64,000 nt of DNA from Diplonema japonicum (taxonomy: Eukaryota > Protista > Euglenozoa: Diplonemea): assembly GCA_964019335.1 (NCBI GenBank), contig OZ025652.1:682001-746000 (forward strand), in the 5' to 3' direction. Within the stretch, counting starts at the first letter, position 1. Each line of letters begins with the position of its first letter. The notes beneath the pieces were generated by a model. That model saw only the letters and a program-made list of their open reading frames with translations, had not been told where the DNA came from and did no database searches. Position numbers and translations under genes: made by a program. Of the stretch, positions 1 to 64,000 are shown one piece after another.

Positions 1-1195
1 CAGAGGGGCTTTTCAGCAAATCCAGTTTGGTGAGTGGGCGATCCTATAATTTATTTCCTTTTTTTTTCTTTTTTTCCCATACCGGTGCGTCTTCCTTTGG
101 AGTTGCAAGAGGCTCTGTGGGAGCCTCCTTATGCGGAATAGGTGCACTGCCAACCTGTGCCTCTGTCTGTGTTTGTGGTGGTTGTGGTGGTGGTGTTTCA
201 ATATCGGTTTCTTCTTCTTCTTCCTCAATGCTGTCTTCTTGACCATGGTCACATGATTGCATTTCAACAGCAGCTTCATCAGCAGCATGCCGTGCCTTGG
301 CCAATGCTGATTTCAACAAATGTGATTTCCTTGAAGCCATGATCCACTCGTAAGTTGTGAGCCGTCTGCGGGAGAGCACACCGTGGAATTTGAACAGTTC
401 GATGAGCAATCCCCAGGCAAGAAGGTCCAGACCCAAGATGCACATTACTGCGATACGGTAGTTGAGAAGCGGCATCCCGTTGAGGTAGTGGTCCAAGAGG
501 TGTGGGTACTTCCCGCTGTGGTGGTAGGTGTCAATCATGATCCACACGCAGACGAAGCCCAGCACTGTGGACATGACGAGGGTGATGCTGAGGAAGGTGT
601 AGAAGTAAACGTAATTGGCAGCCCCGACACAGGTGTTCAGCCACTTGCAGTGGTGGTCGAAGTCGCAAACACATTTATTACACGGTTTGCAATGTTTCGA
701 CTCCGTCCGGATCCACGCTTTGCAAACACCGCACTTCACAGAAGGTACCGCATCGTGCTCGTAGAGGTTAGTATGCTCATCATGCTTTGTGCCAGGGTCG
801 ACTGGATCGACCGTTGTTGCCTTGTAGTTGCTCCAAATCATGATAACATAGCTTGCACTGATGAATGCGTACGTCACGTAATCCCACGGGGTCGGGAGGA
901 TAGGGGCCAGCATAACTATCACCAATATATAAAAAACAAGGAATAGTACCCAGCTTGCGATCTGCAGGAGATGCCATGGCCGGTGGAACCCATGTCGCCT
1001 CATGGGCATCTGTCTGCCCACGTCAGCCGGGACGATCTTTCTCTTGTAAGGGAAGCCATGGAACAGTGGTATTTTCGGTTGTACGACCACCACGCCCTCT
1101 GCGCCTCCGACTGTTTCGGTGTTGTTTGCCCCTTCGCTGCTTATTTGGATTCCCACCGCTTCCCCTGGTTGGGCGGTGCCACCCATTTTTGACAC
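1..1195 (-). CDS. DHHC palmitoyltransferase (ZDHHC1/11-like), 3' end runs off window
   Basis: CxxC..SKHCKPCNKCVCDFDHHCKWLNTCVG DHHC-CRD, 4 TM segments, N-terminal RRHGFHRPWH motif. Intron 44-82 (GTATGG..TATAG) replaces the poly-Lys ORF tail with DRPLTKLDLLKSPS. Confidence 0.93.
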
Positions 1196-2139
1196 CTATG
1201 GAGTGTGGGGTATTTTTTATTTTTATTTTTAAAGTGTTGCAGAAAAAAAAAGAAAAAAAAAGGGAATACAGAACGAAAGCAAATACGATTAGACAATTTT
1301 TTTTTCTTTCTCGTTCTGAAAAAAAAAATAAACAAAGAAGAGAAAAAAAAATACAACAAAGGTGACAGGTGGTGTGTGAAAACAATGAAAGAGGGGGGGG
1401 GGGGGGGGGGTGGGAGTAATGACGAACATCCCATGGGTAAATAAAGGAAAAAAAGAAAAGGGTCATGTTCTTTTTTGTCCTTGTTTCTTTAAATACTGCT
1501 AGTGCGGGTTTTTTTTTTCTCTTTTTTTCTTCTTGTAGTTTGTGAGCACCCACAATTAAAAAGAGAAACCACACGGGGGGGGGGAGAAAAATTTAAAGAA
1601 AAGAGAAACAACTTAAGAAAGCCCACAGTGGCAGGCATAACAACTCAACACGAGAGAAGAGGGAGGGTTTAATAGTATTTTTCCAGCCTTGTGTCTCTAA
1701 GGTCCTGCTGCCCGACGTCTCGCACACAGGCAGCATCTCGTAACATTGAATTTCTTTTTTTTTTTCCCGCCTTGCCAGAGAGAACAAGGCATTAAAATCC
1801 CCCTTTTTTTTTTCCAGGATATAAAAATCACACAACACGACCCAAATAATTCGCACGCTTTTTTAATTTTTTTTTTTATTTTCTTTTATTTTTTTTTTTT
1901 TTTTAATCTTTTGCCCTTCGACTTTTTTTTTTATTTCTATTTTTTTTTTTTCTTTTCCCCCCGTCTGCCTCCTTCTCATTCTTCCGCTCCTCCTTTTCTT
2001 TTTTTTGCTTCATGTTTGATTTTTTTTTTTGTGTTATTCGTTTACCTCACTTAAAAGGTTAACAAAAAAAAAAAAAAAAAAAAGAATACACTCTTCCTAA
2101 TAAAAGGCAAGGGCCACCCGGTTCACGACCTGTCAGTCT

Positions 2140-4137
2140 TCAGCAGCATTGCAAGGCGCACTGCAGATGCTGCTCGTTCTTCATGACACGATTGAACATT
2201 TGACGTATTTCGTGCATTTCGATCTCATGCCTGTTCAGCTTACGAGGAGGAGAGAGGGACGATGCACTACGTTTCGTTCCCTCCCCTGCAGGGGACAAAG
2301 GCGGTTCTACAACAGAAACGGGTGCCGGGGGGGAGACTGTGTACGAATTCTCACGAGCCGGCATAGACCTAAAAATAAAGGGAAAGGGCTCCAACTCAAT
2401 CTGAGCAACAGGGTTGATGGTACCCGTCTTCACTGGCGACACTGAGGACACAGGCGGCATCACAGCAATTCTGCCTTGAGCCTCTTCAGGAGATCCCAAA
2501 ACAGGCGGCAGAAGCCGAGATGGGACCGACTGAACCAACTGTGTTGGAGATGCCACTGATGAAGAGGGTACCCTGGATGCCTCCTTCAGAATAGACTGCG
2601 GGGCTTGCTGCGGGGCTTGTTGTGTAATGTGTTCCACCGGACGTTTCGAGTGCATGACAGGACCGCCCTCTTCGTTGGCCTCCATCGTTGGGTACTGCCG
2701 CACGAACATTGCGTCCAGCGGTGTGGTGGAGTCGCCGCTCACAGCCGCGTCCAGCAGCTTTTTGTTAAGCGCGTCTGCATTCTCAACATCCTTGAAACGC
2801 ATCTTCACGATGACGGACCCCTTGCGCAGCTCCATGATGTCCACCTGGCTGGGGTGCACTCCCACGTTGCTGGCAATATTCCGCCTGAAGGCATCCTGGT
2901 CAAAGGTTTCAGGCCCTTCAAGATCGAACCTCAACGTGACAGGAGTCCCCAGGTTTCCAGATGTCAAGGGGTGTGGCGTCTTGTTGTAGAAATGAGCAGG
3001 CGGCGGTGCCTGTGTCGACGACACTTCTGTGACTGTGATTTCCGGTTCGGCCTCAGGCGGTATGTAGCCATGTGGCGAGTACGCCCCTCTGTCGTGCCCT
3101 ACGTGCCCTACCTCTTCGACGACAAACTCCTCATTGGGCCCTGGGGGGGCACTCGTGGGTACCTCCCCATAACCACCCCTGTCGATGAGGGGGTCTGCAC
3201 CTTCACCCAGGTCATTGAACTCAGCAGGCCCGCTGGAGGTCGCTTTCCTTTTGAGCAGGAACACAACAGCAGCGACTACGGACAAGCACAGCAACAAGCC
3301 AAGCACGATAAGAACCCACCCCCACGCAGGGAAGGAGTCATCGCCACTGTTCTTGGAATCCTCTCTTGGAGAGCCATCCGCGACTTCCTTCCACTCAGGA
3401 GATGCAAGGTAGCTAGGTGACTCTATCCTACGTGAATCAGCTTGCTTGAAGCTTGGCGTGTCCTGGTAGCCAGGTGAAGATAAATACTCACCAAGCGGGG
3501 TGTCTAACCACTGCTCGCGGGGAGATGTCGAGTTGGGGTCGGTGGTGGGAGGGGCAAGGGTAGTGCCCGGGCCGGCCGGGGAAGGTGTGCTAGGGGCAGT
3601 AGTATTGTCAGGGGGCACAGGTGTAGGAACGATTCTGGGAGAAGTATCAACAAGGGTAATGGACTCGGGGTAACGCAGAGTAGGTTCATGGCCTGCAGAG
3701 GACTTGTACTGCGCGCCCCTGCCGAGGGCGGTGATGATGTCGAGGGTCTTGTTGTCAGCATTAAAAGAGAAGTGATCCGGCGTGAGACCAGCAAGGTTCC
3801 TGGTCAGATTCAGCCATTTCTGTGAGCTTTTTATCTCGCTATAGGTTTCAGTCCACTGAGATGTCAACTGCGTCCCCTCTGCACGATTCCCCAGCTTCCA
3901 CTCGCTCCACCCAGTGTTGTCAACAATGATTGCGTACGTCCCATCCATCGTGACATCCCCGAACCCGATTCCCCACCACCGGTCTTGCGGCCCCCTTATG
4001 GCTAGCTCCACGTTATCCCCGTCATTATCCACATACAGTTCAAGCCCGGGGATGATGGTCAAAGGGGCAAAGCTCCTCACTACAGCCTGCGCCCATCCAT
4101 AGGTTGCCAGCAGCAACAAAACGACAAGTTGCAGCAT
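2140..4137 (-). CDS. Type I membrane protein: signal peptide, DOMON domain, TM helix, SEA-like module
   Basis: Hydrophobic N-terminus; DOMON motif WWGIGFG..TMDG...GHE; TM WGWVLIVLGLLLCLSVVAAVVFLL; later FRRNIASNVGVHPSQVDIMELRKGSVIV; 665-aa ORF. Confidence 0.75.
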   Translation of the reverse strand: MLQLVVLLLLATYGWAQAVVRSFAPLTIIPGLELYVDNDGDNVELAIRGPQDRWWGIGFGDVTMDGTYAIIVDNTGWSEWKLGNRAEGTQLTSQWTETYSEIKSSQKWLNLTRNLAGLTPDHFSFNADNKTLDIITALGRGAQYKSSAGHEPTLRYPESITLVDTSPRIVPTPVPPDNTTAPSTPSPAGPGTTLAPPTTDPNSTSPREQWLDTPLGEYLSSPGYQDTPSFKQADSRRIESPSYLASPEWKEVADGSPREDSKNSGDDSFPAWGWVLIVLGLLLCLSVVAAVVFLLKRKATSSGPAEFNDLGEGADPLIDRGGYGEVPTSAPPGPNEEFVVEEVGHVGHDRGAYSPHGYIPPEAEPEITVTEVSSTQAPPPAHFYNKTPHPLTSGNLGTPVTLRFDLEGPETFDQDAFRRNIASNVGVHPSQVDIMELRKGSVIVKMRFKDVENADALNKKLLDAAVSGDSTTPLDAMFVRQYPTMEANEEGGPVMHSKRPVEHITQQAPQQAPQSILKEASRVPSSSVASPTQLVQSVPSRLLPPVLGSPEEAQGRIAVMPPVSSVSPVKTGTINPVAQIELEPFPFIFRSMPARENSYTVSPPAPVSVVEPPLSPAGEGTKRSASSLSPPRKLNRHEIEMHEIRQMFNRVMKNEQHLQCALQCC

Positions 4138-4304
4138 CGATGCCTTGCCTGTGAGGTCATGGAAGCAAACGGGGTGGAAAGGGATACAGAAATAAAAGTT
4201 TGCTATTCTCTAAACCCAATTGGTTAAGCATCAACTAAAAAAACTTAATATCGAGGAAGCTAGATACCCCCCCCCCCCCCCCCCACTTTCCCACCTTTTA
4301 TTTC

Positions 4305-5027
4305 TTATATTTTGTTGAGCACACAGCCAAGCAGCCCCTTGCCGGACCATTTTTTGGGTGTGATCACAACCTTTTGCACAGAGAGCGCACCACGCTTCAC
4401 AACAATATTCATCTCGTTGTTCTCGTACCGTAGAGTCATTTCTGTTTTTTTTTTTCCTTTTTTTTTTCTCCCCTTTCTTCCCCTATCTTTTGCTCTCATA
4501 CTCGATATCATTTGGAGGAAGCCAGTCTGATTCTTGGTGATGCCGTTCCAAGAGAGAATTTTGTCGCCCTGACGCAGACCAGAGGCGGCGGGGGAATCTG
4601 GCAAAACGCTCCCTACTGTGAGGAACTCGGGGTACTCCTTGAAACGCGTGACTAGAGGGTCTTCACCAGCAGTTTCCTCATCTTTTGCCTCCGCACCGGG
4701 CGTGGGGCCATCTGCGCTGGCACTGTGCACATCCTCGATGCAGTTTTTAATACTTTCCATCACAACCTTCAAATCGTTCCGCAAGCACGCCACCCTCCCC
4801 CTCCTTTTTGTCACCACATGTAGGTCGCAGTCTGCCCTTGGGTACCCGTCCTCGTCCTTCAGCGGTCCTGTGAGCCCTGCTGGCGTTTTCATTAACTCAT
4901 CAATGTTCTCTTTGAGCTGTTTTTTTTTTTTCTTTCCCCTACTGTGTTAGCACACCTCACTTTCCATCTCGTCCCTCTCCTTCATCAGGCGCTTCATACG
5001 CTCCTTTGGTTCTTCTTGCTCCGACAT
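4305..5027 (-). CDS. PSMD9: 26S proteasome assembly chaperone Nas2/p27 (PDZ)
   Basis: GLTGPLKDEDGYPRADCDL..RVACLRNDLK Nas2_N, PDZ domain, C-terminal PKKWSGKGLLGC. Introns 4917-4955 and 4442-4501; ATG at 5027. Confidence 0.9.
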
Positions 5028-5227
5028 TTTTTTGTTTCTTTCTTTGTTGCGTTACAAATCAACAACGTTGCAGAAGGGAGGTTTAACAAAAATGCAAACT
5101 ACAAAAAAATGGGGAGGTAAATTCTTCTTTGAGTTCAAGCAAATAGTCAACCTGCCCATTAGGATAGTGAGGGGAGGGAGGTCGCTGCCTATTTATGAAC
5201 GGTGTAAAACAAAGACGGGTGCCAAGG

Positions 5228-6949
5228 CTAGGCCGCACCTTTCAATGCTGTAAGGTATGATCGCTTACACGTGTTGGCACAAGGGGTGTGTTTGAAAGCA
5301 ATGGGCCTCGTTGTAAAGGCGATGGAGCTCTGCCCCGTCCGGCGGCGGGTTGTAGTAACTGCAGCCCGACGTAGCTTCTCGGGTCGGACACGCTTGCCGT
5401 AACGAGGTGCCCACCTTGGCAGGAGGACCTCGTCGCAGGGTGTTTCATCTTCACTGTTGGTTCTTTCCTGATCAAGAAGCAAACTTGACTTGACAACCAG
5501 TATGTTGACCTTCCTTACAGCCCACCGAGTCGCAGGTGGGACAACACCCATAAAGTCCACAACGTCCCGCACAGTTTTGCTGGGCATACTAGCACGCCTG
5601 CACATCATTGCCATTACCACCAACCCTTCTAAGGAGTACGCAAGGTATCTATGTGTAAGCACAGGGCAGTTTAACTTCTGTGCTGACAGTAGAAAGTACT
5701 CCGCCGGACACCCTATCCTAAACAATGCTTCCACACTAGATGCTGTCAGTGGCATCTGCCTCAACGCTTTCCATTCCGTTTGAGGGATGTTGCCCTGCCC
5801 TAAGCATAGCAGCATCTCGGCATCTTGCGTCACCAACACGTGTTCTAAGCATACATGGCACACGATAGCGGTGGGCAACTTCGACACAAGGAGGATGACC
5901 ATTTCCCGACGGTTTCTTTGAGCCAACAATGCCGTCAACACGAGATGGTTCCCACGGTCGGCGATTACCCGCGGGTGCTCCAAAAGAACCTTGAGGCAAT
6001 TCAACGAACCCTCTCGGACGGCACTGGCTAAGGGATCGGGGCATCCTCTGAGCATTTTGCGGAAACGCTTTGGAGGCATCGCCGAGAGAGACTCACAAAG
6101 GGACGCGGCATCATCCATTACCAGCATGCTGCGTAAGGAGAGCCATGGCTTCGGTTGATGCTTAGCAGTGGGGCGAGGTATATGTGTTCTCCCAAGGAAT
6201 CTGTAAGGACGGCCGAAGTCAGTTTTAACGGTCATGTTCCGTGCATGGGGCAAGAGATGCTTCATGTTTTCCAAACAGGAAGTTGCGTTGTCCTTCAGCT
6301 GCTCGATAGTCAGCGCTGTGTGCCCAATGGGGAAATTGACCAACTCACGTTGGACACGATGCTTCGTTCTGCAAGCACGCTGCATGTCCCTGGCTGTCTC
6401 GCTAATAGTCTCGAAAGTTGTTGATGTGGGAAACTTCCCCATCCTGTTCAGAGTGGGCCCGACGATCCTCAAAATCTTTTTGAGGTGCTGCTGGTGGATG
6501 CATAGGTTATCGAAGTGACGGATGTACCTCTTGATAAGCTTTCTGTTTCGATTCATGGCCATCATCTTCGATATTGGTATTATTGTCAAACCGCACCGTT
6601 CGGCCGCTAGCTCTTCTTCGTCGGTAAAACAAAAGCACCCATGTACACCATGCGCGCGGGTTGGGTGCGGCACTAAGAAGCCGCGGATAGGGCTCATTCT
6701 GCCGCAGCGGTACGGCAGTGAGACATGCAGCTCTACTGTTTTTTCCGTTCTGTAGACCGCGTAGCACAGGATAATCAGCAAAAGTTCAGCAGGTATGTCG
6801 TACTCAGTATACCTGCAGCATCGCCGACTCCTTACCAACCACAGTGTGCGGAACACCCTCCTTTCAACTATTTCGCACTTTGTCCCGTCTACTGAGGCCC
6901 GCAGTGCTTCGTCGAACGCACGCCCCATGAACCGTGCAACTCCCGACAT
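5228..6949 (-). CDS. Multidomain protein with divergent ribosomal uL1/L10a-like domain and ankyrin-like helical region
   Basis: KTVELHVSL, NRNRKLIKRY, ILRIVGPTLNRMGKFPT, IGH, KTDFGRPYRFL align by eye with RPL10A motifs; PLASAVREGSLNCLKVLLEH is ankyrin-like. Confidence 0.7.
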   Translation of the reverse strand: MSGVARFMGRAFDEALRASVDGTKCEIVERRVFRTLWLVRSRRCCRYTEYDIPAELLLIILCYAVYRTEKTVELHVSLPYRCGRMSPIRGFLVPHPTRAHGVHGCFCFTDEEELAAERCGLTIIPISKMMAMNRNRKLIKRYIRHFDNLCIHQQHLKKILRIVGPTLNRMGKFPTSTTFETISETARDMQRACRTKHRVQRELVNFPIGHTALTIEQLKDNATSCLENMKHLLPHARNMTVKTDFGRPYRFLGRTHIPRPTAKHQPKPWLSLRSMLVMDDAASLCESLSAMPPKRFRKMLRGCPDPLASAVREGSLNCLKVLLEHPRVIADRGNHLVLTALLAQRNRREMVILLVSKLPTAIVCHVCLEHVLVTQDAEMLLCLGQGNIPQTEWKALRQMPLTASSVEALFRIGCPAEYFLLSAQKLNCPVLTHRYLAYSLEGLVVMAMMCRRASMPSKTVRDVVDFMGVVPPATRWAVRKVNILVVKSSLLLDQERTNSEDETPCDEVLLPRWAPRYGKRVRPEKLRRAAVTTTRRRTGQSSIAFTTRPIAFKHTPCANTCKRSYLTALKGAA

Positions 6950-7012
6950 CTCAACTGTGTGTTAATGTAAAATAGTTAAGAGGTGATAAATAAATAACCA
7001 GCGGCAGGGTTG

Positions 7013-8773
7013 TTAGCTCCATAAAGGTTCGATGCCTGCTACTTTGCAGATCTTGTTTCTAACTTGGGAGCTGCTGGCAATACTGCGTTTCGTAGGCGGT
7101 GTAGGAATACACCACGGGGGGAGTTGAGGTTTTTCAACGGCCACTGACGTAGAAGACACCCGCTGGTAAAGGGCAGTGACTTCCATTTCCTGAGATTTAA
7201 AGAGCTGCTCACGCTCGCTGCTCTGTTGCGTGAGCATGTCGCGCAGCTGCTCTCGGAAGAGCGCAGTTGCCGCTGCTCTGCTGAGCCCTTCAAAGGGGTC
7301 TGGGTCTTGCATTTCTGTCCGTGTCGACATCAGCATGTCTTTATCGTCACCGTTGCTGTAGGTGTGCAGGTCCAGCACAACGGGCGATCTGTGCCCCCCT
7401 TTTGAAGTCTTTTTCTTTTCGATTTGCTGTTCTAAAGTGGCCGCCCTTTCTCGGCTGGCCTTCCAACATTCTTCTATGCGTTCAATATATATCGCAACTT
7501 CTCTTAGAGATGAACGCTCCTTCATGCTGCCCTTCCCTGTTCCCCTTGTCCCCGTGCGGTACACCAGGGTGTCTTCACGCCGGGCTCTTTCAGCAGGTTG
7601 AATGGACCCGGTACCTTCTTTGTTCACTTTTTGCAGCAAACTGTTTGCGATGGATTGGATCTTCACTCTTCTCTTCTGCATTTCAGAGTGCGTGTGTACT
7701 GTGTTGGTCGGGTTCTGTGCCCAATGGGTGCCTGGTGATTCCTTGCAGTGCCGAAAGGTTAGCTCTTGCATGGTGTCGTAGTGCTGAAGGACATCGTTAG
7801 CGGTGATGTTATAAGTGTCGATGATGGACGAGAGCAGCTTCCCATGCTCAAGGACTACGAGCTCGTCGTCTTCCGTGAAGGGATTCTTATTGCCGATAGG
7901 GGGCAGCTTGTTCATGATCTCAACGACACCCAGAAGGTTCTTAGGGTTGCTGGCCTTCTCCTTGACACCCATCTTGTTATCAGCCACGTTGGGAAAACGC
8001 TTTGTCAGCGGGAAACATAACGAGTTCCGTGTGTAGAAACCCGTGCGCTGATCGGTGTTGCGATTGAAGACCTTGTCCGACGCTGTTTCCGTGTCGATAA
8101 CGTTGAGCATAAGGCCCGTTTGAAACACGTGGCCCACCATCCCTGTAGTGGGGTATATTTTGTGACTCGGGATGGAACGTTTGCCATTCACACCAACAGA
8201 TGCGACAGACACCACTTGGGGTGAGTCAGCGGTTAAAGCATCGCGTGACTGTGCAAAGAGGTATAGTGTGGCGCGTTCAGCGTCTACTTCACGCATTATG
8301 CCCTGCATGATGCCGTGCAAGATAGTAGAGGCCTGCCATGACTTTGTCGCCAGGGGGGACCCACACACACCCCGTGAAGATACATACTCCACATCCGAAC
8401 CCTTCCGCTGAGACCCTTGAGAGATAGACAGGTTCGACGGTGACACGGGAGGTGGACTGGCAACTGAAGGCAGCTTGTCCCCCACTTCATGCATAACAAT
8501 ACCCCTTGCCAATTTGTTCAAAGCTATCCGAAGCTTAGCGTAAATACTTTTCCCGTCCTCATCACCCATGACATGTTTCCTCAGATCTTCCAACGCAGCC
8601 CTCATAGCCTTAATGCAGCACAGCACCTCCGTGCTTGTCTTCATCACATGGCTGTTCCTCTTCCCATCTTGAAGTGTGCCTTTCCTGCTTCCCTTCCGGC
8701 TGCTAACTAAACCTAAACCTCCACCTCCAGGAACGAACGTCGATGTGGGGAGCAGTGACTCGAACCCCTCCAT
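7013..8773 (-). CDS. GAF-domain protein with C-terminal coiled coil
   Basis: DAERATLYL, GMVGHVFQTG, FNRNTDQRTGFYTRNSLCFPL, LGVVEIMNK..FTEDDE (NKFDE motif of PDE-type GAF). Confidence 0.85.
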   Translation of the reverse strand: MEGFESLLPTSTFVPGGGGLGLVSSRKGSRKGTLQDGKRNSHVMKTSTEVLCCIKAMRAALEDLRKHVMGDEDGKSIYAKLRIALNKLARGIVMHEVGDKLPSVASPPPVSPSNLSISQGSQRKGSDVEYVSSRGVCGSPLATKSWQASTILHGIMQGIMREVDAERATLYLFAQSRDALTADSPQVVSVASVGVNGKRSIPSHKIYPTTGMVGHVFQTGLMLNVIDTETASDKVFNRNTDQRTGFYTRNSLCFPLTKRFPNVADNKMGVKEKASNPKNLLGVVEIMNKLPPIGNKNPFTEDDELVVLEHGKLLSSIIDTYNITANDVLQHYDTMQELTFRHCKESPGTHWAQNPTNTVHTHSEMQKRRVKIQSIANSLLQKVNKEGTGSIQPAERARREDTLVYRTGTRGTGKGSMKERSSLREVAIYIERIEECWKASRERAATLEQQIEKKKTSKGGHRSPVVLDLHTYSNGDDKDMLMSTRTEMQDPDPFEGLSRAAATALFREQLRDMLTQQSSEREQLFKSQEMEVTALYQRVSSTSVAVEKPQLPPWCIPTPPTKRSIASSSQVRNKICKVAGIEPLWS

Positions 8774-8845
8774 TTGTCCTGAGTGCTTAACTAAGGAAGA
8801 GTGGGCACTATTTTATGGTAATTTGCTGTACAATTTACAATACAA

Positions 8846-11557
8846 CTAAGGTTCGTTCCGGTTGAAGCCCTGCGACCGCTTCTTTGTAGAAGTAAGAAGG
8901 TTCGCGAGGCCAGGAGTGAAAGGGCTCTGGCCCTCATCGTCTGAGGATGGCGTGTCGTGCAGGGCCTTGTGAAGAAGGGTTGCCTGCTCGATCCCCATCT
9001 CTGAAGCGGTGTTGAGATGGTCCAAGCCGGCTGCTTTGTCATGTCTGCAACCCTCGCCAGACAGCTCGCACAGCGAAAGGCGGAACATCGCATGGGAGTA
9101 GCCCTGCTCGGCCGCACGTGTCCACCACCGCACGGCCTCTTTCTTATTCTCCTTGATGCCCTCGCCCGTGAACAAGCACGTTGCCAGATTGTGCATGGCA
9201 ACTGGCATACCTTTCAAGGCGGCTTTTCGGTACCAGTGAACTGCCATCTTCGGGTGCAGTGGCAGCCCTAACCCGTGTTCAAAGCACACCCCTAACACGT
9301 TCTGAGCACCGCTATGCGTCACGACACTAGAGTCCGCCACCCTCCAGAACCACTGCGCCGCTGTTTGGTGGTCAAGCTCGACGTTGATGCCGAAGAAGTA
9401 CTGCAGACCCAAACAATACTGCGCCTCGAGAATCTGACCTACCACGCCCCCCCCTACCTGCCCTCTGATGCCACCCGTGAATGGTGCCCTTTTCAAGTAC
9501 ATCACAGTGTTCCCTATCTTTCCGTTGTCGCTCTCCACTGTGCTTGGCTTCTTCCGTATCGATTCCATGTCTGAACCCGACATCTCCACCGTGTCCAACA
9601 TCACTTCGTTGTCAATCTCGGTGTCATCTTCTTCCATCGCCTCACGACCAGAGTCACAGTGCCCTTTCTCTGCTAGAACTTTCAGGACAAGTTCACACTC
9701 AGCCTGCGAGTTGCTCTCACCGATGAGTTGTATTGCCGCCTCCTCTCCTTGGAACACCCAGTTTGCCAAGTTGATTCTCTTTTTATTGGACTCTGCATTA
9801 CCCTGTTTTCCACTTTTCCTCCATAGTTCGAGAGCCTTCCTAGTATTGACTGCAATGCCTTCGCCTGTGAAGAGGCAGCACGCTAAGTTGTGCATGGCTG
9901 CGGGGTTTTCTTGTCTCGCAGCATTGCGCAGCCACGCCATGCCTGATTTAGTATTCTGCTTGCACCCTTCGCCGTGCAGCATGCAAAGGGCGAGAGAGTT
10001 CTGTGCCTCTGGGTATCCTTTGGACGCCGCCTGCCGAACCCACTCCAACGCTTCTTTTTTTTCGTCTGTGAAGGAACCTGTGTACTGTTTCAAGCGCTCT
10101 GTCAATTCACCCTGCCAAGCAGGCCAAATGTCCTTGCGTCCGTGATCCTGGTAAATCATATCAGGCGCCTTGCTGAGGGTGCCGCTGAATGCTGTGTCGA
10201 CACTTTCATCATCCGAGCTGGCGTCGTCGATGCAAGTGTAGGTGCCGCAGAAGAGGATGACACCTAAGGAGTGCTGCGCCTCCACAAGGCCCTGGTCTGC
10301 TGCTTTCCGGATAAGCTCCGTGGCTTTCTTGGTTTCGGTTTTGAGTTCACGTTTCCCTAAACAATACAGTGCCTTGGCGTGGCCTGCTGCTGCGCTGCGT
10401 TTCAACCACTGCAAACCCTCTTCAGCCTCTTGCCTTGTACTGTTACCGCTGTTTAGTAAAGCATACCCCAACCTGTACTGGGCAGCAACGTGTCCCAAGC
10501 CAGCAGCAACATGCCACCGCCGTATTGCAGCGGCTCTTGAGTCGCGTCCTTGGTCGTACAAAATGCAACCCATGTTGTGAGGGGCAGCGGCAGATCCCAG
10601 AGACGTAGCAATCGAGAACTGCTCCATTGCGTGGTCGATATCTTTAGCGATGCCCCTTCTGTCCTCTGCGTAAACTACGCCTAGCATGTTCCACGCTTTG
10701 TGGCAGTCACCGGATGCCGCTTTCTTGAACCACCGCACGGCTTCTTCAAAATTAGCTTTCGTGCCGAGCCCGATGAAATATTTCAACCCGCAGAAATAAT
10801 GGTGCTCAGTGCGTCCATCCTGGTCGAGAATGCGTTGCTCAAGCCTTGTGAGGATCTTCCTAATGCTGGCGCTGGTTGCGCCTCGGAAGTGCTTGTCGCT
10901 GCTGATGAGGTCGTCATGCGTGAAGCGCGACCAGCCTGTCATGGACTGCGGTGAGGAGGACTCGTCCAACAGGTCTGTTGTTATGACAGACAGCTTGCCC
11001 TCTAGGTTGTATGCTCCTTTCATGTTTTCTTCCCTGAATACTATCTCTATTTGCCCACGTGCGGTGTCGCACTCGTGGAGGATGGCGTGCCGTTCCTTCA
11101 TGCACGCATCTTCAAGCATCCGCTTGGACTCCATGCGCCACGCGTGCTCGATGTCCCTGTCAGGTGTCACGTTCAGTGCCACAGCACAGCCTTCGAAGCG
11201 GACCGCGAGCCTTGCTCTATCTGGAGCCAGGCCTAAAACCAAGCCTGTGCACCCTTCGCGCACCAGTGGCTCAGCTTTCACTCCATACAGGTCACGAGTA
11301 GCCTCCACTGACTGCCCCTTCCGCCACCGCACAAAAGGCTGCACATCCGTCCTGTGCACATTCAGGTTGCCATTCGGAGAGCTGTCAAACCTTATAACTA
11401 GCTTGCACCTGTTTTGTGTCACTCCCAACACAACGCCACGATCACCATTCCTAACTATTATCTTTCCAAAGACCTCCAGGTCACGCGACGCCCTGATGTG
11501 CTCGCCAGTCCTCAACCCAAAGAGGTACGTGTAGCTTGGGTCCGGGGCATTCGGCAT
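8846..11557 (-). CDS. Sel1-like repeat protein with two N-terminal SH3-like repeats
   Basis: Many AQxxLGxxxxxGxG...AxxWxxKAAxQG repeats; duplicated N-terminal RDL..G..G.VLG...L.VRF...LNV module. Confidence 0.88.
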   Translation of the reverse strand: MPNAPDPSYTYLFGLRTGEHIRASRDLEVFGKIIVRNGDRGVVLGVTQNRCKLVIRFDSSPNGNLNVHRTDVQPFVRWRKGQSVEATRDLYGVKAEPLVREGCTGLVLGLAPDRARLAVRFEGCAVALNVTPDRDIEHAWRMESKRMLEDACMKERHAILHECDTARGQIEIVFREENMKGAYNLEGKLSVITTDLLDESSSPQSMTGWSRFTHDDLISSDKHFRGATSASIRKILTRLEQRILDQDGRTEHHYFCGLKYFIGLGTKANFEEAVRWFKKAASGDCHKAWNMLGVVYAEDRRGIAKDIDHAMEQFSIATSLGSAAAPHNMGCILYDQGRDSRAAAIRRWHVAAGLGHVAAQYRLGYALLNSGNSTRQEAEEGLQWLKRSAAAGHAKALYCLGKRELKTETKKATELIRKAADQGLVEAQHSLGVILFCGTYTCIDDASSDDESVDTAFSGTLSKAPDMIYQDHGRKDIWPAWQGELTERLKQYTGSFTDEKKEALEWVRQAASKGYPEAQNSLALCMLHGEGCKQNTKSGMAWLRNAARQENPAAMHNLACCLFTGEGIAVNTRKALELWRKSGKQGNAESNKKRINLANWVFQGEEAAIQLIGESNSQAECELVLKVLAEKGHCDSGREAMEEDDTEIDNEVMLDTVEMSGSDMESIRKKPSTVESDNGKIGNTVMYLKRAPFTGGIRGQVGGGVVGQILEAQYCLGLQYFFGINVELDHQTAAQWFWRVADSSVVTHSGAQNVLGVCFEHGLGLPLHPKMAVHWYRKAALKGMPVAMHNLATCLFTGEGIKENKKEAVRWWTRAAEQGYSHAMFRLSLCELSGEGCRHDKAAGLDHLNTASEMGIEQATLLHKALHDTPSSDDEGQSPFTPGLANLLTSTKKRSQGFNRNEP

Positions 11558-11611
11558 TTAACACCTGTGGTGACAAAATAAACGCACATAACACAAATGC
11601 CTAACAGGTAT

Positions 11612-12661
11612 CTAACCACAATTGAGGCCGGAGTAAAGTTCAAGAAAGCGATGTGAGGGTTCGAGGCCTGCGTAGGTGAGCTTCGATCGGAGGCGTCGGG
11701 CAGCTCCTCTGTTGCGGAGGGCCGCGTAGTGACACAGCATGGCGTCATAAAGTAATTCACAGTCACGGTGCTGGACAAGGGCTTCGCTGAAGAGGGATTC
11801 CATCACTGTGAGGATCACACTATTTGTACTGTGGGATGCACCACGGATGTAAAGGGAGTACACGCAGGCTGTGAGGGGGACCTTGTCCTGACGCATGGCG
11901 ATGTACAGGGCTTCAAGTTCAGTAAAGACAGCAACAGGCTCCTTGCACATGGCAGTGAAGGCAGCCTCGTACCACTGGATGGTAGGCACGATGTTCCGCC
12001 GTGCCATGGCGTCTCTGAGTGGCAACATGCCAGAGTTCCCCACATGCCTTGCCATGATGGTATAGGTCACTGTGTCGGGGAACAAACGGTGCTTCACGAG
12101 GTACTGCTCGACGTCAGCCAGCAACGTGAAAGACGACAGGATTGTGTTGTGGTGCCGCATGTTGAGCTCCACACCGTTGCTTCTCATCACGTTGGTGATT
12201 TTGCGGAGGAGATTGGCGTCCCTCTTGGCGACAGATAAGAGGAGAGCATACACGTGACCATCAGGGGCATGCCCTGCATGTTCCATTTGTTTCAAACAAG
12301 ACAGTGCCCCTTCGAGATCTCTTTCGTTCTTGTAGGCCTTCAGCAGAGAAGTCCAATGCTCACGTGTGGCTTTATACCCAGATTGCCGCATTTTGTTAAA
12401 TACCGATTGTGCCTTACTGCTCTGTGCTTGCGAGTAGAACTCGATAGCGGTCTGGTACGTGTCGGGTCCCATTCTCACCGTCTTCATGGCCTCTTCGAAG
12501 GACTTTGTGACGTGTTTCTTGTTCCCTTTTGTGTTTCGAGCCTGTTTCACAAATCTTCCCAATCGCCTTGCAGACTTGCTGTCTTCAATCAGCGTGGGAT
12601 ACTGTAGACACCCCCTCCTTTGCTCGGTTGTCTTTCTCACTACAGCTAACCGAGTAGTCAT
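11612..12661 (-). CDS. Pentatricopeptide repeat (PPR) protein, probably mitochondrial
   Basis: ~35-aa repeats (WTSLLKAY..ALSCLKQMEHAGHAPD, PDTVTYTIM, PTIQWYEAAF); basic N-terminus. Confidence 0.8.
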   Translation of the reverse strand: MTTRLAVVRKTTEQRRGCLQYPTLIEDSKSARRLGRFVKQARNTKGNKKHVTKSFEEAMKTVRMGPDTYQTAIEFYSQAQSSKAQSVFNKMRQSGYKATREHWTSLLKAYKNERDLEGALSCLKQMEHAGHAPDGHVYALLLSVAKRDANLLRKITNVMRSNGVELNMRHHNTILSSFTLLADVEQYLVKHRLFPDTVTYTIMARHVGNSGMLPLRDAMARRNIVPTIQWYEAAFTAMCKEPVAVFTELEALYIAMRQDKVPLTACVYSLYIRGASHSTNSVILTVMESLFSEALVQHRDCELLYDAMLCHYAALRNRGAARRLRSKLTYAGLEPSHRFLELYSGLNCG

Positions 12662-14099
12662 TCGTAAGCAGTGTAAGGGTGTATGCCTGTTACATTTTAT
12701 TTATTCTCTTAAAACGTTTATTCAAAAAAAAGAATAGGGGGACAGGGGGAGGGAAGAAAAGATGGAGGGATGAACGGTGGTGGAACATTTTACTAACAAA
12801 AAAAGGGGGGGGGAGGGAGGGGGAGGACAACAGAAGAAATCAAAGCCCGCACGTAGAAGAGAGAAAAAGAAAAAAAAAAAGAGAAAAAAGTAAAGGGGCA
12901 AAGGGGGACGATCATTTGCTACGTGTACGAAGTCGGGAAGTAAAGAAAAAATAAAAAAAAGAGTGCAATTTGTGGGTATGGGTTAAAGGGTGACTACAAG
13001 GGGAGGAAAAAAAAAGAGGGGGGCAGAAAAGGAACAAAGAGAGGAAGGCAGGCTATATCTTCAACAAATAAAACAAAAAAACCCCCACCCAGGGCAACAC
13101 TATTCTTCAATAAACACCTTATTGTTCCAATCTCGGACTCTGGGGGAAAAGAAAATGGAAACACTCAAACACCCATTCATGGGGAGGGAAAGAGGAGGGG
13201 GGAAAGGGGATTCTTTTTTTTTTCTTTCTTCCTTCCAAAGAAGGCCTTCACGCTGCTGCCTTTCATTGGTCACCTGTTTTTAGATATCTGGACACCTGGT
13301 CCTTGTTGGGGAAGAAGGAAATGACCAAAAAAAAAAGTGTTTAATAGCTTTTTTTTTATCTTGTTCTATTCCTACACAAAAAAAAAGGAGGGGGGAGTTA
13401 TGGTCATTGCAACTTGAGAAGCCAGCAAAGAAATCTCAAAAAAGTAAAACATAAATCCCCACCATCACAAAGTGTGTGGAGTTGCTTTAAATCTCAAAAA
13501 AAGAATAAGGGGAGGGGAGGGGGCAAATATTTTTTGCACCCAATATATTTGCAATTTTTTTTTTAATTCTTTAAAGATTTCTAATGACCATCGCCCATAT
13601 TCTTTTAAAACCTCTGCCCTACTTGCACCGGATTAAGAAGGAAAAAAAAAAAAAGAGAGGGTTATCAACTTACAAAAAAGAACAAAACTTACCCCCTTGA
13701 GGTACGTATTACCTGGGCCTGCAAGCTGTGGGCAAAAAAAAAAAATGATAATCAACTTTCGGATATGGGGGCGCTTTTTTTTTTTTTTTTTTTGAAATAA
13801 CAACAAAAATTGGGACGAGAGTGTGTACGGAGGGACGGGCGGGGAGGGGGGGGGGGGGGGGGGGGGGCACAAAGGGTAAATACAATAGTAATCATCATTA
13901 AGAGCATATGATTTCTTTTTTTCTTCTTTTTCTTTTTTTTTTCTTTCAATTTGTTTCATTCTTTTCATTTCTTTTATGGTAGGAGGAATGGAGGGCGGAG
14001 AAGTAAAATGTGTCAAATCGCAAAGATACAGGTTTTCTCTTTTTTTTTTTTGAAATATCCTAGGGAAAGAGAAGAACCAAAACCCGTCCCTCACCCTCC

Positions 14100-17000
14100 C
14101 TAATAGTACGCGTTGACTGAGGCAGTACTGAACTCACCCCGAGGGGAAGCAGGACGCCCAGCAACGTACTCCGTAGGGGAAGTTGTGCGAGGTGACTCAA
14201 GGCCTCTAGGAGTCATAGGAATTTGCGCAGGGGTACGAGTCCAACGTCCAGTACCAGTGGCCTTCCCGAAAGAGGATGGTTTGTACTTAGAAAACCTCTT
14301 CCCGTCAGGGACGAAGAAGGATGGGGAGGTACCGAGATGAAGCAGTTCGTACTCTGTGAACATGTTAGCAATAAGCCACTTCTCTCCGTTCATGACATCG
14401 ACAACCTCCGTTCGGATAGATCCGATATTGTCGAGCAGCTCCCTTCTTGTCTTCTCCTTCACAGAGACCTCCTTTCCGAACTTATCAATAGTCTTCTTGC
14501 AGTGCACGCACATCTTGTACAAGTCGTACAACACCTTCAGAAGCGATCTCCTTGACTCCATCACGAACGACATTGCGTGGAGCTTCTCCGTCAGCGCCTG
14601 TGTCTGCCCCATCAGGGCACCGTTCTCCTCGTGCAGCTGCTGGTTCAATCCACCAATCTGTGTGTTGTAAAAAAAAAAAAAAAAAAAAAAAGCAAATGCT
14701 CACCTTTGCGTACTGCTCTTCCTTGTACTTGTAGTAGTAGATCAACTCGTTGGTCGGCAGCTGCGACGGGTTCTTGTTCTTCTCCCAGATCATCGCCTGT
14801 AGGAATGGGGTGTGTTGTGTTGTGTTGTGTTGTGTTGTGTTTTGTTTTCTCCTACCTGCTCTTGGTCGGCGTGTTTGATGTTGTTCTCCAACCCTTGGAT
14901 GTGGTTCAGCAGGCCCCTCTGCTTGTCGCTGAACAGACGGAGCGAGTCATCACGTCTCTCGACCTGTCGTGTGTTGTGTTGAGTGCACTGCAGTTGTAAT
15001 ACCATTTCCCTGAATTTGTTGATCTCTTCGGTTTGTTTATCCTCGAAGAGAGCAAGCTTGCGCCTGTGTAGCTTTGCTTTGTGTGATTTGTGTGCATACT
15101 CCAGCTCGTTGCTGAGCTGCTCCTTGCGGATTTCCTCACGACGGATCATGTCTTCTTCCTTCCTCGCAGAGCTTCTCACCAGATTTGCAAGCTCCCTCTG
15201 CAGGGCTGCCACTTGCTCGTCCCTGTTATGAGGTATGGCACTTGCATTAGACATACGTTGTCCCTTCACCGAAGTTTCTGCTGAGGAGGTCTACCTTTTC
15301 CAGGAGCGACGCCGCATGGTCCCTCTTGGTGTCCACATCCTGCTGGAGGCGTTCGATGTGGTCGTTAGCATCGTCAAGCTTGCTGTGGAGCTCGCGTGCC
15401 TGTTTGTGTTGTTTTTTAAAACAAAAACTACCTGGTTGCGGTCTAGGGCGCCACTACCCGACTGCCTGCCGCCCTGGCCGTAGTTGTCACCACCAGTGGA
15501 GCTTGCAAGGGACTGCGCACCAGAGAAGTTCGCGCCGTGGAGGGGAGCACCCTCGACAACAGCCCTCCCACGTGGGGTAACCGTCACAACAAGAGGCTGG
15601 CCGTCGGGTGTCTCTGGGCGGCCAAGCGGCCCGACAACAACAGGGAATCCGTCAGGGCCGATAGCCAATTTGCCGTCAGGGCCAACAATGCTGCGGCCGT
15701 CAGGGCCGACAGTGACAGGCACGTCGGAGCTAGGGCCAGTGATGATCCTGCCATCGTGACCAGCAACAGGCGTACCAGGCGGGAGGCACCCATCCATGGT
15801 GTGGTCTGGCCTGACAAGAATGGCGATGGGGCCATCCTTGTCAACAGGCGTGCCATGGCCAGAGACAGTTACAGGTGTAGAGCCATCGGGTCCAGTAACC
15901 ACGTTGCCGTCGGGGCCGTACACAGTGCCATTGTTGTCCCCAATCGCCACAATACCCTCGGGAGTAGCAATGGGTCTGGTGTCAGAACCACACACAACAA
16001 TGGTGCCGTCCTCAAGCTGTGGCCTTCCGCCAATAGGCTCGACGACCTTCCTGCCATCCGAAGACTGCAGGGGCAAGCCATTGGGGCCGATGGGGATCAC
16101 CATGGGGTCGTTGTGGTCGTCCAGCACGATGGCTGAGCCGTATTCTGTCACACCCACGATGCGCCTGCCGTCGCTGTCACGGGGGCGTTCGCCCTTGATC
16201 CACGTCACAGGAGCGCCGCTGGTACCGAGAACATCCTTACCCTGCCAAGTAAGGACACCATTCTTGTTCAGGGCGCATGGCACACCATCAGGCGTCCCCA
16301 AGGCAACATCGTCACCCTCCCTAGCAACGTCTCTGCCTCTGCTGTACTCCCTTGAAGTACCTGAATCCCTCCTGCGGTCTCCGTATCTGTCGCTCCCGTC
16401 ACCATGTCTGCCGCCTTCCCCGTGTCTGCCACCATCCCCGTACCTGTCGTCCCCGTCACCGTGTCTGCCACCATCCCCGTACCTGTCGTCCCCGTCACCG
16501 TGTCTGCCACCATCCCCGTACCTGTCGCTTTCGTCACCGTACCTACCCTTGTTGTCTCTGTACCTGTCTCCGTCGTCACCGAATCTGTTCCTGTCATCAC
16601 CGTACCTGCGCGCGCTGTCTCGGCCGTCACCATGCCCATACCCATCATCGCTGGCTCCGTCGCCCTCTTCACCGAGCACAACGGCAAGGATTTCGCCATC
16701 TTCAGTGAGCCTGAGGTCAATGGGCCTGCCAGAGCCGTCCTCGAAGGTTCCGTCATCATTCATGGTGACCCACGACCCATCGGTGCCCATCACGGGCTTG
16801 CCTTTGTAGAGGAGCAGACCGTCGTCCCTCACCTCCAAGACACCGGGCATGATAGCCTCGTCCTCATCATTGCATACATCTCTAGTATCAAGCTCGTTGC
16901 CAATATCTTCATTGTAGGTCCACTCGTTGGTGTTCTTGTTGAAAACCCAGTCTTCGGGCCTATCTTCCTCCTTAGGACGCACACTGGTAATAGCCAGACT

Positions 17001-19946
17001 TTCCCTCCTGCGGTCGTGCTTGAACGCAGATTCCCCATCTTCATCGTCGCTGCCTCCTTCTTTACGGGTGTGGAGCTTCCTGTAAATGAATTAATTATGT
17101 TTAGCTTTAGCATACTGCGTAAGGGATTCACCCTTCTTCTTGCCGCGAGTGTTGTAGTGTTCCTCGCCGCCATCACCGCTCCTCTCGTTGAGTCTTCCCT
17201 GTGGTGTGTTGGTTGTGGTGATATCTTCAAACCTCAAGGTATTTGGCCTTGGCCCGGGCCTCAGCGAGCTGCCTTGCCATGGAGTCCCTGTTGTCGTAAC
17301 CGCCGATAGAGGTGGCATCGCCTTCGTTGGGGTACCTGTCATCCTGTCTGGTGTGCTCGTTCTTGTAGTGTGTTTCCCCACCGTGCTCAGGCCTGTAGAT
17401 ACGGTGAGCCTCCTCCCCATCGTCACTCTTCATCTCGCTGCCGCCACGGCCTCCACGTCCGTCGTGGTCGTAGTCATCACGTCCACCACCACCGCGGCCA
17501 TCACGGTTGTCCCCGTCACCATAGCGGTTTTCGCCGTCACCATAGCGGCCTTCGCCCCCGTGGCCGTGCTCGTCGCCTTGCTTTCCGTCATCGCCGTAGC
17601 GGCTGTAGCCCCCGCTCGGCCTGCGCCCGCCGAGGTCGGAGTTCCTGCGCTCCTGACGGATTTTCTCTCTTGCGTCACGAAGGTCATCCTTTAGGTCCTT
17701 GTTCATCTGTTCAGCTTCGTCAACAACCTGTCGCGTTGTTGTGATTGATGTTAGTGCATACCCTCTTCCCTTGCTGGCGCAACTTGAAAATCTCGTCATC
17801 CTTGCGCTCAGTGTCCTTGTCCAAATCCTGGAGCCTGGCAGCCAACTGCTTGTTCTCGGTGATCTGCAGTGAGTGTGTTACGCGGCAAGCCATACCAATG
17901 CACCCACCCTCTCGGTGATGGAACCCGAGCGCATGCGCTCACCCCCAGAGACGCTCATCTTGTCAAGAGTCTTGGTGAGCTCCTCAAGCTTAGCATTGGC
18001 CCTGCTGGCGTCCGACAGCTCTTGCTCGAGCCTGGCAATCCTCCTGATTAATAATGACAAAGGGTTGTTTGTGCATACTTGATATTGTCCTCCTCTCTGA
18101 TGGCACTGTCTTTTCTCACCTGCACCAGCTCCTTCTGGTGAGCAAGGTTCATTCCAGAAGACTTAGACTTCTCGATAGACAGCTCGCGCTGCAGTTCATC
18201 CACCTTGTCGTCGTGGCGCTTCATGTTGTTCTCGAGGTAAGCATTTTTGTTCTGCACAGTAGAGAGGTCCTGCCTTGTGGTCGCAAGGGTAGCCCTCTTG
18301 TCAGCAAGCTCGTTCTGCAGCTCCTCAACTTCCTTCTTCAGCTTGTCAATCCTCACTTCCTGTTCGGTGCTGTGCACCTTGTAGTCTTCTTCCATCTCCT
18401 TAAGCCTCTCCTTGAGATAGCAAACCTCTTGCTTCTTCTTATCAAGCTGCGGGCGGAGTAGCTCTTCAGGGTCGTAGTCAGCACTGCACTCAGCGTTCCA
18501 GATCTTTATCTGCCCCTCCATGCCGGTGGTCCACACCCTCACGAGGACGCTCTTGTGGATGACAGGCATGTTGGTGATGTAGCCGGTGTGGTTGTTAGCG
18601 TACTGCGCAACAGGCGGCTGGCCGATGTCACGTGCGGACCACATGAAAATTGTGCCTGCAGACGATGTCCAGACCTTGTCACCCACAAGAGTCATGGAGT
18701 TAATGGCACCGCTGTGCGGCTCTCTGAGCACACAGCAGCACTCACCAGTGTCGATGTTCCAGATGCGCACGGTCTCGTCTTCACTGCCAGACCAGATGTG
18801 GCGGTCGGTCTTAATCAAGTGGTGCACACCACCGCCGTGACCCCTCCACTCAACTCTGTCCCTGCCATAGATGTCCCACACGGCGATGGAACCGTCGTCG
18901 CTGCCACTGTACAGCACGTCAGCATCGGCGATCAGGCACCTCACACCATTGCTGTGTCCCGAGAACTGGTCGACGCACTCGAAGGTGCGGATGTCCCACT
19001 GGTAGATCTGCCCGTCCTGTCCACCGGAGAACACACAGTGCCCACCAATCTGGGGTACAAGGCAGTGGATCTTGGCCCCAGGCCCGTGGCGCCTCAGGTT
19101 GAGCTTTACCTCATACGGGTATGTAGAGGTGAACACTCTGATCACAGCATCAGTGAACCCAGCCCACACTGTGGCGCCACCGTCGGTCCCGGGGACCTCG
19201 AGGAGCGCTGAGCAGAAGATGTCCTTCTTCTGCTCAGTTGTGCGGACGGCCTTGCCTGTCTTGGCGTTCCAGATCCTGATGGTACCGTCTTTCTCACCAG
19301 TCCACACGTGGCCAGTCGAGACGACTTCGCTGCACGTCGCTTCCGAACCCTCGACAGAGTCCATCTCGCGTGTGCCTCCGAAGAAACCATCTTCGGTAAT
19401 GTTGAATTTCGGGTTGTGCCTGCGCACGAATTGAACAGAGAAATCGGTAAAGGCTTTGGGGCGCATCAGGTAGTCGCTGTTGGAGGACTCATTGCGCCTG
19501 ATCCCAACCGTGTTCCCAGAGGTAGAGCACTGTGTCATGTTGGCGAAGTTGTAGGTGTACAGCTTGCCTCCCTTGCCAGGCAGTTCCACGACACCAGCAC
19601 CGGCAGCGAAGCTCGTCTCGATTCTGATACTCTCTTCGTCCTTGAAGTTGACCCACCCCTTGTCTTCATTGTTGTACTGCCACATGATATCTGTCTTCCC
19701 GGCGGTGGCCCTTGTGTACGCAGACGGGAAGGGCTCGACATCGGCAGGGACAAGTGCGTACCCAGGTGATCCTGCTCTCATCTCACCCCTTGACCTGATG
19801 GGAGAAGCCCCACGAGTGGAAGGTTCCGACGGTCTCGGCGAAGCTTGGTGCAGGACCAAGGCGGAGCCGGAAGCACCGCTCGCATCGAATGGGGCTTTAC
19901 TCAGGTACCGACCTTTCCGGGGGGTGGTACTGGCACCCTTCGGCAT
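14100..19946 (-). CDS. Large (~1800 aa) 11-exon protein: WWE domain, WD40 repeats, coiled coils, G/D/R/Y repeats and GPDG-repeat region
   Basis: Joins seven ORF-track pieces via in-frame GT-AG introns 18044-18078, 17864-17895, 17728-17761, 17199-17232, 17080-17115, 15400-15431, 15223-15256, 14964-15002, 14797-14855, 14658-14703. WWE motif WQYNNEDKGWVNF...YNFANMTQ; WD40 motifs GH...SGSxD. Confidence 0.82.
16385..16560 (-). repeat. 39-bp coding tandem repeat (GDGGRHGDGDDRY) x ~3-4
   Basis: Repeated ccgtgtctgccaccatccccgtacctgtcgtccccgtca units. Confidence 0.85.
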
Positions 19947-20473
19947 TTCTTTTTTTTTTTTTTTTTCCTTTTACGATTTACTGGGATTAAGTTGTCACTC
20001 CTTCTGAAAAGGATTTATTTTCAACTAAATATATAAAAAAAAAAAAAAAAAAACTAATAAACAATCCCTAGCAGCGGGAATACATACAAAAAAAAAAGAA
20101 AAAAAAAAGAAAAAAAAAAAAAAAGGGATAGGTCACAAACATGCCTCTACTCAGGCATGGGAGGATGACAAAGGGGAAATAGAAACAAATTTCGTTTACT
20201 TCGAACTGACCATACGAACATAGGTGAAAGATGGAATACACAAAGTGGCTAAAAACCAAAAAAGAAATTGACCTGATATACAGGATGGTGGCTGTGTAAA
20301 AAAAAAAAAAAAAGGCGGTGGGATCGTGTTCGGTTTGGTGAACCAGAATCATTGCCATAAAAAAAAAAACCCCTCCCCGAAAAAACTGACCCAGTTGAAA
20401 AGGGCCATAGGAGCAGCACTCAAATGACGAAGGGTGAAATAAAATTACCTGCTCGTTTGCACTTGAAAACAGC

Positions 20474-21718
20474 TTATGATTCACTCTTTATTGGCAAACA
20501 GCTATTCTCATGCTTCAATAAGCCACCGACGGTTCCAAGGACCGAACTGCACAGGTCAAGGACTTCAGGGTGATGGTCAGAATCGCTTTGTGTTGTTTCT
20601 CTCCCTCCCCTCTTATGATGTGTCGCATACCCCAGAATCTTGAGAAGCTCGGTGTGCTGTGTGGTCAAGGCTTTAAGTTTGAGCTCTCTCTCCAAATCGA
20701 GTTGCCGCTTCTCCCTTAACGGCGACTCATTGGGAGGTGATGCCTTGCTGCAAGGTGTGTCCGGTGTGACGCTCCTCTGTTTAGCAGGGCGTATGCTGCC
20801 ACCTGCTTCCTCCCACACAACTTTCGGTGAAGATGGAGGTGTCTGCACGGGCGTTGTTGCCACCGACATTGAAACCTTTGTCTCCTCTGTCTCCGGTAGG
20901 TCTGAGATTGTCTTCAATGATGACAGCAGCTTGTCCCACTCTTTCTCATTCGTGTTGTCCCGTGTGGCTGCCGACAGCAAATTCAACTGCCGCTTCTTAA
21001 CAGTTTTGACAGAAGGAGAGTGGAACTGTTTCTGCATAAGCCCCGTTGTCGCGTACCGTTTTGCAACCGCAGCACCATGCAGCCCAAACTGCGCGAGGTT
21101 GACTTCCCCTGGCTGGTTACTCTGCGTCTCCCCTGTGTCACCGAAGACTTCCAAGTCAGTATGCCGGGCAAAGTCCTTCGAGTCTCGTTCCGACCCCCCA
21201 CCCCCCCACGGCTTCAGTGAATCGTTCTCTGTTGCATGCAAAGATGGAGGAGGAGGCCATGAAGACTTATTGGGATGCATAATAGGGGTTACCGGCTCTT
21301 CCGACTCCTCCTGCTTTGGTTTGTATAAAGGACATTCCGAAAAGTCCCCGGTCCTCGTACGTGAGAGGGCGGGGCTCTTAGAGCCGCCCCATCGTCTCAA
21401 GGAAGGGGATGCTGAATGGCGCCTTTCTCTGGTAGTTCCCCGACGCTCTGTTCTGGGAGACCCCCGCCCGTTCACAACAGGTGCTTCATGTTTTATCCTC
21501 AATGGAACCCTCTCCTTCCATCCCCCATGGTCCACGCGCCTTCTGTGCCACCCATCTGGCTCTCTGTTCTCGTCGTTCCCGGACCGCGAATGATCCGCTG
21601 TTTCAACTTTCGGGGTCGGCTTTCCACCTGGCGGAAACCGGAGCATCATCCCCCCCTTCAATGTGGAATACGTAGGCAAGGCGGAAAAGGTATATAATAA
21701 AGAGACATAGTTTGTCAT
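20474..21718 (-). CDS. Hypothetical protein, largely disordered with C-terminal coiled coil (start may be 21649)
   Basis: 414-aa ORF, coding-like composition, same strand as the cluster. Confidence 0.65.
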   Translation of the reverse strand: MTNYVSLLYTFSALPTYSTLKGGMMLRFPPGGKPTPKVETADHSRSGNDENREPDGWHRRRVDHGGWKERVPLRIKHEAPVVNGRGSPRTERRGTTRERRHSASPSLRRWGGSKSPALSRTRTGDFSECPLYKPKQEESEEPVTPIMHPNKSSWPPPPSLHATENDSLKPWGGGGSERDSKDFARHTDLEVFGDTGETQSNQPGEVNLAQFGLHGAAVAKRYATTGLMQKQFHSPSVKTVKKRQLNLLSAATRDNTNEKEWDKLLSSLKTISDLPETEETKVSMSVATTPVQTPPSSPKVVWEEAGGSIRPAKQRSVTPDTPCSKASPPNESPLREKRQLDLERELKLKALTTQHTELLKILGYATHHKRGGRETTQSDSDHHPEVLDLCSSVLGTVGGLLKHENSCLPIKSES

Positions 21719-21721
21719 TTG

Positions 21722-22692
21722 TTATGAAACAGTCTCGTGCATCTGGGTGAGCTTGTTGAGGACGCCAGCGTACTCTGTTTCAAGGAGGGACCGCGCGTAT
21801 TGCTCTTCAAGAGAGGCGTGGTGCTCGTGGAGGAGTGATGTGAACCACGTGGGGAGGTCTGAGAAGGTAGGATGTAGCTGCTGCATCTTGAACGCAGTGA
21901 GGAGTTCGTCGAATTGATCCTCGAGCATGCCCCGCCCGTGCCGCTCGTCTTCCCAAATCTTTTTTCTCGCCTTGAATACCTTCCGGCGCTGCTTCAGTCT
22001 TGCCCGTCGGGCAGATGGGGTGATGGGCTCAGGACTTTGCACCCCCGTGGCAGCAAGTCCTCTTTTTACTATTTTCTTCAAAATACGGAAATCATGTTCC
22101 GGGAACCATTCTTCTTTGAAAAGGCTGAATAGACGGATGAGGGCTTCCATGGCTTCTGTGACCATCACCGCCGTGCAAGCAGGGGACATGAGCATGAGGA
22201 GCTTGCGGGGGGTGTCACCGCACGATAAGGTGTTGGAGCGCCTGAGGTTGCGGCAGAGGTCCATCCATGTCTCGTATTCTTCCGTCGAAATAGGAATGAA
22301 GGGGTTAAGGTGAAGGGTCAGCTTGTCGAGGGCAGTAGCGTCCTCTTCACTGGACCACATATGGTCAGACGTATCAGACGTGCTCGTCATGGAGTGCTCC
22401 CTAGCACGCTCCTCTTCGATCTTTCTTTCCAACACCCGTGCCACACCTCTTCCCCCTTCCCCCCGTCTTCGTACGCACTCCAAGAACTTCTCCATCTTCA
22501 CTATCTCTGGCAGTATCATGTTTTCTCTTATCGCTCGGTTCATCTCCATAGCTATCACCTCAGTGCTCTGTCTTCCGTCTCGTATTTCGTCGAGCTGTGT
22601 GTCTTCTTCCCTCCCATGTCACATACGATGTACTGGATGCATTCGTTCTTGTACCCCTCCAAGAGAGCCTCATCCGTGGTGCTGCCAGACAT
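21722..22692 (-). CDS. Hypothetical helical protein
   Basis: ATG 22692, intron 22595-22626 (GTATGT..ACACAG) joins in frame to the 278-aa ORF. Confidence 0.7.
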
Positions 22693-22770
22693 TTTAAGGC
22701 AGCGACCTTTAAGTAGGTGTAGTGGGAGAAAAAAAAAAGAACGTAAGATAGGATATTGTTAATTCTAGTG

Positions 22771-23634
22771 TCAGTCGGACTTAACCTTTTGGGTTGTGTC
22801 TTGAGGGGTGGGCGGTGCCTTCTTTGCAACTGTGACTGGGACAGTACCAGGCACGAGCCAGGTGAGGGGGTGCACCCCGAGTACTTCGCTCATGTTCAGC
22901 AAGAAGCCCCGTGAGAAGGACGTGGGATCGAGGGTCACGTTCTCGTCATAGGAGGTGGTGTTGTAAAAGAGGCCTGAGAAAGTGCAACCAAAGAACGAGA
23001 AGGCGAAGACGAAGAACCCAAAAGCGGCAAGTGAGTAAGTGACTAGGAATACGGCAAGGTAGGGGTCCCCTACTGCAGGACGTGATCGATAGACCTGGCG
23101 TGAGGGGGGCTGCAGCTCCTGACCGAGGGGCAGGTAGAGCTCCCTTGGGGACGACATTAAGTAATGGTACACGGAAAAGAAGTAGTGGAGGATCAGAAAG
23201 GAGATGTAGAAAAGGAAAAGGGCAAAGTACTTGTGGTTAGCTTGTCCCACACAGTTGTCGATCCAGTCACAGTGGTGGTCGAAGCGAGGCACGCAGCAGC
23301 CGCATCTTCTGCAGTGGTGGGTCCTAACAGGTTTCCAGTCTTGGCAAGGTCTACACCACGACAACTCTTTGTCAACGGGTTCCTGATTTGACCCGTTCCA
23401 GCCCTTCGGAATCACACCAGGGCTCACCAAAGTTGAACCCCACAAACACCACAACACCATGAATGCCCCCACACGGGCCGCCCACACCTGTCGCGATTGC
23501 CATTCTTCAGACTTCATCCCCGCACTTGGTATCAAGACACAAGCCACCAACCAGTAGTAAACACCAATCAGCACAGTGATCAAGAGCTGTAACCACAGAC
23601 TCTGTCCTTCTCTTAATCGTTGCCATTTAAACAT
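22771..23634 (-). CDS. DHHC palmitoyltransferase (PFA3/PFA4-like)
   Basis: WCRPCQDWKPVRTHHCRRCGCCVPRFDHHCDWIDNCVGQANHKYF, 4 TM segments, NTTSYD/NMSEVLG motifs. Confidence 0.93.
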   Translation of the reverse strand: MFKWQRLREGQSLWLQLLITVLIGVYYWLVACVLIPSAGMKSEEWQSRQVWAARVGAFMVLWCLWGSTLVSPGVIPKGWNGSNQEPVDKELSWCRPCQDWKPVRTHHCRRCGCCVPRFDHHCDWIDNCVGQANHKYFALFLFYISFLILHYFFSVYHYLMSSPRELYLPLGQELQPPSRQVYRSRPAVGDPYLAVFLVTYSLAAFGFFVFAFSFFGCTFSGLFYNTTSYDENVTLDPTSFSRGFLLNMSEVLGVHPLTWLVPGTVPVTVAKKAPPTPQDTTQKVKSD

Positions 23635-23751
23635 CCCGACCTGTGGGCTAGGTTATCTAGTAGGCAGCAATTCTTTTTCTTTTCTTTTGGTTCATCCAAT
23701 TTTATAAACAGGGATACATCTAAGTAGGAAGAATAAAAGAAAAACGGTGGT

Positions 23752-24693
23752 TCACCCCCATGTCAGTATATTACCGTTGCCTGCCCAACGTTGGGCTGGT
23801 TGGCATTTCTTGCTGTTCGTGTGAACGGCTGCACCACGTTCGCCTGTGCCCGCTGTCATTATGGGAGCTGGTTGGGTGTGTTGGTATATGGTGGCGACGA
23901 CTTCTTTCTGAGGGGGGTGTTGCGGGCGTGGTTTTTGAGGCGGGGGCGTTCGTGAGGCTAGTTCGGATTTAGAGAAAACCTTGATGCCCATATTGGAGTT
24001 CGCTTCTGCGGCGGGTGGGAGTTCGTGGTGCCTACGCCCACGGGGGGACTCCGCTCTGTTGGAACCTGCACCAGAGAAGGCTGTGAAGCCCTTCGCAGGT
24101 ATGTCGGGGGTGACCCTAGCCCGCCCTGTTGGGGGGCGGGGGTAGGGCGGGCCTGCATTCACAGCAGCGGCAGCAGAGGCGCTGTGGTCCGCTTCGATAT
24201 GCCGTCTCCCAAATGTGCGGGGCGTCATCGTACGTGCCTGCTCCACGTGAGCACTGGGGTGCATCCGCCGTGTTGGCGCAGCGCCTCTAGGTGTGCCAGG
24301 ACCTGCCTTTATCATCTTCGCGTGGTAGTCCATTGCAGACGCCGCCTGCGCTGCCTTTGGACGGTTCCCATTATACTTCTCAACTTCAACACGACCTTCA
24401 CCAGAATGCACGTACTTTTGGCACATTCTATCCGGCTGCGCCAACCCCAACCTAATATTCGATTCAGTGTGTGGAATGTGTTTCTTCGTCCGCAGGGTTT
24501 CCTCTGCGGAGAGCTCGGCCACCTTGTCCCGCACTGCCGCCTTGACTGGCTTGGCCGTCTTCGCACTGGTGGTAGTTTGCTCCTTCATCTTCATTGTGGA
24601 AGGTTTTTTCAATCGCTTCTCTCCCACACCTCCATACATGGTCTGCATGGGCAGTGTCACCCTGTCCGTCTTGGCTGTTGACGTAATAGTCAT
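23752..24693 (-). CDS. Hypothetical basic low-complexity protein
   Basis: ~313-aa ORF from first ATG; TPR/SPR-rich. Confidence 0.65.
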   Translation of the reverse strand: MTITSTAKTDRVTLPMQTMYGGVGEKRLKKPSTMKMKEQTTTSAKTAKPVKAAVRDKVAELSAEETLRTKKHIPHTESNIRLGLAQPDRMCQKYVHSGEGRVEVEKYNGNRPKAAQAASAMDYHAKMIKAGPGTPRGAAPTRRMHPSAHVEQARTMTPRTFGRRHIEADHSASAAAAVNAGPPYPRPPTGRARVTPDIPAKGFTAFSGAGSNRAESPRGRRHHELPPAAEANSNMGIKVFSKSELASRTPPPQKPRPQHPPQKEVVATIYQHTQPAPIMTAGTGERGAAVHTNSKKCQPAQRWAGNGNILTWG

Positions 24694-25827
24694 CTTCTTC
24701 CTACTGGGTTCCGGGTGTGGATGAGTCAAGAGAGAAGAGGGTCGTCATAGTCAGGGTGGTAGGTATACCACAAAGAGATTTAAGAGTAAAACACAAAGGG
24801 GTAAAAGAAACAGGGGGTGTGAGGGGGGGGGGGGGGGGGGGGGAGTTTTACCATAAATTCTGACCACATCTAATAGGGATATATGATTGTTTTTTTCTTT
24901 ACTTTTTTTTTTGTTTTTGCTTGTGTCTCCCTTCTAACTCGTCCGTTTGTTTTTCGAATGGGAGAATGAGGAAAGCCACAACCCAGGAAAAAGGAAAAAA
25001 AAAAAAAAAAAAAAAAAAAAGCTTAGTAAACTCCGACCATACTTCACAACAACAGGTCGTGGTGGTAGTGGGGGCAGGGGGAGGGGGAGGTCAAAAGCTG
25101 TCCACATTAGCATCTTTTCAATTCTATAATAAGTTGGTAATCTTTAGAAATGTTTGGGATTTTGTACCAGTGGCTTGACATGATATTTCCTGTCGTCGAA
25201 AACGACTCACTTGTATCACCATACCCACTCGTTAATTTAAAAACTCCACAGAATCGTGCAGTTATTCATGGGTTTTTGTGAAATGAAAAACGAAAAAAAG
25301 CTTAGTGTGAAAGCCTTGTGGACACATAGATATTCGACCTCTCTGGGAGGGAAAAAAAAGGGGGGGGGGCACTGGGAGTAATGCTCGCTTCCACAAAACA
25401 AAAAAAAAGAAGGAGAAGGACAAGGTGCTTTTTTTATTTATTATCATTCCCCTTTTTTTTTTCTTTAACCCCTCTTTTCTTTTTCTCTCTTCGATCTTTT
25501 TCTTTCTTTTGAAAAAAAAAAAGTTCAATAACAAAACCCCATTCCAACGCGACCAGGCCCATGCTCCTCATAAGGGAAAGGGAGCAGAAGGGAAAGCCTA
25601 GAAAAGACGAGATGAGAAGAAGAAGAAAAAGAAGGGAAGGTGAGGGTACATTTCAAATCTATCGGAAGAAGCGGATGGAGGATGGAGGTGGGAAACTGTT
25701 TTTTTTTTCTCTTTTTTTTTTTCGTTTCTCTTATTTTTTTTTTTATCAACTCCGGGCCAGACATAAAAGGAAGGAGAAATAAAAAAAGGAGAATAACTAA
25801 CACAAAAAAAAAAAAAAAAAAAAAGAA

Positions 25828-26147
25828 TGGGGCTTTGATTGCAACACTAGGTGGCGTGCAATGAAGCACGAACTACCTACTTGATTACAGAGGGCGCTCC
25901 TCGGCCGAGCAGTAGCTTCTTCTGCGTTCCGCGTCGTGTCCTTAATGCGTGCGGTGTGCTCAACCCTAGCCGGGGCGTCCCGGGTAACCAAGATTCTGCG
26001 CTCGTGCAGTTTGCTGCCTGTTCGTCACCCTGAGCATCTGCGTTACGTTCTTCCACTCGGGCGCTACCGGTGATGACCGACGAGGAGGTCAACAGCGAAC
26101 AACACATCTGATGTACTTCTTATATTTCCATGTTATCCCCACCACCT
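25828..26147. mobile_element. ~320-bp interspersed repeat, CpG-intact copy
   Basis: Colinear with 61265-61591 and partial copies at 56152-56363, 57678-58020 and 61820-63585; flanked by A-runs on both sides. Confidence 0.9.
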
Positions 26148-26188
26148 AAAAAAGAAAAACACATCATTAATATTTTTTTTCTTCTTTT

Positions 26189-29100
26189 TTACCCATAAGG
26201 CGAATTGGGTTCGATCAGCGGCGGTCGGGCCAGAGAAGCGACAGCCTGATCCACATCGTTGTTTATCTAGTTTTAATGTGTTCTTACAATAAATAAATAA
26301 ACAAAGAACATACCTTTCTTCGCAGCATTTCAAGAGTTTCCACTACAAGAGATGTCCTGTTTGGTTCATCAAACACTTGACTGCTGAACTGTTGGCTCCC
26401 GAAGCTCGACTTCCTCAGTCCAACGGATTCGCCCTGGAAAGAGAGAACACTCGCGCCCTTGGCCCCCTCGGTGATGCGCTTGAACGAAGCACCCTCGTCG
26501 CCCAGCACCGTGACCACTCTGTCCTGGTCGACATGCCACTCATGAAGATGAGCGCTAACATGTGCAGGTATGCCTTTGTCCTTGAAGATGTCGATTAACT
26601 GTTTTACCACATTGTCCTGCGTGTGGTGATTGAACTCAGGGTCCTTCACGAAGATGGTGACGTGGTCACGCTCCGATTGTGGGTCCCTGTCCATAGCAAG
26701 GTTGATGATGTCGAAGTGCATAGCCTCATGCATCCACGCAAATACCGCAGTCAACGGGCACCAGACCTGCGTTTTATTCACTCGTGGGTACTTGTACACG
26801 AACACAAACTCACCAACGTGTTCCCCCTCGCTCACCTCTGGCGTGAACCCATAGATGGCAGGGGCGTTCTCGCTCCGCAACGACTTCACCATTGCCTTGC
26901 CCTTTATCCCGTTCGCCTCGAACTGACCAGACAGCTTCGTCCTGATGTCCGCCAGCCTGCTGTGAGATGGCCGTCCTGGATGCAACAAGTCCCTGCAGTA
27001 CAGCATCTGTGATTATTTTTTTTTTGGTAAACTTATGTTATCTTTCTTTTTAAACACACCGTAATGCTTACAGGGTCCCGGCTACCGGCAGAGAACACAT
27101 GGTACATCTTTGCCTTGTGAATGTCCAGCTTTAGCATCTGGAGGATGTTGAAGATCTGCACGATGAACTCCATGTGGTGGTCGCCCATCACCTTCACGGC
27201 GATGAAGTGAGACTCGTCCTCGAAGTCCTTCGTGTAGTGCACGCCAGGTCTGAAGCGGTGCCCTGTGACGTGCGACGTGTCGTGAAGGTTCTCATGCGCT
27301 TCAGGGAGCTTCAACGGGATGAACTTAATAGCTGTAAGGTCACGGGGCGCATCCAGTCTGAAGAGGGGGAGCTCTGTGTTCCTGTCGGCTGGCGTGGGGT
27401 ACGAGTCGATCTCATGGATGACATTCCAGTTCTCGGAGTCCACTTGGGATGTCCCTTCCAGTCGCCAGGAGATGGGCTCGCTGGCGTTGTCTGAAAGGTC
27501 GCGTGCTGTCACGAAGGTGTACCCCACCACCTTCTCGGGCTTGGCAAGGTGGATAACAAGCGGCTGTTGGTTGCGATCCGTCCATCGTGTGTCCAGGTTT
27601 TTCTTAAGAGAACCCTCTGGGCGCTGCATGGCGCTGGGATTGTCGCCCCCTGCATTTGTAGCCACCGCATTTTTCAAATTTATTTCACCGTTCTCGCCCA
27701 GTAGCTTGAATTCACCGATCTGCACTGCCTTCTTCATAACGATGGGCACCATCATCACCTGGCCGTCTTCGTCGTTCAACACTTCGAAGATGTGGTGCCT
27801 TATGCTCTCGAAGGCCTCGTCGTCCAGGTCGTCATTCGGTGTCTCTGTCTTAGTTGTCACTGTCGTCGTCATGATGAACACAGTCCCGTCCGTCTCCACA
27901 TTGCTGTTGTCGGCCACCAGCCCCATCTCCTTTAGCGCAGACAAGACATCGTGGACAATGAAGGGAACATACTGCCCCTTCACCTTGAGGCGGAAGCTGA
28001 AGATACTGCTTTGCCCCGATAATATTCGCTCTTCTGCTCTTCGTTCTGACATCTTTCCTAAGAAAAACTTGAACCCGAACGGTGCCACTAAGGTCGCTAA
28101 CAGGAGCGCCCACATGCATATGCTGTAAACCTTGTTGCTCATCATCTTTCCGTAAGGTGGGTACCCCGTCTCGTAGTCTGCCGTGTAGGCGGTTCCTGCT
28201 ACCAGATAGGCGAACTCGCCCCTCCCCACCATGGCAGTGCCCACGACCCATCGGTACGGGTCTTCGGCAGCTAAACCACAGAGCAGCTTTGACAGAATGC
28301 AGGGACCAATGGCACAGATCATGCCCAAGTAGAAGGATTCAGCAGTCATCATGTCGTCTATTGGGATGGAGAAGGCCACAGTGGCACCGAAGAAGAACCT
28401 CCCCAGCCATTTTGCGATGCGCTTCATTTGTCTGGTCCACACTTGTTGGGAACGGGGGACAACGCTGAAGCTTATGCCCGCAATGAAAGTACCCAAGAGG
28501 TGCGAGCCAATCAGAGAAGAGAGGTAGCCGTAGAGACCAAGTACACCGAACATCATCACCAGCAAGATCTGGTGCACCGGGTGGAAGGATGACCCGCCAT
28601 CCTGGAAAGGGAGGAGCTCCACTAATTTGTGAATGAAACCGGGGAACACCTTGAAAGCTAGCACTCCACCGACAATGAGAAAGGCGAGAGAGTAGACAAC
28701 AGGGAGGATGATGACGTCGGCACCAGCGCCCTTCTCTGCAAGGTTGATGAGCACAAGGTGTGTGATGATAGTGATGAAGTCGTCGATGAAGGCCCCCGTC
28801 ACGATGGTTTGCCCGAAGAGGGAGTCGAGTTGTTTGGCTTCTGTCAAGAGCTTCAAAGCAATGCCCACACTAGTTGGCGCCAGTGCGCATCCAAGGGAGA
28901 AGCCGTCTGGATAGAGAAACTGGCTGTGGTCTTCCAGGCACCCGGTGCCTTGGCACTTCAACGTCAGCGTTGATGTCATGGAGTCGTTACGGGGCAACCC
29001 GGCACCCACAGCAGTGCTGCTGCTGCTTGTTCCGTACGCTAAGTAGACAAAAAGCAATCCCCCACCTATGGGCAGCACAGTGCCCAGCACAGCGACGATT

Positions 29101-29375
29101 GCTGACCGCACTACAACGAGATTCAGCTTCTCCATGTGCAGGTGCATCCCACTTTCAAAAATCATAAGTGTCACTCCTATGTTCCCCAGCAATTTAAAGA
29201 ACTCCATGTGATCATGCTTTAGCAAGTTGGCCATTTCAGGCCCTAGCAGGACACCCACCGCAACTTCACCCAGGAGGGGCTCTAAGCCCAGCTTCTGGCA
29301 AACCCACCCCGCAACATAGAGTGCCGCAACAAAGCCACTGACGCTGATAAGCTCCCCGAAGTCAGCGCCACCCAT
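26189..29375 (-). CDS. CPA2-family cation/H+ antiporter with ACT-like and F5/8C (discoidin)-like C-terminal domains
   Basis: LLGEVAVGVLLGP, LMIFESG, LAPTSVGI, GAFIDD, AMVGRGEF motifs; introns 27007-27059 and 26267-26313; stop TAA at 26189. Confidence 0.88.
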
Positions 29376-30295
29376 ATTGCACTGCGTGTGTGTGTGTGTG
29401 TTTTTGAATCACAAAAAAGTATGCAATAATGAAGGGAAAAAAGGAGAGGGAAAAGCGCTTAAGTTCTTAGAAAAAAAAAAAAATACGGTTACATATTCTT
29501 CTCGAAATTATCGACGAAGAACTTTTAAAAGGAAAAAGAGGAATAAAAAAGGGTAGTGTTGAAAGTTATTGCAACAGAGGAGCCACCTCCCCCCCCAAAC
29601 ACAGACACACCTTCCTTCATGGATCAGTACCCTCGAAAGAGCCACATGAAGGGGTGTATTTTTTGGGAGAAAGGACAACTCTGGCAGAAAAACAACAAAT
29701 CGAGAGAGGGAAAAGAAAGAAAGAATTCACTGCGATGGTGAGTGTTAGCAACAAGCCCATCTAAAGAAAAAGAAAGGAGGGAAATATATAGGAGAGACTG
29801 GGAGATCCGGGAATCCCTCATCCTTCCCCCTTTTTTGCAAACCCATTCCCCTGCTGCTGGGAATAAAAAAAATGAAAAATTGAAGATTTTCGAAATAGAA
29901 AAAAACACCAACAAAAAAAAACACCGTCCCTTTTGAGATACAGAAGGGGGTGGTTGCTATTGTGGTAAAAAATAGAGGGGGGGCCTCTTTTTTCTTCTCT
30001 ATGTGAGCTCGTCCGGGAAAATATGTCAACAAACGACCCTCCGCTGCGGCGGCAAAACCCCGTTAAATTTCTAAGAGCCGGGGCTCTGCGGAACCATATG
30101 TTTTAGTTGCAAAGCCTGCCACCCTCGTGGCAACAAGGGTTGCAATTGAAAAAACGGCAACAGGTACAGGTACTGGTTGCAAACGCGTTGCTGCCCTTTT
30201 TTTGCTCAAATAATCAAACAAAAAAATTCGAACTACCAAAAAAAGTGTGGACATTTTAATCCGAACCATCACATATATATTTTTTCTTCCACCTA

Positions 30296-30925
30296 TCACT
30301 CTCTTCTCTCCCTCCTCTCAATTCTCCTGGGGAGCTCTGCAGTGGTTGCGAACATGATCCTCCCGCAGAGGGCGAGGCAGTCCCTCCCATTGCACTGCGG
30401 GTGGCAGCCATCATGCGTGACGTCGAAGCACTCCTCGTCTGCCCCGCAGGTGGTGGGGTGGATCCCGCCGCAGGCCTGACCGGTTGTCTTCGCGCACACC
30501 CCGGGGCAGTCCGCACCCCCGCAGTCAGGGTTGCACTCCTTCCTGTACATGCAGGTCTCCCCAGTCCCGCACTGCAGCCCCACAAAACCCCCGCACTCCT
30601 TCTCCACCTTCACCTCGAAGCCAGGCAGTCCCTCCCGTTGCACCCTGCGTTGCACCCGTCAGCCACAGTGTCCACACACATCTCCTCTCCCTTGCACTTC
30701 AGCCCAGCGATCCCCCCGCACTCCCCGTACTTCCTCTTCGCACAGATCCCCCCGCAGTCCGCTCCCCCGCACTCCTTCACACACCCCGTGTTCCGAGGGT
30801 CCGGGATGCACTCCAACCCAGAGGGGCAGTTAAGGCCTGCGATCCCCGCACTGGATCGGCTCCGCTGCTCCAACCACAGCTACCACAGCCATCATCACAG
30901 ACAACAAAGCAAGAGGGGAGCTCAT
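30296..30925 (-). pseudogene. Secreted Cys-rich repeat protein (CGGIAGLxC...GGADCxGIC x4) with two frameshifts (pseudogene or assembly error)
   Basis: Signal peptide from ATG 30925. G4 instead of G6 at 30844-30847 gives TAA at 30830; a further 1-nt loss near 30625. The repeats continue in the shifted frames. Confidence 0.7.
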
Positions 30926-31041
30926 TTTGTGGGGTTTTGTTCTTTTGTTTTTGTAGGGAATACGGTAAAAAGTAACCTTTTTGTTGTGTGGGTGTCATGA
31001 ACAACTACAAAAAAGAAATAAAAGCACATTGTGTAAGAGAT

Positions 31042-32211
31042 TTACCACGTGGTAGGAGTGCCGTCCTCTAGGGTCCACTCACGATCTGCCCAAGTGTGGC
31101 CCTCCCGTGCAGCCTCTCTCACTTTGTCCTCGTCCATCACGAGGCCCAAGCCCGGTTTGGTCAGCACGGGCATGAAGCCATTTGTGATGTCAAAATCCTC
31201 TTTGTTCTTCACGTAGTGCAAAAGGTCCTTGCCGCCCTCCACGTTATAGTGGATGCCTATGCTCGACTCTTGGAAGGCGAAGTTGACAGATACAGCATCG
31301 ACAGCCAGGCATGACGCCAAGGCGATGGGACCCAGGGGGCAGTGGGGTGCCAGGGACACTTCATATGCTTCTGCAAGGCGGGATATAGTGAGGAGGTTGG
31401 AGATGCCGCCCACGTGCGAGACGTCGGGTTGCAGGATATTCACAGAGCGGTCTTCAAGGAGGTCGCGGAACTCCTCGACGGTGTGCATCCTCTCCCCTGT
31501 CGCGATGGGGACGTGCGTGACGTGGGCAAGGTCCTTCAAGGACTTGTTCTGCCCCTTCACGACGGGCTCCTCGAAGAAGAGAGGATCGTAGGGTTCGAGT
31601 TCCTTCATCAGACGCTTGGCCATCGGCAGTTTCACCCTCCCGTGGAAGTCAAGCCCGATACCGATGTCGGGGCCGACGGCTTCGCGCACAGCCTTCATGC
31701 GTGCAGCAGCGGCCTTGACAGTGGCGAGGCTGTCGACATAAGCCATACGTGGGGTCGCGTTCATCTTTAGCTGTTTGAAGTTCGAAGTGCGGACAACATG
31801 CAGCGCTTCCTCCGCCGCTTCCTGTGGCGTGTTGTCGTCGCCACCGCACCACCGATACATCAGCAGCTTGGTGCGGACATGCCCGCCCAAGAGGGAGTGC
31901 ACGGGCACACCGAGAGTCTTCCCTTTGATGTCCCACAGTGCTTGGTCAATGCCAGCGATGGCACTCATCAGGACAGGCCCACCGGAGTAGAATTTTTGCC
32001 TGTATAGTTTTTGCAAAATGTATTGCACTCTGCTTGCATCCTCCCCTACCACAGACCGCATCAGCTCTTCGACACATGTACGCACAGTGTCTGTGAACCC
32101 CTCAAGGTTCGGCTCCCCCCACCCGACGACACCGCTTGCCGTCTGCACACGCAAGAAGAGCCACCTTGGAGCTACCTTGAACAGCTCATACGACTTAACG
32201 CAGTCAGCCAT
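31042..32211 (-). CDS. dgoD: D-galactonate dehydratase (mandelate racemase/enolase superfamily)
   Basis: PRWLFLRVQTASGVVGWGEP, AIAGIDQALWDIKGK, DFHGR, EEP, GER, APHCPLGPIALA, QESSIGIHYN, C-terminal DGTPTTW; intronless; likely ATG 32211. Confidence 0.92.
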   Translation of the reverse strand: MADCVKSYELFKVAPRWLFLRVQTASGVVGWGEPNLEGFTDTVRTCVEELMRSVVGEDASRVQYILQKLYRQKFYSGGPVLMSAIAGIDQALWDIKGKTLGVPVHSLLGGHVRTKLLMYRWCGGDDNTPQEAAEEALHVVRTSNFKQLKMNATPRMAYVDSLATVKAAAARMKAVREAVGPDIGIGLDFHGRVKLPMAKRLMKELEPYDPLFFEEPVVKGQNKSLKDLAHVTHVPIATGERMHTVEEFRDLLEDRSVNILQPDVSHVGGISNLLTISRLAEAYEVSLAPHCPLGPIALASCLAVDAVSVNFAFQESSIGIHYNVEGGKDLLHYVKNKEDFDITNGFMPVLTKPGLGLVMDEDKVREAAREGHTWADREWTLEDGTPTTW

Positions 32212-35200
32212 GTTGCCCGAGCCTACAATAGTGGTGCTGACATTAGGATAAAAAGATGGAAAAAAAAGAAAAAAGAACCGTGGAAACAAAAACTGGTAGG
32301 GACAACGCCCAAACAGGCTTCCTGTTAAGAAATAAGGTGCCATGGCAGAGTGGGAGCTTGGGCGCCACCTGTAGCCAAGATTCCGTTAAAAGAGAGGGAA
32401 AAAGAAAAGAGTCGGGATTGGGGGAGGGGGGGGGGGGGGGGGGGAAGGGGAACAAGAGAGGAAGTAATGGAAAAATAAAAAAATAAAGAAAAATGAACTG
32501 TCGATAAGAAAAAGGGAAAGGTGTTTAAGCTAAATAAAAACCTTTTATCCGTTTTTGTCATGACAGCTTTTTGATACTTCTGGGGTCTTTTTTTCTCTCT
32601 TTTTTTTTTTCTCTTTTAACACACGAGCTGTATCAAGTCGCTATTTTTTTTTTTGCCTGCTATAACACAGCAGGGTAACAGGTGTGGGCGAAGAGAGAAA
32701 AAAAAAATAGATATCTATCCCTAGAGGATGGACACGTGAGCGCTTTTGAAAAATAAGGGGGGTAGAGGCCAAAAGGCGCAGGCCCCAAGAAGAAAGGGAG
32801 GGTATGGTTGGTACTAGGTATCTCTCAGTTTCTGACATAACTCTCGACTCCTCCGGTTGCTGTCTTCTTCAGGCGAGAGGCACCTTCACGGCTCAACTAG
32901 TTGGTTGGAGAGTACTGTTCTCGGGGGGGGGATGTTTTTTTCTTTCTTTCTTGTGGGGGGGGTCCCCTTCTTTTTGCCTCAGTTTTATTTGATATTATTT
33001 TTTTTTTCCGTACGAAAAGATAAGAAATGCTTTGCACGGTATTCATTGCAACAAAATAAAGAGCAATTTTCTTTCTCTTTTATTTATTTATTTTATTTTT
33101 TTTTTTTTTACAAACGACAAACTATTACAGTTGGCTATCGCAACAGAGGAGCAAGGGAAGACAGCAGAAGTTCTTGACATACGGGGGGGTAATGATCAGC
33201 AAGTGGAACGGGGGAAAAAAATAGAAAATGGATGAAAATAAATAAGGATCGGGAAACTTTTTCTTCTCTCCTTTTATTTTTCCTAGACATTTCCTTTTCT
33301 TTTCCCCTCCCCTTTTGCTCCCAATAAAATAAGAACAAAAATCGTTTTAAACTGGATGGTATATATATATATTTTTGCATATATATATATATATATATTT
33401 TTTTTTTTTCTTCTTTTTTAAAAAAGAGGTTGTGTGTAGCACTAAAAATAATTGGGGGAAGAAATGGTTGGAATAACCAATGGCACAAGGTGTCCCCCCT
33501 TCTTTTCCTTCTCTTTCCCTATTACAAGACAAAAGATGTAGACAGGCAAAGTATGTCTTAGTTCCTTTTTTTTTTTTTTTTTCGCTTATCTTTCTAGTTT
33601 TTTCGAAAGATTCCTGAAACTAGTTTAAAACAAGCGAGGGTCAATGGACTTTTTTTCTCTTTTTTTTTCCTCTTATAACCCTATAGACGATGCCGTTGCT
33701 CCCTGCTGGCGTACGTAATAATCTATCACCCGATTGTATCGTGCAGCCGGAAAAAATGCATCGAACATTAGAAGGCTGAGGTACAGGGAAGAGAGAGCAA
33801 GTTTAGAGAAGAAAAAGAAAAAAAAGACAAGAATCGTATAAAGGTGTCTTTCTTTCTTTCTTTTTTTTTTTTTTTTTTTTTTTGCAATAACAATTCTTTT
33901 TCAAAGTTTGTTGACTTGCTCCAGCAGAAAAAAAAACCCCCCTCCGAACCCTCCTCCTACGGAAGAAAATATATAAGGGGGAAAAAAAAAAGGGGGGGCG
34001 GGGGAAGATAGAAGTGGGCTTTCGAAGATCAGGAGAAAAAAAAATGAAGTTTAACTGTGGTCATTCAGTCAATCTTTACTTTTTTTTTTGCGCCCCTCCT
34101 ATAAAAAAAAAAAGAGAACATAGAAAAAAAGGGCAGAAACCAGCACCAGAATATCCTAGGGCTCTTCTGCCCTAAGCGGATTAAGGGGTAGGGATTAGTA
34201 GAGAGTTGGGGGAGGGGGGCAATAAAATTCTTTTCCCTCACATGCTTAATTAAAGAGCGTTGTCCTAGAGGGTGAATCGCTGCAATATTGCCAAGTTCGA
34301 CCGTTTTCCCCCTTTTATTATCATCACTTTTTTTTTTTTCTCCTTCCTAAGGACAGGGTTTTCAATTCACATTCTAATTTGTGGAATGAGGGTTGGGTTT
34401 TTTTGGGGTTTTTTTTTTTAAAAGGGGGTAATTCGATACGGCCAAAATTGATTCGTTTTCTTTTTTTTTTTTGATGTATGTTACAATGAAATATGAGGGA
34501 TGATAAAAGTGTACCTTTTATTTTTTTTTTTAGATTCTGGAGGTTGGGAATGGAGAGAAAAAAAGAAAGTGGCGAAATTGTGCATGAGTAGTATTTGCCT
34601 AATAAAATAACTCATCATGCTTGACCTTCTTCTTGTATTTAGTTTTGACAATAAATTATTGTTAAAACACAAAAAAGGGGGGGGGGGTCGAGGAAGCGCT
34701 TGCGATACAAAATAAAAGCGTCAGCTTTGAGAAAGGAAGGGGAGGGGGGGGGGGGGGGGAAAGAGAGACTCAAAATGGAAGAAGTAAAGAAAGAAGGGGA
34801 AAAAAAAAAGGTAATGGACACACTGGAGAGAATGGACCTATTCAAAAATATAAAAAAAAAGAAATAGGTAGGAAAGTAAATACAAGTGCAAATAATCTTT
34901 TTTTTTTTCGACCCTCCTCCCTTTAAAAAAAAAGGGGGGAGAGCGTCCCCATCTTCCTCGATAAAGGCAGAACACGTCACCACACACACAATAGGAAGAA
35001 GGTAGCCAAAAAAGGGGTTCACCCCCTTTTCAAGCTTTTTTTTTTTGCTGCATGATTCTTCCAGTTTAAACCTTTTTATTTCTGTTTTTTTTCCCGCGTT
35101 TCTTATTTCATCTTTTTTTTTCTCGTCCTTTTTTTTTTTGTTCGTTATCTTCTCTTCTCTATGCTGCTTTAACCTGTAAAGCCAAGAATCCATTCTTTGG

Positions 35201-35732
35201 TTTCCTCCAGTATGCAGATCCATTTATTTTATTCTTTTTTTTTTTCTTCTTCTTGATTCTTTCGTTTTTCTGTCGTGTTGTCTTCATTCACGTTAGGCCT
35301 CATAAATTACAGGAAGTTTTTTAAACAGAAAAAAATCCCAATAATCGGTTTGTTACCTCATGAACCAAATGACAAAGAAGGGGTGAAACTACTTATTTAC
35401 CACCCGGTATTAACTCTCGACCATTAAAATAGAGTTTTGAGTAAGGACTCCTTATTTATTGGTAAGAAAAAAAAAAGCCATGATTTAAAAAAAAATCTCC
35501 CAAAACCCTTCTTGCTTTCCCTTCTTTTATTTCATTTCAGAATTAAAGAAAGAAAAAGAAAAAGAAGAACAAAGGGGGAGGGGGGGGGGGGGGGGGCTCC
35601 CAAAGCTGCTACTTATTTAGTCTACTTAATGTGAACGATTCACGAAAACCCCTCCTTTTTTTATAAAAGCAAAGGGAAAAGGGATGACGGGGAGAGTTTT
35701 TTTTTTTTTTTTTTCCCTCCTTTTTTTTTTGT

Positions 35733-36512
35733 TCACATCATGAAGCAAGACCCGGCGTAGCAGCCCGCTTCGACCACAGGGTCTGCAACTGGGTTCTTTT
35801 TCTGACGCTTTTTAAGGAAGGAGAAAATGGTGTTTGCTTTGGGTGAGATATCAAGCGGCTGAGGAACGGGTGCAGTGATGGGCTCTGACAAACCCTGAAG
35901 GGGTTCAAGAACAGGGAAGTCTAAAGCATCAACAACAGCAGGAAGGGGTGTGGGCTTGCGCAGCACTGGCGGGCAGTCCACCGACGAAGCAGAAGAACTG
36001 CAAGACGACGTGGAGAGCGAGGCTTCGGCTAGGTCCTCCGTTGTCTCGTCGCAACCCAGCCCAAAGAAGAGTGTTGATATAGAGACCTCACAGTCCTTCC
36101 ACCCATCGCTGGTGTGCAGCTGCCATGTTGTGCATTTGCTAGGATCCACCCCATCGTGGGGGTCGGTGCTCCTGAGGTATCCCCTCTGCGCCACCATGTC
36201 CTCCTCGCATTCTGCCAACATCCAGTACCCCTTCTTCCCGCCGTACAGTCTCCATGTCCCGTTGCACCACACGCACTGGCTGTTGTATACGCACCCAGGG
36301 ACTCTCTTGTACAGTCCTCCCCTGATGGCGAAGCCCTCTGTCTTCACAACTACCATCTCGGGGGCTACATCACATATAAAGTCGCCTTCATAGCTGCTTC
36401 CTTCGTCACCCTCCCACCCGCTGCTCACATCGCTGTGTCCCGCCTCCTTCAGGAATTGCAGCGGGGGTGGCACACACATGGCATGCATCCTCATGTCAGA
36501 CATTGCGTACAT
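35733..36512 (-). CDS. Hypothetical protein with a Trp/Gly-rich beta domain
   Basis: 259-aa ORF, GC-rich coding composition within AT-rich flanks. Confidence 0.7.
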   Translation of the reverse strand: MYAMSDMRMHAMCVPPPLQFLKEAGHSDVSSGWEGDEGSSYEGDFICDVAPEMVVVKTEGFAIRGGLYKRVPGCVYNSQCVWCNGTWRLYGGKKGYWMLAECEEDMVAQRGYLRSTDPHDGVDPSKCTTWQLHTSDGWKDCEVSISTLFFGLGCDETTEDLAEASLSTSSCSSSASSVDCPPVLRKPTPLPAVVDALDFPVLEPLQGLSEPITAPVPQPLDISPKANTIFSFLKKRQKKNPVADPVVEAGCYAGSCFMM

Positions 36513-36706
36513 TACCCTCCAACCCTTTCAAGCTTTAGATAGAGAGCAAAAAGAGGAAAAAAGGAAGAAGAAGAAGAAGAAAACACTAAAGGCATAGAAA
36601 CGCCATACTCACAAAGTGTAAATGAAAGGGAGGGATAGCGGCACCAGGCTCGCTGATGGAGGAAAACTTGTTGGGAGGAACAAAACTAATATAACAGCTC
36701 TGCTTT

Positions 36707-36952
36707 TCACTGTTGGTGTGGGTCGTAGTGGGTGCTGGTCTGCGTGGAGGCATCCTGCTGCTGGAGTTCCCAGACCATCGTGAACAGGTCGTTGAGCGCC
36801 TCGTAACGGTTGCCCCCTGTGGTGTTTTTAAGTATTTCGCACATACTCCTGCCTGCTCTGTTCTTCATTGTCTCCATCACCTGCTCCAGCTCCTTCAGTG
36901 AATCGTGCATTTTTGCCTCTTTTTTTTTGATCACCTTCATATGGATGAGCAT
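36707..36952 (-). CDS. Small helical protein (~71 aa)
   Basis: ORF carries a typical 30-nt intron 36817-36846 (GTATGT..ACCACAG) in frame. Confidence 0.5.
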   Translation of the reverse strand: MLIHMKVIKKKEAKMHDSLKELEQVMETMKNRAGRSMCEILKNTTGGNRYEALNDLFTMVWELQQQDASTQTSTHYDPHQQ

Positions 36953-36980
36953 GATACACAAGAAGGAACTGTATGAACCA

Positions 36981-37700
36981 CTATTTCAAGGCAAGGCCCA
37001 AGGCGTCCTGCACCTTTCTGTTGGTTAGAAGGAAGTGTACACGCTGCTCTGTGTGCTGGAGGATCTTCTCTTCGGTTGCTTTGGCGGATATCTCCACTGC
37101 GGAGAACCACCTGAGAGCGTCGTAGTCTTTGCAGGCATCGGAGAGCGTGGGTGTGAGCGGGGAACATAATACATAGGTGCTCTGCAAGCAGCTCGCTTCT
37201 GGGGATGCGGGGGGGTTGGAGTATGTGCTGATCGACGGCAGGCTGCTGAGGGACCCCTCCGGAAGGGACAGGCACGTGCTCTCCACATGCCGGAGTGCAG
37301 TAGCAGGCGGGTCTCGTGTCGAGTAGTCACAACGCATCGATAGCTCGGAGTAGTAGCCACTACTCTCCCACTGGCTTTTTTTGGGCACATGACCGAGTAG
37401 GATCTCCAGCCCCGTCTCCCCCTGCCGCAACAGAAACAGTGCCACACCGCCCACCTTGCAGCTTGGCTTGAATACAATGGTTCTGCTGGGTGCTTTCTCC
37501 GTCGTTTTTTCTTTTGTCCTCACACGCGTCGCCTTCTTCTTTCCATTGTTTTCAGAGACATCAAACCACACCGCTGTACCCACTCGCACTTTCATCTCTT
37601 TACTACATTCACTTCCGTGGAAAAAAACCTCCTCCCCCTCCCCGTACTTTATGAACCCGAAGCCTCTGTCCTCAACCCACCTTTCGATTGAGCCTTTCAT
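36981..37700 (-). CDS. Cold-shock domain protein with C-terminal degenerate Nudix-like domain
   Basis: MKGSIERWVEDRGFGFI..EEVFFHGS (RNP1/RNP2 of CSD); then GGVALFLL..EILLG...ATALRH...LRWFS Nudix-like pattern. Confidence 0.75.
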   Translation of the reverse strand: MKGSIERWVEDRGFGFIKYGEGEEVFFHGSECSKEMKVRVGTAVWFDVSENNGKKKATRVRTKEKTTEKAPSRTIVFKPSCKVGGVALFLLRQGETGLEILLGHVPKKSQWESSGYYSELSMRCDYSTRDPPATALRHVESTCLSLPEGSLSSLPSISTYSNPPASPEASCLQSTYVLCSPLTPTLSDACKDYDALRWFSAVEISAKATEEKILQHTEQRVHFLLTNRKVQDALGLALK

Positions 37701-37875
37701 TGCAAGCACCTGAGTAAATGAGGTGTAGCAGGCGTTAAAAGTGTGTAGGCAAGACCCACACCAATAAAGAGCCACCACTTGCAGAGTGGTGTGTCGTTAC
37801 GCAGCTACCGTGGCAGCCACAAGATTCAAAAAAAACCGGGTGAATCACTGTTTTAACGATAAATTATAGTACAGG

Positions 37876-38812
37876 TTAGGCCTCCGTCACGAGCGCGGAG
37901 GCATAGCTCACTGAGGAGTCATGGACAGACTCGCACTTGCTCGACTGGCTGTAGTGCACAAAGTTAAGGTTGTAGCGTTTAGAAGAAGCCGCCATGGCAT
38001 TGAGGAGGACTGTGATGGGGGAGCGCCCACATATGGTATTTTCTGTTTTTTCGAAGTACTTGGCGAGTCCGTTGCGATCCTGCTTCTCCATGAGCTCCAT
38101 GCCTGCGTGGTCCATCGCTATGACCGCGTCACCAATTAGGGGGTACGTGGACTTCTCATAATGGTATGTGTACCTGAACCTGCTCCCCCAATGACAGAAA
38201 TCACTGCTGATCACGAACCTCGTCCCAGGATCATCGAAGTACGGGGCAAGCAGCCTCCCGTACGAGGCAGCACCCTCCTCGTCCAGCATGCCTACCACCA
38301 TGGGCACGATAGTTGCATCTGTTCCCTTTAACAACTGCGAAAGGAATGGCATTTGCAATTCAATCGAGTGTTCCTCAACATCAGTCTCCTGGTTGAGGTA
38401 CTTGATGGACAGGCCCATCTTCGCTGCATCACTGATTAGCTTCTCATTCACAGCAGTGTCCACCTGCACGTTGCTGATAGGACCATCCCATGTGCGGAAC
38501 GAGGTCAGCCTTACATCAGGAAAGTAAGCCCTGTGTGAAGGGCCTAGCACGAACACTTTGTTTACTCCATGCATGTTGCCACTCAACCCTTTGAACCCAT
38601 GAGATGCCGTGAGCCCTGAATAAGAAAGCCCTGCATGCGGGGAGATAATGGCCTTCACCTTTCCATTGTCCTCCACGCTCGCCTTCTCCAGCAGGCTGCT
38701 GATCTCCCTGTTGTGACTGGCGTGTTTTTTTTTTCCAGACATACCTTCCCAACTCTGCTTTGTCCCCAGAGTACCACGATCCTGCATGTGAGGCTGCACG
38801 ACGCACGCTCAT
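37876..38812 (-). CDS. MEMO1: MEMO1 family (AmmeMemoRadiSam protein B) protein
   Basis: RRAASHAGSWY, ISPHAGLSYSG, LGPSH, EHSIELQMP, ISSDFCHWG, NTICGR, SSVSYAS; intron 38708-38744. Confidence 0.95.
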
Positions 38813-38909
38813 GTTACCTATTGTCACCGTCTGCGGGAATGGTTAGAAGGCGGGAAGTGTTGGAAATTAAATAAACACAGGTCTAATCTATGCTACAACA
38901 AAACAGCAA

Positions 38910-39563
38910 CTAGCTCGGTATTCTAGGTGGGGGCAATAGTTCTGGCTGAGGGAGCACCGCAGGACAGCGTATCGCAGGGCTGATTGACTGGGGCACTGGG
39001 TAGGTCTTCGCCTCAGGCGGCGAGACAACGGCGTGAACGGGGTACGATATACGAGGTGGTGTAGGGACAACCGGGACGGGAACAGTCTCACCAGGTCTCG
39101 GCGCAAGGGACCAGTGCAATGTTGGGCGGTGTCTTGCGGGTGACAATGGAGCGGAAGGAGGCGCTGTTTGGGTTGTTATGGGCTGCCTTTCTTTTAGGAT
39201 GTCGGTAACAAGTGGTCTGAGCGGCAGTTGGGGCGGGAGAGACGAGGAGAGTAATGCTTGAGAGGGCACTGGGACAGGAACAAGAGGAGGTGATAGTTGT
39301 TGGCTAGCTTCATCAGCGTTTTTTGCCCGCCCTGGTACTGCCCCCGCTTCGAGTTGTGTAATTCTTTGCAGAGCTATGTTCAACATCCTTTCTAAATTCG
39401 CTACACGCTCTTCGCATCTGCACGTCCCTTGACACTGTGCCGGCAATGCACCATCGATGACGTGAACACCAACATGGGCACTGCCCATCCCCCCAGGACC
39501 CATTGCCCTTAGCTCCGGTCCTGGCTGGAGCACTTCATGTCGCTGCTTGTGGCTGTCCCACAT
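38910..39563 (-). CDS. Hypothetical Pro-rich protein with short coiled coil
   Basis: 217-aa ORF; upstream TTTTTTTCCCCGTAG acceptor-like site. Confidence 0.55.
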   Translation of the reverse strand: MWDSHKQRHEVLQPGPELRAMGPGGMGSAHVGVHVIDGALPAQCQGTCRCEERVANLERMLNIALQRITQLEAGAVPGRAKNADEASQQLSPPLVPVPVPSQALLSSSLPPQLPLRPLVTDILKERQPITTQTAPPSAPLSPARHRPTLHWSLAPRPGETVPVPVVPTPPRISYPVHAVVSPPEAKTYPVPQSISPAIRCPAVLPQPELLPPPRIPS

Positions 39564-39719
39564 TGCCTGAGGTGGGGTATGCTACGGGGAAAAAAACACA
39601 ACAGATAAAAGTAATAACTTACAAAACATAATCATATACAATACTACAAATATAGCACAAGCACAAGCACAGGCACAGACACAGGTCTACAAGTTGTAAT
39701 GTCGTGCATGCCTCCCAGC

Positions 39720-40712
39720 CTAAAGGTAAGTCTTGTCGTCGATACTATGCGGCACGCTGTACTGAGGTCGTGCTTGCAGTGTCTGTCCCTGTACTGTATT
39801 GCCGTAGAGCCTCTCCACGACATCCTCGTTGAGGTCGAGGCGTGCGGCAAATTGCGAGATACAAGGATTGTGTGCTTGGAATATGTCCTCCTCTGTCTGG
39901 TTCTTCAGGAATGTCTTGAGCCTTGCTTGTTGCGACCTGTCCATTAAAGAGTCCGCGTGCGTGTAGTTGGGCCCGCCTATGCCACGGTGTTTCTCTGCGA
40001 GTCTTGCCGACCTGCTGTTGATCTCCGGTTTAAAGACACACTCGCTAAGGTCACTGATAACCTGTTGTTCATAAGCACTCTGTCGCTTGAGGTTTTTCGC
40101 TTTAGCATCTGCACTGTCCTTTGCTTTGCCGATAGTCATTTTCCCCATCTTTGTAATCTTCGGTTTAAAGGAATAGGCCTTCGCCTCGGCATCTGCTGCC
40201 AATGCAGCTGCTTGAGTGGCAGCCTCCAGGTCTCGTTTCTTCTGCTCCGTCCTCTGCTGTGCCCTGATGTGGATGGGTATGCTGTATGTCTTGCTCGAAG
40301 CTGACTTTGAGATGGTGGGTTTTTCCTTGCAGTGCTTCATCTCTGCAGTGATGGCTTTCTCGCGCAATGCTTCTCTACGCTGCTCTGACAGTTTTCCTTT
40401 CTGCAGCAGCTGCTCGTGGAAGGGCACAGGGCGTTCAGGGGAGGCGGTAGGGACTTCGTCTTCGTACTCAAAATCAAGTGCTGTGACTGGCGAAGCAGGC
40501 GCCGAAGGCGCACCAGTGGGTGTGACACTGGGCGTGTGAACATTCTTGCCAGAGAAGGAGGGCAGTGATCTGTGCCCCGTAAGTGCTGCCCTGGCGGAGT
40601 ACACGTGCCTAGGTGACGAGGGATAGGCAGTAGCTGGCGTCTTCGTGCTGACTGGTGAAGGGGGAGCACGAGTCTTCCTTGGTGTTGTCCCGTATGAGGA
40701 AGCGAGTGGCAT
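39720..40712 (-). CDS. Hypothetical protein with (F/K)KPxI repeats, possibly cytoskeletal
   Basis: CKEKPTIS, YSFKPKIT, CVFKPEIN, HNPCIS repeats in a 330-aa ORF. Confidence 0.7.
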   Translation of the reverse strand: MPLASSYGTTPRKTRAPPSPVSTKTPATAYPSSPRHVYSARAALTGHRSLPSFSGKNVHTPSVTPTGAPSAPASPVTALDFEYEDEVPTASPERPVPFHEQLLQKGKLSEQRREALREKAITAEMKHCKEKPTISKSASSKTYSIPIHIRAQQRTEQKKRDLEAATQAAALAADAEAKAYSFKPKITKMGKMTIGKAKDSADAKAKNLKRQSAYEQQVISDLSECVFKPEINSRSARLAEKHRGIGGPNYTHADSLMDRSQQARLKTFLKNQTEEDIFQAHNPCISQFAARLDLNEDVVERLYGNTVQGQTLQARPQYSVPHSIDDKTYL

Positions 40713-40799
40713 GGTGTTAGTCCCTTGATATGAAATTGTATGTGCGCTATCTGAAAAAAACGAAAACTTAACTGGTACAATCTAATAGCTTGAATAGTA

Positions 40800-41723
40800 T
40801 TAACAGCTCCTGTGTGCGTGGAACAATGGGCGGTACCGTTGCGGCTGCCCCTGCTCGCTCCCTTTCACATGTTCTTGGTTGCGTTCTTTTTGTTCAAACT
40901 CCTGTTCGTTTTCTTGTCCGTCAGTCAAGCTCAGGCCTTGGTCACTGTCTGTGTATTGGGTGTCTTCAGGGATGGCAGTTTGTTGGGGTTCTGTTTGTTG
41001 CGATGCCGTCTCTAGCGTGGTATCGAAGTTCTTCGCGCACCTCACCTGAGAGCTCCAGTCAAGGCCTACAACGAATGGTAGCTCGGCGGAGTGCGCTGCA
41101 AGCCACGTTGACCATTTCTCACATGCAGCACTGAGCAGTTCCTCCACAAGACCAGAATCTGTGCCTGATGCGTACTCCAGTGACGAGTAGTACGTAAGTG
41201 TCACGCTGTGGAATTTTTTCACAAGCGAAACGTCTTCGCCCCGCCCAGTACTCCAGCTGTCGAACAGCTCCAGGACCATCTCCTCTATGACGCACGAGTA
41301 GTAGTAGTATGCCAGAGACAAGTACTTCGGGTTGGGGCTCTCCTCTGCTTCTAGCTTTGCTATCGCTTTCTGTGATGCCTTTAACACTTCCACTCTGGGT
41401 ACACCAGGGATGGACCTCAGGGCGGTCACCATATTCACAGCAATGGTACACGAGTTCGGGGAGATAGCTTCAGACTCCAGCAGTAGCTCGTACGCTAGTT
41501 GAGGTTTGTTCTTTCTCTGCGCAAACATTGCTTGCCGCTCTAAACATTGGCGCATTGCCTCCACTTCCCATTCTTCATCGCAACCCATCACCTGCCCCAC
41601 TATCTCACCCACGACCTCTTCTGCACCGTCGAAGTCCCCATCGGCCACCAGCGTTGCCACCAAGTCTGCTTTCTGATCTATCTCATCTTTGCTCAGCATT
41701 CCTAAGTTGCTTAGCGTGTGCAT
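40800..41723 (-). CDS. Hypothetical TPR-like protein (start may be 41699)
   Basis: 307-aa helical ORF with TPR-like A/L patterns. Confidence 0.65.
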   Translation of the reverse strand: MHTLSNLGMLSKDEIDQKADLVATLVADGDFDGAEEVVGEIVGQVMGCDEEWEVEAMRQCLERQAMFAQRKNKPQLAYELLLESEAISPNSCTIAVNMVTALRSIPGVPRVEVLKASQKAIAKLEAEESPNPKYLSLAYYYYSCVIEEMVLELFDSWSTGRGEDVSLVKKFHSVTLTYYSSLEYASGTDSGLVEELLSAACEKWSTWLAAHSAELPFVVGLDWSSQVRCAKNFDTTLETASQQTEPQQTAIPEDTQYTDSDQGLSLTDGQENEQEFEQKERNQEHVKGSEQGQPQRYRPLFHAHRSC

Positions 41724-41758
41724 GATACAACAACTCCATCAACAGTACAAGTAACAAT

Positions 41759-42712
41759 CTAAGGTGTGGGTTGTGCAGTAGCGACTTTGCGCTTCTTCTT
41801 CGGCTGCAGCACATTGACAGGCGTGTCGGGTGACTGTGTTGTTAAGTACTGTTACCCTTCTTTCATACATTGTTGCTATTCAGTGTGTGGGTCCCGACAG
41901 TGGCGTTCTTCGCCTCTTCCTGGACTTGCTGGAAATCGGTGTCGCAGTCTTCAAAAAGAAGCTGAATAGCTTCTATCCTATCTATGTTGGCAGCTTCGTC
42001 CTTCCTCAAGATGACCAATGCCTTCTCGCACACTTTCTTTGCCTCTTCAATCTTCTCACCATACCGCAATGCCTGTTGGTGTACTGTGATTGTTTGCTCA
42101 TACCATTGCCTGGCAGCCAAGGGCTGTCGCCATCTTTATTTCGTCCTCTGGTTTTTTGTTAAGCAACTCTACAGCGGCAGCATAGCAGTCAGCGGACATT
42201 TCGAAATTGTTCATCTCATGAAGACACTCACCTAGTGCGTTATGGCATTCGACATATAAGGTGGCCTGCTCCGGGTTGTCCTTCAAACCCAACCTCGCAG
42301 CGTTGAAAACAGCATAGGCAAGACACAGGGGACTTTCGTCCATTTGTTTCTCAAGAGGACCCATATCCTCGGTATCCTCATTAGCGTCCTTAGCTTCTGT
42401 GCTGCACTTCATTGCGGCATCTGCTTGCTTCTCAGCTTCTTCAAGCACAGCAGCATCCGGATTGAGGATATCCTGTGTGGTCTGGTGCTCCCTCAGCAGT
42501 GTCAGCCCGTACTCGAAGTAAACCTTCGCCAGCTTCGGACTTGTCTCGCCATGAAGTTTCGTCAACTTTGCCAGAGCCCCTGAAATTTTGCTTGCTGCGT
42601 CTTGATACTCACCTTCCTCGCGCAAATCAACTCCCTCCTGAGCCTCCTTCAGCGCGCCTGCTTCGTCAATGACCTCTGCTTCTTTGGAGACCTTCTCATG
42701 TGCCTGGTCCAT
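41759..42712 (-). CDS. NASP/Sim3-like SHNi-TPR histone chaperone
   Basis: LHGETSPKLAKVYFEYGLTLL, acidic insertion, CHNALGECLHEMNNFEMSADCY; introns 42073-42103 and 41834-41868; C-terminal NLS PKKKRKV. Confidence 0.8.
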
Positions 42713-42840
42713 TTTGTCTGCGTGTGCTACTTACTTTGTTGTGAGCAGAAAAAAGAAAGAAATCATAAAAATGATGGTTGGGACACGGGACATAACTGAC
42801 TATGAAAGACAAGGTGGTTGGGGTGGGGAATTAAACACTC

Positions 42841-43265
42841 CTATTTCTTCTTACCCTTGGCCTTCTCCTTGCGCTCCTTAAGCTCCTTCATGGCGGCAGC
42901 CTTCGCGGCACTGCGGTCAGCGGGACGCTCAGACTTCTTCTTCTGGAGGGACTCGTAGTCCATGTTGGAGTACCCACGGACGGTGGTCTTCTTGCTGCGG
43001 CGGGCACGACGGCGCTGCATCTCCTCTTGGGTACCCTGTGGTGTGGTGAAACAATAAACTCACTTCATACCTTCTTCATGGTACGCCTGTAGGCAATGGT
43101 CCAGGCAACCTTCCTGGGGTTCCTCTTCCTCAGGAACAGGCTGCAAGCCTTGGCGGACACGAAGGGAAGCACAGGCTTGGTAGACACCACCATGGAGGGC
43201 ACGTAACGCTTACCGTGACCCGGGTGGATGGGGAGACCAGAGAACGAGCAGGTATCCTTCTTCAT
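42841..43265 (-). CDS. RPL24: 60S ribosomal protein L24 (eL24), copy 1
   Basis: CSFSGLPIHPGHGKRYV...KRNPRKVAWTIAYRR; intron 43036-43070. Confidence 0.95.
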
Positions 43266-43364
43266 TTTGTTGAACTAACCTGATGCAATACCCTGTGATG
43301 AGAGTTGGCAGTTTGAATAGTTAAAAGTAATTTAAAGAAAAATCAGCTATGAGGATCAACCACT

Positions 43365-43794
43365 CTATTTCTTCTTACCCTTGGCCTTCTCCTTGCGCTC
43401 CTTAAGCTCCTTCATGGCGGCAGCCTTCGCGGCGCTGCGGTCAGCGGGACGCTCAGACTTCTTCTTCTGGAGGGACTCGTAGTCCATGTTGGAGTACCCA
43501 CGGACGGTGGTCTTCTTGCTGCGGCGGGCACGACGGCGCTGCATCTCCTCTTGGGTACCCTGTGTGGTGTGTACTTATGGATCAAGCTTCATTTTATACC
43601 TTCTTCATGGTACGCCTGTAGGCGATGGTCCAGGCAACCTTCCTGGGGTTCCTCTTCCTCAGGAACAGGCTGCAAGCCTTGGCGGACACGAAGGGAAGCA
43701 CAGGCTTGGTAGACACCACCATGGAGGGCACGTAACGCTTACCGTGACCCGGGTGGATGGGGAGACCAGAGAACGAGCAGGTATCCTTCTTCAT
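43365..43794 (-). CDS. RPL24: 60S ribosomal protein L24 (eL24), copy 2
   Basis: Same protein as copy 1; intron 43560-43599. Confidence 0.95.
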
Positions 43795-43872
43795 TTTTCT
43801 TTTCTAAAAATCTGTTTAAACAATATACTTAATCAAGGTGAAGAAAGGGATAATACTTAATGCCCACACTGC

Positions 43873-45172
43873 TTAGGAGGACGAAGAGGAGGATGTCGAA
43901 GAAGAAGACGACGACGACGATGATGACGAGCTAGACGTGCGCAACCTTGCCTTCTGGGGGCGGGGGGGGTCGCTGGGTTTCTCTTTGCTCTCTTTTTCGT
44001 TGTCCTTTGTGTTATGCGAGTGCTGTGTCTCAGATTCCGAGCGCCTGCCACGCTGCCACCTATCCGTGCGTGAGGGCGCCTCTTTGGTGCCTCTCTCCAC
44101 GCCCCTGTCCCTATTCCGGTCTCTGTTCCCGTCTCTTGTGTCCCTCTCGTATCTGTCCCTTCTGTCAGGTCCATCCCTCAACCTGTCCCTGTCTCTCCTG
44201 TCCCTATCCCGATCTCTGTCGTCTCTACCCCTGTTCCTATCCGCGTACCGCGGCCCACTGTCTCCTCTTCCCCTGTAGTCCCTATGCCTATCTCTATCAT
44301 ATCTGTCCCTATTGTCTTGGTCATATCTGTCTCTGTTGGTTTGGTCATATCTGTCGTACCTATTCCTGTCGCCTCCTCCATCTCTATCTCTTCCAGCTCT
44401 TCCGTATGCAAGCGGTCTATCTCCATCTCTACCCCGATCTCTGTCCCTGTCTCCGTTCCTGTCCCTATCCCTGTCCCTGTCTCTGTCTCCGTTCCTGTCT
44501 CTGTCTCCGTTCCTGTCCCTGTCCCTATCTCTGTCCCTTTCCCTATCTCCGTTCCTGTCTCTGTCCCTGTCCCTATCTCTGTCCAAATTCCGTTCACTCG
44601 GTTTCTTGTTGGTTGGGTTACATTTGTACCTTGCACGTTGCATACCTGCTGTGGTTGTGGTGTTGTTGGTATCTTTCGCTTGACGAGCTTAGCTGTGACG
44701 GCCGACCCGTCCAACACTGGTCTGTTGGAGAGGTGCGCTACGGCCTGCAGGGGTGCGTGATTGGTGCATAACATACCTCAACGGCTGCACTGTCAGTGGC
44801 GAACTCAACCCATGCAGTGGCACCGGTGAACTGGAAGAGCGTGTCAGGCGTCCTGCCCTCCACTCGCTTGATCTCACCATGTTTAGAAAGAATCTCCCGC
44901 AGGTGCTCCTCTGTGACGTTCCCCGTCAATCCTGCTAGTTGTACAAATATTCTGAAGTCCCTCTCTTTTGACTTCTGGGCCCGCTTTACGTCTTCATTTC
45001 CAGAAGGCTCTTCCTTCTCCTTCTCCTTCTCCTTCTCCTTCTCCTTCGTTGGCGTGTCGACTGACTTCTCCTTCTCTGTTTCCCCTTCCTTCACCATGTC
45101 ATGGTCATCGTTGCTTTGCATGCCAGTTTTCGTGGGCTCTTCACTGTCGTTTCGTTCCTCTGCAGCTTGCAT
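43873..45172 (-). CDS. RRM protein with RD-rich and Ser-rich tail (RNPS1/SR45-like splicing factor)
   Basis: VQLAGLTGNVTEEHLREILSKHGEIKRV...AWVEF RRM; introns 44745-44776 and 44605-44645; long (DR)n region and poly-Ser. Confidence 0.75.
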
Positions 45173-46836
45173 TGTTGTAAGGCCCCACCTACAGCTGTTC
45201 ATATTCAATATGTTTAATGGGCACATAAAAGAAAATAGAAAAGTATCCCAGGGGATGCGAGGCGAGGGGGTAGTATTGGGGAGAAAAGATTTGGTCAAGA
45301 GGGGAGGGGGGACAAAGACAGTCGGGCAGGCGGAGGGGGCGGGTGGCGAAGCATGTCTCTTTCTCTTTTCATTCCCCATATGTTCTTCCTTTTTATTATT
45401 TATCCTTCCTCTTTTTTTTCCTTCTTCTTTTCTTCTATTTTTATTTACTTTACTGATGAATGATTTATTTTAACTGTTACTACCATATATGCCACTAGGG
45501 AAAAAAAGGGGGGGGTCGAGTCTTGAGTAGATGCGAAAATCTTTTTAAATTCAAATCTAAGTTATAAAAAGCACTTTGAAGGAAGGATAAGTAGTGACCA
45601 CCCGTGAGTCTTCATGGGTGCTTTAAGCGAATATGCCGATTCATGTTTGCGATCACTGTGACTCCCTTTTCTGTCAGAAGGTCGTACCCCTCCCTCCCCT
45701 CTTTTTTGTTCCCCTTTATTTCTCTTGTTGGCAGTGTCGCTTAGTTTCCAAATCGGAAAAAGATTCAAAAAAAAAAAAAGTCTGAAGAGGCGATTCATGT
45801 GAATGGTGGGTGGCAGTGGTGGTGGTGAGGAAACAAATCAAAAAAAAGGGGAGGGGGTCACGGCACGTGCAGAGGGGAAGAATAAAAAGAAGAATGATCC
45901 ACAACCTTTCCACCCCCCGACCCCCCGTGCTCCACGCCTAGTAGAAAGCTATCAAGCAAAAAAAGCAGAAAAACAAAGGTAGGGGTGGTACGGAGGGCAC
46001 TTAGGGGAAGGAACAAAGACAGAAATCCAAAGTACACATATTTGCGAAAGGGAAAAGAAGGGGGGGGGGGGGGGAAAGGGAGGGAGAACACGGTTTCTCA
46101 TACCTAATGGTGATACGATTTTGATGCATTCTCTTTTTTTTTTTTTTTTTTTTTTTCCCTTCCTCCCGGCTCCTTCTTGCAGGACAGGGAACAATAGCCC
46201 TATTTATGCCTTCAGTTTTGGTGTGTTGCAGTAGCCTAAACGAAAGGAGAAGGTGGATGGGCGGGGGGGATGGAAACTACGAAATACAGAGAATGTGCGT
46301 GAAGCAAATAGACACATTTGCACTTCCTTCACATCTTTTTTCTTCTTCTTTTTTTCTCCCCTTCCCGCTTGTACTTTTTTTCCCCTTCTTTTCTTTCTCC
46401 CATTTTTTAATACTCTAGGCAAAAAAAAAAAGGAAAAAAAAAATTGCGGGATCTTTATTTGTTTTTCTTGAAACAAAACCAAAATAAAAGCAAGAACCGG
46501 AGGATGAGAACTGTAGTAGTACAATTTTTTTTTTTCTTTCCCGCTTCTTTTTTTCTCTTTTCAATTCCAACCATGGAGTCTACGTCCCATAGTAACACAA
46601 TAGACTGCACTACATAAAAAATAAAGGGGAGCGTGCGCAGGGAGCAATGGAAAGAAGATAAAAAAAAGGGGGGAATAGGCCAGAATAGCTCAAGTTAAAA
46701 GAGAAAGAGAAAAAGGGGTAAATTAACAGGGGCCTCCCCCCCCTTTTTTTGTGCATCAGGAGCTTTCCTGGTCTGGGTGCTCAGAGCCCCTTTCCGGAAG
46801 TCTCGAGTAGCGCTGCATGAAGCGGCAATAATAAGG

Positions 46837-46838
<2 letters not shown>

Positions 46839-46898
<60 letters not shown>
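46839..46898. repeat. (AG)n microsatellite, ~30 units
   Basis: Direct reading of the sequence. Confidence 0.95.
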
Positions 46899-46903
<5 letters not shown>

Positions 46904-48081
46904 TCAAAACAAGGTGAATACTTTTTTTTTTTTAAAAATAAGGATAGGATAAAAAAACAAATTCAAGTCTCTTTTTTTTTGTTGTGTTCTAGAAAAGAAA
47001 AAAAAAACTTACATAACAATGAAGCTTCGGCTGTGAGAAACAAGAAAGAAAGGGAAAGGGAGAAAAAAAAGGGGGGGGTAATGCTCAACCTACAGCACCT
47101 TGACATAGGAAGAAGGGAGCAAAGGGAAGAGGGTGTGAGAACGACTGGGGACGGCCTTTAATGGTAACAATATTTACTTCTTCTTTTTTGTTTTTTTTGT
47201 TTTTCAGGGCACAAACAAAAACACGAGAAAATACACGTATCTTATTCAGAAAGGGAGAAAAAAAAAACACCTAATTCCCACACCCCAGGCATACAGCACA
47301 TAGACCCTCAAGGATTACAAAAAACCATGAATTCCTAATAAATTCCAACCCTTAACGCCTTCCTAGAACAATGAATTGTATTCAATCATCCACACTCTAT
47401 GCCTTGAGGAAGGGGAGGGGGAGGGGGGGTGGTGGTGTTGTTCCTTAATCGTCCTGCTTTTTTTTTTTCTCTTTGCCCCCTCTCAACATTAAAACCTGTT
47501 GCCGCTCCCGCTTCTCTCCTCCCCCCCCCCTTCCCTCTCCTCCGCTTTGCTTCTTTCTGCAGCACTTTATGAAGCTTACGTCACAAAACGTAAAACAGTT
47601 TTCAGCAGCTACGATGGAGAATATCAATGGCTCAACACCACATGAGTTATGAAAGCACCCTTAAGAAGGCATAAGTCACCTTAGCGCAAAAATCCTGGGG
47701 AAGGGGAGGAAAGGGGAGGGGAATGGGTGCATGCTGTGCAGACGGATTTCAATCTTCGGTGTTTTTTTGGGGGGGCTTCCAAGAAGCCTATACCAAAAGA
47801 TTCTCAAAATATCCATACAGAATGCCTAGGGGTAAGGGGTATTGAGGAAAACAATATTCTGAACGGGAAGAAATAGTACGGGGGAGAAAAAAAATCCATT
47901 TTCCGACGCTTGTTTGTTTGTACGTGTCTTGCAGCCTGTAATAAACCGAGCTGAACGAATAGTTTAGTTAGTACTGACAATATAACTATCGTTAATGCAA
48001 AAAAAAAAAAGTATTAAAAGGAAACACGAGGGGGGAGCGTTCTAAGTGGTTCATAATTTTTTTTTTCCTTCAGGAAAACCG

Positions 48082-48115
<34 letters not shown>

Positions 48116-49489
48116 AGATAAAAAAATATTTTCGCTTCTTTGACAATATTTTTTTTTTTTTTTTGCTCCTGTTATACAATCCTCTTTTTCTTTTTTTTTC
48201 CAAGAATTCTTTAGATGAATAGACCTTTAGCAAAAAAAAAAAAAAAAAAAAGAAAAAGAAAACCCTCCTTAATTATTATTCCCATAAAGGACCTTTTAAA
48301 CAAAAATACCGGTGTCAGCACGAAGCCGGGTGACTGCTTGTATAAGTCAGGGAAAACCCCCATTGGCCCAACAGCCGCTCATACGTAATTCACAAAGCAG
48401 CAGAAAAAGCAACCCCCTCCTCGGATACAAAACTGAATTGCCTTCCAATTTATTTTTCTTTCAACTAACAACAAAGAGGGGGAGGGGGGTGATGGGTCCT
48501 TTATGGTTTTTTTTAAAGAAAGGACCCTCCCCCCTCCCCCCTCCCCCGGGACCTTAATAGGAACGTTTTAAAAAAGAAACCACGACATTCCCCTCTTCAA
48601 TACAGCACATTGAGATTACAAATGAATGAAATTGAAAAACGGGTGTGAGGGGTGCGCGGTTGGAAGGAAAGAACACATGGTGTAAAGAGCATAAGGGAGT
48701 AACCGGCCTTTGCGGGGGTATTTCTAATTTTTCTAATTTTTTTTTTTTTTGCGCCTCCCTTATACTTACTTGCTTTAATGGGGTGTGGGAGGTGTCTCCT
48801 TTTTTTTCAGAAGGATAGAAAGAATAAGAAAGTCAGAGAAGGGGGGAGGAAAGTTAGATCTCGCAGGAATACACATTGTGGGCGTAGTTTTTTTTTTTTT
48901 TTTTCTTTTTTTTTCTTTTTTTTTTTTTCTTCTTCTTCTTCCAGTCTATCACCTTCCTTTAATTCTGATCCATAAAGAAAGAGAAGAAGAGTGGGGGGGG
49001 ATCACACCCATATCCCTAAAACCCGTATGGCACTACATGTGGCACTACATATGAAAATTACTATTTTTTTTTCCCCAAACAATAGCTGAAATGGACTCGT
49101 TTCGCGACTCTCTTTGATGATTGAGCATCCCAATCTGTTTTATTTTGTTTTTCCCTATCTTATTTTTTATTTTTTTTTCTCTGACAATTGATCGAGTGCA
49201 TTTTCCGGGGTAGAACATTGGAAAGTGTCCTCTAGCAATTTTGAAGTTGGTTCTTGCATTGATTGAACGCCAGAAATCTTGTGAAAGTTATTCCTAAAAT
49301 TCCCTCCATCCTCCCTTATCATTCAGGCCATGACGGGTTTCAAGGATACGAAGCGTTGAAAAGGTGCTGAGGGTATGGAACCTCTACATCTTTTTTTTTT
49401 TTTTTTTTTTCTCTGTCTTCTCTCAATTATCTCTTCAGTACTTGTTTCTAAAAAAGTGCCAAAAAAAGCGAAGTAAAAAAAAAAAAAAG

Positions 49490-49527
<38 letters not shown>

Positions 49528-49796
49528 ATACAGTGCACGTGTACCATTATGAGTGGTCGTAAGACTTAATTCAAGCATTACTAGTAGGAGAAAAAAAAAA
49601 CAAGGGGAGGAGTGGGATAGGGGTTTTTCTTTGTTTTTTTTTTTTTTTTTAGTAGGTGAACACACACAATTATGGAAAGGGTAGAAAAACCATGTGAAAG
49701 AAAGCAAAAGGCGTGGGTACATGCATATAAAATCCCTCTTCTTTTTCCCTCTCTTTACCTGTCGGTCTGTCAGATCTTTTACTCTCCTTGATATCC

Positions 49797-49829
<33 letters not shown>

Positions 49830-51637
49830 ATGCTGTTACTCATCAGGGCAGCAAGATAGGAAATAAATTTATAGCAAAAAGAAATGTAAAAGAGAAAATT
49901 CGGAGCAGCAGAGAATTCAAAGGGAACGGGGAACATGAAAAGGGGGGGGGGGGGGGTGGAGGGGGTTTTCTTCCTCTATTTTTTTTTCTTCTTTATTTGT
50001 TCCGCAACATCCCCTCCCTCCCAGTTATAATAGTACTTTTAAAGGGAGAAGAGAAAAAAAGAAATATGTAATTAAGAGGATTTCTAAGCAGGTGCCATCA
50101 GAGCACAATTCCCCTATTTAGAAATCCCCCATAAATACATAGCACACAGGCATCAACCCCACAACCTTATTCTTTGAGGTAACACCGTGGTATAATCCGC
50201 GGCTCCGTAGTCTCAATAGTACAGCACCGAGTTTAGAGCTACTATGAAACAGAAGAAGTTCTTGAAGTTTTTTTTTTTAAGTTTCTTCTTGCGTCCCTTT
50301 GTTTCTTTTTTTTTTCTCTCTTCTTCTCTTTGAAATGCTAGTAATCGGTGTCGCGGGGGGTATAAATAAAAGTACCGGGGGAGGGGGGATTGGTATTAAA
50401 AGAATTTATAGGGTCTTTCACATAAAGTTACACCCTTGTGTAGGGTGCACAATTAAGCATATATGAAAGATAGCTGGGGGAGGAGGAGGGGGGGGGGGGG
50501 GGAGTTGTGACAAGGATAGCCTTTTTATTTTGTTATTTTATTTTTCCTTCCTTATTCTTCCTGTACCTTCCTTATTACCGGTTTTAGCGTGGATATATAT
50601 ATTGTGCTTTTTTTTTTCTCCGCCCCCCCTTCTGTTTTTTTTATGAACAAGAGATATTCATCAGCAGCTTCTCGCTAAATTTAAAAAGAAAAAGAAAAAC
50701 CGCATCTTCATTTCAACACCGCTCACCTCTGTACTGCTCTTTTTAATTTTCGCAAGAAAGCCGGGCAGTATTCTAAGATGATTACAAGGGCCAGTTAGAA
50801 GCCCGTGTTGTGCAGAAGAACAGGAACAAAAAAAAGAAGAAGAAATTGTCTCCTCCCAAACCAAATCCTAAAAGTTACTTCTTTTTTTTTTCTTCTTTCC
50901 TTATTCCATCTTATTATTATTTATCTTCTTTAAGTTTCAACCCTCTTTTATAACTCACGGTAGAACTATGACTTCAACAAAGAACGGGGGGGGGGATGAA
51001 AAGAATAAAGAAAAAAATGCGCAGGTCGTACCAGAAATAAGGAAAGTGGGTTACGCATTAAAAGAAACGTCTAGACAGGGTATGGATGACAGCGACCCAG
51101 TTTGTCTTTTTGCCAATTTCGTAAACCCAGAAAGTAAATGTGTAATTCCCTTTCTTTTTAACTTTTTCCCTTATATATATGAGGGGGGGGGGGGGGGGGG
51201 GGGCAATTGAAACCAAGGTCTACCGGAGAATTTTAAAAAGAAAGGGAACCGTTTTCTTTCTCACACGCTTTTTTTTTTTTTTTTTTTTTTTGCCCATCAA
51301 ATTACACGGACCATTCCCCCCCCCCCCCCCACTCCGTATATATCTCATCACAAATCGAAGCCCCCCTCTGCAGATGAAATATACATCACATTGAATTGGA
51401 TAACTGCTTCTTTTTTAATTTCAAGGTGTTCTTGAGGGAGGGGATATGAGTAAGAAGAAAGAAGGGGGAAAGGGGGACGTAACAAAAAACCAATAATAAA
51501 TAAAAAAATAAAGTGCCGCTTCTAAGTAAAAGAAAAAAACAAAGGGGAGGATGGGAAAAAACAATTAAATCAAAAAGAACTGTATGGCACCGAAGAGACC
51601 CGGCAAGGAAGATAACTTTGCTTCCATGGGGTGCAGC

Positions 51638-53304
51638 CTAGCAAGGCTGGGTGGGCGGCAGGGGAGCAGTCGAGATGAATTGACAGATCTCGTGGAAGGG
51701 GTTGTGCGTCCTGTTCTTGATTTGTGCAGTTGAGAGGATATCCCCTGCTGTAGGCCTACAGGCAGGGTCAGGAGAGGTGCAGTCTTGTATTAGGTTGATT
51801 AAAGATAGTGAAATTGGGTTCTGCGGCTCGAAGCTAAGTGGAACAGAAATCTGCTGCACCAGCTCCCATGGCCCTTCTGCATTGTCGATGTCATATGGGT
51901 GCCGACCCAGTGCGCACTCGGCAAGCGTCACCCCCAGTGCCCATATGTCTGCAGCTGCACCATGCTTCATCTTCCTGTGTCGCTCTGGGCTCATATAGCT
52001 CAGTGAACCTCCTGGATCTGCAACTTCTCCTTCTTTATTGCTCTCAGCTGTGATCCCAAAATCGCTTATCTTAATAACCCCCCTTGCATTCACCAGCAAG
52101 TTCGACGGCTTTATGTCCCTATGTATCATATTATTTTGGTGCATGTAAAGCAGTCCTCTCCCCACCTGTGTTGTGTTGGTGTCAACTGCCATGCGCTTCA
52201 TACCTGTTCTAAACACGACATCAACGGCAGCTCCTTCCACGGTCCTACCGTTGCTGTGATGTTTGCCACCGACCCGTGCTGCATGAACTCCAGCGTGATT
52301 TTCAGATCACTGTCCCTGAAGTAGGCGTCGTAGTACTTGACGATGTGCTCGTTGGAGTAGTTCGCGTGCAGCATCTGCAGTTCCCGCAGAATAACAAGCT
52401 CCAGCTGCGGGTCGATGGGCTGCCCACTTATCTTGCTATTTGAGGAAGGCGAAATGTGTATCTCCTTCATGGCGAAGAGGCGGTCGGTCGGTTTGTGAAC
52501 AACCTGCCGGACCTTGGAGGAGTGTCCAGATCCGAGGTGTCCCCTGTCCTGCAGGTCTTCGTACCTTATCCTGCCTTCGAGTGCTTGACTCCGCATGTCA
52601 AAGGGGGCGTCGCTGTAGATGATGGGGCTGGATATGGGAAGGGTTGTGTGGTGGTTTACGTGATTATTCATCAGCAGCCACACTTTCTTCGAACTCGCAC
52701 CGTCTCTTGTGATCTCGTACCCACCTATGTTAAGCTTCCCGTCGTTTACTATAGAGCTCTTCTCAACCTTGCCAGATGCAGGCGGCAGTTTAGCTGGGCG
52801 GTGTTTCTTGAAGCTCCTCGGACCCCCTTTCGGTGTCATCGGCGGCGAGGCCCTCACCACCAAACCATTGCTTCCAACGGTGGAGCCTAGGTTCTTGTCT
52901 GAGGAACTCAGATTGCACCCTCGCCCGTCGCTCTGCGGGGTACTCGGTCCCACGGAGCCCACTCCCACTGATATCGGCGACACTGCCGTTGGCGATGTCC
53001 CTACGCTGTCCTCACCAGAGGACAGGGCATGCCCAAGCTTGTCCCCATCATCCCCCAAACACCCACCCAGCGTAGCCACGTTATTCTCCGTGAGTAGAAT
53101 CTTGACACCCCTCCTTTTTTTCTTTTTTTTTCTTTCTCCCTTTTTTTTGTTTTCCCAGTTCTGTGATGAGTAACCACTTGTTTCAAAAAGAAATAATGAA
53201 GAAACACTTGCCAACCAAGTATACCAACGTAGAAAGGGCAAGGCGGCAGGGATAGAGACTGGGAGCACTACTTCACAAACTAAGCAGAGAGCTATAAATA
53301 ACAT
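51638..53304 (-). CDS. MAP kinase kinase (STE7/MEK family); 5' end uncertain
   Basis: LGSGHSSKV, AMKEI, HRDIKPSNLL, KISDFG, SYMSPER, DIWALG; introns 52166-52203 and probably 52613-52681. Confidence 0.9.
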
Positions 53305-53451
53305 CTAGGTTTTTCTTCTCGTTTCCTTCCTTCCCCTATGCCACAGCTACCACCGGAGATGTGACGATGAGGGAAGAAGTGCGCGAAGAAGGAATGTACG
53401 AGTAAACGAACAAAGTGACATGATTCCAAGTACGAAGATTAGCCGGTTATG

Positions 53452-55439
53452 TCAGGACGGTCCTGTGCTCGCCTTGCAAGCCGCACAGCTACTCACGCAG
53501 AGTCAGATGCCAACGGAACAGGGAGCTCACCCGGCGGAGTTTGTATGGCAGGCTACGCGGGCATGGAGCTCCTTGAGGTACTTGTACAGGTCATCTACAG
53601 TGGGGTTGACGAGCGGCTTTGGGGCTTCATTCAGAAGCACCAGAGTGTCATTCATAATCTCCAAGCACGGCAACAACGACGGCTGGCTGAGCGTCCCCCC
53701 TAAGGAAGAGGGACTGGGTGATGACGGTGGTGTGAATCCCGCAAAGGCTGTCTGTATGGTTGATGTGATTGTTTCTTTAATGATCTTGTTCTGGTCTTTA
53801 AGTTCCTTTATCTCTTTATTGAGCAGCTCTATCTCCTTCTGTGACTCCTCCAGTTGCATCCCTACAACTTGTGCGTTCTCGGTGGCCTCTTGAAGTTTAT
53901 AACTGAAATTATCATTCATAGACCCCACATGTGCAAGCAGCAGAGCCGGTAGGTCATCTTCAGGCCCACCAGGCCCCCCTGTAACTTCGCGTACGGCGCC
54001 CAGTAGCTTCTTGTGCTGTTCGCGCATAGCAGGCGGGGGGCTGAAAATGTCTTTGCCCTTAAACAGTGGGTGCATCTCTGGCGTGTGGTTTGGAGACGAA
54101 GATATGTGTCTATTGCTATTCTTTCGTGTTGGAGGTTCTACTGGGGTGCTGGGAGGACACTCAGGGGTGTTATGAGAAGGTGTAGGCCGCTTGTCAGGCT
54201 TCAGGCCACCACGCAACTGCTTGAATTTAAATGAAAAAATAACTTGCTTCCGTACAGCAGCACGCACATCGCTGACAGTGCTGACTGGTATCCTGTTCAC
54301 ATGGGTTAGCATCCATCCCAAAAACTTCGGCGCACCACACCTTTCTGCTGCCGAGAAAGGCTCCACCCTCTCAAGAATAAGCTGTGTGTCACCTCTAAAT
54401 ACAGCACCAATTATCTCGTTTAATTGCTTATCAAACACAATCTCACATGCAGGATCGACAAGGGTGTTCTCGACAGTGTACACCGACAACCCGCGCCCCG
54501 TTGTGATCAAGAGTCTCTCGTTGGACACACCCACCATGCGTAGGCACTTGTCCTGTGTGGGGAAGACCGTCAAGGGGGGGATCTCGTGCTCTTTGTTTGT
54601 GATCCATCTGCTCCAAACTGCAACATAGGCGTTGTTGTCGACCACAGCAGCAACGTGAGAAGTGGTGAGTGTGAGGTTTGTGCCTCCCTTTACACTGCAC
54701 CAGACGCAGTTCCGCGTATCGGCGCTCCATGCTCTGATGTTTGCTTTATCACAGCTCCAAACAACATCCTGGTCAGTATCTACATGCAACATTGTGACTG
54801 CCTCGCTGCACTTCAGGAGGCTGGGTCTTCTGCTTGAGCCCTCTCCGTCAGCAGCCGCACCGTACTTTTCCCACACTCGGATAGTTTTGTCAAATCCACA
54901 AGACCAAACCACTCCTGCGTTGCTGCTAAACGGAACATGTGCCTGTAGTTGCTAAAAGTTGTTCTTAGTCATACCACATCGTACACTTCGCCCCTGTGCC
55001 CCGCTACCTTAGCCACCGCTTTATTGCCTTCCCATATCTTCAAGTAGCCGTCAGTCGAGCAACTCCATAATACTGGCTTTCCAGGCTTGTCAGCGATTAT
55101 CCGCAGTGCCATCACCTTTGATGCATGTGCTGCCCACGAGGAGTCGGCAGCACCTGTGTTGAATGATGTAACACGTCCGGACAAGCAACCGACGAAGCCT
55201 CTTTCAGGGGCATCTGCAATCACGATACAAGTGACAATATCTTGGGGCACAGGTGTGCGCATTTGATTGGTCCCAAAGGGTACAATGCGATTCTTCTCAA
55301 CATTGAAACTGTTTACACCAATACCGTCACCTTCACACCATATCTTCGTACCTCTTTCGTCTGTAGCAACGACTTTGTATCCCTTTGGTGTGGGGTGTGT
55401 GAACTGCTTCACCCCAAGCAAAACTCGTTCCTCGCCCAT
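53452..55439 (-). CDS. WD40-repeat protein with PDZ-like domain and coiled coil
   Basis: WSCSTDGYLKIW, WSCGFDKTIRVW; PDZ-like IGAVF..LERVEPFSAAERCG...LTHVNRIPV; introns 54943-54974 and 53489-53530. Confidence 0.8.
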
Positions 55440-55497
55440 GACACCAATACTCTACCTGTTCATGATTAAATAATTAACACAAGAAAATTAAAAAGAA

Positions 55498-55540
<43 letters not shown>

Positions 55541-55546
<6 letters not shown>

Positions 55547-55584
55547 ATTTAAGGGTACCTGCGGTATGTGGCAGGACGCCTGAA
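55541..55584. repeat. 44-bp repeat following a poly(A) run (second copy 61628-61671)
   Basis: agagacatttaagggtacctgcggtatgtggcaggacgcctgaa; the second copy differs only at the two CpGs. Confidence 0.85.
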
Positions 55585-56151
55585 TAAAAATAAATTGATT
55601 TTCATCAAGGTGCAATTGACATCACACTAACAAAAGCTACTCACTGTCATTAACTCTAAGAGTTAATGATATGAAAATGAAATACTAAACATGATGACAA
55701 TTCAGCAACAATGTTGACCACCAATACAGACATTGGAAGTACCAAAGTGCAATAGCTTCAGGAAAAAGGAAAAGAAAAACAAGTGGCCATAAAGGTGGCA
55801 CGCTGCAAGCAGTGTTGGCAAGGTGTCTTAAAATCATAATCAATTGTGGAAATTGAGGGGGGTGAGATCAACAGACAGGCACTCATGCAGTTTGCGCCTG
55901 TTCATCACCCTGAACATCTGCATTTTGGACCCACAATTTTGTGGTACTCACCCCCAATATGAATGTGAAGGCGGCCACTGTTAGTGGTCTTGTAGTTAGG
56001 TGCTTCCTCACCTTTTGGGAGGGCTGCAGGCCCTGTGCTCCAGTGCATTGTTTGGCCTTATAACAACATCCCAACGAACTCTATTGTGACCTAACTCATT
56101 TCGTGTGGGGAAAAAAAATAATGGCAATAATGGGATGGTTAAATTATATAT

Positions 56152-56363
56152 GAGTTAAAGGAGGCCGGTGTTGGCGGCGCCCTGCGCAAAAACTGTCTAC
56201 TTGATTACAGGGGCACACCGCGGCCGAGTTGTAGCTTCTTCTGCGTTCCGCGTTGTGTCCTTAATGCGTGCGGTGTACAGCTCAACCCTAGCCGGGGCGT
56301 CCCGGGTAACCAAGATTCTGCGCTCGTGCAGTTTACTGCCTGTTCGTCACCCTGAGTATCTGC
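56152..56363. mobile_element. Truncated copy of the 320-bp element, alternative end variant, mostly CpG-intact
   Basis: Shares ctacttgattacag...gtcaccctgag with 25828-26147. Confidence 0.85.
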
Positions 56364-56495
56364 TTTATTTATAAAAAAAAAGAAAAAAGAGGGAGGTTAA
56401 AGCCCAACTCACAGCCTTCACATGGCACCTCCTGTAAGTAAGCTTTGGCTGAAACCAATGTGAGCTATGGTAAACAAAAACAAAGATAGACAAGG

Positions 56496-56624
56496 GTGAG
56501 AAGGGTAGGTTTTAAATGAGAAGAGTTAACAGAAGGAAGCCAAAGAGAGCAGTAGTTTAAAAGTGAATTGGCAAGGGGGAAAAGAGGGAGGAGAAGCAGA
56601 TGAAAGGGAAAAGAAACATGCAAA
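56496..56624. repeat. ~130-bp purine-rich repeat (second copy 59996-60125)
   Basis: gagttaacagaaggaagccaaagagagcagtag...gggaaaagaaacatgcaa occurs twice. Confidence 0.85.
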
Positions 56625-56965
56625 CAGTGTTGGGTATGACCCCTCCCCTTGGCCGAAAAATGGGACAAGAGGGGAACCTCGGAGTGTGAGCAGTGTTGGT
56701 CAGTCCCATCCCATTCCCTAAAACGGAATACGGGCCTGGATGGGACTCATAGGACTCCACGGGACGGGACTCAACAGGACTCACAGGACTCTCCCCAACA
56801 CTGTCATTATTTTTGATAGTTTTGCAACTTTTTTTCTTCTTTTTTTTTCCCTTTGGAAAAAAAAAAAAAAATATATAGGGGGAAAAAAAAGAGAAAAAAA
56901 TCCTTGATTAAAGGACCTGCACAAGACTACTTGATTACAGGTGTGGTGTTCAGCTCAACTCCAGC

Positions 56966-58310
56966 CAGTGTTGGTCCAGACCCTTGAGGGACTCAGGGGA
57001 CTCCAAGGGACAGGACAGGAGTCCCCTGAAATTTTCAGGGGTCTGGAGGGGACTCAGGGGACTCAGGGGACTGGAGGGACTCAAGGGACTCAGGGGACTC
57101 AGGGGTCTGGAGGGGACTCAGGGGACTCTTGGGACCAAAAAATTTCTTTGTGTTTTTTGTGTCACAAAGGCCCAAATTTAGGCTGGGGCTTGCATTTTTT
57201 TGGCACTTTTGGTTTCAAAGGTTCAAAAAAAGAGGTCCTAGGTTTGGGTGGGACGTGAGGCAAGGCTCATACTACCTTGTTGTGACTATGTAAAAAAAAA
57301 AAAAAAAAAAAAAAAAATAAAATAAAAATAAAAAAAATGTCAGGGGGTTTGGAGACCTGCTTTGAAAAAAATATTAAAAAGAGGCCTTTGCAAGAAAAGT
57401 ACAAAGCAAAAAAAAAAAAAAAAAAAAAAAAGTAAAAAAAAGGGATGGGCAGTGCTGGCCAGACTGGTGGTCTGAGGGGTCTGGCCCACAAACCACCCCA
57501 ACACTGCAAATTTTCGACACACATGATGTATGCAACACAGGGTGCACAACACAGCATGTGTTTTATAACATGTACCACTATGCTGCACAGGGAAAAGCAG
57601 GTGTCACAATGCACCTCTTGGTGCACAATATACAAAAGGGAAAAAAAAAAAAAAAAAAAACTTTTATCTTCTTTTTCAGGTGGTGGGGATAACATGAAAA
57701 TATAAGAAAAACATCAGATGTGTTGTTCACTGTTGACCTCCTCATCTGTCATCACTGAGCAAACCACACAAGCACAGAATCTTAGTTACCTGGGGTGCCC
57801 TGGCTGGGGTTGAGCTGAACACCACACACATTAAGGACACAACACAGAACGCAGAAGAAGCTACAACCCGGCCATCCGGCCATTGTGATTAAGGAAATGA
57901 CATGGAACACAAAAAGCTACAACTCGGCCACGGTGATTAAGGACACAATGCAGAACACAGAAGAAGCTACATCCTGGCCATGGTGATTAAGGAAACGATG
58001 CAGAAAGAAGCTACAATCTGTGTGATAAAATGTGAGAAGACAAGAAAAAAAGAAGGAAAAAAAAAAAGGTAAACACATCATGTATGTCAAAAAGAAAATC
58101 AAGGATTTTTTTCTCTTTTTTTTTCCCCATTTTTTTTTTTCCAAAGAGAAAAAAAAAAAAAAAGTTGCAAAACTATCAAAAATAATGACAGTGTTGGGAA
58201 GAGTCCCATGAGTCCCATGAGTCCCGTTGAGTCCCGTCCCGTGGAGTCCCATGAGTCCCATCCAGGCCTGTATTCCGTTTTAGGGGACGGGACGGGACTG
58301 ACCAACACTG
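56966..58310. mobile_element. Non-autonomous DNA transposon derivative, CAGTGTTGGTC TIRs, 7-bp TSD CTCCAGC
   Basis: TIR CAGTGTTGGTC/GACCAACACTG; TSD at 56959-56965 and 58311-58317; subterminal GGGACTC arrays inverted at the two ends; splits a copy of the 320-bp element. Confidence 0.75.
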
Positions 58311-59612
58311 CTCCAGCCAGGGTGTCCTGGGTAACCAAGATTCTGCTCATGCAGGGGTGGGTCCCTTCCACCAAACTGAAAGTCGGAACTTGGCAGAATG
58401 GCAGAACTGGAACTTGGTGGAACAGGGAATTCCTTACCTTTTTTTTTGTTTTAACAATATTATTGTCAAGACTAAAAACTAGTTGATGGCAGCATAATGA
58501 GCTATTTTATTAGATAAAATTCCACTTGTGCACACAAACAAAAGGAGTGTCAAACTAGTTTTTTTTTTTTTTATTTCACTCTTCAGAAATTACTTCACAC
58601 TGGGGGGCCCATTGCTTCACACTAAATCTCATTACTTCACAGTGAAATAATGGCCTGTTTTCCGTGAAGTAATAGGGGGTTTCTGTTAAATAATATGCCT
58701 TGGTAGGCCAATTTTTGCCTTGGTTTGGTTCCCAGTGGGGCTACTTTTTCCTCTCAGTTTGCTATTTCCCCCCAGGTTCAGCTCAATTGGCCAACTTTTG
58801 CCTCAGCTCAGTTCCAAGTTGGACTACTTTTTTCCTCCCAATTTGCCCACTTTTGGTGTCTGCCAAGTTCCAGTTCCACTGTTCCACCAAGTTCCAACTT
58901 TTCAGTTTGGTGGAAGGGAACAAAACGACCCACCCCTGCATGAGCAGAATCTTGGTTACCTGGGATGCCCTGGCTGGGGTTGAACTGAACCTTGGGTGGA
59001 AAGGCAATATTGGGGTTGAAAGGTCCCAGGATTGAGGTGAAGAAGGTGCCACCACTGACACACTGCTATTGTTGGCAAAGTACTGGAGGTGAAGGAGGTT
59101 GCAGCCAAGAAGAAAGACCAACTGCTATTGCTGGGCAAAGAACCAAAAAAGTGAAATAAATTCCAAGAAAAAAAAAAAAAAAAAGCAAGTAAGAGGTAAA
59201 AGGTTTGAATACATGGTTAAATGGGCTATTAAATTCTTTTTTGATTAAGTAACCACAGCTGGGTACTTTAATTTTCAACCCATTTTGGCAACACTGGTAA
59301 AAATCTTGATTAGGAGATTTACACTTACTTTTAAATTCTTTTTTGATTAGGTAACCACAGCTGGGAAACCTACTTCAAGGAGCATTTTGCTTATCATCAC
59401 CCAAAAATTAGGCCAAAATTCCAAAAATACCATTCTAAAATGTTTTCTTGATTTTGTGATTTTCAGGTGGCCATTTAGACCCAAGGAAAATTCCTAAAGT
59501 GATTTTTGAAAGATTCAGTCCAAGTGGGGTCAAAACTTTCTATTGGCTGTTCAGAATTCCATTTTCAGGACCAAATTGGGTGTTCAAAAAAAAAATTTTT
59601 TTTTTACCCTCC

Positions 59613-59995
59613 CAGTGTTGTTATAAGAATGAGTTGCCCCCCTGAAATTTTTGGATTTTTACTTACTTTTTACTTCAGAATATAGTTTAGAGATGTGTAT
59701 TCCACCTAAACACCTTTCTGAACTTTTTGGTTTGCAGAAATGGGTTTATAAGGTGTTTTTAATATAAATTTCATGATTTCTGGCTTTTTCCAGAAAAAAA
59801 TTTTGGGGTCAAAAAATGGCCAAAGTGACCCCAAGTTTGGGGTCCCCTGGGAAAAAAAATTTTTTTTTTTGGCCAAAAATTTCCAAAAAAGTCTGTTTTG
59901 AGGGCACTATATAAATAAGGGTCCTGGTTAGAAAAAAAAATTTTTTTGCCCTCCCACCCCCCCACCCCCCTGGGTTTTTTCCTGTAACAACACTG
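59613..59995. mobile_element. MITE-like element with CAGTGTTGTTA TIRs
   Basis: CAGTGTTGTTATAAG ... CTGTAACAACACTG; no clean TSD found. Confidence 0.55.
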
Positions 59996-61264
59996 GTGAG
60001 AGGGTAGGTTTTAAATGATGAGAAGAGTTAACAGAAGGAAGCCAAAGAGAGCAGTAGTGAAAAAGTGAATTGACAAGGGGGGAAAAAGGGAGGAGAAGCA
60101 GATGAAAGGGAAAAGAAACATGCAAGAGGGAACAAGCCCTCCAAGCCAATCCCAAAGCATGGAATAACCCTACACTGCAGATCCAAGCTTGAGTACCACC
60201 CAACATCAACACTTAGGCACTGCCAAAGGCAGACCAGGTGTTGCTCACTCCTTTAATTGGAACCCCTCACAAGTGTAAAAAACATCTCCCTCCCACCTAC
60301 CTCCCTCTATCATTTGTGTTTATCAGTGTTTTATGAGGAAAAGGGGAAAGAAAAAAAAAGGAAAGGAGAAGAGGTAAAAAACCCACTTCTATTTTTTGGC
60401 AAATACTTGTAGATAAAGGACCCACAATTTTGTGGTATGAGTACTCACCCCCTCCCCAAAAGGTGAGAAAGCACCTGTTAAAAACTAGCAAGCTATGATT
60501 TGCTTGTGTTCTTCTTTTTTTGACTCTTTGATTTCTGTTTTCCCTTTCCCCCACCCCCACACACCCCCCTGGCTGGGAGGAGGGAAAAAGAAAGAAGAGA
60601 GAATGGTCTGGCCAGCCTAAAAAAAAAGAGGTTTATTTTTATAGCTATTTACTGCCAACAAGTAATGACTTTACCATTACCTCAAGGTTCTGCATTTTAC
60701 TGTAAGGGACTGCAGGGCCTAAGATGGTAAAGTGCAGAACCAAGAGGTTGGTAAAGCATTACTTGGTGGTAGGTAAGTGGTTTTATTTCACAACACTCAG
60801 AAATTACTTCACCATGAGGGGCACAACAGGGTGACAAGGGGTACAACAGGAGAGGGGTTACAAAGGTTACAATACAAGTTGTTTTTCCTCCTTTTGTTGA
60901 CTAAGAGCTGCTGCTGTTGCTGGCATTGCCACTGTCACCATCTCTAATCAGGCCTTCCCATACCTAGTGTGGCCACTGGCAGTGGGTGAATCCTAATTAG
61001 GACTAGACTGGACTGGACCAGACCAGACCGGATCTGGTGTGAATTTCGACCCAATTATGCCAGACTGACTGGACTGACCAGACTGGACCGGACCGGACTG
61101 GACTGGACTGAACCAGACCGTACAAGATACAACCACAACACCACATCCCCCCCTTTTTTTGCTGCAGAGTTCAAACATATAAACAGATGTCTACAAGAAA
61201 AGATGTTACACAGGTACTGAGAGACAACAACAACAACGAGAAACAAAGAAAAAAAAAAAAAAAC

Positions 61265-61591
61265 TGGGGCTTTGATTGCAACACTAGGTGGCATTAAGCA
61301 TGCAATGAAGCAAGAACTACCTACTTGATTACAGGGGGCACTCCTCAGCTGAGTTGTAGCTTCTTCTGTGTTCTGTGTTGTGTCCTTAATGCATGTGGTG
61401 TACTCAACCCTAGCTGGGGCGTCCCAGGTAACCAAGATTCTGTGCTCATGCAGTTTGCTGCCTGTTTGTCACCCTGAGCATCTGTGTTACGTTCTTCCAC
61501 TTGGGCACTACTGGTGATGACCGACAAGGAGGTCAACAGTGAACAACACATCTGATGTGCTTCTTATATTTCCATGTTATCCCCACCACCT
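61265..61591. mobile_element. Full-length CpG-depleted copy of the 320-bp element
   Basis: Colinear with 25828-26147. Confidence 0.9.
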
Positions 61592-61819
61592 TAATAAAAA
61601 AAAAAAAAAAAAAAAAAGAAAAAGAAAAGAGACATTTAAGGGTACCTGCAGTATGTGGCAGGACACCTGAAGAGTCTCAATCTATCTCTTGATCGAACCT
61701 TTCTGCTGTGGTGTGGCCTTTGGCCCCTCATTCACCCTCCTCAGTACCTTAGGTATAAAACCCTCAACCGAGTTGGTAAAAAAAAAAAAAAAAAAAAAAA
61801 AACTTTTATCTTCTTTTTA

Positions 61820-63150
61820 TGAAAATATAAGAAAAACATCAGATGTGTTATTTGCTGTTGACCTCCTCATCGGTCATCACCAAGCAAACCACACGAGTGC
61901 AGAATCTTGGTTACCCAGGGTGCCCCGGCTAGGGTTCAGCTGAACCCCACACACATTAAGGACATGACACGGAGCACAGAAGAAGCTACAACTCAGCCGC
62001 AGTGATTAAGGACACGATGCAGAATGCAGAAGAAGCTACAACCCAGCTGCAGTGCACCCCCTGTAATCAAGTAGACAGTTCTTGTGCAGGGCACTGCCAA
62101 CACCGGCCTCCTTTAACTCTTGTATATTATTCCAAAGGTGGTGGGGATAGCATGAAAAAACATCAGATGTGTTGTTCACTGTTGACCTCCTCATTGGTCA
62201 TCACCAGTAGCTCCCGAGTGGAAGAACATAATGCAGATGCTTAGGGTGACAAACAGGCAGCAAACTACACCACACACATTAAAGACATGACACAGAATGC
62301 AGAAGAAGCTACAACTCAGTTGTGGTGCACCCCTGTAATCAAGCAGACAGTTCTTGTGCAGGGCACCACCAACACTGGCCTCTTTTAACTCATATATATA
62401 TCATTCAGGTGGTGGGGATAACATGGAAATATAAGAAGTACATCAGATGTGTTGTTTGCTGTTGACCTCCATGTTGGTCATCACCAGTAGTGCCCAAGTG
62501 GAGAACATAATGCAGATGCTCAGGGTGATGAATTGGCAGCAAACTGCATGAGTGCAGAATCTTGGTTACCCCAGGTTGCTATGGCTGGGGTTAAGCTGCA
62601 CACTGCACACATTAAGAACACAACACAGAACACAGAAGAAGCTACAACTCAGCTGCAGTGCCCCCCTGTATCAAGTTAACAGTTCTTGTGCAGGCACCAC
62701 CAACACAATGAACAGGCATTTCCTCCATCCACTTGGCCGGTCATCACCTGTAGCACCCTGAGTGGAAGAACAAATTGCAGATGCTCAGGGTGAGTAAACT
62801 ACTTAGGGCACCAGCTGGGGTTGAGCTGCACACTGCATGCATTAAGGACATGACACGGAATGCAGCAGCAGCCAAGGTGCACCCCCTGTCACTGGTCTCC
62901 TTTACCTCTTTCATGTTATTTGGTGGTGGGGATCACAGAAATATGGAAATATAAGAAGTACATCAGATGTGTTGTTTGCTGTTGACCTCCATGTTGGTCA
63001 TCACCAATTGTGCCCGAGTGGAGGAACATATTGCAGATGCTCAGGGTGATGAACTGGCAGCAAACTACACAGGCCCAGAATCTTGGTTACCAGGGCCATG
63101 GCTGGTGTTGAGCTGCACACTGCACACATTAAGGACACAACACAGAATAT
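61820..63150. repeat. Head-to-tail tandem array (~5 degenerate units) of the 320-bp element in reverse orientation
   Basis: ggtggtggggata...catcagatgtgttg...gaatcttggttacc...cctttaactc recurs at about 61820, 62137, 62407 and 62921. Confidence 0.85.
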
Positions 63151-64000
63151 TGTGCTGTCAGTGTTGTGGTGATATAGTCACCACTTTCAACCTTGATGAT
63201 GCAAAGAGGAAAAAAAAGGGGGGGGGGGGAAACTACTTTGACACTCCATTTGTTTGTGTGCATGAGCAGAATTTTACCTAATAAAATAGCTCATTATGCT
63301 GCCATCAACTAGTTTTTAGTCTTGACAATAATATTGTTAAAACAAAAAAAAAAGTAAGGAATTCCCTGTTCCACCAAGTTCCGGTTTTGCCATTCTGCCA
63401 AGTTCCGACTTTCAGTTTGGCAGAAGGGAATGGAACAACCCAATCCTGCACAAGCAGAATCTTGGTTACCCAGGACACCCCGGCTGGGGTTGAGCTGAAC
63501 ACCACACACATTAAGGACACAACACAGAATGCAGAAGAAGCTACAACTCAGCTGTGGTGTACCCCCTGTGTCCTTTAACTCATATATCTCTCACCACAGC
63601 CAGGTTGTAGCTTCTTCTGTGTTCCACATTGATCACCACAGCTGGGTTGTATTACATCCAAATACAACATTTCCAGACATTTGTACATACCTGCAGCTGC
63701 AGTGCACCAGAGTAGATAGGTGCAAATGGCTTGATGGAGCTGTGCATGTCTGTGGTATGAAGAAGAAGAAAAAGAAAAAAAAAAAAAAAAATCATTGTCC
63801 AAAAATATTTGAAAAAAAAGTGTTTGCAGGTGTGTCAAAAATTGCAGAAAATTTTTGAGTCTGGTCAGTCTGGCTGATCTGGTCAGTCTGGTCAGTCTGG
63901 TAAAATGGGTACACCAGACTGGACCGGATTCACCCATCACTGCCACTGGCTCCTTTTTTTCTGCTGCTTCAGTATTTTGAAGTCTTTTGGGGTGCTTGGG

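Follow-up and report, generated by a model that had tools for sequence, protein, structure and literature searches.

We have found that a copy of a 327-bp retroposon on chromosome 5 of Diplonema japonicum has lost nearly all of its CpG sites, while the rest of its sequence has hardly changed. Whether a copy decays is determined by its place, in that each chromosome has a single domain with sharp borders in which CpG are lost, and not by its status as a repeat. CpG methylation restricted to these domains, probably carried out by DNMT5 and followed by deamination of 5-methylcytosine (5mC), would explain the decay, and we give this reading a probability of about 0.8. Mechanistically this is familiar ground, and the new aspect is the confinement of CpG decay to one island per chromosome, located at a strand switch, in a euglenozoan. 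The stretch of DNA analysed, called the window below, is 64,000 nucleotides long and represents positions 682,001–746,000 of chromosome 5 (903,676 bp) of D. japonicum YPF1604 in the assembly peDipJapo1.1 (62,535,345 bp; PMC13598402). An earlier sequence-only reading had taken the DNA to be from a probable diplonemid, in agreement with this source. The features of the window that concern us are collected in Table 1.

Table 1. Positions, strands and CpG states of the features in the window.
Feature	Position	Strand	Remark
Copy A: intact element copy in a spacer within the minus-strand gene array	25828..26147	+	25/25 CpG kept; 7-nt deletion relative to the consensus
Minus-strand array gene nearest the desert	53527..54792	-	
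Border fragment of the element, just outside the desert edge	56191..56367	+	older: 8/142 non-CpG changes; 13/16 CpG kept
CpG desert: repeat-only, ORF-free island between two divergent gene arrays	56401..64000, on to ~65250 (chr5:747,250)	.	CpG o/e 0.135
Decayed element fragment	57678..57873	-	2/16 CpG kept
CpG-free stretch of 2.1 kb (2103-bp run at 58926-61029), other repeat families (e.g. 59342-59995, 59995-60638)	58927..61028	.	
Copy B: full-length 327-bp poly(A)-tailed copy of the SINE-like retroposon	61265..61591	+	23/26 CpG sites lost; 1.5% non-CpG divergence
Short repeat 3' of the poly(A) of copy B; twin at ~55542-55584	61629..61671	+	two CG>CA changes are the sole differences
Nested/rearranged decayed element fragments	61819..62356	-	61819-61881, 61883-61999, 61997-62084, 62136-62270, 62273-62356
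Decayed fragment, consensus positions 59-327	62407..62676	-	0/22 CpG kept
Decayed fragment, local duplicate of the 62407 block	62922..63147	-	1/18 CpG kept; 14/15 states shared
Decayed fragment	63446..63569	-	1/13 CpG kept

We have compared the decayed copy (copy B) with an intact one (copy A, 25828-26147), the flanks of which have a CpG o/e of 0.77. In the pairwise alignment, the 25 CpG of copy A read CG at 3, TG at 13 and CA at 8 sites of copy B, and the remaining site shows a transversion (CACG>CAAG). Outside CpG, the two copies differ by 5 substitutions and one 7-nt indel. These counts reproduce those of the sequence-only reading, and the indel can in addition be polarised: it is a deletion in copy A, common to the locus L002, and no insertion in copy B. 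A consensus of the element was also built from 30 near-identical genomic copies (327 bp, 26 CpG, CpG o/e 1.04). Compared with it, the 26 CpG sites of copy B are 3 CG, 13 TG, 9 CA and 1 other, so that 23 of the 26 CpG sites have changed as against 4 of 275 non-CpG positions (Fisher p=2.6e-27). Put another way, there are 22 transitions at 26 CpG sites, and 2 C>T changes at 129 non-CpG C/G sites. The nearby 44-nt repeat, whose copy at 61628 was said to have lost both CpG and to be otherwise unchanged, is indeed so when compared with its twin (Table 1). The sequence of the region 55701-61700 was confirmed in independent runs (short Logan contigs, four runs).

Copy B and a copy on chromosome 6 (L053:690-1009) are the two youngest full-length desert copies, and they also represent the clean cases of independent decay. 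The pair has lost 84% of its CpG at a non-CpG divergence of 1.5%, and the change per CpG cytosine is ~60 times that of non-CpG cytosines (C>T), a rough figure given that there are 4 non-CpG events; outside deserts, the same ratio is ~3.4. Transitions that are specific to CpG and occur on both strands, as had been claimed, thus stand, and a per-cytosine rate raised ~60-fold calls for cytosine methylation or an equivalent.

TG and CA sites are mixed along copy B (12 runs observed vs 11.6 expected in a runs test), and its TG/CA states agree with those of other decayed copies at chance level, ~50% (9/16, 10/17, 9/18, 11/19). Since the states are intermixed along the copy and match other decayed copies only by chance, copy B has decayed independently and in place. 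That is, its decay is the product of many separate hits, on both strands, at the present locus. We have also checked whether the CpG-rich copies could be the derived ones, a possibility raised beforehand. The same CpG sites read TG in some decayed copies and CA in others, and the CpG-rich state is that of the young dispersed majority; on these two grounds the CpG-rich state is ancestral.

The element is 327 bp long and non-coding, has a poly(A) tail (an A-run at the 3' end), and exists in many dispersed near-identical copies. Genome-wide, at least 1401 candidate places and at least 745 core matches were found, and the 40 best genomic matches are 97–98% identical to copy A. No match to the element was given by Rfam or ARAGORN, through which a tRNA-, 7SL- or 5S-derived head with a Pol III promoter was sought. 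Judged from these features, the element appears to be an abundant non-autonomous SINE-like retroposon.

The loss of CpG depends on where a copy lies. The 30 dispersed young copies have kept 772 of 778 CpG at a non-CpG divergence of 0.4%, and 27 desert fragments from nine chromosomes have kept 70 of 430 (189 TG, 152 CA) at 5.7%. Three older copies in CpG-normal DNA (L028:1168, L019:2406 and 56191-56367) have kept 46 of 58 at 4.0% divergence, and CpG retention clearly differs between desert fragments and these older non-desert copies (Fisher p=6e-22, with 3 copies and 58 CpG sites in the latter group). The pooled desert counts are partly pseudo-replicated, since many fragments share decayed states by descent; treating all desert fragments as independent events was considered and rejected, as several are copies of already decayed blocks. 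Retention also rises with the CpG o/e of the non-element flanks (Spearman 0.81, n=59), with a median flank o/e of 0.81 for young copies and values of 0.12–0.45 in eleven other deserts. The notion that the decay is targeted at repeats, as put forward in the sequence-only reading, fails here: near-identical copies in their hundreds, as well as older ones, keep their CpG outside the desert, and it is residence in the domain that decides.

On chromosome 5, the desert (56401 to ~65250) measures 8850 bp with a GC content of 42.9% and 55 CpG, and it runs 1.25 kb beyond the end of the window. Its CpG o/e of 0.135 compares with 0.666 in gene-array spacers (GC 42.6%) and 0.736 in ORFs, while TpG and CpA are in excess (o/e 1.37 and 1.28, respectively). 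It had been noticed before that genes and gene-flanking spacers keep CpG, which these values bear out, and that 58.4-64 kb is CpG-poor, which is correct except that the extent was drawn too narrowly. The borders are sharp: dense CpG stops at 56,345 and resumes at 65,254, and the element fragment at 56191-56367 marks a boundary sharper than ~300 bp. The desert is composed wholly of repeats, and the depletion there is thus read on repeat-derived DNA alone. No Pfam domain was found in its ten longest ORFs, and no satellite array was found by TRF.

Part of the emptiness of this island has another history. The repeat families of the CpG-free stretch (58927-61028) occur at one place per chromosome, and the copies of family X are all CpG-poor with shared states. 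The reading of this 2.1-kb core as in-situ decay was rejected; its emptiness is partly inherited, because its families were CpG-poor prior to their spread between such domains. Likewise, the block at 62407-62676 shares 75–100% of its TG/CA states with L044:171, L047:2498, L053:2807 and L050:620. The blocks of consensus positions 59-327 with shared states are 62407-62676 and 62922-63147 together with copies on chromosomes 27, 104, 6 and 73, and the 62407 block has spread between the deserts of several chromosomes after decaying.

The genes on the two sides of the desert point away from it. Between 44 and 54,912, every long ORF is encoded by the minus strand, and the first plus-strand ORF is at ~65235 (L036:1235-1915), from where plus-strand ORFs continue (40 kb past the window were read) and include an STT3 gene. 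Since minus-strand ORFs lie to the left and plus-strand ORFs start at ~65,235, copy B lies in a divergent strand-switch region.

For the genome-wide picture, a 35-letter element pattern with YR at six CpG sites was used for genotyping over the whole genome, which gave 745 matches, and 100 listed matches among them (chromosomes 1-14) were tallied by hand, with the risk of miscounting that this carries. Of the six CpG, 6 are kept in 50 of these matches, 5 in 14, 4 in 6, 3 in 3, 2 in 9, 1 in 7 and 0 in 11. The 30 copies among the 100 that keep no more than 3 of 6 all fall into ten tight clusters, one per chromosome. Retention is bimodal across the 100 listed copies (at least 5/6 kept in 64, at most 2/6 in 27); within clusters it is graded from 0 to 5 of 6.

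We then added two patterns that select for the decayed state, with 114 matches (100 listed) and 53 matches (all listed). In this way 151 multi-site-decayed copies on 65 chromosomes were sampled, and they always form a single cluster of ≤16 kb per chromosome; the off-cluster matches of these patterns, among the matches listed, are only two copies with one change each. Desert-specific repeats point to the same places on the 18 chromosomes checked, and they add about a dozen chromosomes beyond those with decayed-copy clusters. The islands are roughly 9 kb where sized, and the decayed copies span ≤16 kb. Counterparts of the chromosome 5 island are found, for example, at C1 651-653 kb, C6 824-830 kb, C10 657-661 kb and C11 477-482 kb.

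A profile search has found five PF00145 genes in the genome, which are one DNMT5, three DNMT2-like genes and one M.HhaI-like gene. The DNMT5 orthologue is encoded at L040:2102-8398 and has 2098 aa, with PF00145 at 471-850, SNF2 at 1414-1764 and Helicase_C at 1958-2068. It matches Cryptococcus Dnmt5 (7r76) with E=2e-234 in five aligned segments that extend from residue 436 to 2090, and the catalytic motifs MCSGTE, AGT-C, ILENV and GNAMTT are conserved between the two. By these features, the 2098-aa protein is the product of an intact DNMT5 gene. The closest relatives of the M.HhaI-like gene are eukaryotic transcriptome and ENA-contig sequences, followed by algal and bacterial enzymes. CpG loss is seen in all CpG contexts, beyond GCGC, and for this reason the M.HhaI-like enzyme alone should be insufficient. 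The search for methyltransferases and deaminases that the sequence-only reading had suggested thus yields DNMT5, with no DNMT1-, DNMT3-, RID- or Dim-2-like gene among the five PF00145 genes and no APOBEC_N domain found in the genome.

Taken together, the following course of events may be proposed. Copy B arose by a recent insertion of the 327-bp retroposon into the 8.85-kb repeat-only island. The island, unlike the gene arrays, would be densely CpG-methylated on both strands, as judged from the mutational scar, with DNMT5 (a C5-methyltransferase joined to an SNF2 ATPase) as the likely writer and possibly some help from a de novo activity. The 5mC would deaminate to T, and an unrepaired T:G would be fixed as CpG>TpG (top strand) or CpG>CpA (bottom strand), while the copies in transcribed arrays would be unmethylated and so stay intact. 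Copy B would have lost nearly all CpG because it landed in a repeat-filled strand-switch island, and since a newly inserted copy became affected, there should be de novo methylation in the island. The methylation of the island, DNMT5 as the writer, the de novo methylation of insertions and the protection of the arrays are all steps that we infer. The support for methylation comes from the CpG-specific, strand-intermixed and place-dependent decay, the sharp borders, the occurrence of a single such domain on each chromosome and the intact DNMT5 gene.

Several other explanations have to be weighed against this one. The sequence-only reading had considered a RIP-like mutator triggered by homology, which would sense duplicates as repeats and hit them with bursts of hypermutation, e.g. 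before meiosis. Dense C>T/G>A changes confined to repeats, in a desert that consists of repeats only, and the bimodal retention per copy among the 100 listed matches would suit such a process. However, at least 40 copies that are 97–100% mutually identical and sit on different chromosomes keep all 26 CpG, 64 of the 100 listed copies keep at least 5/6 CpG with 50 of them keeping 6/6, and even older copies outside deserts keep 79%. The changes are also limited to the CpG context, non-CpG cytosines being almost unaltered; TG and CA occur mixed together instead of strand-coordinated, with runs tests near the expectation for independent copies; retention in clusters is graded from 0 to 5 of 6; and neither a RID-like nor a Dim-2-like gene is present among the five PF00145 genes. 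Since the dispersed duplicates are intact (772/778 CpG), we reject a RIP-like mutator and give it hardly any credence. Age alone fares no better. If CpG were hypermutable everywhere and desert copies were just old survivors where deletion is slow, one would understand that most desert fragments are older (5–7% non-CpG divergence) than dispersed copies (0.4%), and that the genome-wide CpG o/e is mildly low, ~0.7. But at 1.5% divergence, 84% of the CpG of copy B and L053:690 are already gone, while copies of 4–5.6% divergence in CpG-normal DNA have lost 21%; besides, spacers of equal GC keep an o/e of 0.67, and the borders are sharp. It is the youth of copy B that leads us to reject age alone, which we regard as having next to no chance of being right.

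Another possibility is that copy B inherited its state, having been copied from an already decayed source by retroposition or segmental duplication. Inheritance of this kind does hold for parts of the island: the blocks of consensus positions 59-327 share 75–100% of TG/CA states across chromosomes, the copies of family X are all CpG-poor with shared states, and three identical decayed copies lie 1.33 kb apart on C2. For copy B itself it should be rejected as very improbable, since the TG/CA states match every other decayed copy at chance only, and the copy is full length, ends in a poly(A) tail of its own and has 98.5% identity with the young consensus outside CpG. A local cause independent of methylation, such as a CpG-preferring deaminase or a deficient repair of U:G/T:G in heterochromatin, is unlikely as well, though we would dismiss it less readily. 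In its favour, no SRA reader was found in the genome, and the restriction to a domain could reflect chromatin state and not 5mC. Against it speaks the strict CpG specificity on both strands, which is the known signature of symmetric 5mC. In addition, no APOBEC_N domain was found in the genome, the CpG methylase DNMT5 is present and intact, and 5mC in Diplonema DNA is reported in a passage of an earlier study (PMC10161547). Domain-restricted methylation followed by deamination hence remains our preferred reading.

Regarding precedents, the sequence-only reading knew of none in Euglenozoa, a claim that needs some qualification. A search of the literature found neither a methylome of a diplonemid nor any account of CpG decay or RIP-like mutation in this group, and the genome note of D. 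japonicum (PMC13598402) says nothing on methylation, centromeres or telomeres. The methylation itself and its genes do have precedents. Experimental detection of 5mC in bulk Diplonema nuclear DNA is stated in Section 8 of the supplement to PMC10161547 (Valach et al. 2023), where van Leeuwen et al. 1998 is given as the source; the same study lists five DNMT-family genes in D. papillatum and posits that 5mC represses repeats. DNMT5 orthologues have also been noted in euglenozoans (Sarre et al. 2025, PMC12344493).

One of the closest known systems is that of Cryptococcus. As in Cryptococcus neoformans, DNMT5 is the only canonical candidate CpG methylase of D. japonicum, the M.HhaI-like gene being of bacterial type, and the affected DNA consists of TE-graveyard domains, about one per chromosome and some at chromosome ends, with genes spared. 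Dnmt5-dependent CG methylation in C. neoformans is said to have been described by Huff and Zilberman in 2014. The differences are that methylation in D. japonicum is read from a mutational scar only, that its domain coincides with a divergent strand switch, and that D. japonicum belongs to the euglenozoans, with base J and genes in polycistronic arrays. The targets of Cryptococcus Dnmt5 are centromeres and subtelomeres rich in transposons, and the enzyme acts in maintenance only (Catania et al., 10.1101/149385). This strict maintenance counts against our reading, as it would leave the methylation of a fresh insertion unexplained; the fresh insertion was affected, which would imply a de novo activity unlike that enzyme. 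Further points against our reading, again unlike Cryptococcus, are that no SRA domain or UHRF1-like reader was found in the genome and that residues 1-435 of DNMT5 have no match to a Pfam profile at E<=0.01, chromodomain included.

Vertebrate repeats such as Alu offer a second comparison, for they likewise show CpG>TpG/CpA on both strands far above other substitutions when read against a CpG-rich consensus. While nearly the whole vertebrate genome is methylated and all copies decay, the decay in D. japonicum is limited to one island per chromosome, and its rate excess looks larger than that of vertebrates (~60x per cytosine, roughly, from 4 non-CpG events). The dense, repeat-inactivating C>T/G>A changes also resemble RIP in fungi such as Neurospora and the TE hypermutation with CpG bias in some basidiomycetes. 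RIP acts on duplicates regardless of their location, has a preference for CpA in Neurospora and depends on RID; in D. japonicum, duplicates beyond the island remain unaltered, and the five PF00145 genes include none that is RID-like.

Among marine heterotrophic protists, diplonemids rank with the most abundant. To our knowledge, their chromatin biology is nearly uncharted, and there is no methylome for any DNMT5-bearing euglenozoan. The scar of CpG decay would offer a map, drawn from sequence only, of where cytosine methylation has acted in the past, namely one small island per chromosome, from which the gene arrays diverge. It suggests that TE-rich chromosomal landmarks undergo DNMT5-type methylation in Discoba too, as is known from a fungus, and it would imply that DNA can be methylated de novo in a species without DNMT1 and DNMT3. 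The decay islands also give coordinates on most chromosomes at which 5mC, candidate centromeres and start zones of transcription or replication may be looked for.

The strand switch of chromosome 5 appears to be a general feature. We have set the rule that genes left of a cluster are on the minus strand and genes right of it on the plus strand, with gene positions checked by hand. Among 131 protein-kinase matches, 104 are on chromosomes with a known cluster, and 100 of these obey the rule; among 97 helicase matches, 80 are on such chromosomes, and 77 obey it. Over both gene sets, 177 of 184 genes are directed away from the cluster, all seven exceptions being on chromosomes 20 and 64, where the switch and the cluster do not coincide, and for the kinase and helicase genes no chromosome has a plus-strand gene before a minus-strand gene. 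From this polarity, each chromosome would seem to have a single divergent switch, marked by a CpG desert, from which arrays as long as the arms depart.

A single CpG-decay domain per chromosome is a property that would be shared with regional centromeres such as those of trypanosomatids or Cryptococcus. In trypanosomes, centromeres are found amid degenerate retroelements that separate directional gene clusters (Obado et al. 2007, PMC1868937). The islands resemble trypanosomatid centromeres in being one region per chromosome, between directional gene clusters, with degenerate retroelements; the latter are functionally mapped and have no reported 5mC footprint, while a centromere function in D. 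japonicum is a conjecture. In Leishmania, single strand-switch sites of origin and centromere are known, and the island would be a 5mC-marked equivalent. We propose tentatively, at somewhat less than even odds, that the ~118 chromosomes each carry exactly one DNMT5-methylated island of dead repeats, which would be the sole divergent strand switch and serve as the centromere and/or the sole zone of transcription initiation or replication origin. Two arm-long unidirectional arrays would then leave the island, or only one if the island lies at a chromosome end. Among the matches listed, 54 clusters could be placed, of which about half are within ~20 kb of one chromosome end, never both, and ~15 are clearly internal.

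The whole-genome distribution of 184 kinase and helicase genes in the D. japonicum assembly (G000) shows a chromosome-wide polarity around the CpG-poor domain of each chromosome (the CpG-decayed cluster, or island). That is, 177 of these genes lie on the minus strand if left of the cluster and on the plus strand if right of it, and on no chromosome does a plus-strand gene from this set precede a minus-strand one. There seems to be a single divergent strand switch on each chromosome. Chromosomes C20 and C64 are the only ones with a decayed cluster away from the inferred switch, and they could be either genuine exceptions or scaffold orientation errors.

Already decayed blocks are common to islands of different chromosomes, and the TpG or CpA states that replace ancestral CpG in them are 75–100% identical. 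Sequence is therefore exchanged or copied among islands once it has decayed. Within an island, three decayed copies with identical states are found on chromosome 2 (C2:54842, 56169 and 57495) at a spacing of ~1.33 kb, and this triplet is a local tandem duplication.

Positions of the features discussed in the text (bare numbers, window positions; C, chromosomes of G000; L, extracted genomic stretches)
Feature	Location	Detail
Polarity, C14	cluster 553 kb	genes 538 kb (-), 676 kb (+)
Polarity, C11	cluster 477-482 kb	genes 469 kb (-), 632 kb (+)
Off the rule, C20	cluster 474-479 kb	genes 89-375 kb, all plus strand
Off the rule, C64	cluster 141-144 kb	genes 236-277 kb, all minus strand
Shared decayed blocks	62407-62676, 62922-63147; L044:171-447, L047:2498-2773, L053:2807-3082, L050:620-794	
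M.HhaI-like C5-methyltransferase	L031:1063-2550 (C74:154.2-155.7 kb)	495 aa
DNMT2-like paralogues, three	L032, L033, L034	C10, C36, C11
Homopolymer runs, examples	1390-1410, 13840-13866, 24820-24843, 32420-32445, 34740-34760, 49476-49530	

Among the C5-methyltransferase genes, the M.HhaI-like protein carries an N-terminal extension of 146 aa. Its nearest relatives are eukaryotic transcriptome and ENA-contig sequences (64% and 42% identity), followed by haptophyte, dinoflagellate and bacterial enzymes, and it is a candidate for de novo methylation or for a DNMT6-like enzyme acting on RNA. The DNMT2-like paralogues are as many as those reported in D. papillatum.

The gene spacers of the window contain long homopolymer runs, of ~15–25 G or of as many as ~50 A or T, which may serve as signals for processing or trans-splicing, or as targets into which the poly(A) retroposon inserts. 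Past the end of the window, another short patch poor in CpG (o/e 0–0.31; L036:1950-2750, about 65.95–66.75 kb) lies beyond the first plus-strand ORF and overlaps with the beginning of an ORF of 774 aa that lacks a Pfam match. Finally, a CTGTCYCTRTCY-like tandem repeat with a 12/18-nt period occupies 44387-44610, within overlapping ORFs at 43873-44771.
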